Assembly (NCBI GenBank): GCA_030390025.1
Contig: JASTWF010000033.1
Coordinates: forward strand, 6,078,001 to 6,142,000
Source: Squalus acanthias
Lineage: Eukaryota
Length of the DNA: 64,000 bases
Reading direction: 5' to 3'
The notes under the pieces are model-generated. The model was not told where the DNA came from. It ran no database searches and saw only the letters and a list, made by a program, of their open reading frames with translations. This document shows positions 1 through 64,000 of the stretch, piece after piece. The position numbers and the translations under genes are program-made. Numbering within the stretch: the stretch's first letter is position 1; every line of letters begins with the position of its first letter.

Positions 1-502
1 GTATTTATTTCTTTTCACCCTCCCGGGCTTTCATTTCCTCTCAGGGACCCAGATTTCTGGGGCCTCGGCTTCACTTCTTCCTGTTTGATTGTCCTCATCA
101 AACATGGACGCACAGGCAGGAAGGGGCATCATCAAAAATAGACACTCCCAGGCTGCACCCCTTTCAAAATGGAAGTGTGAGTGTCTGTTTCTGCAAATTG
201 CAGAGTCTGTGTGAGTGCGTCTGTATTTGTGTGGGTGTCTGTGTGTCTGCAAATTTCAAAGTGTGTGGAGTGTGTGTCATGTTACCTTAAATTTTAGTTC
301 AATGTGGTTGGGAGGGAGACTGTGTGAGTGGCAGACAGACAGACAGTCAGTGAGAGTGAGAGAGACATGAAATCAAAAGGCACGTTGCAGAATAGAAAGC
401 CTGTTTCTGTAGGCCACAAAATGAAAAGATAAGATACTGAAAAGTGTATTTTTGGTTTTAATCTTCCAACACGGAAGTCATCCCTCTGCAGGCTGGCCAG
501 GC

Positions 503-514
503 TGTGTGTGTGAG

Positions 515-547
<33 letters not shown>
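503..547. repeat. Compound (TG)n/(GA)n microsatellite
   Basis: TGTGTGTGTGAGTGTGTGTG followed by about 13 GA units, seen directly. Confidence 0.95.
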
Positions 548-548
<1 letters not shown>

Positions 549-639
549 GGCAATAGCTGGTGTTTGTGTGAGATGTTGTCTGCTGTCTTATTAACTGCTG
601 TTTTTGTATTAAACCCTGTTGATTTCATTCTGGCCTGGT

Positions 640-972
640 CATAGAAACATAGAAGATAGGAGCAGGAGTAGGCCATTCGGCCCCTCGAGCCTGTTCCGCC
701 ATTTACTGAGATCATGGCTGCTTATCCAAATTCAGTACCCTGTCCCTGCTTTCTCCCCATATCCCTTGATCCCCTTAGCCTTAAGAAATATATCTAAATC
801 ATTCTTGAATATATTTAATGAATTGACCTGAACTGTCTTCTGTGGTTGAGAATTCTACAGGTTCACCACTCTCTGGGTGAAAAAATTCCTCCTCATCTCA
901 TTCCTAAATGGCTTACCCCTTATCTTTAGACTGTGACCCTGGGTTCTGGACTTCCCTGCCATTGGGAACATC
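640..972 (-). mobile_element. CR1-clade LINE 3' end fragment (5'-truncated)
   Basis: Begins with the CATAGAAACATAGAA tail, (TTTCTATG)n on the minus strand. Colinear with 9122-9455, which runs into a CR1 ORF2 RT. Confidence 0.85.
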
Positions 973-997
973 ATAAGTTAGATACAGAGTAAATCTC

Positions 998-1646
998 TGT
1001 TGTGGAGTATTTGAAACCAACACTCGACGCAAGGTTTTCAGATCGAGAATCAAGTCGTTTTTATTACACCAGTGGTGAGACAACCTACTCTGTCTTAGCC
1101 AGACTTCTCCAAATTGTTACAGCAAACACTACATTTTTATAAATTACAATATACATGTCCAGCTCATGCAAAATTCATTCCTGCCACCGGATTGGACCTT
1201 AGCCCGCATGCATCTTCAGTGATTGGTTGCCTATGCCACTTTCCATTAAAGTACCGCCTTTATTATCGGAAAAGTATATGTCCGTTATCCCACAAGATGT
1301 TGTTGCACCTATGACCTTTGTTTATGCCAGATGGGGTCTCACCAACATTGTAATTCTGACTCATTGTCCTGCTTTCCTGTCTGTCTGGGTCTCTTTACTT
1401 CCAACTCATTGTTTTACTTTCCTGTCACAACAGAACTTACATCCTCTAGGCCTCTTATGGTTCAACGTTATACAGTTTGAAGTCATCAGTCATTCAAAAT
1501 CGACATGTCATTCTTAGGTTATCTCAACTGCCAGTTCAGCAACTTAGAAAAAAGCTTACTACTGCAAAGACCTATTAGATTATTGTCTTTATTACACCAT
1601 TCAGTGAAACTGCCAGCGATGTCAATTTAAAACTTTCCCCACTGTA
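998..1646 (-). repeat. ERV 3' LTR (about 649 bp)
   Basis: 998-1230 aligns with 6547-6681 plus 7431-7530, and 1597-1646 aligns with 7759-7809. Minus-strand signals: CCAAT boxes at 1222-1226 and 1191-1195, TATAAAA at 1135-1141, AATAAA at 1060-1065. Ends in CA at 998. Confidence 0.85.
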
Positions 1647-1658
1647 ATCCCCCCTTTT
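1647..1658 (-). promoter_or_regulatory. ERV polypurine tract
   Basis: AAAAGGGGGGAT on the minus strand immediately precedes the 3' LTR. Confidence 0.85.
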
Positions 1659-1804
1659 GGTACTTGGCCCTTGCCCAAGTTAAACCACATGTATAAGCAT
1701 CGTTGTGTCTCCTGCCCCATGCGGTGATCAGTCGCTGGTTCGGGAGGCCCTGCATATCCATCATGTTTAGAGCAAACTTGTGTTTTCCAACTCTTTCCGA
1801 CTCG

Positions 1805-3561
1805 CTTTAGCTCTTTGTTTGTTCCGTTTCTTTTTACAAGCGTTGCATGCTGCCATTCCCTATCCTATAGCCATGACTAGCTGTACTATCACTAATATTT
1901 GAGAAATGATGCAGATCCTTTGTTGTATGTAGACATTAATTCCTCAATCCCACAGCTTCTCATACCACGGGACTTCCTGTAGCTCTACCTCTATGTCCCT
2001 TTCTCGTTCCCCAAGATTCCTGTGCAACACTATGTATTGTTTCACCATCTTACTTAAATCCTCTTTCATTTCTTCCAGATTCTCTTGCAGGCCGGGTATT
2101 GGGGCCCCTAACGGATCTTCATAATTGACCAACTCATCCCTTAGACTATCTGGCACATTTAGTTTATCTCCTCCCTTGAATGTACATACACCAATCTGGT
2201 GTGTCCAATTGTCACAGGGATCTTTGGCATAAAGCAGAAGTTAGGCAGTGTGATTGCACATACAAGGTTACTATATTGGTACTCAGTCTCTGTGATGGCT
2301 ATAGAATACTCCCCTTCACCTCTATATCCCGAGCGGGTGTGATGGTGATCAACATGTGATAATTCGAACACACACCCCTCTGTCTTATTATAGCCGCACT
2401 CATCCTTATGGCCTTCTCCTACCGGATGTGGACATATTGTAAGCGTGCCTTTCCCGTGGCATCTGTTTCGGGAGACTCCTCTCATAGTACCATTCTTTCT
2501 TTTGGCATAGGTATCAAATGGATAGCATTGGAGGTATGTCTCACCCCTCACTATGCCTATGCTTGTTACCTGGTTCTGTGGGTATGGAGTCGTGTCTAGT
2601 CCCACCACTGGTATCAGGAGTACCATGCCTATCATTGCTGTCACTTCTGCTTTACATTTTTGTATCACCGGATATACTCTGGTCATCTCTTTGAGGGTAC
2701 AAGCACTCCGAGGGCCTGGATTCTGGCTCATACCATAGTGCTGTGTGCTGTTAATCCAGTCTGGTACCTTGCCTCGCTGTATCTGTGCCAGATTGTGTTT
2801 TAACTGTCCGGTGATTCATTGGCCATAGGCATGACACAAGCCTCTCCCTATCTCGTCTTTTGCCTGTTCCTCATCTCTATTGTTTAGTTTGTTGATAACG
2901 CTGGCATGGTCCTCTATAACCTTGATTCACTCGAGTAATTTCCTTATCGTATGTCCTCCCAACTCTGATCCTTGTCGAACCAAACCAGTTTCCTTCTGTA
3001 AAATCTGTTGCAATACCCTTTGTAGTCGTTCCACACTACTCTGGACACCTTGAATATCTAGGGCATTAATGAATGATGTCCCCGTGTTTATTCCCGTGAG
3101 TATATCGATTCCTAAGCTCATCTTAATCCTTTGTTGGAATGCAGCATGTCCCCTGAATCTAGTGGCCCCTGTCGCATCAGCAGCTTGGTTAATTACATTC
3201 TTTATCATATGTGCATACAATTCTCTAGTTTTAGTAAACCTTTCACAATATCCTGGCCATAATAACATGGTTCAGTTTATTAGTACCGGTACAATTTTGT
3301 GTCTCATGTGATCATACAATTGTTCTCTGTCAGTAAATAATACTGGTACATTCATCGGTCCAGGTTTCATATCTGGACATTGTAGCATCCTTGGTTTGCT
3401 TGTCTCTTCTTTCTCTGTATTGGGAGCTGTGGATGAGTCTCCGACTGCGATTGTTCCATTAAAACATGGTGCTTCCTCATCATGTACTTGTCGTGTAATG
3501 TGAGGTGTCCCTTCGCTTATTTCGTGAGGCACACGATTCCCAGCAGTAATCCCACCTTCGT
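1805..3561 (-). pseudogene. env: env pseudogene encoding a class I fusion glycoprotein with paramyxo/pneumovirus-F-like layout
   Basis: Fragmented ORFs 3272-3532, 2927-3268, 2159-2731 and 1944-2156. Signal-like KVGLLLGIVCLT near 3560, then degraded furin site RIKM (3119-3130). Next come a hydrophobic SLGIDILTGINTGTSFINAL, a heptad repeat, a Cys-rich block and a second heptad. TM-like IISQILVIVQLVMAIG at about 1860-1910. Several stops and frameshifts. Confidence 0.8.
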
Positions 3562-3639
3562 GGTGAAGTTTCCCTGTAAATTAAGCAGAAGCCTGGTCGT
3601 CAGCAGAGGTTAGTTTATCTCTGGTGTTTATTCCATTGA

Positions 3640-4425
3640 TCATGTGGAATTTAAGGTCAGATGGGTTATTGCTGTATCGTTTATAATTGAGTCCAATGTT
3701 TCCATCTCTCATTACCCTCTTATCTATACATGCACACATATCGCTGGTCATGATAACCTCAAATGGTCCAGTCCATCTTTGTGAGAATCCCGATCTCTCT
3801 GGCAATATTTTAACAAATGCCTGCTCGCCCACCTTGGGTAGGGGCTCCGAGGCCCCCTGCTTTTGATATTTTTATCTCTGATGTCTTGTTCTTTAACTTC
3901 TTGTTTGAGCTGCTTCAATTGATTATCCAATGTTTGTACGCATTTCCTAATTTTATCTTTTAAGGGTCCTAGTCCCTCACTGCCAGATGCTACTCCTTCC
4001 GGCAGACGCATGGCTCGTCCAGTCATGAGTTCATATGGTGTCAGTCCGGTCACCCTGTTTGGGGTGGCTCTCAGCCTCATCAGGGTACACGGAAGGACAT
4101 CCACCCATCCCTGTCCGGTTTCGGCTATGGCCTTGCTTAAGGCTGTTTTCAGGTTCTGTTCATTCGCTCTACCATGCCTGAGCTTTGCGGATGATAGGGG
4201 ATATAGAACTTATTTCTTACTCCTAGTAACTTACAAGTTTCTTTCATTACCTTTCCCGTAAAGTGGGTACCTTGATCTGAATCTATTTACAACGGGACCC
4301 AAAATCTCGGTATCAGGTCATATGCAAATATTCGGGCCACAGTCTGAGCACTACAGTCTTTGGTGGGGAATGCTTCCACCCACCTTGTAAACTGGTCTAT
4401 GATCACTAAACAGTATTTCTTCCCT
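3640..4425 (-). pseudogene. pol: Retroviral integrase (core and GPY/F C-terminus), disrupted
   Basis: Manual translation gives YCLVIIDQFTRWVEAFP, IDSDQGTHFTG, PYHPQSSGMVERMNRT, WVDVLP..LRATPN..TGLTPYELMTGR and RWTGPFEV. The HHCC finger and first catalytic Asp are missing. Confidence 0.9.
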
Positions 4426-5110
4426 CTACTGTTATTCTACCTACTGCTATTGGTGTAGGCATCTCTGTGTCCGCCGCTGCTCTTGCTGCCTGATCAGCTA
4501 ACATATTTCCTTTTTGTTGCTCGCTCACTATCTTGCAGTGTGCCTTTATTTTAATCACTGCTACCTCGTCTGCTCCTTTTACCGCTTCTACTCGGTGTCT
4601 CACTACTTCCTCCTGCTGTATTTCTCCTCCTCTGGAGGTTACATATCCTCTCCTATTCATATAACCATGTACTACCCCAAACACTGTTTGTGTATATATT
4701 TACTCGTTTTCCTTTTGCCAATGTCAATGCTTCCGTGAGAGCCACTAGTTCTGCCACCTGCGCTGAGGTTCCTCCTTCAAGCCCTCCCTTTGCGACTGCC
4801 TCTTCGTTCTCGGATAATACTGCCCAACCGGTGTGTGGCTCCCCATTTATACATCGGCGAGATCGTCTACATAAAAGGTGTTTTCGGGATTTTCAAGGGG
4901 TGATTCTGATATGGTTCCTCTGAAATCTTCTTCGATTACTAACTGACACTCGTGTGCCTCACCCTCTGATAGCATTCCCTCTGCGGGGTTGACTCTATGT
5001 TCCCTTATAATCTGGACTCATCTGTCCTTGGGTATCAATACTGCTTCCCAAGCCACCCTCCTTCTCTCTGATACAGCCTTCATTTTGCCTGTGTTTAGCA
5101 GGTACACACA
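4426..5110 (-). pseudogene. pol: Retroviral tether (connection) plus RNase H, disrupted
   Basis: Manual translation across frameshifts: RRVAWEAVL..NPAEGML, PLENPENTFYVD, TGWAV, SAQVAELVALTEAL..GKRVNIYT, FGVVH..RRGYVTS, IKIKAH, KGNMLADQAARAAA. Confidence 0.88.
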
Positions 5111-5369
5111 AATTTACACCAACCAGAATTTCACCGTGGCCACAATAAAAGGTTGGTTTTAATAGGTTAATTAACCTCAATAACTCCAATCCAATCCAGA
5201 TCATTTTTTTATAAACTAACCAATATCACTTGAAAAAGAAAGCAAACATAGCTTCATTTTCTTCCAGGCACCTTGGCAACTGTGACTTCAAGGCTGAAGC
5301 TTATCTTTTGTAAAACAATTAAAAAACTTAAAACAACACACGCTTGTCCACCATTCACGACAAGTCTTC

Positions 5370-5794
5370 AACAACATGGTGGCATAGTGGTTAGCACTGG
5401 TGCCTCACAGCGCCAGGGACCCGGGTTCGAGTCTGACCTTCGGGTGACTGTCTGTGTGGAGTTTGCACATTCTCCCTGTGTCTGCGTGGGTTTCCTCCGG
5501 GTGCTCCGGTTTCCTCCCACAGTCCAAAAATGTGCGGGTTAGGTTGATTTGGCTATGATAAATTGACCCTTAGTGTTCGGGGGGGATTAAATATGTGGGG
5601 TTATGAGGATAGGATGGGATATGTTAGGGGGAATTAAATACGTGGGGTTACGGGGGTAGGGTGGGATATGTGTACTGTGGGGATTAAAGCAGGGACAGGG
5701 TACTGGATTTGGATGATCAGCCATGATCGTATTGAATGGTGGCGCAGGCTCGACGGGCCGAATGGCCTACTCCTGCTCCTAGATTCTATGTTTC
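5370..5794 (+). mobile_element. tRNA-derived V-SINE (HE1-like) with CR1-derived 3' tail, nested in the ERV
   Basis: Pol III A box TGGCATAGTGG (5380-5390) and B box GGTTCGAGTC (5424-5433). V-domain core GTGGAGTTTGCACATTCTCCC..GGGTTTCCTCCGGGTGCTCCGGTTTCCTCCCACAGTCCAAA. The 3' about 100 bp is the reverse complement of the CR1 tails at 640-750 and 9122-9235. Confidence 0.9.
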
Positions 5795-5868
5795 AAAGGG
5801 TTAAACAGCTTTTAGCTCACTGTACAAAGAGTGGGTGGAGCTAAAACAAACACAACAGATATTTTTTT

Positions 5869-6096
5869 TCAAAGACAGAAAACTTCCACACTTTTAACAC
5901 ACACTTTCACAAAAACTGAGATTCCAGCATTCTTTTTAAGATTCCTTTCTTTAGCCCACCATTCTCTTTGTTTGGCCAGTGGGTCATTCAGTTGCCAATC
6001 GTTTTTAACCATTTTGTCAATTAATCTTTTATTTTTATCCGCTAAATAGCGTGTCAGAGACCCTATCGGTCCCCACTCGTGTGTTTCGCTTCCCAT
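5869..6096 (-). pseudogene. Possible gag N-terminal (matrix-like) stub
   Basis: 75-aa ORF starting MGS in a good Kozak context (ACCATGG), about 450 bp downstream of the PBS, where gag is expected. No recognisable capsid or nucleocapsid follows. Confidence 0.4.
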
Positions 6097-6526
6097 GGTT
6101 AATTGTTGTCAGCAGTACGTCCCTTACTTTACTCTCGCAGATTGAGACGGTACTTGCAACCGCAGCTATCAGAGGATACCTCCCTTACTTACTCTCGCAG
6201 AGTGAGACCATACCAGCAACAATTTTGTTCGGGTAATTTGTTGTCAGAGGTATTCTTAGCACTACTAGCAAGTCGAGTTGTCAGGCTTTAGACTTTTACT
6301 CCAAAGTTAACGCTCTACTTGTAACTCATACCATGCCCATACTTCCGCGCATTTCACCTGAACCCCAAGACGGCTTGACTTATCGATTCAAACCTTTTAG
6401 TTCTTTGATTCCAAAGGGGGCAGTGGACACGAGACGGTGTTGCCTTGCCCTGACTGTACGTGGTATTTAACAGTACTCACGTTTTTGGCTCAGCTTCACA
6501 CGCCCATGCCTCCCGTCTGTGTGAAT

Positions 6527-6544
6527 ATCATGATGGTTATGCCA
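6527..6544 (-). promoter_or_regulatory. Degenerate primer-binding site, possibly tRNA-Ser type
   Basis: TGGCATAACCATCATGAT starts 2 nt after the LTR CA. It matches the tRNA-Ser-type PBS TGGCGTAGTCGGCAGGAT (recalled) at 12/18. Confidence 0.5.
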
Positions 6545-6546
6545 AT

Positions 6547-7809
6547 TGTTTTGGAGTATTTTAAACCAACACTCGACACAAGGTTTTTAGATCGATAATC
6601 AAGTCGTCTGTCTTACACCAGTGGGGAAACAGTCTGCTCTATCTTAGCCAGATTTCTCCAAATTGTTACAGCAAACACTACGGGCCAAAAAATCGGCCCT
6701 TGCCGGGTGAGTACGCACTGTGTACTCACCCGTAAGGCGTCCTGAAGTGCCGGTTTCCTGCATGGGAAACCGGAACTTCCGGTCTGGTGAAGGGAGCGGT
6801 TCAGAGGCGAACCGAGTGCGCAGTAGAGGCTGTGCAAACGAAGCAAACTTAGGTTCTTTTTCAGGTTTCTCCGGGAGGGTAAGTATTGAAGAACCTGCGC
6901 TTTTAAAAAGGGGGCGCAGGACCCGTTTTCAAAAAGGTAATTGGTTAATTAATTATAATTTAATTATTTTTTCAATAGGCTTATCTTTTTTAGATACATT
7001 TAAGAAAGGTAAGTTTATTTTTAGCACTGTTAAAAAGTATTTTAACTTTTTTTTAATTTAAATTTTTGTTTAAAGTAGTTAATTTATTTAACGTATAGTT
7101 ATTTTATAAATGTGATGTTGTTTTTTAATTTAAATGAAGTTTAGCTGTTCTTTTGGGGCCGATTTCAATTCATAGATTTGACAGATCTTCCTGTGAAATC
7201 TATGAATGAGAGATGGTCTGCTGCCATTGGCTCTCCATGGCCCACGTGATCCCAGGGGACGCATCGTACTAACTGCGCCCTGGGACACGCAAGCACTGCG
7301 CGCCGGCACTAGGAGCAGGCCAGGAGCTGAAGTTCCCGTGGGCCCAGAGGTCAACTTCAGGCGTGGTAGGTAAGTGCGCGCGCGATCCTTACCCCCGCGG
7401 CAAGCCGGAGAGGCGAATTTCAGGGCCTACATTTTTATACATTAAAATAAGCATGTCCGGCTCATGCTAATTTCATTCCTGCAACCTGATTGGATCTTGG
7501 CCCGAATGCACCTTCACGGATTGGCTACAAATCTTAATGTAAACATGTGTAAGCTGCCTCCTCAATCACTCACTCAATCTACTGAATGCTGATTAAAAGA
7601 TACCTTGGAATGTGACCTAGGTAATAAAGTTCTTAGGGGCAGTTGAAATGCTGGACAGCCTGTCTCCATTTAATAGTTGTATTTCGTCTTCAAAGGTCAG
7701 CTATCTTGACTGCATCTTTATAGATGTGGCTCTTCATGTTAGCACCTGCCTTTCTTTCACTATTCAGTGAAACTGCCAGCGATGTCAGTTTAACTCTTTC
7801 CCCACTACA
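6547..7809 (-). repeat. ERV 5' LTR, interrupted by a MITE
   Basis: TG at 7809 and CA at 6547 on the minus strand. Homologous to the 3' LTR at both ends. TATA at 7433-7439 and two CCAAT boxes. Confidence 0.85.
6682..7427. mobile_element. Non-autonomous DNA transposon (PIF/Harbinger-like MITE), 746 bp
   Basis: Absent from the 3' LTR, which reads CAAACACTACATTTT. Flanked by a TAC duplication (6679-6681 and 7428-7430). Imperfect TIRs: GGGCCAAAAAATCGGC versus reverse complement GGCCCTGAAATTCGCC. GC-rich ends with an AT-rich core. Confidence 0.75.
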
Positions 7810-7810
7810 C

Positions 7811-7875
7811 TGTGTATGACTCCAGCCAGTGCAGAGTTTCCCACTGATACCCATTGACTTCAGGTTTACTGGAGT
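7811..7875 (-). mobile_element. Small old LINE RT relic
   Basis: Across one frameshift it reads LKSMGISGK(T)LHWLESY, resembling the KL..xGIxGxxLxWIxSxL segment of CR1/L2 RTs (compare VKAHGIGGKVLTWIENSL in the CR1 at about 10240). Confidence 0.4.
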
Positions 7876-7969
7876 AGACCAGGTTGGCATCTCGTTTTCA
7901 GGAACACATCGTTCTGCTTCTGGAATGCTCCTCTTCATTCCTCATTCAACCAGTGTTGGTTGCCTGAAA

Positions 7970-9121
7970 ACTGACAATCCAAACAGAATTACCTGGGCAC
8001 TGACTCCTCACAAACAAAATTATTACCCAGGCAATGACCCTTTCAATAACAGAATCATTACCTGGACACTAATCTCTTCTCCATACAATCATTACATGTG
8101 GACTGAACCCCTCCCAAACAAAATCATTACCTGGGCACTGAACCCTCCCAAACTCAAATATTACCTGCGCACTGACTGCTTCCAGACAGAATCATTACAT
8201 GGGCAGTGACCACCTCGCAAAACAGAATCATTAACTGTGCACTGACACCGCCCAAACAGAACAATTAGCTCGACACTGACCCCGACCAAACAGGATCATT
8301 ACCTGGGCACTGACTCATCCCAAACAGAAACATTACCTGGGCACTGACTCATCCCAAACAGAAATATTCCCTGTGAACTGACTCATCCCAAAGAGAATCA
8401 TTACCTCGACACTGACCCCTACCAAACAGAATCATTGCCAGGACACGGACTCATCCCAAACAGAATCATAACCTGGGCACTGACTCCTACCAAACAGAAT
8501 CATTAGCTGGGCACTGACTCATACCAAACAGAATCATTACCTGGGCACTGACTCATCCCAAACAAAATCATTACCTGGCACTGACCCCTACCAAACAGAA
8601 TCATTACCTGGGCACTGACTCATCCCAAACAAAATCATTACTTGGCATTAACTCATCCCAAACAGAATCATTACCTGGCATTAACTCATCCCAAACAGAA
8701 TCATTACCTGGGCACTGACTCATCCCAAACAGAATCAAAACCTGGCATTAACTCATCCCAAACAGAATCATTACCTGGCACTGACCCTCCCAAACAGAAA
8801 CATTAATTCGACACTGACCCCTACAAAACAGAATCATTGCCTGGACACTGACCTCTCCAAACAGAATCATTACCTGGGCACCGACTCATCCCAAACAGAA
8901 ACATTACCTGGACACTGACTCCTCCCAAACAGAATCATTACCTGGACACTGATCCCTCCCAAACAGAATCATTACCTGGAAACTGACGCCTCACAAACTG
9001 AATCATTACCTGGGCACTGACCCCTCCCAGACAGAAACATTACCTGGGCACTGACCACTCACAAACTGAATCATTACCTGGGCACTGAAACCTCCCAAAC
9101 AGAAACATTACCTGGGCATTG
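7970..9121. repeat. 34-bp minisatellite, about 34 copies, consensus CTGACTCATCCCAAACAGAATCATTACCTGGGCA
   Basis: Period measured directly (ACTGACTCAT at 8309 and 8343). Units are more degenerate at the left edge. Confidence 0.95.
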
Positions 9122-10988
9122 ACATAGAAATATAGAAGATAGGAGCAGGAATAGGACATTCGGCCCCTCGAGCCAGCTCCGCCATTTAATCTGATCATAG
9201 CTGACCATTCAAATTCAGTACCCTGTCCCTGCTTTCTCCCCATATCACTTTATCCCTTTAGCCTTAAGAAATATATCTAACTCCTTCGTGAATATATTTA
9301 ATGCGTTGGCCTCTACTGCCTTCTGTGGTAGAGAATTCCACAGTTTCACCACTCTCTGGTTGAAGAACTTCCTCCTCATCTCAGTCTTAAATGGCTTACC
9401 CCTTATCCTGAGACTGTGACCCCTGGTTCTGGACTACCCCACTATCGGGAACATCCTTCCTGCATCTCGTCTGTCTAGTCCTGTTAGAATTGTATTAATT
9501 TCAATGAGATCCTCTCTCATTCTTCTAAAGTCTAGCGAATACAAGCCAATTCGTCCCAATCTCTATTCATACGTCATTCCTGCCAACCCAGGTATCAGTC
9601 TGGTGAATCTTCGCTGCACTCTCTCCATGGCAAGAACATCCTTCCTCAGATAAGACGAACAAAACTGCACACAATAGTCAAGGTGTGGTCTCACCAAGGC
9701 CCTGTACAACTGCAGCAAGACATCATTGCTCCTGTACTCGAATCCTTTCGCTATGAAGGCCAACATACAATTTGCCTTCTTAACCGCCTACTGCACCTGC
9801 ATGCTTACCTTCAAAAACTGGTGCACAAGGACTCCCAGGTCTCGTTGCACTTCCCCTTTTCCCAATCTATTGTCGTTCAGATAATAATCTCCCTTTCTGT
9901 TTTTGCTAGCAGAGTGGATAACCTCACATTTATCCACATTATACTGCATCTGCCATGCATCTGCCCAATCACCCAACATACCAAATCATACTGGAGTTTA
10001 TCTGCATCCTCCTCACAAAACACACGCCCTCCCAGCTTTGTGTCGTCTGCAAACTTGGAGATATTACATCTAGTTCCCTCGTCTAGATCATTAATATCTA
10101 TTATGAATAACTGGGATCCTAGCACCGATCCCTGTTGTACCCCACTAGTCACTGCCTGCCACTCGGAAAAAGACCCATTTATTCCAACTTTTTGCTTCCC
10201 GTCTGCCAAACTGTTCTCTATCCAAGTCAGTACCTTGCCCCCAATCCCATGTGCCTTAACTCTACACGCCAATCTCTTATGTGGGGCCTTATCGAAAGCC
10301 TTCTGAAAGTCCAAATACACCACATCCACTGGATCTCCCTTATCTATTCTATCAGTTACATCCTCAAAAAATTCCAGTAGATTAGTCAAGCACGATTTAC
10401 ATTTTGTAAATCCATGTTGACTTTGTCCAATCCTGTCACTGTTTTCCAAGTGCTCTGCTATTACATCTTTTATAACGGACTCGAGCATTTTCCCCACTAC
10501 CGATGTCAGGCTTACCGGTCTATAATTTCCCGTTTTCACTCTCCCACCTTTTTTGAACAGTGGGGTAACATTAACTACTCTCTAATCCGTGGGAACTTTT
10601 CCAGGGTTTTTCGAATTTTGGAAGATGTCCAGCAATGCATCTACTATTTCTAGGGCCACTTCCTTAAGTACCTTAGGATGTAGATTATCAGGCTCTGGGG
10701 ATTTAACGGCCTAAAATTCCGTCAATTTCCCTAACACCATTTCCCTACAAATACTGATTTCATTCAGTTCCACCCTCTCATTAGACCCTATGTTCCCCGA
10801 CATCTCTGGGTGGTTATTTGTGCTCTCCTTTGTGAAGACAGAGCCAAAGTATGTATTTCATTGGTCAGCCATTTCTTTGTTCCCCATTATAAATTCCCCA
10901 GGTTCTGACAGCAAGGGACATACGCTTCACGTCACCAATCTATTTCTCTTCACAGAATGATAAAAGTTCTTATAGTCAGTTTTTATGT
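9122..10988 (-). mobile_element. 5'-truncated CR1 LINE with frameshifted ORF2 reverse transcriptase
   Basis: ORF fragments 9877-10539 (NYRPVSLTSVVGKMLE, YLDFQKAFDK, KFADDTKL), 9788-9979 and 9563-9766 (LYRALVRPHLDYC). 3' tail ACATAGAAATATAGAA at 9122. Confidence 0.95.
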
Positions 10989-13900
10989 GTAAATTAACAA
11001 GTAACTGTAACTTTATTCCACGGCGTAGAGGATGCCATCTGTAAAATAAAAATTAACTGTTCCTTTTTTCCCCGCTGTAGAGGATACCAATTGTAAAATA
11101 ATAATTATCTGTAACTTTATTCCCTGGTGCAGAGGATACCATGTTTAAACTTACTATTAACTGTAATTTTATTTCCTGGTGTAGAGTATAAAATCTGTAA
11201 ATTAACAATTAACTGTAACTTTATTCCTCGGTGCAGAGGATACCAAATGTAAATTAACAATTATCTGTAAATTTATTCCTTGGTGCAGAGGACACCATGA
11301 GTAGAATAACAATTAACTGTAACTTTACTCCCCGGTGTAGAGGATACCATGTGTAAATTAACAATTATCTGTAACTTTATTCCCCGTTGTAGAGGATAAC
11401 ATGTGTAAGTTAACAATTATCTGTTACTTTATTCACTGCTGTCGAGGATACCATGTGTAAATTAACAAGTAACTGTAACTTTATTCCCCGGTGTAGAGGA
11501 TACAATATGTAAATTAACAATTAAGTGTAACTTTATCCCCCCGGTGTAGAGGATATCCATATGTAAATTAACAATTAACTGTAATTTATTAACCAGTGTA
11601 GAGGTTACTATATGTAAATTAACAATTAACTGTAATTTATTCCCCAGTGTAGAGGATACCATGTGTAAATTAACAATTTTTAGTTACTTTATTCACTGCT
11701 GAAGAGGATACTTTGTATTAATTAACAGATAACTGTAAATGTATTACACGGTGTACAGGATACCATGCGTAAATTTGCAATTAACCTTCAATTTATTAGC
11801 TGGTGTAGAGGATACCATGTGTAAATTAATAATCAACTGTAACTTTATTTCCCGGTGTAGAGGATACCATGTGTAAATTAACAATTAACTGTAACTTTAT
11901 TCCCCGGGGTAGAGGATACAGTGAGTAAATTAACAATTATCTGTTACTTTATTCCCCCGGTGCAGAGGATACCAAGCGTAAATTAACAATTAACCTTCAT
12001 TTTATTCCATGGTGTAGAGGATACCAGGTGTAAATTAACAATTAATTGTAACTTTATTCACTGGTGCAGAGGAAACCATTTGTAAATTAACAATTAACTG
12101 TAACTTTATTCCCCGGTGTGGAGTATCCCATATGTAAATTGGCAATTAACTGAAACATTATTCCCCGGTGTAGTGGACACTATGTTTAAATTAACACTTA
12201 ACTCTAACTTTATTCCGCGGTGTAGAGGTTACTATGTTTAAATTAACACTTAACTGTAACTTTATTCCGCGGTGTAGAGGATACCATGTGTAAATTAACA
12301 ATTTACTGTAACTTTATTCCCCGGTGTAGTGGATACTATGTTTAAATTAACAATTAACTGTAACTTTATTCACAAGAGCAGAGGATACCCTGTGTAAATT
12401 AACAATTAACTGTAACTTTATTCCTGGTGTAGAGGATACCATGTGTAAATTAACAATTATCTGTTACTTTATTCCCCAGTGCAGAGGATACCATGCGTAA
12501 ATTAACAATTAACCTTCATTTTATTCCATGGTGGAGAGGATACCGTGTGTAAATTAAAAATTAACTGTAACTTTATTCACTGCTGTAGAGGATACCATGT
12601 GTAAATTAACAATTAACTGTAACTTTATTCACTGGTGCAGGGAATACCATCTGTAAATTAACAATTAACTGTAACTTTATTCCGCAGTGTAGAGGATACC
12701 ATGTGTAAATTAACAATTAACTGGAACTTTATTCCCCGGTGTAAATGATACCGAATGTAAATTAACAATTATCTCTAACTTTATTCCCCGGTGAAAGGAT
12801 AACATATGTAAATTAACAATTGACTGTAACTTTATTCCAGGATGTAGAGGATACAATGAGCAAATTAACAATTAACTGTAACTTTATTCCCCGGTGTAGA
12901 GGACAGCAGCTGTAAATTAACAATTCATTGTAACTATATTCACTGTTGCAGAGGAAACCATTTGTAAATTAACAATTAACTGTAACTTTACTCCCCGATA
13001 CAGTGAATACCATATGAAAATATACAATTAACTGTAACTTTATTCCCTACTGCAGAGGATACCATGTGTAAATTAACAATTAACTGTAACTTTATTCCAC
13101 GGTGTAAAGGATACCATATGTAAATTAACAATTAACTGTAACTTTATTCCCCGGTGTAAAGGATACCATATGTAAATTAACAATTAACTGTAACTTTATG
13201 CCCGGGTGTAGACGAGACAATGAGTAAATTAACAATTAACTGTAACTTTATTTCCTGGTGTAGAGGATTCCATGTTTAAATTAACAATTAACTGTAAATT
13301 TATTCACTGCTGTAGAGGATACCGTGTGTTAAGTACAGATAACTGCATCGTTATTCCCCAGTGTAGAGGATGCCATGCATAAATTAACAATTATCTCTAA
13401 CTTTATTCCCCGGTGAAAGGATAACATATGTAAATTAACAATTAACTGTAACTTTATTCCGCAGTGTAGAGGATACCATGTGTAAATTAACAATTCACTG
13501 GAACTTTATTCCCCGGTGTAGAGGATACCAGCTGTAAATTAACAATTCATTGTAACTATATTCACTGGTGCAGAGGAAACCATTTGTAAATTAACAATTA
13601 ACTGTAACTTTACTCCCCGATACAGTGAATACAATATGAAAATATACAATTAACTGTAACTTTATTCCCTACTGCAGAGGATACCATGTGTAAATTAACA
13701 ATTAACTGTAACTTTATTCCACGGTGTAAAGGATACCATATGTAAATTAACAATTAACTGTAACTTTATTCCCCGGTGTAAAGGATACCATATGTAAATT
13801 GACAATTAACTGTAACTTTATTCCCGGGTGTAGACGATACAATGAGTAAATTAACAATTAACTGTAAATTTATTCCCCGTGTAGAGGATACCATGTTTAA

Positions 13901-16900
13901 ATTAACAATTAACTGTAACTTTATTCACTGCTGTAGAAGATACCGTGTGTTAAGTACAGATAACTGCATCGTTATTCCCGAGTGTAGAGGATGCGATGCA
14001 TAAATTAACAATTAACTGTAACTTTATTCCCTGGTGCAGAGGATACCATGTGTAAATTAATAATTAACTGTAACATTATTCGCTGGTGCAGAGGATACCA
14101 TGTGCAAATTAACAATTAACTGTAACTTTATTACGCGGTGTAGAGGATACCATATGTAAATTAACAATTAACTAAAACTTTATTCCCGGGTGTAGAGGAT
14201 ACAATGAGTAAATTATAAATTAACTGTAACTTTATTCCCCGGTGTAGAGGATACCAGGTGTAAATTAACAATTAACTGTAACTTTATTTCCCGGTGTAGA
14301 GGATACCATGTGTAAATTAACAATTAACTGTAACTTTATTCCTCGGTGTAGAGGATACCATGTGTAAATTAACAATTAACTTGTAACTTTATTTCCCGGT
14401 GTAGAGGATACCATGTGTAAATTAACAATTAACTGTAACTTTATTCCCCAGTGTAGAGGATAAAATGAGGAACTTAACAATTAACTGTAAATTTATTCCC
14501 CGGTGTAGAGGATACAGTGAGTAAATTAACAAATAACTGTAAATTTATTCCCCGGTGTAGAGGATACCAGGTGTAAATTAACAATTAATTGTAACTTTAT
14601 TCACTGGTGCAGAGGAAACCATTTGTAAATTAACAATTAACTGTAACGTTATTCCCCGGTGTAGAGTATACCATATGTAAATTGACAATTAACTATAACT
14701 TTTTTCCCCGGTGCAGTGGACATGTTTAAATTAACACTTAACTGTAACTTTATTCCGCGGTGCAGAGGATACCATGTGTAAATAACCAATTAACTGTCAC
14801 TTTATTCCCTGGTGCAGAGGATAGCATGTGTAAATTAACAATTAACTGTAACTCTAATCCCTGGTGTAGAGGACACCAGGTGTAAATTAACAATTAACTG
14901 TAACTTTATTCTTGGTGTAGAGGATTCCATGTGTAAATTAACAATTTACTGTAACTTTATTCCTGGTGTAGAGGATACCATGTGTAAATTAACAACTATC
15001 TTTTTCTTTATTCCCCAGTGTAGAGGATACCATGTGTAAATTAAAAATTAACTTTAACTTTATACACTGCTGTGGAGGATAGCATGTGTAAAAGAACAAT
15101 TAACTGTAACTTGATAAACTGCTGTAGGGGATACCATGTGTAAATTAATAATTAACTGTAACTTTATTCACTGGTGCAGAGGATAGCATGTATAAATGAA
15201 CAATTAACTGTAACTTGATTAACTGCTGTAGAGGATACCATGTGTAAATTAACAATTAACTGTAACTTTAATCCCCGGTGTAGAGGACACCATGTGTAAA
15301 TTAACAACTTACTGTAACTTTATTCCCCGGTGGAGTGGAAACAATGTTTAAATTAACAATTAACTGTAAGTTTTTCCCCGATGCAGAGGATACCATGTGT
15401 AAATTAACAATTGATTGTAATGTTTTCGCTGCTGTAGTGGATACCATGTGTAAATTAACAATTAACTGTAACTTTATTCCGCGGTGTAGAGGATACCATG
15501 TGTAAATTAACAACTTACTGTAACTTTATTACCCGGTGGAGTGGATACAATGTTTAAATTAACAATTAACTGTAACTTTTTCCCCTGTGTAGAGGATACC
15601 ATGTGTAAATTAACAATTAACTGTAACATTATTTACCGGTGTAGAGAATACCATGTGTAAATTAAAATTTAACTGTAACTTTTGTTCCTTGTGTGGAGGA
15701 TACCATGTGTAAATTAACAATTAACTGTAACTATTTCCCCGGTGTTGAGGATACCATGTATAAATTAAAGAATAACTATAACTTTATTTCCAGGTGCTGA
15801 GGATACCTTATGTAAATTAACAATTTACTGTAATTTTATTCCCTGGTGTAGAGGATACAATGTGAAAATTAACAATTAACTGTAACATTTTTCCCCGGTG
15901 TAGAGGATACCATGTGTAAATTAACAATTAACTGTAAATTTATTCCCCGGTGTAGAGGACACCAGGTGTAAATTAACAATTAATTGTAACTTTATTCACT
16001 GGTGCAGAGGAAACCATTTGTAAATTAACAATTAACTGTAACTTTATTCCCCGGTGTAGAGTATACCATATGTAAATTGACAATTAACTGTAACTTTTTT
16101 CCCCGGTGAAGTGGTCACTATGTTCAAATTAACACTTAACTGCAACTTTATTCCGCGGTGCAGAGGATACCATGTGTAAATTAACAATTATCTGTAACTT
16201 CATTCCCTGGTACATTGGATAGCATGTGTAAATTAACAATTAAGTGTAATTTTTTCGCTGCTGTAGTGGATACCATGTGTAAATTAACAATTAACTGTAA
16301 CTTTATTCCCAGGTTTAGAGGATACCATGTCTAAATTAACAATTATCTGCTACTTTATTCCCCGGTGTAGAGGATACCGTGTGTAAATTAAAAATTAACT
16401 GTAACTTTATTCACTGCTGTGGAGGATAGCATGTGTAAAAGAACAATTAACTGTAACTTGATTAGCTGCTGTAGGGGATACCATGTGTAAATTAAGAATT
16501 AACTGTTTCTTTATTCCCCGGTGTGGAGTATTCCATGTGTAAATTTAAATTTAACTGTAACATTTGTTCCTTGTGTAGAGGATACCATGTGTAAATTAAC
16601 AATTAACTGTAACGATGTCCCCGGTGCAGAGGATACCATGTGTAAATTAACAACTTACTGTAACTTTATGCCCCGGTGTCGTGGATACAATTTTTTATTT
16701 AACAATTAACTGTAACTTTTTCACCGGTGTAGAGGATACCATGTGTAAATTAATAAATAACTATAACTTTATTTCCCGGTGCTGAGGATACCATATGTAA
16801 ATTAACAATTAACTGTAATTTTATTCCCTGGTGTAGAGGATACAATGTGAAAATTAACAATTAACTGTAACATTAATCCCAGGTGTAGAGGATACAATGT

Positions 16901-18041
16901 GTAAATTAACAATTAATTGTAACTTTATTCACTGGTGCAGAGGAAACCATTTGTAAATTAACAATTAACTGTAACTTTATTCCCCGGTGTAGAGTATACC
17001 ATATGTAAATTGACAATTAACAGTAACTTTTTTGCCCGGTGTAGTGGACACTATGTTTTAATTAACACTTAACTGTAACTTTATTCCGCGGTGTCGAGGA
17101 TACTATGTTTAAATTATCACTTAAATGTAACTTTATTCCGCGGTGCAGAGGATACCATGTGTAAATTAACAATTTACTGTAACTTTATTCCCGGTGTAGT
17201 GTATACTATGTTTAAATTAACAATTAACTGTAACTTGTTTCCCTGGTGCAGAGGATACCATGTGTAAATTAACAATTATCTGTAACTTCATTCCCTGGTG
17301 CATTGGATACCATGTGTAAATTAACAATTAACTGTAACTCTAATCCCTGGTGTAGAGGACACCAGGTGTAAATTAACAATTAACTGTAACTTTATTCCTC
17401 GGTGTAGTGGATACAATGTGTAATATAACAATTATCTTTAATTTTATTTCCTGTTGCAGAGGAGACCATGTGTAAATTAACAATTAAGTGTAACTTTACT
17501 CCCAGGTGTAGAGGATACCATGTGCAAATTAACAATTTACTGTAACTTTATTCCTGGTGTAGAGGATACCATGTGTAAATTAACAATTAACTGTAACTTT
17601 ATTCACTGCTGTTGAGGATAGCATGTGTAAAAGAACAATTAACTGTAACTTGATTAACTGCTGTAGGGGATACCATGTGTAAATTAACAATTAACTGTAA
17701 CTTTATTCACTGGTGCAGAGGATAGCATGTGTAAATGAACAATTAACTGTAACTTGATTAACTGCTGTAGAGGATACCATGTGTAAATTAACAATTAACT
17801 GTAACTTTAATCCGCGGTGTAGAGGACACCATGTGTAAATTAACAACTTACTGTAACTTTATTCCCCGGTGGAGTGGATACAATGTTTAAATTAACAATT
17901 AACTGTAACTTTTTCACCGGTGTAGAGGATACCATGTGTAAATTAACAATTAACTGTAATTTTTTCGCTGCTGTAGTGGATACCATGTGTAAATTAACAA
18001 TTAACTGTAACTTTATTCCGCGGTGTAGAGGATACCATGTG
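10985..18041. repeat. 52-bp satellite array, left part
   Basis: Consensus ATGTGTAAATTAACAATTAACTGTAACTTTATTCCCCGGTGTAGAGGATACC. Period 52 (GTAAATT at 11821 and 11873), with some 51-bp units. Confidence 0.98.
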
Positions 18042-18235
18042 TGTGGTAACACAATACAGCTTCCTGTGACTTGAACTTTATTACATCACTTCCTGTGATT
18101 AGTCCAGGATAAATACTGGGCTGATCAGTCGGATCCTGGAGAGGCATAGAGTAAGACCTCTTTTGTATGTAGCACCTTTTTAGTTGATTAAAGCTTACTT
18201 TAAGTTCACCACGCGTAAGGCTCATTCTTACGACA
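18042..18235 (+). repeat. Gypsy 5' LTR
   Basis: TGTGGTAAC..CTTACGACA. Differs from the 3' LTR at one base (GAGTAAG versus GAGCAAG). ATTAAA at 18187-18192. Confidence 0.98.
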
Positions 18236-18236
18236 A

Positions 18237-18247
18237 TTTAATCAACT
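18237..18247 (+). promoter_or_regulatory. Non-tRNA primer-binding site, candidate self-priming site
   Basis: TTTAATCAACT, 1 nt after the LTR, is the exact reverse complement of AGTTGATTAAA at 18182-18192. No TGG-type tRNA PBS is present. Confidence 0.7.
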
Positions 18248-18313
18248 TTGAAAAACTTCGCACTCAAACTTTTTGGACGAACTTGGAACTAAGGATCCAG
18301 GGAATCACCCATC

Positions 18314-19399
18314 ATGGAAAACATCCTTAAACCATCGCGTCTTGACTTGGACCCAAACACCCCAGCAGCCGGTAAGGTGTGGAAACACTGGTATCGCACG
18401 TTTGACAATTTTCTCGAATATTGCAAGGCTGATGATGACTCAAAATTGCGGATACTCATCAACTGTGTCACCCCGAATGTATTTCAGTATGTCGAGGAAT
18501 GGGGCAGTTACGAGGAGGCAATTCGGACGCTTAAAAGACTATATACTAAGACACCGAATGAGGTCTATGCCAGACATCTACTAGCTACAGCCCAACAAGG
18601 GCCGGAGGAATCCATTGATAAATTCCTCCAAGAGCTTCGCAGACTTAGTATGGACTGTAACTTTCAGGCGGCCTCAGCTGAGCTGTACCGTGAAGAAATG
18701 ATCCGTGATGCTTTCATCTGCGGGCTTGCCTCCCCATTTATACGCCAGCGTCTACTGGAAAGTAAGACACTTGAGCTTCAGAGAGCTTATGACATGGCTT
18801 GCTCTCTAGATCTGGCAAAAAGAAATGCAGACCTTTATACAGTGCCCAGACCTCGGTCTGCTGCCTTAACTACAGTCAGGCAATTTAGGAGGCCACAGGT
18901 GAACTCTATTAGGGAGGACTTTATCCCTGACGATCAATCTGATGACTTCACTGATGAAGAGGATGATGACCCCACTGTGGCAGCCTCTTGGCAATCTAAG
19001 AAATGCTTCTTTTGTGGTGATGAGTTTCACCCTCGGAAATTCTGCCCTGCTCGCAATGCGTTTTGCAGTCATTGCAACAAAAAGGGTCATTTTGCAAAGG
19101 TTTGCCTATCAAGAGCCTCTACGAGGGCTTATCAAGCTAAGTCCTACCGAACTGCCCCGGTAAGGGCCTATCAAGATGTTCCGGCTAAAATCTATCGTGC
19201 TTCCTCTCGGGTTTTCTCTCGAAGAAACACACCTAGAGTTTCAGCCACTCTTTGTGCAACGACACCAATTACAGCTGCTTGTCCTCAGAACCTATTCCAT
19301 GCAGCTACAAAAGCATCAATTAATGGACATACTTTAGATGCCTTAATTGACTCAGGTAGCACTGATAGTTTCATTAGGGAACAGATTGTTGCAGAGTAA
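18314..19399 (+). CDS. gag: Gag with twin zinc knuckles plus N-terminal half of aspartic protease (ends at an in-frame TAA)
   Basis: 361 aa. Contains CFFCGDEFHPRKFC-PA-x3-CSHCNKKGHFAKVC and the protease active site ALIDSGS just before the stop. Confidence 0.92.
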   Translation: MENILKPSRLDLDPNTPAAGKVWKHWYRTFDNFLEYCKADDDSKLRILINCVTPNVFQYVEEWGSYEEAIRTLKRLYTKTPNEVYARHLLATAQQGPEESIDKFLQELRRLSMDCNFQAASAELYREEMIRDAFICGLASPFIRQRLLESKTLELQRAYDMACSLDLAKRNADLYTVPRPRSAALTTVRQFRRPQVNSIREDFIPDDQSDDFTDEEDDDPTVAASWQSKKCFFCGDEFHPRKFCPARNAFCSHCNKKGHFAKVCLSRASTRAYQAKSYRTAPVRAYQDVPAKIYRASSRVFSRRNTPRVSATLCATTPITAACPQNLFHAATKASINGHTLDALIDSGSTDSFIREQIVAE

Positions 19400-22264
19400 A
19401 AGCTACATGTTTTCCCATCGGACCAGGCAATTGCGATGGCTCAGTCATCACTTAATACCAGAATTTCTGGCTTTTGTATGGTTGAAATAACACTTAATGG
19501 TCACAGGTATCCCTCCACCCGGCTTTCGGTGCTCAAGGACTTATGTAGTGATCTTATCTTAGGGCTAGATTTTCAAAAGCAGCATAAGAAGCTCACCATT
19601 GAGTTCGGCGGATCCAAACCTGAACTCACTATTTCTAATATACGACCTCGATTACCGTTCTGTGCATTGTCAGCAGCTTCACTGGATGAACCCTCACTGT
19701 TTACCAGTATCCCTCCTCGATGCAAACCGATTATAACAAAGTCACGACGTTTCAGTCAGGAAGACCAGTCTTTTATTGCGGCTGAGATTTCTCGTCTTTT
19801 AGCAGAGGATATCATCGAGCCTTGTTCGTCGCCATGGCGCGCCCAGGTCGTTATTGTTAAGAACCCTCTACAACCTCACAAGAAACGGCTGTGCATTGAC
19901 TATTCACAGACCATCAATCAATATACGGACTTGGACGCATACCCATTGCCGCGCATCGATGATATGGTTAATAAACTGGCTGAGTACACGGTGTTCTCAA
20001 CATATGATCTGAAAAGTGCCTATCATCAGGTACCCTTGAAGGTCTCAGACAAGCAGTATACGGCCTTTGAAGCCAATGGACGGCTGTATCAATTTCGTCG
20101 CCTCCCCTTTGGGGTCACTAATGGAGTGGCTGTCTTCCAGCGAGCAATGGATGACCTGGTCAAACAGGAAGACTTAAAGGATACGTTTCCTTATCTGGAC
20201 AATATTACTGTCGCAGGTCGCAATCAGCGGGAACATGACGCCAATCTCCAACGATTTTGGGATGCACTCCAGCACCGTAATTTGACATTAAATGCGGCTA
20301 AATCCATTGAGTCACAACCAACCATCAACATCCTTGGCTATTGTGTGGGCAATGGCATCATTAAACCTGACCCTGAAAGGCTTCGCCCACTCCAAGAGCT
20401 CCCGCCACCTAAGAATACGGCCTCCTTGCGCCGGGCCCTCAGCCTGTTTGCATACTATGCTAAATGGATTCCTAACTTCTCGGACCGAATCCAACCTCTA
20501 CTGAAAGCCAGCACATTCCCACTAGACACAGCGGCTGTTGCAGCCTTTAACCTCCTGAAAAAACAGTTGGAGAAAGCGGCTCTTCACTCCATCGATGAGA
20601 GTCTTCCTTTTGTTGTTGAGTGTGATGCCTCGGAGGTGGCGATCTCGGCCACTCTGAATCAGGAAGGTCGTCCGGTGGCATTTTTGTCCAGGACTTTTCA
20701 AGGGGCTGAGCTACATTATCCTCCAGTCGAGAAAGAAGCTACAGCCATCATAGAGGCAGTACGGAAGTGGACTCATCTCCTAGCTCGCCAGCACTTTACC
20801 TTAATCACGGACCAGCGATCGGTCGCCTTCATGCTCGATAATCGAAAACGGACCAAAATTAAAAATAATAAAATCCAGCTTTGGCGGCTGGAATTGGCCT
20901 CTTTTGGTTACACCATCCACTATCGACCTGGCAAGGAGAATGTGGCTCCGGATACCCTCACACGAGCATTCTGCTCCGCCATGGCACCCTCTACGCTCGT
21001 AGACATCCATGATGGGTTGTGTCATCCGGGCGTTACTCGCATGCTACACTTCGTGCGGTCCCGAAATCTCCCATTCTCTACCGGGGATGTAAAGAAGATG
21101 TGCTCGGACTGCAGAGTCTGTGCGGAATTGAAACCTCAGTTTTTCCGCCCCTCGGGTGGTATACTCATACATGCGACCCAGCCAATGCAACGGCTTAGCA
21201 TCGATTTTAAGGGGCCGTTGCCCTCTTCAACTCGCAACACTTATCTATTGACCATGGTCGATGAGTATTCCCGTTTTCCATTTGCCTTTCCCTGCCCCAA
21301 TATGCTGACGACCACGGTTATCAGCTGCCTTGAGCAGGTATTTGCTTTCTGTGGCATGGCATCCTATGTTCATTCGGATCGGGGCCCTTCTTTTATGTCA
21401 GGAGAACTCAAGGCCTATCTCTCGGAACGGGGTATTGCTGCCAGCAGAACGACGCCTTATCATCCGGTCGGGAATGGGCAAGTCGAGCGTTTTAACGCTA
21501 TCATCTGGAATGCGGTACGTCTGGCTTTGAGATCTCGGGGCCTACCCAACCAGCAATGGGAAGCAGTACTTCCAGACGCATTACACTCCACACGGTCCCT
21601 CCTTTCGACCGCCACAAATACGACGCCTCATGAACGGTTCTTCCGATTTCAGCGTCGCTCATCCTATGGGATATCTCTCCCGTCATGGCTGACTGCACCG
21701 GGACCAGTGCTACTCCGAAGATATGTTCGGGCGTCTAAGAATGACCCCCTGGTAGATGAGGTTGAGCTCACTGACGTCAACCCTACCTACGCCTATATTC
21801 GGTATCCTGATGGTCGGGAATCTACCGTGTCCTTGCGGGATCTGGCTCCCTGCCCGCCGAAACATAGAGGGACACCAGGGGATGATATTGTACCAGGCAC
21901 ATCTCTGGGCTCGCCAGGTGCCTCTCATCACGATCTGGATCTGACGCCGGCTGGTACCTCACTCCAGCGTGCCGACCTGGGGCAGACTGACTATGAGCCC
22001 GTCGGGGCTCGCACGCGCAGCCACGATCCACCCTGTACCATACACTCGGAAGCGGATCTGCCACAGCCCTGCCCGACACCCGTTCGGGCACCAGTACACA
22101 GTCAGGATCGTCCTGACCCCTCACAGAGCGGGCTGGATCACTCGGACTCTGGTCCACGGCCCGCGGCGGGTAAACGGGCTAGGGGCCCTCTACCGCTACG
22201 AGAACCCAAACGGGTGCGGCTCTCCCTCGTCCAGCGGCTACGAAATGGAGGGAGAATGTGGTAA
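19400..22264 (+). CDS. pol: Pol (rest of protease, RT, RNase H, integrase), same frame as gag
   Basis: RLCIDY, YDLKSAYHQ, LPFG and YLDNI (RT); ECDAS and EKEA (RNase H); H..H..C..C, SIDFKGP, HSDRG and GNGQVERFN (integrase). Open to 22264. Confidence 0.95.
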   Translation, partial: KLHVFPSDQAIAMAQSSLNTRISGFCMVEITLNGHRYPSTRLSVLKDLCSDLILGLDFQKQHKKLTIEFGGSKPELTISNIRPRLPFCALSAASLDEPSLFTSIPPRCKPIITKSRRFSQEDQSFIAAEISRLLAEDIIEPCSSPWRAQVVIVKNPLQPHKKRLCIDYSQTINQYTDLDAYPLPRIDDMVNKLAEYTVFSTYDLKSAYHQVPLKVSDKQYTAFEANGRLYQFRRLPFGVTNGVAVFQRAMDDLVKQEDLKDTFPYLDNITVAGRNQREHDANLQRFWDALQHRNLTLNAAKSIESQPTINILGYCVGNGIIKPDPERLRPLQELPPPKNTASLRRALSLFAYYAKWIPNFSDRIQPLLKASTFPLDTAAVAAFNLLKKQLEKAALHSIDESLPFVVECDASEVAISATLNQEGRPVAFLSRTFQGAELHYPPVEKEATAIIEAVRKWTHLLARQHFTLITDQRSVAFMLDNRKRTKIKNNKIQLWRLELASFGYTIHYRPGKENVAPDTLTRAFCSAMAPSTLVDIHDGLCHPGVTRMLHFVRSRNLPFSTGDVKKMCSDCRVCAELKPQFFRPSGGILIHATQPMQRLSIDFKGPLPSSTRNTYLLTMVDEYSRFPFAFPCPNMLTTTVISCLEQVFAFCGMASYVHSDRGPSFMSGELKAYLSERGIAASRTTPYHPVGNGQVERFNAIIWNAVRLALRSRGLPNQQWEAVLPDALHSTRSLLSTATNTTPHERFFRFQRRSSYGISLPSWLTAPGPVLLRRYVRASKNDPLVDEVELTDVNPTYAYIRYPDGRESTVSLRDLAPCPPKHRGTPGDDIVPGTSLGSPGASHHDLDLTPAGTSLQRADLGQTDYEPVGARTRSHDPPCTIHSEADLPQPCPTPVRAPVHSQDRPDPSQSGLDHSDSGPRPAAGKRARGPLPLREPKRVRLSLVQRLRNGGRMW

Positions 22265-22315
22265 CACAATACAGCTTCCTGTGACTTGAACTTCATCCCG
22301 ACCTCCTAATCTTTT

Positions 22316-22328
22316 GGGGGGGGGAGAA
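22316..22328 (+). promoter_or_regulatory. Gypsy polypurine tract
   Basis: GGGGGGGGGAGAA directly before the 3' LTR TG. Confidence 0.92.
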
Positions 22329-22522
22329 TGTGGTAACACAATACAGCTTCCTGTGACTTGAACTTTATTACATCACTTCCTGTGATTAGTCCAGGATAAA
22401 TACTGGGCTGATCAGTCGGATCCTGGAGAGGCATAGAGCAAGACCTCTTTTGTATGTAGCACCTTTTTAGTTGATTAAAGCTTACTTTAAGTTCACCACG
22501 CGTAAGGCTCATTCTTACGACA
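22329..22522 (+). repeat. Gypsy 3' LTR
   Basis: 194 bp, 193/194 identical to 18042-18235. Confidence 0.98.
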
Positions 22523-25500
22523 ATGTGTAAATTAACAATTAACTGTAACTTGTTTCCCTGGTGCACAGGATACCATGTGTAAATTAACAATTAACTGTAA
22601 CATTATTCACTGGTGCAGAGGATACCAAGTGTAAATTAACAATTAACCGCAACTTTATTAACAGCTGTAGAGAATACCATGTGTAAATTAACAATTAACT
22701 GTAACTTTATTAACTGTTGTAGAGGATACCATGTGTAAATTATCAATTAACTGTAACTTTATCCCACGGTGTAGAGCAAACAATGTTTAAATTAACAATT
22801 AACTGTAACTTTATTCCCCGGTACAGAGGACACCATGTGTAAATTAACATTTAACTGTAACTTTTTTCCCGGTGTAGAGGATATCATGTGTAAATTAACA
22901 ATTAACTGCAACTTTTTCACTGCTGTAGAGGATACCATGTGTAAATTAACAATTAACTGTCACTTTATTCCCTGTTGTAGAGCATACCATGTTTAAATTA
23001 ACAATTAACTGTAAATTTATTCCCCGGTGTAGTGGATACAATGTTTAAATTAACAATTTACTGTAACTGTATTACCCGGGGAGGAGGATAAAACGTGTAA
23101 ATTTACAATTAACTGTGTCTTTATTCCCTGGTGTAGAGGATACCATGTGTAAATTATCAATTAACTGTAACTTTATTCCACGGTGTAGAGCAAACAATGT
23201 TTAAATTAACAATTAACTTCAATTTTAGTCCCCGGTGCAGCGGATACAATGTTTATATTAACAATTTCCTGTAACATTATTACCTGGTGTAGTGGATTCC
23301 ATGTGTAAATTAACAATTAACTGCAAATTTATTCCCCTGTGTAGAGGATACCATGTGTAAGTTATCAATTAACTGCAAATTTATTCCCCGGTGCAGAGGA
23401 TACAATGTTTAAATTAACAATTTCCTGTAACTTTATTCCCTGGTGTAATGGATTCCATGTGTAAATTTACTATTAACTGCAAATTTATTACCGGGGGAAG
23501 AGGATACCACGTGTAAATTAACAATTTACTGCAAATTTAATCTCCGGTGTACAGGATACCAAGTGTAAATTAACAATTAACTCCAACTTTTTTAACTGCT
23601 GTAGAGAATATCTTGTGTAAATTAACAATTAACTGTAAATTATTCCCCGATGTAGAGGATACCATGTGTAAATTAAACATTAACTGTAAATTTATTCCCT
23701 GGTGTGGAGGATACCATGTTTAAATTAATAATTAACTGTAAATTTATTCACTTGTGTAAAGGAAACCATGTGTAAATTAACAATTAACTGTAACATTATT
23801 CCCCGGTGCAGCGGATACCAAGTGTAAATTAACAATTAACTGAAACTTTATTAACTGCTGTAGAGAATATCATGTGTAAATTAACGATTAACTGTAACTT
23901 TATTAACTGGTGTAAAGGATACCATGTGTAAATTAACAATTAACTGCAACTTTTTCACTGCTGTAGAGGATACCATGTGTAAAATAACAATTAACTGTAA
24001 CATTATTCCCCGGTGCAGCGGATACCATGCGTAAATTAACAAATTACTGTAACTTTATTCACAGGTGCAGAGGATACCATGTGTAAATTAACAATTAAGT
24101 GTAACTTTATTCCCCGCTGTAGAGGATAAAATGTTTAAATTAACAATTAACTGTTACTATATTTCCCGGTGCAGAGGATACCATATGTAAATTGTCAATT
24201 AACTGGATCTTTATCACCCGGAGTAGTGGATACTATGTGTATATTAACAATTAACTGTAAATTATTCCCCGATGTAGAGGATACCATGTGTAAATTAACA
24301 ATTAACTGTAAATTATTCCCCGGTGTAGAGGATACCATGCGTAAATAAACTATTAACTGTAACTGTATTCCTCGCTGTCGGGGATACCATGTGTAAATTA
24401 ACAATTAACTGTAACTTTATTCCCCGGTACAGAGGACACCATGTGTAAATTAACATTTAACTGTAACTTTTTTCCCGGTGCAGAGGATTCCATGTGTAAA
24501 TTAACAATTAACTGCAACTTTTTCACTGCTTTAGAGGATACCATGTGTAAATTAACAATTAACTGTCACTTTATTCCCTGTTGTAGAGCATACCATGTTT
24601 AAATTAACAATTAACTGTAAATTTAATCCCCGGTGTAGTGGATACAATGTTTAAATTAACAATCTACTGTAACTGTATTACCCGGGGAGGAGGATAAAAC
24701 GTGTAAATTTACAATTAACTGTGTCTTTATTCCCTGGTGTAGAGGATACCATGTGTAAATTAATAATTAACTGTAAATTATTCCCCGGTGTAGAGGATAC
24801 CATGTGTAAATTAAACATTAACTGTAATTGTATTCCTCGCTGTCGGGGATAACATGTGTAAATTAACAATTAACTGTAAATTTATTCCCTGGTGTGGAGG
24901 ATACCATGTTTAAATTAACAATTAACTGAAACTTTATTAACTGGTGCAGTGGAGACCAAGTGCAAATTAACAATTAACTGAAACTTTATTAACTGCTGTA
25001 GAGAATACCATGTGTAAATTAACAATTAACTGTAACTTTATTAACTGGTGTAAATGATACCATGTGTAAATTAACAATTAACTATAACTTTATTCCATGG
25101 TGCAGAGAATACCATGTGTAAATTAACAATTAGCTGTAACTTTATTCCCGGTGTAGAGGATACCATGTGTAAATTAACAATTAACTGCAACTTTTTCACT
25201 GCTGTAGAGGATACCATGTGTAAATTAACAATTAACTATAACTTTATTCCATGGTGCAGAGGATACCATGTGTAAATTAACAATTAGCTGTAACTTTATT
25301 CCCGGTGTAGAGGATACCATGTGTAAATTAACAATTAACTGCAACTTTTTCACTGCTGTAGAGGATACCATGTGTAAATTAACAATTAACTATATCTTTA
25401 TTCCATGGTGCAGAGGATACCATGTGTAAATTAACAATTAACTGTAACTTTATTCACCAGTGTAGAGGATACCAAGCGTAAATTAAACATTAACTGTAAC

Positions 25501-28500
25501 TGTATTCCTCGCTGCCGGGGATACCATGTGTAAATTAACAATTAACTGTAACATTACTCACTGGTGCAGAGGATACCAAGTGTAAATTAACAATTAACTG
25601 AAACTTTATTAACTGCTGTAGAGAATATCATGTGTAAATTAACAATTAACTGTAACTTTATTAACTGGTGTAAAGGATACCATGTGTAAATTAACAATCA
25701 ACTGCAACTTTTTCACTGCTGTAGAGGATACCATGTGTAAAATAACAATTAACTGTAACATTATTCCCCGGTGCAGCGGATACCATGCGTAAATTAACAA
25801 ATTACTGTAACTTTATTCACAGGTGCAGAGGATACCATGTGTAAATTAACAATTAAGTGTAACTTTAATCCCCGCTGTAGAGGATAAAATGTTTAAATTA
25901 ACAATTAACTGTTACTATATTTCCCGGTGCAGAGGATACCATATGTAAATTGACAATTAACTGGATCTTTATCACCCGGTGTAGTGGATACCATGTGTAA
26001 ATTAACAATTAACTGTAAATTATTCCCCGATGTAGCGGATACCATGTGTAAATTAACAATTAACTGTAAATTATTCCCCGGTGTAGAGGATAACATGTGT
26101 AAATAAACTATTAAATGTAACTGTATTCCTCGCTGTCGGGGATACCATGTGTAAATTAACAATTAACTGTAACTTTATTCCCCGGTACAGAGGACACCAT
26201 GTGTAAATTAACATTTAACTGTAACTTTTTTCCCGGTGCAGAGGATACCATGTGTAAATTAACAATTAACTGCAACTTTTTCACTGCTTTAGAGGATACC
26301 ATGTGTAAATTAATAATTAACTGTCACTTTATTCCCTGTTGTAGAGCATACCATGTTTAAATTAACAATTAACTGTAAATTTATTCACCGGTGTAGTGGA
26401 TACAATGTTTAAATTAACAATCTACTGTAACTGTATTACCCGGGGAGGAGGATAAAACGTGTAAATTTACAATTAACTGTGTCTTTATTCCCTGGTGTAG
26501 AGGATACCATGTGTAAATTATCAATTAACTGTAACTTTATTCCACGGTGTAGAGCAAACAATGTTTAAATTAACAATTAACTTCAATTTTAGACCCCGGT
26601 GCAGCGGATACAATGTTTATATTAACAATTTCCTGTAACATTATTACCTGGTGTAGTGGATTACATGTGTAAATTAACAATTAATTGCAAATTTATTCCC
26701 CTGTGTAGAGGATACCATGTGTAAGTTATCAATTAACTGCAACTTTATTCCCCGGTGCAGAGGATACAATGTTTAAATTAACAATTTCCTGTAACTTTAT
26801 TCCCTGGTGTAATGGATTCCATGTGTAAATTTACAATTAAACTCAAATTTATTCCCGGGGGAAGAGGATACAATGTTTAAATTAACAATCTACTGTAACT
26901 GTATTACCCGGGGAGGAGGACAAAACGTGTAAATTTACAATTAACTGTGTCTTTATTCCCTGGTGTAGAGGATACCATGTGTAAATTATCAATTAACTGT
27001 AACTTTATTCCACGGTGTAGAGCAAACAATGTTTAAATTAACAATTAACTTCAATTTTAGACCCCGGTGCAGCGGATACAATGTTTATATTAACAATTTC
27101 CTGTAACATTATTACCTGGTGTAGTGGATTACATGTGTAAATTAACAATTAATTGCAAATTTATTCCCCTGTGTAGAGGATACCATGTGTAAGTTATCAA
27201 TTAACTGCAACTTTATTCCCCGGTGCAGAGGATACAATGTTTAAATTAACAATTTCCTGTAACTTTATTCCCTGGTGTAATGGATTCCATGTGTAAATTT
27301 ACAATTAACCTCAAATTTATTCCCGGGGGAAGAGGATACAATGTTTAAATTAACAATTTCCTGTAACTTTATTCCCTGCTGTAGTGGATTCCATGTGTAA
27401 ATTTACAATTAACTGCAAATTTATTCCCGGGAGAAGAGGATACCACGGGTAAATTAAAAAATTAACTGCAAATTTAATCTCCGGTGTAGAGGATACCGAG
27501 TGTAAATTAACAATTAACTGCAACTTTTTTAACTGCTGTAGAGAATACCTTGTGTAAAATAACAATTAACTGTAAATTATTCCCCGATGTAGAGTATACC
27601 ATGTGTAAATTAACAATTAACTGTAAATTATTCCCCGGTGTAGAAGATACCATGTGTAAATTAAACATTAACTGTAACTGTATTCCTCGCTGTCGGGGAT
27701 AACATGTGTAAATTAACAATTAACTGTAAATTTATTCCCTGGTGTGGAGGATACCATGTTTAAATTAACAATGAACTGAAACTTTATTAACTGGTGCAGT
27801 GGAGACCAAGTGCAAATTAACAATTAACTGAAACTTTATTAACTGCTGTAGAGAATACCATGTGTAAATTAACAATTAACTGTAACTTTATTAACTGGTG
27901 TAAAGGATACCATGTGTAAATTAACAATTAACTATAACTTTATTCCATGGTGCAGAGGATACCATGTGTAAATTAACAATTAACAGCAACTTTTTCACTG
28001 CTGTAGAGGATACCATGTGTAAATTAACAATTAACTATAACTTTATTCCATGGTGCAGAGGATACCATGTGTAAATTAACAATTAGCTGTAACTTTATTC
28101 CCGGTGTAGAGGATAACATGTGTAAATTAACAATTAACTGCAACTTTTTCACTGCTGTAGAGGATACCATGTGTAAATTAACAATTAACTATAACTTTAT
28201 TCCATGGTGCAGAGGATACCATGTGTAAATTAACAATTAACTGTAACTTTATTCACCGGTGTAGAGGATACCAAGCGTAAATTAACAAATTACTCTATCA
28301 TTATTCACTGGTGCAGAGGATACCATGTGTAAATTAACAATTAACTGTAACATTATTTACCGTTGTCGAGAATACCATGTGTAAATTAAAATTTAACTGT
28401 AACTTTTGTTCCTTGTGTGGGGAATACCATGTGTAAATTAACAATTAACTGTAACTATTTCCCCGGTGCAGAGGATACCATGTGTAAATTAACAAATTAC

Positions 28501-31500
28501 TGTAACTTTATGCCCCGGTGTCGTGGATACAATGTTTAATTTAACAATTAACTGTAACGTTTTCCCCGGTGTAGAGGATACCATGTGTAAATTAACAAAT
28601 AACTATAACTTTATTTCCCGATGCTGAGGATACCATATGTAAATTAACAATTAACTGTAATTTTATTCCCTGGTGTAGAGGATACAATGTGAAACTTAAC
28701 AATTAACTGTAACATTAATCCCAGGTGTAGAGGATACAATGTGTAAATTAACAATTAACTGTAAATTTATTCCCCGGTGTAGAGGATACCAGGTGTAAAT
28801 TAACAATTAATTGTAACTTTATTCACTGGTGCAGAGGAAACCATTTGTAAATTGACAATTAACTGTAACTTTTTTGCCCGGTGTAGTGGACACTATGTTG
28901 AAATTAACACTTAACTGTAACTTTATTCCGCGGTGTCGAGGATACTATGTTTAAATTATCACTTAACTGTAACTTTATTCCGCGGTGCAGAGGATACCAT
29001 GTGTAAATTAACAATTTACTGTAACTTTATTCCTGGTGTAGTGTATACTATGTTTAAATTAACAATTAACAGTAACTTGTTTCCCTGGTGCAGAGGATAT
29101 CATGTGTAAATTAACAATTATCTGTAAATTCATTCCCTGGTGCATTGGATAGCATGTGTAAATTAACAATTAACTGTAACTCTAATCCCTGGTGTAGAGG
29201 ACACCAGGTGTAAATTAACAATTAACTGTAACTTTATTCCTCGGTGTAGTGGATACAATGTGTAATATAACAATTATCTTTAAATTTATTTCCTGATGCA
29301 GAGGAGACCATGTGTAAATTAACAATAAACTGCAACTTTATTCACAGGTGTAGAGGATACCATATGTAAATTAACAATTTACTGTAACTTTATTCCTGGT
29401 GTAGAGAATACCATGTGTAAATTAACAATTAACTGTAACTTTATTCACTGCTGTTGAGGATAGCATGTGTAAAAGAACAATTAACTGTAACTTGATTAAC
29501 TGCTGTAGGGGATACCATGTGTAAATTAATAATTAACTTTAACTTTATTCACTGGTGCAGAGGATAGCATGTGTAAATGAACAATTAACTGTAACTTGAT
29601 TAACTGCTGTAGAGGATACCATGTGTAAATTAACAATTAACTGTAACTTTAATCCCCGGTGTAGAGGACACCATGTGTAAATTGACAACTTACTGTAACT
29701 TTATTCCCCGGTGGAGTGGATACAATGTGTAAATTAACAATTAACTGTAATTTTTTCGCTGCTGTAGTGGATACCATGTGTAAATTAACAATTAACTGTA
29801 ACTTTATTCAGCGGTGTAGAGGATACCATGTGTAAATTAACAATTAACTGTAACTTGTTTCCCTGGTGCACAGGATACCAAGTGTAAATTAACAATTATA
29901 TGTAACTTCATTCCCTGGTGCATTGGATAGCATGTGTAAATTAACAATTAACTGTCACTTTATTCCCTGGTGCAGAGGATAGCATGTGTAAATTAACAAT
30001 TAACTGTAACTCTAATCCCTGGTGTAGAGGACACCAGGTGTAAATTTACAATTAACTGTAACTTTATTCCTCGGTGTAGTGGATACAATGTGTAAAATAA
30101 CAATTATCTTTAAATGTATTTCCTGATGCAGAGGAGACCATGTGTAAATTAACAATTAACTGTAACTTTATTCCCAGGTGTAGAGGATACCATGTGTAAA
30201 TTAACAATTATCTGTTACTTTATTCCCCGGTGTAGAGGATACCGTGTGTAAATTAACAATTAACTGTAAATTTATTCCCTTGTGTGGAGGATACCATGTT
30301 TAAATTAACAATTAACTGAAACTTTATTAACTGGTGCAGTGGAGACCAAGTGCAAATTAACAATTAACTGAAACTTTATTAACTGCTGTAGAGAATACCA
30401 TGTGTAAATTAACAATTAACTGTAACTTTATTAACTGGTGTAAAGGATACCATGTGTAAATTAACAATTAACTATAACTTTATTCCATGGTGCAGAGGAT
30501 ACCATGTGTAAATTAACAATTAGCTGTAACTTTATTCCCGGTGTAGAGGATACCATGTGTAAGTTATCAATTAACTGCAACTTTATTCCCCGGTGCAGAG
30601 GATACAATGTTTAAATTAACAATTTCCTGTAACTTTATTCCCTGGTGTAATGGATTCCATGTGTAAATTTACAATTAACTGCAAATTTATTCCCGGGGGA
30701 AGAGGATACAATGTTTAAATTAACGGTTTCCTGTAACTTTATTCCTTGCTGTAGTGGATTCCATGTGTAAATTTACAATTAACTGCAAATTTATTCCCGG
30801 GGGAAGAGGATACCACGTGTAAATTAAAAATTAACTGCAAATTTAATCTCCGGTGTAGAGGATACCGAGTGTAAATTAACAATTAACTGCAACTTTTTTA
30901 ACTGCTGTAGAGAATACCTTGTGTAAAATAACAATTAACTGTAAATTATTCCCCGATGTAGAGTATACCATGTGTAAATTAACAATTAACTGTAAATTAT
31001 TCTCCGGTGTAGAGGATACCATGTGTAAATTAAACATTAACTGTAACTGTATTCCTCGCTGTCGGGGATAACATGTGTAAATTAACAATTAACTGTAAAT
31101 TTATTCCCTGGTGTGGAGGATACCATGTTTAAATTAACAATTAACTGTAACTTTATTAACTGGTGTAAAGGATACCATGTGTAAATTAACAATTAACTAT
31201 AACTTTATTCCATGGTGCAGAGGATACCATGTGTAAATTAACAATTAGCTGTAACTTTATTCCCGGTGTAGAGGATACCATGTGTAAATTAACAATTAAC
31301 TGCAACTTTTTCACTGCTGTAGAGGATACCATGTGTAAATTAACAATTAACTATAACTTTATTCCATGGTGCAGAGGATACCATGTGTAAATTAACAATT
31401 AGCTGTAACTTTATTCCCGGTGTAGAGGATACCATGTGTAAATTAACAATTAACTGCAACTTTTTCACTGCTGTAGAGGATACCATGTGTAAATTAACAA

Positions 31501-34500
31501 TTAACTATAACTTTATTCCATGGTGCAGAGGATACCATGTGTAAATTAACAATTAACTGTAACTTTATTCACCGGTGTAGAGGATACCAAGCGTAAATTA
31601 ACAATTTACTCTATCATTATTCACTGGTGCAGAGGATACCATGTGTAAATTAACAATTAACTGTAACATTATTTACCGTTGTCGAGAATACCACGTGTAA
31701 ATTAAAATTTAACTGTAACTTTTGTTCCTTGTGTGGGGAATACCATGTGTAAATTAACAATTAACTGTAACTATTTCCCCGGTGCAGAGGATACCATGTG
31801 TAAATTAACAAATTACTGTAACTTTATGCCCCGGTGTCGTGGATACAATGTTTAATTTAACAATTAACTGCAACTTTTTCACTGCTGTAGAGGATACCAT
31901 GTGTAAATTAACAATTAACTATAACTTTATTCCATGGTGCAGAGGATACCATGTGAAAATTAACAATTAACTGTAACTTTATTCACCGGTGTAGAGGATA
32001 CCATGTGTAAATTAACAAATAACTATAACTTTATTTCCCGATGCTGAGGATACCATATGTAAATTAACAATTAACTGTAATTTTATTCCCTGGTGTAGAG
32101 GATACAATGTGTAAATTAACAATTAACTGTAACTTTATTCCCCGGTGTAGAGTATACCATATGTAAATTGACAATTAACTGTAACTTTTTTGCACCGGTG
32201 TAGTGGACACTATGTTGAAATTAACACTTAACTGTAACTTTATTCCGCGGTGTCGAGGATACTATGTTTAAATTATCACTTAACTGTAACTTTATTCCGC
32301 GGTGCAGAGGATACCATGTGTAAATTAACAATTTACTGTAACTTTATTCCCGGTGTAGTGTATGCTATGTTTAAATTAACAATTAACAGTAACTTGTTTC
32401 CCTGGTGCAGAGGATATCATGTGTAAATTAACAATTATCTGTAAATTCATTCTCTGGTGCATTGGATAGCATGTGTAAATTAACAATTAACTGTAACTCT
32501 CATCCCTGGTGTAGAGGACACCAGGTGTAAATTAACAATTAACTGTAACTTTATTCCTCGGTGTAGTGGATACAATGTGTAATATAACAATTATCTTTAA
32601 ATTTATTTCCTGATGCAGAGGAAACCATGTGTAAATTAACAATAAACTGCAACTTTATTCACAGGTGTAGAGGATACCATATGTAAATTAACAATTTACT
32701 GTAACTTTATTCCTGGTGTAGAGAATACCATGTGTAAATTAACAATTAACTGTAACTTTATTCACTGCTGTTGAGGATAGCATGTGTAAAAGAACAATTA
32801 ACTGTAACTTGATTAACTGCTGTAGAGGATACCATGTGTAAATTAACAATTAACTGTAACTTTAATCCCCGGTGTAGAGGACACCATGTGTAAATTAACA
32901 ACTTACTGTAACTTTATTCCCCGGTGGAGTGGATACAATGTGTAAATTAACAATTAACTGTAATTTTTTCGCTGCTGTAGTGGATACCATGTGTAAATTA
33001 ACAATTAACTGTAACTTTATTCAGCGGTGTAGAGGATACCATGTGTAAATTAACAATTAACTGTAACTTGTTTCCCTGGTGCACAGGATACCAAGTGTAA
33101 ATTAACAATTATATGTAACTTCATTCCCTGGTGCATTGGATAGCATGTGTAAATTAACAATTAACTGTCACTTTATTCCCTGGTGCAGAGGATAGCATGT
33201 GTAAATTAACAATTAACTGTAACTCTAATCCCTGGTGTAGAGGACACCAGGTGTAAATTTACAATTAACTGTAACTTTATTCCTCGGTGTAGTGGATACA
33301 ATGTGTAAAATAACAATTATCTTTAAATTTATTTCCTGATGCAGAGGAGACCATGTGTAAATTAACAATTAACTGTAACTTTATTCCAAGGTGTAGAGGA
33401 TACCATGTGTAAATTAACAATTATCTGTTACTTTATTCCCCGGTGTAGAGGATACCGTGTGTAAATTAATAATTAACTGTAAATTTATTCACTGCTGTGG
33501 AGGATAGCATGTGTAAAAGAACAATTAACTGTAACTTGATTAACTGCTGTAGGGGATGCCATGTGTAAATTAATACTTAACTGTAAATTTATTCACTGGT
33601 GCAGAGGATAGCATTTGTAAATGAACAATTAACTGTAACTTGATTAACTGCTGCAGAGGATATCATGTGTAAATTAACAATTAACTGTAACTTTAATCCC
33701 CGGTGGAGTGGATACAATGTTTAAATTAACAATTAACTGTAACTTTTTCCCCGGTGTGGAGGATACCATGTGTAAATTAACAATTAACTGTAACTTTAAT
33801 CCCCGGTGTAGAGGATACCATGTGTAAATTAACAACTTACTTTAACTTTATTCCCCGTTGGAGTGGATACAATGTTTAAATTAACAATTAACTTTAACTT
33901 TTTCCCCGGTATAGAGGATCCCATGTGTAAATTAACAATTAACTGTAACTTTAATCCCCGTTGTAGAGGACACCATGTGTAAATTAACAACTTACTTTAA
34001 CTTTATTCCCCGGTGGAGTGGATACAATGTGTAAATTAACAATTGACTGTAATTTTTTCGCTGCTGTAGTGGATACCATGTGTAAATTAACAATTAACTG
34101 TAACTTTATTCCGTGGTGTAGAGGATACCATGTGTAAATTAACAACTTACTGTAACTATATTCCCCGGTGGAGTGGATATAATGTTTAAATTAACAATTA
34201 ACTGTAACTTTTTCCCCGGTGTAGAGGATACCATGTGTAAATTAAGTATTAACTGTAACTTTTTCGCTGCTGTAGTGGATACAATGTGTAAATTAACAAT
34301 TTACTGTAACTTTTTTCCACGGTGTAGAGGATACCATGTTTAAATTAACAATTAAATGTTACTTTATTGCACGGTGTAGAGTATTCCATGTGTAAATTAA
34401 CGATTAACTGTAACTTTTTTCCCTGGTGTGGAGGATACCATGTGTAAATTACCAATTAACTGTAACATTATTTACCGGTGTAGAGAATACCTTGTGTGAA

Positions 34501-37500
34501 TTAACAAATTACTGTAACTTTATTCCACGGCGTTGTGGATACAATGTTTAATTTAACAAATAACTGTAACTTTTTCACTGCTGTAGTGAATACAATTTGT
34601 AAATTAACAATTAACTGTAACTTTTTTCCCCGGTGTAGAGGACACCATGTTTAAATTAACAATTATCTGTAACTTTATTCCCTGGTGTAGAGGATTCCAT
34701 TTGTAAATTAACGATTAACTGTAATTTATTAAATGCTGTCGGGGTTACCATGTGTAAATTAACAATTAACTGTAACTTTATTCCCTGGTGTCGAGGATAC
34801 CATGTGTAAATTAACAATTAACTGTAACTTTATTCCCCGGTGTAGAAGACACCCCATGTAAATTAACAATTAACGGTAACTTTATTCCGCGGTGTAGTGG
34901 ATACTATGTTTAAATTAACAATTAACTGTAACTTTATACCCCGGTGTAGAGTATACCATATGTAAATTGACAATTTACTGTAACTTTATTCCCTGGTGCA
35001 GAGGATATCATGTGTAAATTAACAATTTACTGTAACTTTATTCACTGGTGCAGAGTATACCATGTGTAAATTAACAATTTACTGTAACTTTATTCCCCGG
35101 TGCAGTGGATACATTGTTTATATTAATAATTAACTGTAACTTTATTCCCCGGTGTTGAGGACACCATATGTAAATTAACAATTAACTGTAACTTTATTCC
35201 CCGGTGTAGAGGATACCTTGTGTGAATTAAAAAAATACTGTAACTTTATTCCCCGGTGTAGAGAATACCTTGTGTGAATTAAAAAAATACTGCAACTTTA
35301 TTCCCCGGTGTTGTGGGAACAATGTTTAAATTAACATTTAACTGTTACTTTTTCCCCGGTGTCGAGGACACCATGTGTAAATTAACAATTATCTGTAACT
35401 TTACTCACTGGTGTAGAGTATTCCATGCGTAAATTAACAATCAACTGTAACTTCATTCACTGCTGTAGAGGATTCCATGTGTAAATTAACAATTAACTGT
35501 AACTTTCTTCCCCGGTGTCCAGGATACCATGTGTAACTTAACAATTAACAGTAACTTTAATCCCCGGTGCAGAAGATATCATATGTAAATTAACAATTAA
35601 CTGTAACTTTATTCCCCGGTGTAGAGGATACCATGTGTAAATTTACATTTAACTGCAACTTTATTTACCGGTGTTGAGAATACCATGTGTGAATTAAAAT
35701 TTAACTGTATCTTTTGTTCCTTGTGTGGAGGAAAACATGTGTAAATTAACAATTAACTGTCAATTTATTCACTGCTGTAGAGGATAATTTGTGTAAATTA
35801 ACAATTAACTGTAAATTTATTCACTGCTGTAGAGGATACCATGTGTAAAATAACAATTAACTGTAACATTATTGCCCGGTGCCGCGGATACCATGCGTAA
35901 ATTAACAAATTACTGTAACTTTATTCACAGGTGCAGAGGATACCATGTGTAAATTATCAAGTAACTGTAACTTTATTCCCCGCTGTAGAGGATAAAATGT
36001 TTAAATTAACAATTAACTATTACTATATTTCCTGGTGCAGAGGATTCCATATGTAAATTGACAATTAACTGGATCTTTATCACCCGGTGTAGTGGATAAA
36101 ATGTTTAAATTAACACTTAACTGTAACTTTATTCCCCGGTGTAGAGGATACAATGTTTAAATTAACAATTTACTGTAACTGTATTATCCGGTGTGGAGGA
36201 TACCTCGAGTAAATTTACAATTAACTGTGTCTTTATTGCCTGGTGTACAGGATACCATGTGTAAAATATCAATTAACTGTAACTTTATTCCACGGTGTAG
36301 AGCATACAATGTTTAAATTAACAATTAAATTCAATTTTAGTCCCTGGTGTAGAGGATACAGTGTTTAAAATAACAATTTCCTGTAATTTATTACCTGGTG
36401 TAGTGGATTCCATGTGTAAATTAACAATTAACTGCAAATGTATTCCCCGGTGTAGAGGATACAATGTTTAACTTAACAATTTCCTGTAACTTTATTCCCT
36501 GGTGTAGTGGATTCCATGTGTAAATTTACAATTAACTGCAAATTTATTCCCCGGTGTAGAGGATACCACGTGTAAATTAACGATTAACTGCAAATGTAAT
36601 CTCCGGTTTAGAGGATACCATTTGTAAATTAACATTCACTGTAACGTTATTCCCTGGTGTAGAGGATACCATGTGTAAATTAACAATTAACTGTAACTTT
36701 ATTCCCCGGTGTAGAGGAATTCATGTGTAAACTAAAAATTAATTGTGAATTATTCCCCGGTGTAGAGGATACCTTGTGTAAATTAATAATTAAACGTAAA
36801 TTATTCCCCGGTGTAGAGGATACCATGTGTAAATAAACTATTAACTGTAACTGTATTCCTCGCTGTCGGGGATACCATGTGTAAATTAACAATTAACTGT
36901 AAATTTATTCACTGGTGTGGAGGATACCATGTTTAAATTAACAATTAACTGTAACTTTATGCACATGTATAAAGGATACCATGTGTAAATTAACAATTAA
37001 CTGTAACATTATTCAATGGTGCAGAGGATACCAAGTGTAAATTAACAATTAACTGCAACTTTATTAACAGCTGTAGAGAATACCTTGTGTAAATTAACAA
37101 TTAACTTTAACTTTATTAACTGTTGTAAAGGATACCATGTGTAAATTAACAATTAAATGTAACTGTATTGCAAGGTGCAGAGGATACCATGTGTAAATTA
37201 ACAATTAACTGTAACTTTATTCCCCGATACAGAGGACACCATGTGTAAATTAACATTTAACTGTAACTTTTTTCCCGGTGTAGAGGATATCATGTGTAAA
37301 TTAACAATTAACTGCAACTTTTTCACTGCTGTAGAGGATACCATGTGTAAATTAACAATTAACTGTCACTGTATTCCCTGTTGTAGAGCATACCATGATT
37401 AAATTAACAATTAACTGTAAATTTATTCCCCGGTGTAGTGGATACAATGTTTAAATTAACAATTTACTGTAACTGTATTACCCGGGGAGGAGGATAAAAC

Positions 37501-40500
37501 GTGTAAATTTACAATTAACTGTGTCTTTATTCCCTGGTGTAGAGGATACCATGTATAAATTATCAATTAACTGTAACATTATTCACTGGTGCAGAGGATA
37601 CCATGTGTAAATTAACAATTAACTGTAACTTTCTTCACTGCTGTAGAGGATACTTTGTGTAAATTAACAATTAAATGTCAATTTATTCACTGCTGTAGAG
37701 GATACCATGCGTAAAATAACAATTAACTGTAACATTATTCCCCGGTGCAGCGGATACCATGCGTAAATTAACAAATTTACTGTAACTTGTTTCACAGGTG
37801 CAGAGGATACCATGGGTAAATTAACAATTAAGTGTAACTTTATTCCCCGCTGTAGAGGATAAAATGTTTAAATTAACAATTAACTGTTACTCTATTTCCC
37901 GGTGCAGAAGATACCATATGTAAATTGACAATTAACTGGATCTTTATCACCCGGTGTAGTGGATAAAATGTTTAAATTAACACTTAACTGTAACTTTATT
38001 CCCCGGTGTAGAGGATACAATGTTTAAATTAAAAATTTACTGTAACTGTATTACCCGGTGTGGAGGATACCTCGTGTAAATTTACAATTAATTGTGTGTT
38101 TATTCACTGATGTAGAGGATACCATGTGTAAATTAACATTTAACTGTAACTTTTTTCCCGGTGTAGAGGATATCATGTGTAAATTAACAATTAACTGCAA
38201 CTTTCTCACTGCTGTAGAGGATACCATGTGTAAATTAACAATTAACTGTCACTTTATTCCCTGTTGTAGAGCATACCATTATTAAATTAACAATTAACTG
38301 CAAATTTATTCCCCGGTGTAGAGGATACCATGTGTAAGTTATCAATTAACTGCAACTTTATTCCCCGGTGTCGAGGATACAATGTTTAAATTAACAATTT
38401 CCTGTAACTTTATTCCCTGGTGTAGTGGATTCCATGTGTAAATTTACAATTAACTGCAAATTTATTCCCGGGGGAAGAGGATACCACGTTTAAATTAACA
38501 ATTTACTGCAAATTTAATCTCCGGTGTAGAGGATACCAAGTGTAAATTAACAATTAACTGCAACTTTTTTAACTGCTGTAGAGAATACCTTGTGTAAATT
38601 AACAATTAACTGTAAATTATTCCCCGGTGTAGAGGATACCATGTGTAAATTAACAAATAACTGTAAATTATTCCCCGGTGTAGAGGATACCATGTTTAAA
38701 TTAACAATTAACTGTAACTTTATTCACTTGTGTAAAGGATACCATGTGTAAATTAACAATTAACTGTAACATTATTCACTGGTGCAGAGGATACCATGTT
38801 TAAATTAACAATTAACTGTAACTTTATTAACTGCTGTAGAGGATACCATGTGTAAATTAACAATTAACTATAACTTTATTCCCTGGTGCAGAGGATACCA
38901 TGTGTAAATTAACAAATTACTGTAACTTTATTCACAGGTGCAGAGGATACCATGTGTAAATTATCAAGTAACTGTAACTTTATTCCCCGCTGTAGAGGAT
39001 AAAATGTTTAAATTAACAATTAACTATTACTATATTTCCTGGTGCAGAGGATTCCATATGTAAATTGACAATTAACTGGATCTTTATCACCCGGTGTAGT
39101 GGATAAAATGTTTAAATTAACACTTAACTGTAACTTTATTCCCCGGTGTAGAGGATACCACGTGTAAATTAACGATTAACTGCAAATGTAATCTCCGGTT
39201 TAGAGGATACCATTTGTAAATTAACATTCACTGTAACTTTATTCCCTGGTGTAGAGGATACCATGTGTAAATTAACAATTAACTGTAACTTTATTCCCCG
39301 GTGTAGAGGAATTCATGTGTAAATTAAAAATTACTTGTGAATTATTCCCCGGTGTAGAGGATACCTTGTGTAAATTAATAATTAAACGTAAATTATTCCC
39401 CGGTGTAGAGGATACCATGTGTAAATAAACTATTAACTGTAACTGTATTCCTCGCTGTCGGGGATACCATGTGTAAATTAACAATTAACTGTAAATTTAT
39501 TCCCCGGTGTAGAGGATACCATGTGTAAATTAACAATTAACTGTAACATTATTCAATGGTGCAGAGGATACCAAGTGTAAATTAACAATTAACTGCAACT
39601 TTATTAACAGCTGTAGAGAATACCTTGTGTAAATTAACAATTAACTGTAACTTTATTAACTGTTGTAAAGGATACCATGTGTAAATTAACAATTAAATGT
39701 AACTGTATTGCAAGGTGCAGAGGATACCATGTGTAAATTAACAATTAACTGTAACTTTATTCCCCGATACAGAGGACACCATGTGTAAATTAACATTTAA
39801 CTGTAACTTTTTTCCCGGTGTAGAGGATATCATGTGTAAATTAACAATTAACTGCAACTTTTTCACTGCTGTAGAGGATACCATGTGTAAATTAACAATT
39901 AACTGTCACTGTATTCCCTGTTGTAGAGCATACCATGATTAAATTAACAATTAACTGTAAATTTATTCCCCGGTGTAGTGGATACAATGTTTAAATTAAC
40001 AATTTACTGTAACTGTATTACCTGGGGAGGAGGATAAAACGTGTAAATTTACAATTAACTGTGTCTTTATTCCCTGGTGTAGAGGATACCATGTATAAAT
40101 TATCAATTAACTGTAACTTTATTCACTGGTGCAGAGGATACCATGTGGAAATTAACAATTAACTGTAACTTTCTTCACTGCTGTAGAGGATACTTTGTGT
40201 AAATTAACAATTAAATGTCAATTTATTCACTGCTGTAGAGGATACCATGCGTAAAATAACAATTAACTGTAACATTATTCCCCGGTGCAGCGGATACCAT
40301 GCGTAAATTAACAAATTTACTGTAACTTGTTTCACAGGTGCAGAGGATACCATGGGTAAATTAACAATTAAGTGTAACTTTATTCCCCGCTGTAGAGGAT
40401 AAAATGTTTAAATTAACAATTAACTGTTACTATATTTCCCGGTGCAGAGGATACCATATGTAAATTGACAATTAACTGGATCTTTATCACCCGGTGTAGT

Positions 40501-43500
40501 GGATAAAATGTTTAAATTAACACTTAACTGTAACTTTATTCCCCGGTGTAGAGGATACAATGTTTAAATTAAAAATTTACTGTAACTGTATTACCCGGTG
40601 TGGAGGATACCTTGTGTAAATTTACAATTAATTGTGTGTTTATTCACTGATGTAGAGGATACCATGTGTAAATTAACAATTAACTGTAACTTTATTCCCC
40701 GGTACAGAGGACACCATGTGTAAATTAACATTTAACTGTAACTTTTTTCCCGGTGTAGAGGATATCATGTGTAAATTAACAATTAACTGCAACTTTTTCA
40801 CTGCTGTAGAGGATACCATGTGTAAATTAACAATTAACTGTCACTTTATTCCCTGTTGTAGAGCATACCATTATTAAATTAACAATTAACTGTAAATTTA
40901 TTCCCCGGTGTAGTGGATACAATGTTTAAATTAACAATTTACTGTAACTGTATTACCCGGGGAGGAGGATAAAACGTGTAAATTTACAATTAACTGTGTC
41001 TTTATTCCCTGGTGTAGAGGATACCATGTGTAAATTATCAATTAACTGTAACTTTATTCCACGGTGTAGAGCAAACAATTTTTAAATTAACAATTAACTT
41101 CAATTTTAGTCCCCGGTGCAGCGGATACAATGTTTAAATTAACAATTTCCTGTAACTTTATTACCTGGTGTAGTGGATTCCATGTGTAAATTAACAATTA
41201 ACTGCAAATTTATTCCCCGGTGTAGAGGATACCATGTGTAAGTTATCAATTAACTGCAACTTTATTCCCCGGTGTAGAGGATACAATGTTTAAATTAACA
41301 ATTTCCTGTAACTTTATTCCCTGGTGTAGTGGATTCCATGTGTAAATTTACAATTAACTGCAAATTTATTCCCGGGGGAAGAGGATACCACGTTTAAATT
41401 AACAATTTACTGCAAATTTAATCTCCGGTGTAGAGGATACCAAGTGTAAATTAACAATTAACTGCAACTTTTTTAACTGCTGTAGAGAATACCTTGTGTA
41501 AATTAACAAATAACTGTAAATTATTCCCCGGTGTAGAGGATACCATGTGTAAATTAAACATTAACTGTAACTGTATTCCTCGCTGTCGGGGATACCATGT
41601 GTAAATTAACAATTAACTGTAACATTATTCACTGGTGCAGAGGATACCAAGTGTAAATTAACAATTAACTGAAACTTTATTAACTGCTGTAGAGAATACC
41701 ATGTTTAAATTAACAATTAACTGTAACTTTATTAACTGCTGTAGAGGATACCATGTGTAAATTAACAATTAACTATAACTTTATTCCCTGGTGCAGAGGA
41801 TACCATGTGTAAATTATCAAGTAACTGTAACTTTATTCCCCGCTGTAGAGGATAAAATGTTTAAATTAACAATTAACTGTTACTATATTTCCCGGTGCAG
41901 AGGATACCATATGTAAATTGACAATTAACTGGATCTTTATCACCCGGTGTAGTGGATAAAATGTTTAAATTAACACTTAACTGTAACTTTATTCCCCGGT
42001 GTAGAGGATACAATGTTTAAATTAAAAATTTACTGTAACTGTATTACCCGGTGTGGAGGATACCTCGTGTAAATTTACAATTAATTGTGTGTTTATTCAC
42101 TGATGTAGAGGATACCATATGTAAATTAACAATTAACTGTAACTTTATTCCCCGGTACAGAGGACACCATGTGTAAATTAACATTTAACTGTAACTTTTT
42201 TCCCGGTGTAGAGGATATCATGTGTAAATTAACAATTAACTGCAACTTTTTCACTGCTGTAGAGGATACCATGTGTAAATTAACAATTAACTGTCACTTT
42301 ATTCCCTGTTGTAGAGCATACCATTATTAAATTAACAATTAACTGTAAATTTATTCCCCGGTGTAGTGGATACAATGTTTAAATTAACAATTTACTGTAA
42401 CTGTATTACCCGGGGAGGAGGATAAAACGTGTAAATTTACAATTAACTGTGTCTTTATTCCCTGGTGTAGAGGATACCATGTGTAAATTATCAATTAACT
42501 GTAACTTTATTCCACGGTGTAGAGCAAACAATTTTTAAATTAACAATTAACTTCAATTTTAGTCCCCGGTGCAGCGGATACAATGTTTAAATTAACAATT
42601 TCCTGTAACTTTATTACCTGGTGTAGTGGATTCCATGTGTAAATTAACAATTAACTGCAAATTTATTCCCCTGTGTAGAGGATACCATGTGTAAGTTATC
42701 AATTAACTGCAACTTTATTCCCCGGTGTCGAGGATACAATGTTTAAATTAACAATTTCCTGTAACTTTATTCCCTGGTGTAGTGGATTCCATGTGTAAAT
42801 TTACAATTAACTGCAAATTTATTCCCGGGGGAAGAGGATACCACGTTTAAATTAACAATTTACTGCAAATTTAATCTCCGGTGTAGAGGATACCAAGTGT
42901 AAATTAACAATTAACTGCAACTTTTTTAACTGCTGTAGAGAATACCTTGTGTAAATTAACAAATAACTGTAAATTATTCCCCGGTGTAGAGGATACCATG
43001 TGTAAATTAAACATTAACTGTAACTGTATTCCTCGCTGTCGGGGATACCATGTGTAAATTAACAATTAACTGTAAATTTATTCCCTGGTGTGGAGGATAC
43101 CATGTTTAAATTAACAATTAACTGTAACTTTATTCACTTGTGTAAAGGATACCATGTGTAAATTAACAATTAACTGTAACATTATTCACTGGTGCAGAGG
43201 ATACCAAGTGTAAATTAACAATTAACTGAAACTGTATTAACTGCTGTAGAGAATACCATGTTTAAATTAACAATTAACTGTAACTTTATTAACTGCTGTA
43301 GAGGATACCATGTGTAAATTAACAATTAACTATAACTTTATTCCCTGGTGCAGAGGATACCATGTGTAAATTAACAAATTACTGTAACTTTATTCACAGG
43401 TGCAGAGGATACCATGTGTAAATTATCAAGTAACTGTAACTTTATTCCCCGCTGTAGAGGATAAAATGTTTAAATTAACAATTAACTATTACTATATTTC

Positions 43501-46500
43501 CTGGTGCAGAGGATTCCATATGTAAATTGACAATTAACTGGATCTTTATCACCCGGTGTAGTGGATAAAATGTTTAAATTAACACTTAACTGTAACTTTA
43601 TTCCCCGGTGTAGAGGATACCACGTGTAAATTAACGATTAACTGCAAATGTAATCTCCGGTTTAGAGGATACCATTTGTAAATTAACATTCACTGTAACT
43701 TTATTCCCTGGTGTAGAGGATACCATGTGTAAATTAACAATTAACTGTAACTTTATTCCCCGGTGTAGAGGAATTCATGTGTAAATTAAAAATTACTTGT
43801 GAATTATTCCCCGGTGTAGAGGATACCTTGTGTAAATTAATAATTAAACGTAAATTATTCCCCGGTGTAGAGGATACCATGTGTAAATAAACTATTAACT
43901 GTAACTGTATTCCTCGCTGTCGGGGATACCATGTGTAAATTAACAATTAACTGTAAATTTTTTCACTGGTGTGGAGGATACCATGTTTAAATTAACAATT
44001 AACTGTAACTTTATGCACATGTATAGAGGATACCATGTGTAAATTAACAATTAACTGTAAATTATTCCCCGATGCAGAGGATAACATGTGTAAATTAACA
44101 AATAACTGTAAATTATTCCCCGGTGTAGAGGATACCATGTGTAAATTAAACATTAACTGTAACTGTATTCCTCGCTGTCGGGGATACCATGTGTAAATTA
44201 ACAATTAACTGTAAATTTATTCACTGGTGTGGAGGATACCATGTTTAAATTAACAATTAACTGTAACTTTATTCACTTGTGTAAAGGATACCATGTGTAA
44301 ATTAACAATTAACTGTAACATTATTCACTGGTGCAGAGGATACCAAGTGTAAATTAACAATTAACTGAAACTTTATTAACTGCTGTAGAGAATACCATGT
44401 TTAAATTAACAATTAACTGTAACTTTATTTACTGCTGTAGAGGATACCATGTGTAAATTAACAATTAACTATAACTTTATTCCCTGGTGCAGAGGATACC
44501 ATGTGTAAATTAACAAATTACTGTAACTTTATTCACAGGTGCAGAGGATACCATGTGTAAATTATCAAGTAACTGTAACTTTATTCCCCGCTGTAGAGGA
44601 TAAAATGTTTAAATTAACAATTAACTATTACTATATTTCCTGGTGCAGAGGATTCCATATGTAAATTGACAATTAACTGGATCTTTATCACCCGGTGTAG
44701 TGGATAAAATGTTTAAATTAACACTTAACTGTAACTTTATTCCCCGGTGTAGAGGATACAATGTTTAAATTAACAATTTACTGTAACTGTATTATCCGGT
44801 GTGGAGGATACCTCGTGTAAATTTACAATTAACTGTGTCTTTATTGCCTGGTGTAGAGGATACCACGTGTAAAATATCAATTAACTGTAACTTTATTCCA
44901 CGGTGTAGAGCATACAATGTTTAAATTAACAATTAAATTCAATTTTAGTCCCCGGTGTAGAGGATACAGTGTTTAAAATAACAATTTCCTGTAATTTATT
45001 ACCTGGTGTAGTGGATTCCATGTGTAAATTAACAATTAACTGCAAATTTATTCCCCTGTGTAGAGGATACCATGTGTAAGTTATCAATTAACTGCAACTT
45101 TATTCCCCGGTGTCGAGGATACAATGTTTAAATTAACAATTTCCTGTAACTTTATTCCCTGGTGTAGTGGATTCCATGTGTAAATTTACAATTAACTGCA
45201 AATTTATTCCCCGGTGTAGAGGATACCACGTGTAAATTAACGATTAACTGCAAATGTAATCTCCGGTTTAGAGGATACCATTTGTAAATTAACATTCACT
45301 GTAACTTTATTCCCTGGTGTAGAGGATACCATGTGTAAATTAACAATTAACTGTAACTTTATTCCCCGGTGTAGAGGAATTCATGTGTAAATTAAAAATT
45401 AATTGTGAATTATTCCCCGGTGTAGAGGATACCATGTGTAAATAAACTATTAACTGTAACTGTATTCCTCGCTGTCGGGGATACCATGTGTAAATTAACA
45501 ATTAACTGTAAATTTATTCACTGGTGTGGAGGATACCATGTTTAAATTAACAATTAACTGTAACTTTATGCACATGTATAAAGGATACCATGTGTAAATT
45601 AACAATTAACTGTAACATTATTCAATGGTGCAGAGGATACCAAGTGTAAATTAACAATTAACTGCAACTTTATTAACAGCTGTAGAGAATACCTTGTGTA
45701 AATTAACAATTAACTGTAACTTTATTAACTGTTGTAAAGGATACCATGTGTAAATTAACAATTAAATGTAACTGTATTGCAAGGTGCAGAGGATACCATG
45801 TGTAAATTAACAATTAACTGTAACATTATTCCCCGATACAGAGGACACCATGTGTAAATTAACATTTAACTGTAACTTTTTTCCCGGTGTAGAGGATATC
45901 ATGTGTAAATTAACAATTAACTGCAACTTTTTCACTGCTGTAGAGGATACCATGTGTAAATTAACAATTAACTGTCACTGTATTCCCTGTTGTAGAGCAT
46001 ACCATGATTAAATTAACAATTAACTGTAAATCTATTCCCCGGTGTAGTGGACACAATGTTTAAATTAACAATTTACTGTAACTGTATTACCCGGGGAGGA
46101 GGATAAAACGTGTAAATTTACAATTAACTGCGTCTTAATTCCCTGGTGTAGAGGATACCATTTGTAAATTATCAATTAACTGTAACTTTATTCCACGGTG
46201 TAGAGCAAACAATTTTTAAATTAACAATTAACTTCAATTTTAGTCCCCGGTGCAGCGGATACAATGTTTAAATTAACAATTTCCTGTAACTTTATTACCT
46301 GGCGTAGTGGATTCCATGTGTAAATTAACAATTAACTGCAAATTTATTCCCCGGTGTAGAGGATACCATGTGTAAGTTAACAGTTAACTGTAACTTTATT
46401 CACTGCTGTAGAGGATACTTTGTGTAAATTAACAATTAAATGTCAATTTATTCACTGCTGTGGAGGATACCATGCGTAAAATAACAATTAACTGTAACAT

Positions 46501-49500
46501 TATTCCCCGGTGCAGCGGATACCATGCGTAAATTAACAAATTTACTGTAACTTTATTCACAGGTGCAGAGGATACCATGTGTAAATTAACAATTAAGTGT
46601 AACTTTATTCCCCGCTGTAGAGGATAAAATGTTTAAATTAACAATTAACTGTTACTATATTTCCCGGTGCAGAGGATACCATATGTAAATTGACAATTAA
46701 CTGGATCTTTATCACCCGGTGTAGTGGATAAAATGTTTAAATTAACACTTAACTGTAACTTTATTCCCCGGTGTAGAGGATACAATGTTTAAATTAAAAA
46801 TTTACTGTAACTGTATTACCCGGTGTGGAGGATACCTCGTGTAAATTTACAATTAATTGTGTGTTTATTCACTGATGTAGAGGATACCATGTGTAAATTA
46901 ACAATTAACTGTAACTTTATTCCCCGGTACAGAGGACACCATGTGTAAATTAACATTTAACTGTAACTTTTTTCCCGGTGTAGAGGATACCATGTGTAAA
47001 TTAACAATTAACTGTCACTTTATTCCCTGTTGTAGAGCATACCATTATTAAATTAACAATTAACTGTAAATTTATTCCCCGGTGTAGTGGATACAATGTT
47101 TAAATTAACAATTTACTGTAACTGTATTACCCGGGGAGGAGGATAAAACGTGTAAATTTACAATTAACTGTGTCTTTATTCCCTGGTGTAGAGGATACCA
47201 TGTGTAAATTATCAATTAACTGTAACTTTATTCCACGGTGTAGAGCAAACAATTTTTAATTAACAATTAACTTCAATTTTAGTCCACGGTGCAGCGGATA
47301 CAATGTTTAAATTAACAATTTCCTGTAACTTTATTACCTGGTGTAGTGGATTCCATGTGTAAATTAACAATTAACTGCAAATGTATTCCCCGGTGTAGAG
47401 GATACCATGTGTAAGTTATCAATTAACTGCAACTTTATTCCCCGGTGTCGACGATACAATGTTTAAATTAACAATTTCCTGTAGCTTTATTCCCTGGTGT
47501 AGTGGATTCCATGTGTAAATTTACAATTAACTGCAAATTTATTCCCGGGTGAAGAGGATACCACGTTTAAATTAACAATTTACTGCAAGTTTAATCTCCG
47601 GTGTAGAGGATACCAAGTGTAAATTAACAATTAACTGCAACTTGTTTAACTGCTGTAGCGAATACCTTGTGTAAATTAACAATTAACGGTAAATTGTTCC
47701 CCGATGTAGAGGATAACATGTGTAAATTAACAAATAACTGTAAATTATTCCCCGGTGTAGAGGATACCATGTGTAAATTAAATATTAACTGTAACTGTAT
47801 TCCTCGCTGTCGGGGATACCATGTGTAAATTAACAATTAACTGTAAATTTATTCCCTGGTGTGGAGGATACCATGTTTAAATTAACAATTAACTGTAACT
47901 TTATTCACTTGTGTAAAGGATACCATGTGTAAATTAACAAATTGCTGTATCATTATTCAATGGTGCAGAGGATACCATGTGTAAATTAACAATTAACTGT
48001 AAATTTATTCCCCGGTGTAGTGGATACAATGTTTAAATTAACAATTTACTGTAACTGTATTACCCGGGGAGGAGGATAAAACGTGTAAATTTACAATTAA
48101 CTGTGTCTTTATTCCCTGGTGTAGAGGATACCATGTGTAAATTATCAATTAACTGTAACTTTATTCCACAGTGTAGAGCAAACAATGTTTAAATTAACAA
48201 TTAACTTCAATTTTAGTCCCCGGTGCAGCGGATACAATGTTTAAATTAACAATTTCCTGTAACATTATTACCTGGTGTAGTGGATTCCATGTGTAAATTA
48301 ACAATTAACTGCAAATTTATTCCCCGGTGTAGAGGATACCATGAGTAAGTTATCAATTAACTGCAACTTTATTCCCCGGTGTTGTGGATACAATGTTTAA
48401 ATTAACATTTAACTGCAAATTTATTCCCGGGGGAAGAGGATACAATGTTTAAATTAACAATTTCCTGTAACTTTATTCCCTGCTGTAGTGGATTCCATGC
48501 GTAAATTTACAATTAACTGCAAATTTATTCCCGGGGGAAGAGGATACCACGTGTAAATTAACAATTAACTGCAAATTTAATCTCCGGTGTAAAGGATACC
48601 AAGTGTAAATTAACAATTAACTGCAACTTTTTCACTGCTGTAGAGGATACCATGTGTAAATTATCAATTAACTATCTCTTTATTCCCTGTTGTAGAGCAT
48701 ACCATGTTTAAATTAACAATTAACTGTAAATTTATTCCCCGGTGTAGTGGATACAATGTTTAAATTAACAATTTACTGTAACTGTATTACCCGGGGAGGA
48801 GGATAAAACGTGTATATTTACAATTAACTGTGTCTTTATTCCCTGGTGTAGAGGATACCATGTGTAAATTATCAATTAACTGTAACTTTATTCCACGGTG
48901 TAGAGCAAACAATGTTTAAATTAACAATTAACTTCAATTTTATTCCCTGGTGCAGCGGATACAATGTTTAAATTAACAATTTCCTGTAACATTATTACCT
49001 GGTGTAGTGGATTCCATGTGTAAATTAACAAATAACTGTAAATTATTCCCCGATGTAGAGTATACCGTGTGTAAATTAACAATTAACTGTAAATTATTCC
49101 CCGGTGTAGAGGATACCATGTGTAAATTAAACATTAACTGTAACTGTATTCCTCGCTGTCGGGGATACCATGTGTAAATTAACAATTAACTGTAAATTAA
49201 TTCCCCGGTGTGGAGGATACCATGTTTAAATTAACAATTAAATGAAACTTTATTAAATGGTGCAGAGGAGACCAAGTGTAAATTAACAATTAACTGAAAC
49301 TTTATTAACTGCTGTAGAGAATACCATGTGTAAATTAACAATTAACTGTAACTTTATTAACTGGTGTAAAGGATACCATGTGTAAATTAACAATTAACTG
49401 CAAATTTTTCAATGCTGTAGAGGATACCATGTGTAAATTAACAATTAACTATAACTTTATTCCCTGGTGCAGAGGATACCATGTGTAAATTAACAATTAA

Positions 49501-52500
49501 CTTCAACTTTTTCACTGCTGTAGAGGATACCATGTGTAAATTAACAATTAACTATAACTTTATTCCATGGTGCAGAGGATACCATGTGTAAATAAACAAT
49601 TAACTGTAACTTTATTCCCCGGTGTCGAGGATAGCAAGTGTAAATTAACAAATTACTGTATCATTATTCACTGGTGCAGAGGATGCCATGTGTAAATTAA
49701 CAATTAACTGTAACTTTATTGCCCGGTGTAGTGGATGCAATGTTTACATTAACAATTTACTGTAACTGTATTACACGGTGTGGAGGACACCATGTGTAAA
49801 TTTACAATTAACTGCAACTTTATTCCCTGGTGTAGAGGACACAATGTTTAAATTAACAATTTCCTGTAACTTTATGTCCTGGTGTCGTGGATTCCAGCTG
49901 TAAATTTATAATTAACTGCACATTTAATCCCCGGTGTAGAGGATACCATGTGTAAATTAACAATTCAATGTAAATTATTCCCCGGTGTAGAGGATACCAT
50001 GTGTAAATTAACAATTAACTTTAACTTTATTCACTGCTGCAGAGGATAGCCTCAGTAAATTATCAATTTGCTCCAAATGTTTTCCCTGGTGTAGAGGATA
50101 CCATGTTTAAATTAAAGATTAACTGTAACTTTATTCCCTCGTGTTGCGTATTCCATGTGTAAATTAACAATTAACTGTAACTTTATTCCCTGGTGTAGAG
50201 TAAACCAAGCGTAAATTAACAAATTAACGTATCATTATTCACTCTTGCAGATGATACCATGTGTAAATTAACAATTAACTGTAACTTTATTCATCGGTGT
50301 AGAGGATAAAATGTTTAAATTAAATGTAACTTTATTCCCCGGTGTAGAGGATACAATGTTTAAATAACAAATTTCCTGTAACTTTATGTCCTGGTGTAGT
50401 GGATTCAATGTGTAAATTAACAATTAACTGCAAATGTATTCCCCGGTGTAGAGGATACCATGTGTAAATTAACAATTCAATGTAACTTTATTCACTGCTG
50501 CAGAGGATAGCATCAGTAAATTATCAATTTGCTCCAATTTTTTTCTCTGGTTTAGAGGATACCATGAGTAAATTAACAATTAACTGTAACTGTATTCCCT
50601 GTTGTAAAGGATACCATGTGTAAATTAACAATTAACTGTAGCATTATTCACTTGTGCAGAGGATACCATGTGTAAATTAACAATTAACTGCAACATTATT
50701 AACTGCTGTAGAGAATACCATGTGTAAATTAACAATTACCTGTAACTTTATTCCCGGGTTTAAAGGATACCATGTGTAAATTAACAATGAACTGTAACTT
50801 TATTGCCCGCTGCAGAGGATACCATGTGTAAATAAACAGTTAACTGTCACTTTATTCCCCGGTGCAGAGGGTACCATTTGTAAATAAACAATTAACTGTA
50901 ACTTTATTCCCCGGTGCAGAGGATACCATGTGTAAATTTACAATTAACTGCAACTTTATTCGCCGATGCAGAGGATACCATGTGTAAATAAACAGTTAAC
51001 TTTAACTTTATTCCCCGGTGCAGAGGGTACCATGTGTAAATAAACAATTTTCTGAAACTTTATTCCTCGGTGCAGAGCATAACATGTGTAAATTAACACT
51101 TAACTGCAACTTTTTCACTGCTGTTGAGGATACCATGGGTAAATTAACAATTAACTGTAACTTTATTCCCCGGTGTAGAATAGACCATGTGTAAATTAAC
51201 GATTAACTGTAACTTTATTCACTTGTGTAGCTTATTCCAGGTGTAAATTAACAATTATCTGTAACTTTACTTCCCGGTACAGAGGATAACATGTGCAAAT
51301 TAACAATTAACTGTAACTTGATTAACCGGTGGAGAGGATACCATGTGTAAATAAACAATTTTCTGAAACTTTATTCCTCGGTGCAGAGCATAACAAGTGT
51401 AAATTAACACTTAACTGCAACTTTTTCACTGCTGTTGAGGATACCATGGGTAAATTAACAATTAACTGTAACTTTATTCCCCGGTGTAGAATAGACCATG
51501 TGTAAATTAACGATTAACTGTAACTTTATTCACTTGTGTAGCTTATTCCAGGTGTAAATTAACAATTATCTGTAACTTTACTTCCCGGTACAGAGGATAA
51601 CATGTGCAAATTAACAATTAACTGTAACTTGATTAACCGGTGTAGAGGATACCATGTGTAAATTAACAACTTACTGTAACTTTATTCCCCGGTGTAGTGG
51701 ATTTAATGTTTAAATTAACAATTAACTTTAACTTTTTCCCCGTTGTAGACGATACCATGTGTAAATTAACGATTAACTGTAACATTATTCCCTGGTGTGG
51801 AGCATACCATGTGTAAATTAACAATTAACTGCAACTTTATTAACTGCTGTAGAGGTTACTATGTGTAAATTAACAATTAACTTTAACTTTATTCCCTGGA
51901 GTAAAGGATACCATGTGTACATTAACAATTAACTGTAACTTTATTCCCCGGTGCAGAGGATACCATGTGTAATTTAACAATTAACTGTAACTTTATTCCC
52001 CGGTGCAGAGGATGCCATGTGTAAATTAACGATTAACTGTGACTTTTTTCACCGGTGCAGAATATACCATGTGTAAATTAATGATTAACTGTAACTTCAT
52101 TAACTGCTGTAGAGGATTCCATCTGTAAATTAACAGTTAACTATAACTTGATTAACATGTGTAGAGGAAACCTCGTGTAAGTTAACAATTAACTCTATCT
52201 TTATTAACTGTTGTAGGGGATAGCATGTGTAAATTAACAATTAACTGTAACTTGCTTAACTGAGGTAGGGGGATACCATGTGTAAATTAACAATTAACTG
52301 TAACTTTATTGCCCGGGGCAGAGGATACCATGTGTAAATTAACAATTAACTGTAACTTTATTCCCTGGTGTAGAGTATACCATGTGTAAATTAACAATTA
52401 TATGTAACATTATTCCCCGGTGCAGAGGATATCATGCGCAAATTAAGAAATAACTGTAACTTTTTTCACTGGTGTAGAGGATACCATGTGTAAATTAAGA

Positions 52501-55500
52501 ATTATCTGTAACTTTATTCCCTGGTGTAGAGGATAACATGTGTAAATTAATAATTATCTGTAACTTTATTCCCCGGTGTAGAGGATACCATATGTAAATT
52601 GACATTTAACTGTTACGTTATTCACCAGTGTAGTGGATACAATGTTTAAATTAACAATTAAGTTTAACTTTTTCCCCGGTATAGTCGATACCATGTGTAA
52701 ATTAACAATTAACTGTAACGTTTTCACTGCTGTAGAGGATACCATGAGTAAATTTACAATTAACTGTAACTTTATTCCCCGGTGTAGAGGATACCATGTT
52801 TAAATTAACAACTAACTGCAACGTTATTCACTGGTGCAGAGGATACCATGTGTATCTTAACAATTAACTGCAACTTTTTCCCCGGTGTAAAGGGTACCAT
52901 GTGTAAATTAACAATTAACTGTAACTTCATTAACTGCTGCATATGATTCCATGTGTAAATTAACAATTAACTATAACTTTATTAACTGCTGTAGGGGATA
53001 GCATGTGTAAATGAACAATTAACTGTAAATTGATTAACTGCTGTAGAGGATACCATGTGTAAATTAACAATTAACTATAACTTTATTCCATGGTGCAGAG
53101 GATACCATGTGTAAATAAACAATTAACTGTAACTTTATTCCCCGGTGTCGAGGATAGCAAGTGTAAATTAACAAATTACTGTATCATTATTCACTGGTGC
53201 AGAGGATGCCATGTGTAAATTAACAATTAACTGTAACTTTATTCCCCGGTGTAGTGGATGCAATGTTTACATTAACAATTTACTGTAACTGTATTACACG
53301 GTGTGGAGGACACCATGTGTAAATTTACAATTAACTGCAACTTTATTCCCTGGTGTAGAGGACACAATGTTTAAATTAACAATTTCCTGTAACTTTATGT
53401 CCTGGTGTCGTGGATTCCAGCTGTAAATTTATAATTAACTGCACATTTAATCTCCGGTGTAGAGGATACCATGTGTAAATTAACAATTCAATGTAAATTA
53501 TTCCCCGGTGTAGAGGATACCATGTGTAAATTAACAATTAACTTTAACTTTATTCACTGCTGCAGAGGATAGCCTCAGTAAATTATCAATTTGCTCCAAA
53601 TGTTTTCCCTGGTGTAGAGGATACCATGTTTAAATTAAAGATTAACTGTAACTTTATTCCCTCGTGTTGCGTATTCCATGTGTAAATTAACAATTAACTG
53701 TAACTTTATTCCCTGGTGTAGAGTAAACCAAGCGTAAATTAACAAATTAACGTATCATTATTCACTCTTGCAGATGATACCATGTGTAAATTAACAATTA
53801 ACTGTAACTTTATTCATCGGTGTAGAGGATAAAATGTTTAAATTAAATGTAACTTTATTCCCCGGTGTAGAGGATACAATGTTTAAATAACAAATTTCCT
53901 GTAACTTTATGTCCTGGTGTAGTGGATTCAATGTGTAAATTAACAATTAACTGCAAATGTATTCCCCGGTGTAGAGGATACCATGTGTAAATTAACAATT
54001 CAATGTAACTTTATTCACTGCTGCAGAGGATAGCATCAGTAAATTATCAATTTGCTCCAATTTTTTTCTCTGGTTTAGAGGATACCATGAGTAAATTAAC
54101 AATTAACTGTAACTGTATTCCCTGTTGTAAAGGATACCATGTGTAAATTAACAATTAACTGTAGCATTATTCACTTGTGCAGAGGATACCATGTGTAAAT
54201 TAACAATTAACTGCAACATTATTAACTGCTGTAGAGAATACCATGTGTAAATTAACAATTACCTGTAACTTTATTCCCGGGTTTAAAGGATACCATGTGT
54301 AAATTAACAATGAACTGTAACTTTATTGCCCGCTGCAGAGGATACCATGTGTAAATAAACAGTTAACTGTCACTTTATTCCCCGGTGCAGAGGGTACCAT
54401 TTGTAAATAAACAATTAACTGTAACTTTATTCCCCGGTGCAGAGGATACCATGTGTAAATTTACAATTAACTGCAACTTTATTCGCCGATGCAGAGGATA
54501 CCATGTGTAAATAAACAGTTAACTTTAACTTTATTCCCCGGTGCAGAGGGTACCATGTGTAAATAAACAATTTTCTGAAACTTTATTCCTCGGTGCAGAG
54601 CATAACATGTGTAAATTAACACTTAACTGCAACTTTTTCACTGCTGTTGAGGATACCATGGGTAAATTAACAATTAACTGTAACTTTATTCCCCGGTGTA
54701 GAATAGACCATGTGTAAATTAACGATTAACTGTAACTTTATTCACTTGTGTAGCTTATTCCAGGTGTAAATTAACAATTATCTGTAACTTTACTTCCCGG
54801 TACAGAGGATAACATGTGCAAATTAACAATTAACTGTAACTTGATTAACCGGTGGAGAGGATACCATGTGTAAATAAACAATTTTCTGAAACTTTATTCC
54901 TCGGTGCAGAGCATAACAAGTGTAAATTAACACTTAACTGCAACTTTTTCACTGCTGTTGAGGATACCATGGGTAAATTAACAATTAACTGTAACTTTAT
55001 TCCCCGGTGTAGAATAGACCATGTGTAAATTAACGATTAACTGTAACTTTATTCACTTGTGTAGCTTATTCCAGGTGTAAATTAACAATTATCTGTAACT
55101 TTACTTCCCGGTACAGAGGATAACATGTGCAAATTAACAATTAACTGTAACTTGATTAACCGGTGTAGAGGATACCATGTGTAAATTAACAACTTACTGT
55201 AACTTTATTCCCCGGTGTAGTGGATTTAATGTTTAAATTAACAATTAACTTTAACTTTTTCCCCGTTGTAGACGATACCATGTGTAAATTAACGATTAAC
55301 TGTAACATTATTCCCTGGTGTGGAGCATACCATGTGTAAATTAACGATTAACTGTAACATTATTCCCTGGTGTGGAGCATACCATGTGTAAATTAACAAT
55401 TAACTGCAACTTTATTAACTGCTGTAGAGGTTACTATGTGTAAATTAACAATTAACTTTAACTTTATTCCCTGGAGTAAAGGATACCATGTGTACATTAA

Positions 55501-58500
55501 CAATTAACTGTAACTTTATTCCCCGGTGCAGAGGATACCATGTGTAATTTAACAATTAACTGTAACTTTATTCCCCGGTGCAGAGGATGCCATGTGTAAA
55601 TTAACGATTAACTGTGACTTTTTTCACCGGTGCAGAATATACCATGTGTAAATTAATGATTAACTGTAACTTCATTAACTGCTGTAGAGGATTCCATCTG
55701 TAAATTAACAGTTAACTATAACTTGATTAACATGTGTAGAGGATACCTCGTGTAAATTAACAATTAACTCTATCTTTATTAACTGTTGTAGGGGATAGCA
55801 TGTGTAAATTAACAATTAACTGTAACTTGATTAACTGAGGTAGGGGATACCATGTGTAAATTAACAATTAACTGTAACTTTATTGCCCGGGGCAGAGGAT
55901 ACCATGTGTAAATTAACAATTAACTGTAACTTTTTTCCCTGGTGTAGAGTATACCATGTGTAAATTAACAATTATATGTAACATTATTCCCCGGTGCAGA
56001 GGATATCATGCGCAAATTAAGAAATAACTGTAACTTTTTTCACTGGTGTAGAGGATACCATGTGTAAATTAACAATTATCTGTAACTTTATTCCCTGGTG
56101 TAGAGGATACCATGTGTAAATTAATAATTATCTGTAACTTTATTCCCCGGTGTAGAGGATACCATATGTAAATTGACATTTAACTGTTACGTTATTCACC
56201 AGTGTAGTGGATACAATGTTTAAATTAACAATTAAGTTTAACTTTTTCCCCGGTATAGTCGATACCATGTGTAAATTAACAATTAACTGTAACTTTTTCA
56301 CTGCTGTAGAGGATACCATGAGTAAATTTACAATTAACTGTAACTTTATTCCCCGGTGTAGAGGATACCATGTTTAAATTAACAACTAACTGCAACTTTA
56401 TTCACTGGTGCAGAGGATACCATGTGTATCTTAACAATTAACTGCAACTTTTTCCCCGGTGTAGAGGGTACCATGTGTAAATTAACAATTAACTGTAACT
56501 TCATTAACTGCTGCATATGATTCCATGTGTAAATTAACAATTAACTATAACTTTATTAACTGCTGTAGGGGATAGCATGTGTAAATGAACAATTAACTGT
56601 AAATTGATTAACTGCTGTAGAGGATACCATGTGTAAATTAACAATTAACTGTAACTTTATTCCCCGGTGCAGAGGATATCATGTGTAAATTAACAATTAA
56701 CTGTAACTTTTTCCACGGTGAAAAGGATACCATGTGTATGTTAACAATTAAATGTAACTATATTCCCCGGTGCAGAGTATACTATGTGTAAATTAACAAT
56801 TAACTGTAACTTTATTCCCCTGTGCAGAGGATACCATGTGTAAATTAACAATTAACTGTAAATTTATTCACTGCTATAGAGGATACCATGTGTTAATTAA
56901 CAGTTAACTGTAACTTAATTCCCCGGTGTCGAGGATACCGTGTGTAAATTAACAATTAACTGTAACATTTCATCCCGATGTAGAGGATACCATATGAAAA
57001 TTAACAATTAACTGTAAATGTATTCACCGGTGTAGAAGATACAACGTGTAAATTAACAATTAACTGTAACATTATTCCCCGGTGTAGAGGTTACAAGGTG
57101 TAAAGTAACAATTAACTGTAACTTTATTCCCCGGTGAAGAGGATCCTATGTTTAACTTAACAATTAATTGTAACTTTATTCCCCGGAGTAGAGGATACAA
57201 TGTGTAAATTAACCAATAACTGTAACTTTATTTACTGCTGCACAGGATACCATGTGTAAATTAACAATCAACTGTAACTTTATTCCCCGGTGTAGAGGAT
57301 AACATGTTTAAATTTACAATTAATGTATCTTTATTTCCCGGTGTAGAGGATACCATATGTAAATTTACATTTAACTGTAACCTTATTCACCGGTGTAGTG
57401 GATAAAATGTTTAAATTAACACTTAACTGTAACTTTATTCCGCGGTGTAGAGGAACCCATGTGTAAATTAACTATTTATTGTAACTTTATTCCCCGGTGT
57501 AAAGGATTCCACGTGTAAATTAACAATTAACTGTAAATTTATTCCCCGGCGTAGAGGATACCATGTGTAAATTAACAATAAACTGTAAATTTATTCCCCG
57601 CTGTACTGGATAAAATTTTTAAATTAAAACTTAACATAACTTTATTCCGCGGTGTCGAGGATACCATGTGTAAATTAGCAACTTAATGTAACTTTATTCC
57701 CCGGTGTAGTGGATACAATGTTTAAATTAACAATTAATTTTAACTTTTCCCCCGGTGTTTAGGATTCCATGTGTAAATTAACAATTAACTGTAACGTTTT
57801 CACTGCTGTAGAGGTTACCATGTGTAAATTAACAAATAATTGTAACTTTATTCCCCGGTGCAGAGGATACCATGTGTAAATTACAAGTATCTGTAACTTT
57901 TTAAACGGTGTAGAGGATACCATGTGTAAGTTAACAATATATGTGACTTTATTCACTGCTGTAGAGGATACCATGTGTAAATTAACAATTAACTGTAACT
58001 TTTTTTCCACGGTGTAGAGGATACCATGTTTAAATTAACAATTAACTGCAACTTTAATAACCGGTGCAGAGTATTCCATGTGTAAATTAACGATTTAATG
58101 TAACTTTATTCACCGGTGCAGAGGATACCATGTGTAAATAAACAATTAACTGTAACTTCATTAACTGCTGTAGAGGATTCCGCGTGAAAATTAACAATTA
58201 ACTGTAACTTGATTAAACCGGTGCAGAGGATACTATGTGTAAATTAGCTATTAACTGTAACTTTATTAACTGCTGGAGAGGATTCGATGTGTAAATTAAC
58301 AATTAACTGTAACTTAATCAACCGGTGTAGAGGATACCATGTGTAAATTAACAATTAACTGTAACTTTATTAACTGCTGTAGGGGACACCATGTGTAAAT
58401 TAACAATTAACTGTAACTTGATTAACCGGTGTAGAGGATACCAAGAGTAAATTAACAATTAACTGAAACTTTTTTCCCTGGTGTCGAGGATACCATGTGT

Positions 58501-61500
58501 AAATTGACAATTAACTGTAACTTTATTCCCCGGTGTACAGGATGCAATATTTAAATTAACAATTAACTTTAACATTATTCCACGGTGTAGAGGATACCAT
58601 GTTTAAATTAACAACTAACTGCAACTTTATTCACTGGTGCAGAGGATACCATGTGTAACTTAACAATTAACTGCAACTTTTTCCCCGGTGTAGAGGGTAC
58701 CATGTGTAAATTAACAATTAACTGTAACTTCATTAACTGCTGCATATGATTCCATGTGTAAATTAACAATTAACTGTAACTTGATTAACCGGTGTAGAGA
58801 ATACCACTAGTAAATTAATAATTAACTATAACTTTATTAACTGCTGTAGGGGATAGCATGTGTAAATTAACAATTAACTGTAAATTGATTAACTGCTGTA
58901 GGGGATACCATGTGTAAATTAACAATTAACTGTAACTTTATTCCCCGGTGCAGAGGATATCATGTGTAAATTAACAATTAACTGTAACTTTTTCCACGGT
59001 GAAAAGGATACCATGTGTATGTTAACAATTAAATGTAACTATATTCCCCGGTGCAGAGTATACTATGTGTAAATTAACAATTAACTGTAACTTTATTCCC
59101 CGGTGCAGAGAATACCATGTGTAAATTACAAGTATCTGTAACTTTTTAAACGGTGTAGAGGATACCATGTGTAAGTTAACAATATATGTGACTTTTTTCA
59201 CTGCTGTAGAGGATACCATGTGTAAATTAACAATTAACTGTAACTTTTTTTCCCCGGTGTAGAGGATACCATGTTTAAATTAACAATTAACTGCAACTTT
59301 AATACCCGGTGCAGAGTATTCCATGTGTAAATTAACGATTTAATGTAACTTTATTCACCGGTGCAGAGGATACCATGTGTAAATAAACAATTAACTGTAA
59401 CTTCATTAACTGCTGTAGAGGATTCCGTGTGAAAATTAACAATTAACTATAACTTGATTAAACCGGTGTAGAGGATACTATGTGTAAATTAGCTATTAAC
59501 TGTAACTTTATTAACTGCTGGAGAGGATTCCATGTGTAAATTAACAATTAACTGTAACTTGATTAACTGGTGTAGAGGATACCATGTGTAAATTAACAAT
59601 TAATTGTAACTTTATTAAATGCTGTAGGGGACACCATGTGTAAATTAACAATTAACTGTAACTTGATTAACCGCTGTAGAGGATACCAAGAGTAAATTAA
59701 CAATTAACTGAAACTTTTTTCCCTGGTGTCGAGGATACCATGTGTAAATTGACAATTTACTGTAACTTTATTCCCCGCTGTAGAGGATGCAATATTTAAA
59801 TTAACAATTTACTTTAACATTATTCCACGGTGTAGAGGATACCATGTTTAAATTAACAACTAACTGCAACTTTATTCACTGGTGCAGAGGATACCATGTG
59901 TAACTTAACAATTAACTGCAACTTTTTCCCCGGTGTAGAGGGTACCATGTGTAAATTAACAATTAACTGTAACTTGATTAACCGGTGTAGAGAATACCAC
60001 TAGTAAATTAACAATGAACTATAACTTTATTAACTGCTGTAGGGGATAGCATGTGTAAATGAACAATTAACTGTAAATTGATTAACTGCTGTTGGGGATA
60101 CCATGTGTAAATTAACAATTAACTGTAACTTTATTCCCCGGTGCAGAGGATATCATGTGTAAATTAACAATTAACTGTAACTTTTTCCACGGTGAAAAGG
60201 ATACCATGTGTATGTAAACAATTAAATGTAACTATATTCCCCGGTGCAGAGTATACTATGTGTAAATTAACAATTAACTGTAACTTTATTCCCCTGTGCA
60301 GAGGATACCATGTGTAAATTAACAATTAACTGTAAATTTATTCACTGCTATAGAGGATACCATGTGTTAATTAACAGTTAACTGTAACGTAATTCCCCGG
60401 TGTCGAGGATACCGTGTGTAAATTAACAATTAACTGTAACTTTATTTCCCGATGTCGAGGATACCATATGAAAATTAACCATTAACTGTAAATGTATTCA
60501 CCGGTGTAGAAGATACAACGTGTAAATTAACAATTAACTGTAACATTATACCCCGGTGTAGAGGTTACAAGGTGTAAAGTAACAATTAACTGTAACTTTA
60601 TTCCCCGGTGAAGAGGATCCTATGTTTAACTTAACAATTAACTGTAACTTTATTCCCCGGAGTAGAGGATACAATGTGTAAATTAACCAATAACTGTAAC
60701 TTTATTTACTGCTGCAGAGGATACCATGTGTAAATTAACAATCAACTGTAACTTTATTCCCCGGTGTAGAGGATAAAATGTTTAAATTTACAATTAATGT
60801 ATCTTTATTTCCCGGTGTAGAGGATACCATATGTAAATTTACATTTAACTGTAACCTTATTCACCGGTGTAGTGGATAAAATGTTTAAATTAACACTTAA
60901 CTGTAACTTTATTCCGCGGTGTAGTGGATCCCATGTGTAAATTAACAATTTATTGTAACTTTATTCCCCGGTGTAAAGGATTCCACGTGTAAATTAACAA
61001 TTAACTGTAACTTTATACCCCGGTGTAGAGGATACCATGTGTAAATTAACAATACACTGTAAGTTTATTCCCCGCTGTACTGGATAAAATTTTTAAATTA
61101 ACACTTAACATAACTTTATTCCGCGGTGTCGAGGATACAATGTTTAAATTAACAATTAATTTTAACTTTTCCCCCGGTGTAGAGGATTCCATGTGTAAAT
61201 TAACAATTAATTTTAACGTTTTCACTGCTGTAGAGGATACCATGTGTAAATTAACAATTAACTGTAACTTTTTTCCCCGATGTAGAGGATACCATGTTTA
61301 AATTAACAATTAACTGCAACTTTCATACCCGGTGTAGAGTATTCCATGTGTAAATTAACGAATAATGTAACTTTATTCACCGGAGCAGAGGATACCATGT
61401 GTAAATAAACAATTAACTGTAACTTCATTAACTGCTGTAGAGGATTCCGTGTGAAAATTAACAATTAACTGTAACTTGATTAAACCGGTGTAGAGGATAC

Positions 61501-62254
61501 TATGTGTAAATTAACTATTAACTGTAACTTTATTAACTGCTGGAGAGGATTCCATGTGTAAATTAACAATTAACTGTAACTTGATTAACCGGTGTAGAGG
61601 ATACCATGTGTAAATTAACAATTAACTGTAACTTTATTAACTGCTGTAGGGGACACAATGTGTAAATTAACAATTAACTGTAACTTGATTAACCGGTGTA
61701 GAGGATACCAAGAGTAAATTAACAATTAACTGAAACTTTTTTCCCTGGTGTCGAGGATACCATGTGTAAATTGACAATTAACTGTAACTTTATTCCCCGG
61801 TGTAGAGGATGCAATATTTAAATTAACAATTAACTTTAACGTTATTCCACGGTGTAGAGGATACCATGTTTAAATTAACAACTAACTGTAACTTCATTAA
61901 CTGCTGCATATGATTCCATGTGTAAATTAACAAATAACTGTAACTTGATTAACCGGTGTAGAGAATACCATGTGTAAATTGACAACTAACTGTAACTTTA
62001 TTCCCCGGTGTAGAGGATGCAATATTTAAATTAACAATTAACTTTAACGTTATTCCACGGTGTAGAGGATACCATGTTTAAATTAACAACTAACTGTAAC
62101 TTCATTAACTGCTGCATATGATTCCATGTGTAAATTAACAAATAACTGTAACTTGATTAACCGGTGTAGAGAATACCACGAGTAAATTAATAATTAACTA
62201 TAACTTTATTAACTGCTGTCGGGGATAGCATGTGTAAATTAACAATTAACTGTA
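22523..62254. repeat. 52-bp satellite array, main part, with higher-order duplications
   Basis: Same monomer and orientation throughout, with no inversion seen. Ends abruptly at ..AATTAACTGTA|CGATAGC. Confidence 0.98.
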
Positions 62255-62257
62255 CGA

Positions 62258-62475
62258 TAGCAAAATACTGCGGATGCTGGAAATCTGAAATAACAACAGA
62301 AAACGCTGGAAAAACTCAGCAGGCGAGGCAGCATCCGTGGAGAGAGAAAGAGAGTTAACGTTTCGGTTCGATGACCTTTCGTCAGAACTGTGAAGAGCCG
62401 GAAATCAAATAGATTTAAGGCCAGAGTAAAGCTGGGATAAGGAGGAGGGGATAAAAGAACAAAGAGGGAGATGAA
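62258..62475 (-). mobile_element. Penelope-like element terminal fragment
   Basis: Minus strand carries a minimal hammerhead motif followed by CTCTCCACGGATGCTGCCTCGCCTGCTGAG..TTCCAGCATCCGCAGTATTTTGC. This resembles PLE terminal repeats of fishes as recalled; not searched. Confidence 0.65.
62352..62390 (-). ncRNA. Minimal type I hammerhead ribozyme motif
   Basis: CAGTT-CTGACGA-AA-GGT-CATCGA-ACC-GAAAC-GTT-A-ACT. Contains the conserved CUGANGA and GAAA boxes, a short stem II, palindromic AACGTT at stem III, and an AGT/ACT stem I. Confidence 0.7.
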
Positions 62476-62509
62476 GAGACATTAAGAGACATTAAGAGAT
62501 ATGCAAGGC

Positions 62510-64000
62510 TAGAGGTGGTGTCGACAGCGGGGGAGGAGGAGCCTTTCTTTCTTTCTCTCTCCCACAGAGCGGTCAGCAGCGGGGAAGGAGGAGCGGACCT
62601 GGTTGGAGCGGCAGAGGCCTGAGGTGAGTCAATAAACTCACCTACGTGGCCTTTTTCCCCAGCGGGGTAAGAGCTTCGCGGGCTTTTTCAAAGGCAGGGG
62701 GCGGGGCCAAATCATTGGTACCCGTATATAGGTGGAGCGGTTGCTAAACCCGAGACACTACACTAGTAGTGACTCCCACCCTCCCACCTCCTCTAACCTT
62801 TAGGGTAGAGGGAATTTAAAAGGTAGGTTCGATTTTATATTTTGTTTTCAGGGACTTAACTCCTGGACCTAAGATAAATAAGTTTAAATTTTAGTAATAA
62901 AGTAACATAAGGGTTAAGTCATGACAGGAAGTCTCGGACCCGTTTCATGCTCCTCCTGTGCCATGTGGGAAACCAGGGACACTTCCAGTGTCCCTGACAA
63001 CTACGTGTGCGGGAAGTGTGTCCAGCTGCAGCTCCTGACAGCCCGCATGGCGGTGCTGGAGCTGTGGGTGGACTCACTCTGGAGCATGCACGATGCCGAG
63101 AACTCGGTGAATCGCTCATTTAGTGAGTTGTCCACACCGCAGGTAAAGGCTAGGACAGACAGTGTATGGGTGACCAAGAAGCAGGGCAATATCAGGAAGG
63201 TAGTGCAGGAGTCTCCTGTGGTCATCTCCCTCCAAAACAGGTATGCCGCTTTGGATACTGTTGGGGGAGATGGCCTACCAGGGGAAGGCACCAGCAGCCA
63301 GGTTCATGGCAGCATGGCTGGCTCTGCTGCACAGCAGGGCGGGAAAAAGAGTGGTAGGGCTATAGTGATAGGGGACTCAATTGTAAGGGGAATAGACAGG
63401 AGTTTCTGTGGCCGCAACCGAGATTCCAGGATGGTATGTTGCCTCCCTGGTGCAAGGGTCAAGGATGTCTCGGAGCGGCTGCAGAACATTCTGAAGAGGG
63501 AGGGTGAACAGCCAGCTGTCGTGGTGCATGTAGGTACCAACGATATAGGTAAAAAGCGGGAAGAGGTCCTACAAGCAGAATTTAGGGAGCTAGGAGCTAA
63601 ATTAAAAAGTAGGACCTCTAAGGTAGTAATCTCTGGATTGCTACCAGGGCCACGAGCTAATCAGAATAGAGAGAACAGGTTAGTGAGATTGAATACGTGG
63701 CTTGAGCAGTGGTGCAGGAGGGACGGATTCAAATTCCTGAGGCATTGGAACCAGTTCTGGGGGAAGTGGGACCTGTACAAAAGGGACGGTCTGCGCTTGG
63801 GCAGGACTGGAACCGATGTCCTCGGGGTAATATTTGCTAAAGCAGTTCGGGAGGATTTAAACTAATATGGCAGGGGAAGGGGAATCTATGTAGCGAAACA
63901 GGGGGAAGTAATATGCAGTCAGAAACAAATGTTAGAAGGGTGAGAAACAATAGGGGAAGGCCGAGTAAACAAAGTCAAGAAACACAAAGGGCCATACTAA
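62510..64000 (+). mobile_element. 5' part of a CR1 LINE (GC-rich 5' UTR, ORF1, start of the inter-ORF region); runs off the window
   Basis: A CpG-rich leader followed by an intact CR1-type ORF1. The 5' boundary is approximate. Confidence 0.8.
62921..63865 (+). CDS. CR1 ORF1p: CxxC..CxxC zinc finger, coiled coil, SGNH/GDSL esterase domain
   Basis: CSSC..CGKC followed by a leucine-rich helix. SGNH blocks IVIGDSIVR, LPGA, HVGTND and DGLRL (normally DGLHL). Confidence 0.92.
   Translation: MTGSLGPVSCSSCAMWETRDTSSVPDNYVCGKCVQLQLLTARMAVLELWVDSLWSMHDAENSVNRSFSELSTPQVKARTDSVWVTKKQGNIRKVVQESPVVISLQNRYAALDTVGGDGLPGEGTSSQVHGSMAGSAAQQGGKKSGRAIVIGDSIVRGIDRSFCGRNRDSRMVCCLPGARVKDVSERLQNILKREGEQPAVVVHVGTNDIGKKREEVLQAEFRELGAKLKSRTSKVVISGLLPGPRANQNRENRLVRLNTWLEQWCRRDGFKFLRHWNQFWGKWDLYKRDGLRLGRTGTDVLGVIFAKAVREDLN

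Follow-up and report, generated by a model that had tools for sequence, protein, structure and literature searches.

The Gypsy-type LTR retrotransposon studied here lies in a window of 64,000 nucleotides of genomic DNA from Squalus acanthias, and it raises the question of how reverse transcription is primed in an element whose 5' LTR is followed by no tRNA-type TGG. Self-priming has been described for the Tf1/sushi chromoviruses and is predicted for Tcn1 and for one plant copia lineage, TAR, and with TAR the trait has already been proposed outside the chromoviruses (accessible text of PMC6317226). Our literature search, outside of which lay Repbase, GyDB and most subscription papers, returned no report of self-priming in an animal non-chromoviral Gypsy element. 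Repbase reports are said to label some animal Gypsy families as self-primed, and a clade-level claim may be on record there. Based on the sequence comparisons presented herein, we put forward that the element belongs to a lineage in which pairing between the LTR and the primer site is real and lineage-wide and which probably primes itself, though probably by a route other than the 5' primer of Tf1. The tests that are new here concern a 13-base duplex edge, an upstream cap-type footprint and a footprint at base 14 of the primer site.

The element spans 18042–22522, is inserted in a 52-bp satellite and shows the marks of Ty3/Gypsy, namely TG..CA LTRs, a target-site duplication, a polypurine tract and the order PR-RT-RH-IN (Pfam). 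Its features are as follows.

18037–18041, plus strand: left target-site duplication, ATGTG, identical to the 5 bases at 22523–22527
18042–18235, plus strand: 5' LTR, 194 bp, TG...CA, with one of its 194 positions different in the 3' LTR
18108–18115, plus strand: TATA-like box GATAAATA, lying in an inverted-repeat loop, with a putative promoter role
18120–18133, plus strand: cluster of mutations present in both LTRs, the putative end of minus-strand strong-stop DNA and putative transcription start (~18131)
18182–18192, plus strand: 5' copy of the LTR arm that pairs with the primer site, its 3' end the poly(A)-signal-like hexamer ATTAAA (18187–18192) followed by GCT
18214–18232, plus strand: predicted U5 hairpin beside the LTR end
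18237–18247, plus strand: primer-binding-site position, 1 base past the LTR, without TGG
18314–19399, plus strand: gag with two CCHC knuckles (19004–19105) and the start of the protease
19400–22264, plus strand: pol frame with reverse transcriptase (RT), RNase H and integrase (Pfam), without a Chromo or SH3_Tf2-1 match
22247–22293, plus strand: extra purine tract and 37-nt copy of the LTR start, ~71–72 bp before the true 3' LTR
22316–22328, plus strand: polypurine tract, ending GAA just before the TG of the LTR
22329–22522, plus strand: 3' LTR
22469–22479, plus strand: 3' copy of the arm, identical in its letters to 18182–18192, the preferred primer candidate as judged from the footprints
22523–22527, plus strand: right target-site duplication, ATGTG
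10985–62254, no strand assigned: 52-bp satellite array that hosts the element, ~986 copies

The copy in the window has a stop codon at 19397–19399 and an altered RT catalytic motif; many other copies have a single frame of ~1,320 codons. The twin-knuckle Gag that the earlier note described is there, and its statement that a chromodomain is lacking agrees with the absence of any Pfam match to Chromo or SH3_Tf2-1 at E up to 0.1. Rfam gave no match within 17900–22700. We refer to the window's subfamily as C1, to its sister subfamily as C2 and to a sister family as A, all of them in the host. By sequence identity the family is young: 40 scored matches of the window family are 99–100% identical, and its 150 scored Gag matches are all 100% identical. 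In the host genome of 3.7 Gb, the LTR of C2 gave 802 matches to a 26-letter pattern, and 5-bp duplications flank 14 of the 14 C2 pairs checked. The extra purine tract with its 37-nt LTR-start copy occurs in 37 of 60 C1 stretches, is absent from the C2 stretches reaching the 3' LTR (32/33) and may be a second plus-strand start.

Some observations stand beside this description. A 34-bp array occupies 7988–9123 of the window. The TATA-like GATAAATA is the loop of a 10–12 bp inverted repeat (18096–18127), in the stem of which the subfamilies differ by G-U versus Watson-Crick pairs and a G to A change at LTR 79 (9 of 50 copies) restores a pair; in sister families TATAAATA replaces GATAAATA at the matching context. 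Copies lie 4–10 kb apart at L002/L009 (G000:C2890) and at places on C5, C10 and C14, and a purine tract precedes the LTR of L009, which points to a tandem array with a common LTR, as described for Tf1/Tf2. One C2 copy (L242–L243, G000:C1:64218712) has a normal 5-bp duplication and a flank similar, over ~12 bases, to the LTR end and primer site of the copy itself.

Within the window copy, AGTTGATTAAA (18182–18192) is the exact reverse complement of TTTAATCAACT (18237–18247) across a loop of 44 nt, the primer site beginning one base past the final CA of the LTR. On re-check, the following readings of the earlier note hold: the 11-nt complement with its loop, the missing TGG after that CA, and the ATTAAA inside the match, with which the arm ends. 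The identical pairing occurs in 20 of the 20 close copies examined. Folding the 79-nt stretch gives z = -2.7, with 3 of 200 shuffles equally good, and the local fold varies with the window from z -2.1 to -3.2 and is 0.07 in the widest, so that the predicted fold of this stretch is by itself modest; the predicted pair probabilities of the cis fold are 0.85–0.99 for 10 of the 11 pairs. A T run directly upstream of the arm (18176–18181) can also pair with an A run at 18251–18255, past a 3-nt bulge, in both host subfamilies.

Comparison among relatives carries the case further. Relatives were gathered as 80 metagenome loci through a Gag alignment and 30 host loci of two sister families through a Gag relative; the 111 loci fell into 40 clusters, of which 5 were dropped for upstream DNA that was too short, leaving 35 families, and single linkage joined both host sister families in one cluster. 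A perfect duplex of at least 11 bases starting at LTR+2 is present in 25 of the 35 families when the first member is taken and in 27 when the best member is taken, while none of 1,400 dinucleotide shuffles of the related upstream regions, with the geometry fixed, reached 11 bases. The 27 perfectly paired families contain 24 distinct 11-mers. In the set of 32 families in which at least 9 bases pair, arm and primer site of the same family pair perfectly in 27 of 32 cases as against 12 of 992 cross-family combinations; both sides change and the pairing is kept, the kind of compensatory change that the earlier note had proposed to look for. Six further genome-contig loci were held out, of which one lacked upstream DNA and 4 of the remaining 5 gave 13–14 bases, one of the four being close to an earlier family, and three host elements with a TGG site (Mag-type) had self-duplexes of only 3–5 bases. 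With G-U pairs allowed, 30 of the 35 families have at least 12 of 13 bases paired, by 376 Watson-Crick pairs, 7 G-U pairs and 7 mismatches (first members only, and two of the 30 appear to be anchored differently). The pairing of LTR and primer site is real and lineage-wide.

The same comparison does not uphold 11 as the natural length of the duplex. Numbering positions from the 3' end of the arm, so that the proposed start A is position 11, we found pairing at position 12 in 29 of the 32 families (10.5 expected) and at position 13 in 28 (16.2 expected), with perfect runs in 27, 25, 24 and then 15 families, the first clear drop falling after base 13. The mode is 13 in the relatives, while the sister subfamily of the host genome pairs by 12 bases and C1 by 11. 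At the other edge, the base just inside the duplex pairs in none of the 32 families, AATAAA or ATTAAA closes the arm in 21, GCC or ACC follows the arm directly in 26, and the primer site begins with T in all 32. The conserved (G/A)CC and the next base that never pairs would fit a defined primer end. TGG follows a CA in 6 of the 35 upstream regions and in none at the duplex-defined LTR end; where a 3' LTR is present, the direct repeat stops at that CA or a few chance bases later (for example L021, L029, L034 and L089).

A change found in both LTRs of one copy arose before or during the reverse transcription of that copy, and such changes bear on where the first strand ends. The copies of C1 and A were chosen by Gag match, and those of C2 by an LTR pattern that covers the arm and is blind to changes in it; both LTRs were available for 50 of 60 full-length stretches of C1, 50 of 60 of A and 33 of 33 of C2. 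In C1, 10 of the 17 distinct both-LTR events fall within LTR 79–92 (18120–18133), a concentration matched by none of 10,000 random placements, the 14-nt width having been picked after seeing the data. At LTR 89, T has changed to G in 4 of 49 C1 copies, which between them carry either letter of a linked U3 site and so represent two backgrounds; across 84 5' LTRs the same position (18130) has G in 7 and C in 3, and the window copy carries the rare C in both LTRs. In family A, 6 of 53 copies, from two U3 backgrounds, have C changed to G at LTR 100, directly before an A that is 32 nt behind the TATAAATA box, and the remaining both-LTR changes of the family are nearly all transitions; by event count (3 of 18 in 2 nt, p 0.10) this is not significant, and the case for family A rests on recurrence. 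Inspection by eye of 7 copies of the metagenome family L033 shows variation in both LTRs as well, ~40 nt upstream of where the arm ends.

A cap copied at the end of strong-stop DNA would leave a G at -1, and the recurrent changes to G suggest cap copying of this kind. We infer from the footprints that transcription starts near 18131, ~50 nt upstream of the arm, and that first-strand synthesis likely continues across the 5' arm as far as this upstream cap. If strong-stop DNA does reach a cap 50–60 nt upstream, the 5' arm of the template is not cut off, and hence the primer would come from another copy of the arm. It should be noted that the C1 hot spot is merely 23 nt behind a non-canonical TATA-like box, is ~10 nt off the start that we had predicted beforehand, and overlaps a hairpin arm that could itself be mutagenic, and that one both-LTR deletion of 9 nt in C1 speaks against the upstream-cap reading in that it starts at LTR 138, the 5' edge of the arm. 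The accessible text of PMC4668388 says nothing on cap copying.

We now propose a mechanism. That the element primes itself in some form, the three variants considered here being taken together, is in our estimate highly probable, and we lean, by somewhat better than an even chance, towards a primer supplied by the 3' repeat of the RNA or by a second packaged RNA and not by the first bases of the template; which of these two is the source cannot be told from DNA alone. Specifically, an RNA that starts near 18131 would carry the arm within R, where it overlies the poly(A) signal. The primer site would be bound by another copy of the arm, which RNase H or a host nuclease would cut or trim at the AAA|GC edge to leave a paired 3' end. 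Minus-strand DNA would extend from this end via U5 and the template's own 5' arm to the cap, the copying of which would leave the G at -1, and would then jump to the 3' R by means of the 50 nt upstream of the arm. Plus-strand DNA would subsequently copy ~13 nt of the primer remnant and run off, giving rise to errors at base 14 of the primer site, and copying of the remnant would maintain the complementarity of arm and primer site. The strongly predicted cis fold would compete with the arm of the 3' end or of a second RNA; this fold of the 5' arm in new RNA would also mask the 5' poly(A) signal. In the most specific form of the proposal, which we offer only tentatively, a pan-animal Gypsy lineage would use as primer the 3' end of its genomic RNA after trimming. 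The part of the 3' R that spans the poly(A) signal would pair with the primer site, circularise the RNA, be trimmed to the duplex edge and be extended, and this 13-base stretch would be written anew into the primer site in each cycle.

Base 14 of the primer site is where such a run-off would be seen. Among 53 copies of family A, 5 have G and 2 have C at this base, both changes occurring on two backgrounds; in C2 it is the most variable site of the leader, T or G, in 15 of 47 copies, perhaps through one old event; and in L033, where no leader site varies more, it is T or G in 4 of 9 copies. Two further metagenome families, of 7 and 4 copies, are invariant there, and the signal in C1 is weak, with one change at base 14 and three at base 15 among 87 copies. 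A deletion in the family A copy L201 begins after base 10 of the primer site. The base-14 spot fits a primer remnant of ~13 nt that plus-strand DNA would copy before running off. The RT of Ty3 has ~13 bp between its two active sites and its plus strand copies 12 nt of primer, and neither in Ty1 nor in Ty3 does the primer site inherit the sequence of the primer (accessible text of PMC5371799). In C1, bases 12–13 have been converted to the complement of the arm in 0 of 87 copies, though copying of the remnant would allow this. Inheritance of the remnant into the primer site is the least secure step of the proposed mechanism.

The closest rival, which we regard as unlikely while still giving it real weight, is priming in cis by a long primer, in which transcription would again start at ~18131, RNase H would cut at 18192/18193 and the capped 5' piece of ~60 nt would itself be the primer. 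For this the cis fold is the predicted ground state, the chemistry of Tf1 suffices, and both the pairing upstream of 18182 and the (G/A)CC after the arm (26 of 32 families) are accounted for. Its strong-stop DNA would, however, stop at 18193, short of the cap, and yet the both-LTR cluster of C1 lies at 18120–18133 and no both-LTR mutation occurs in LTR 139–194 among 50 copies.

Next in order is the mechanism of Tf1 itself, proposed by the earlier note, in which transcription would start at 18182 and the first 11 nt of the RNA, folded back, would serve as primer. That the window's subfamily pairs by exactly 11 bases is in its favor, as is position 11, which is A in 22 of the 32 families and has the highest pyrimidine-purine count (13 of 32) of positions 10–19. 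Both positions 12 and 13 are paired in 28 of 32 families, however, and since they lie upstream of that A, bases upstream of the proposed start must be in the RNA and the match does not begin where transcription was thought to begin. The sister subfamily pairs by 12 bases. Positions 13–15 are unlikely as start sites in their turn, being mostly T with pyrimidine-purine counts of 5, 4 and 1 of 32. A TATA at the distance that would suit a start at 18182, 38–50 nt upstream of the arm end, occurs in 1 of 33 families against a null mean of 2.1, and among the 33 families there is no TATA enrichment at any distance except for 2 of 31 at 95–109 nt (two related families); three host families have in common an ATAAATAC motif 85–103 nt upstream of the arm end. 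Together with footprints that lie 50–60 nt upstream of the arm, these data count against a start at 18182 and against an 11-nt primer at the very 5' end, and we consider the Tf1 mechanism distinctly improbable here. What stands of the original self-priming claim is the tRNA-independent pairing with the LTR, changing on both sides, in a lineage that lacks a chromodomain. A separate reading of the T-rich stretch and AG before the arm as a splice acceptor was dropped because in 14 of 32 families the AG is preceded by A or G and because the bases there pair with the primer site.

A further alternative, to which we give slight credence, is that the duplex is purely regulatory, masking the 5' poly(A) signal or circularising the RNA, and that priming is in truth done by a host RNA, for instance a piece of a tRNA. 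In its favor, 21 of 32 families have AATAAA or ATTAAA at the 3' end of the arm, and a pairing partner present only at the 5' end would make polyadenylation specific to the 3' end. The scan of host tRNAs, in which no match to the primer site was longer than 2–3 nt, covered 7 distinct genes of only two types (Lys-TTT and Cys-GCA), and this leaves some room for a host primer; a CCA end, however, cannot base-pair there, the first letter of the primer site being T in all 32 families. A regulatory duplex does not explain why the duplex always begins at primer position LTR+2 or why its letters shift from family to family in step with the LTR with almost no G-U pairs, and a host primer would have to differ from one family to the next. 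That the complementarity arose by chance in AT-rich sequence, as an arm of 8 A/T in 11 positions and the modest local fold might have suggested, is refuted by the comparative data (27 of 35 families, 0 of 1,400 shuffles, 4 of 5 held-out loci).

As to where the element belongs, relatives in both Gag and pol come from cnidarians, molluscs, crustaceans, insects, nematodes, flatworms, echinoderms, tunicates and cartilaginous fish, and no chromodomain is listed among 120 pol relatives. The host copies L181–L188, which we take to be Mag-type from their knuckles and primer site, resemble the element in two CCHC-type knuckles of similar spacing and in lacking a chromodomain, and differ from it in a TGG primer site, a self-duplex of 3–5 nt and a separate RT branch. 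Hence the Mag-like character that had been suggested holds for the style of the knuckles and not for the RT, which scores 166 bits to a host Mag-type element and 179 to the RT of Ty3, these two scoring 201 with each other; RT and RNase H are 26–29% identical to those of host twin-knuckle TGG-site elements. In an RT tree of 50 rows, 39 rows of the self-pairing clade form one branch (100/99), apart from five host Mag-type rows and from the retroviral rows, and the RT does not group with these Mag-type elements of the host; of the 16 rows labelled 'other', 13 belong to the clade as well, and we use only the 39-row branch. By its domains the RT is not chromoviral, and by scores and tree it is not near Mag.

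Among known systems, Tf1/Tf2 of S. pombe, Tj1, Tosmo and Tf1/sushi are alike in having no tRNA primer site and post-LTR bases that pair with their own LTR, and Tf1 shares the single gag-pol frame (accessible text of PMC4600332 and PMC10085805). Tf1/sushi elements have a chromodomain and a pretzel fold (accessible text of PMC10085805). The present element differs in having no chromodomain match, two knuckles and a duplex mode of 13, in an arm that is apparently internal to R over the poly(A) signal and not the 5' end of the RNA, and in a predicted fold in which the three-duplex pretzel is not complete: the central duplex and the U5 hairpin are predicted, and the bases after the primer site form no duplex with LTR bases downstream of the arm. 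Self-priming of the copia TAR lineage (Houba, Osr-1) and of Tcn1 of moss was likewise predicted from complementarity of LTR and primer site, in another superfamily or in chromoviruses, and in plant hosts (accessible text of PMC6317226). Ty3 of S. cerevisiae, the best solved-structure match of the pol frame, has a bipartite primer site and uses the 3' end region, and it differs in its tRNAiMet primer and in a primer copy that is not inherited (accessible text of PMC5371799). The flatworm elements Saci-2/lennie share the single gag-pol frame; they have 4-bp target-site duplications and tRNA primers (accessible text of PMC12471100), in contrast to the 5-bp duplications of the self-pairing lineage (14 of 14 pairs), and membership of that group is ruled out by duplication length and primer type. 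ESM Atlas returned as top matches only unnamed arthropod-rich Gag clusters. Motif searches in the accessible supplements of PMC8556966 and PMC6238403 found no element sequences, and the main text of PMC2774666 has no passage on Cigr or the primer-binding site. In the host genome, the SH3_Tf2-1 matches are of an env-bearing retroviral type or lack RT and are not chromoviruses, and 16 Chromo matches have short frames; three scans of viral sequences returned no match. Those at L169–L177 are of retrovirus type with an env-like frame, two of them with a Gag-like frame on the opposite strand nearby. The same animal lineage also occurs in six bacterial MAG contigs (L189–L194, GTDB), most likely through host contamination.

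A large and active animal lineage that needs no tRNA would evade control exerted through tRNA supply and 3' tRNA fragments, and annotation tools that seek TGG would miss or mislabel its members. The footprints supply exact positions for testing. If the primer is the 3' end or a partner RNA, priming would be tied to polyadenylation and to circularisation of the RNA or formation of a dimer, and priming from the 3' end, if true, would be a third route to LTR reverse transcription, beside the tRNA and the 5' primer of Tf1.
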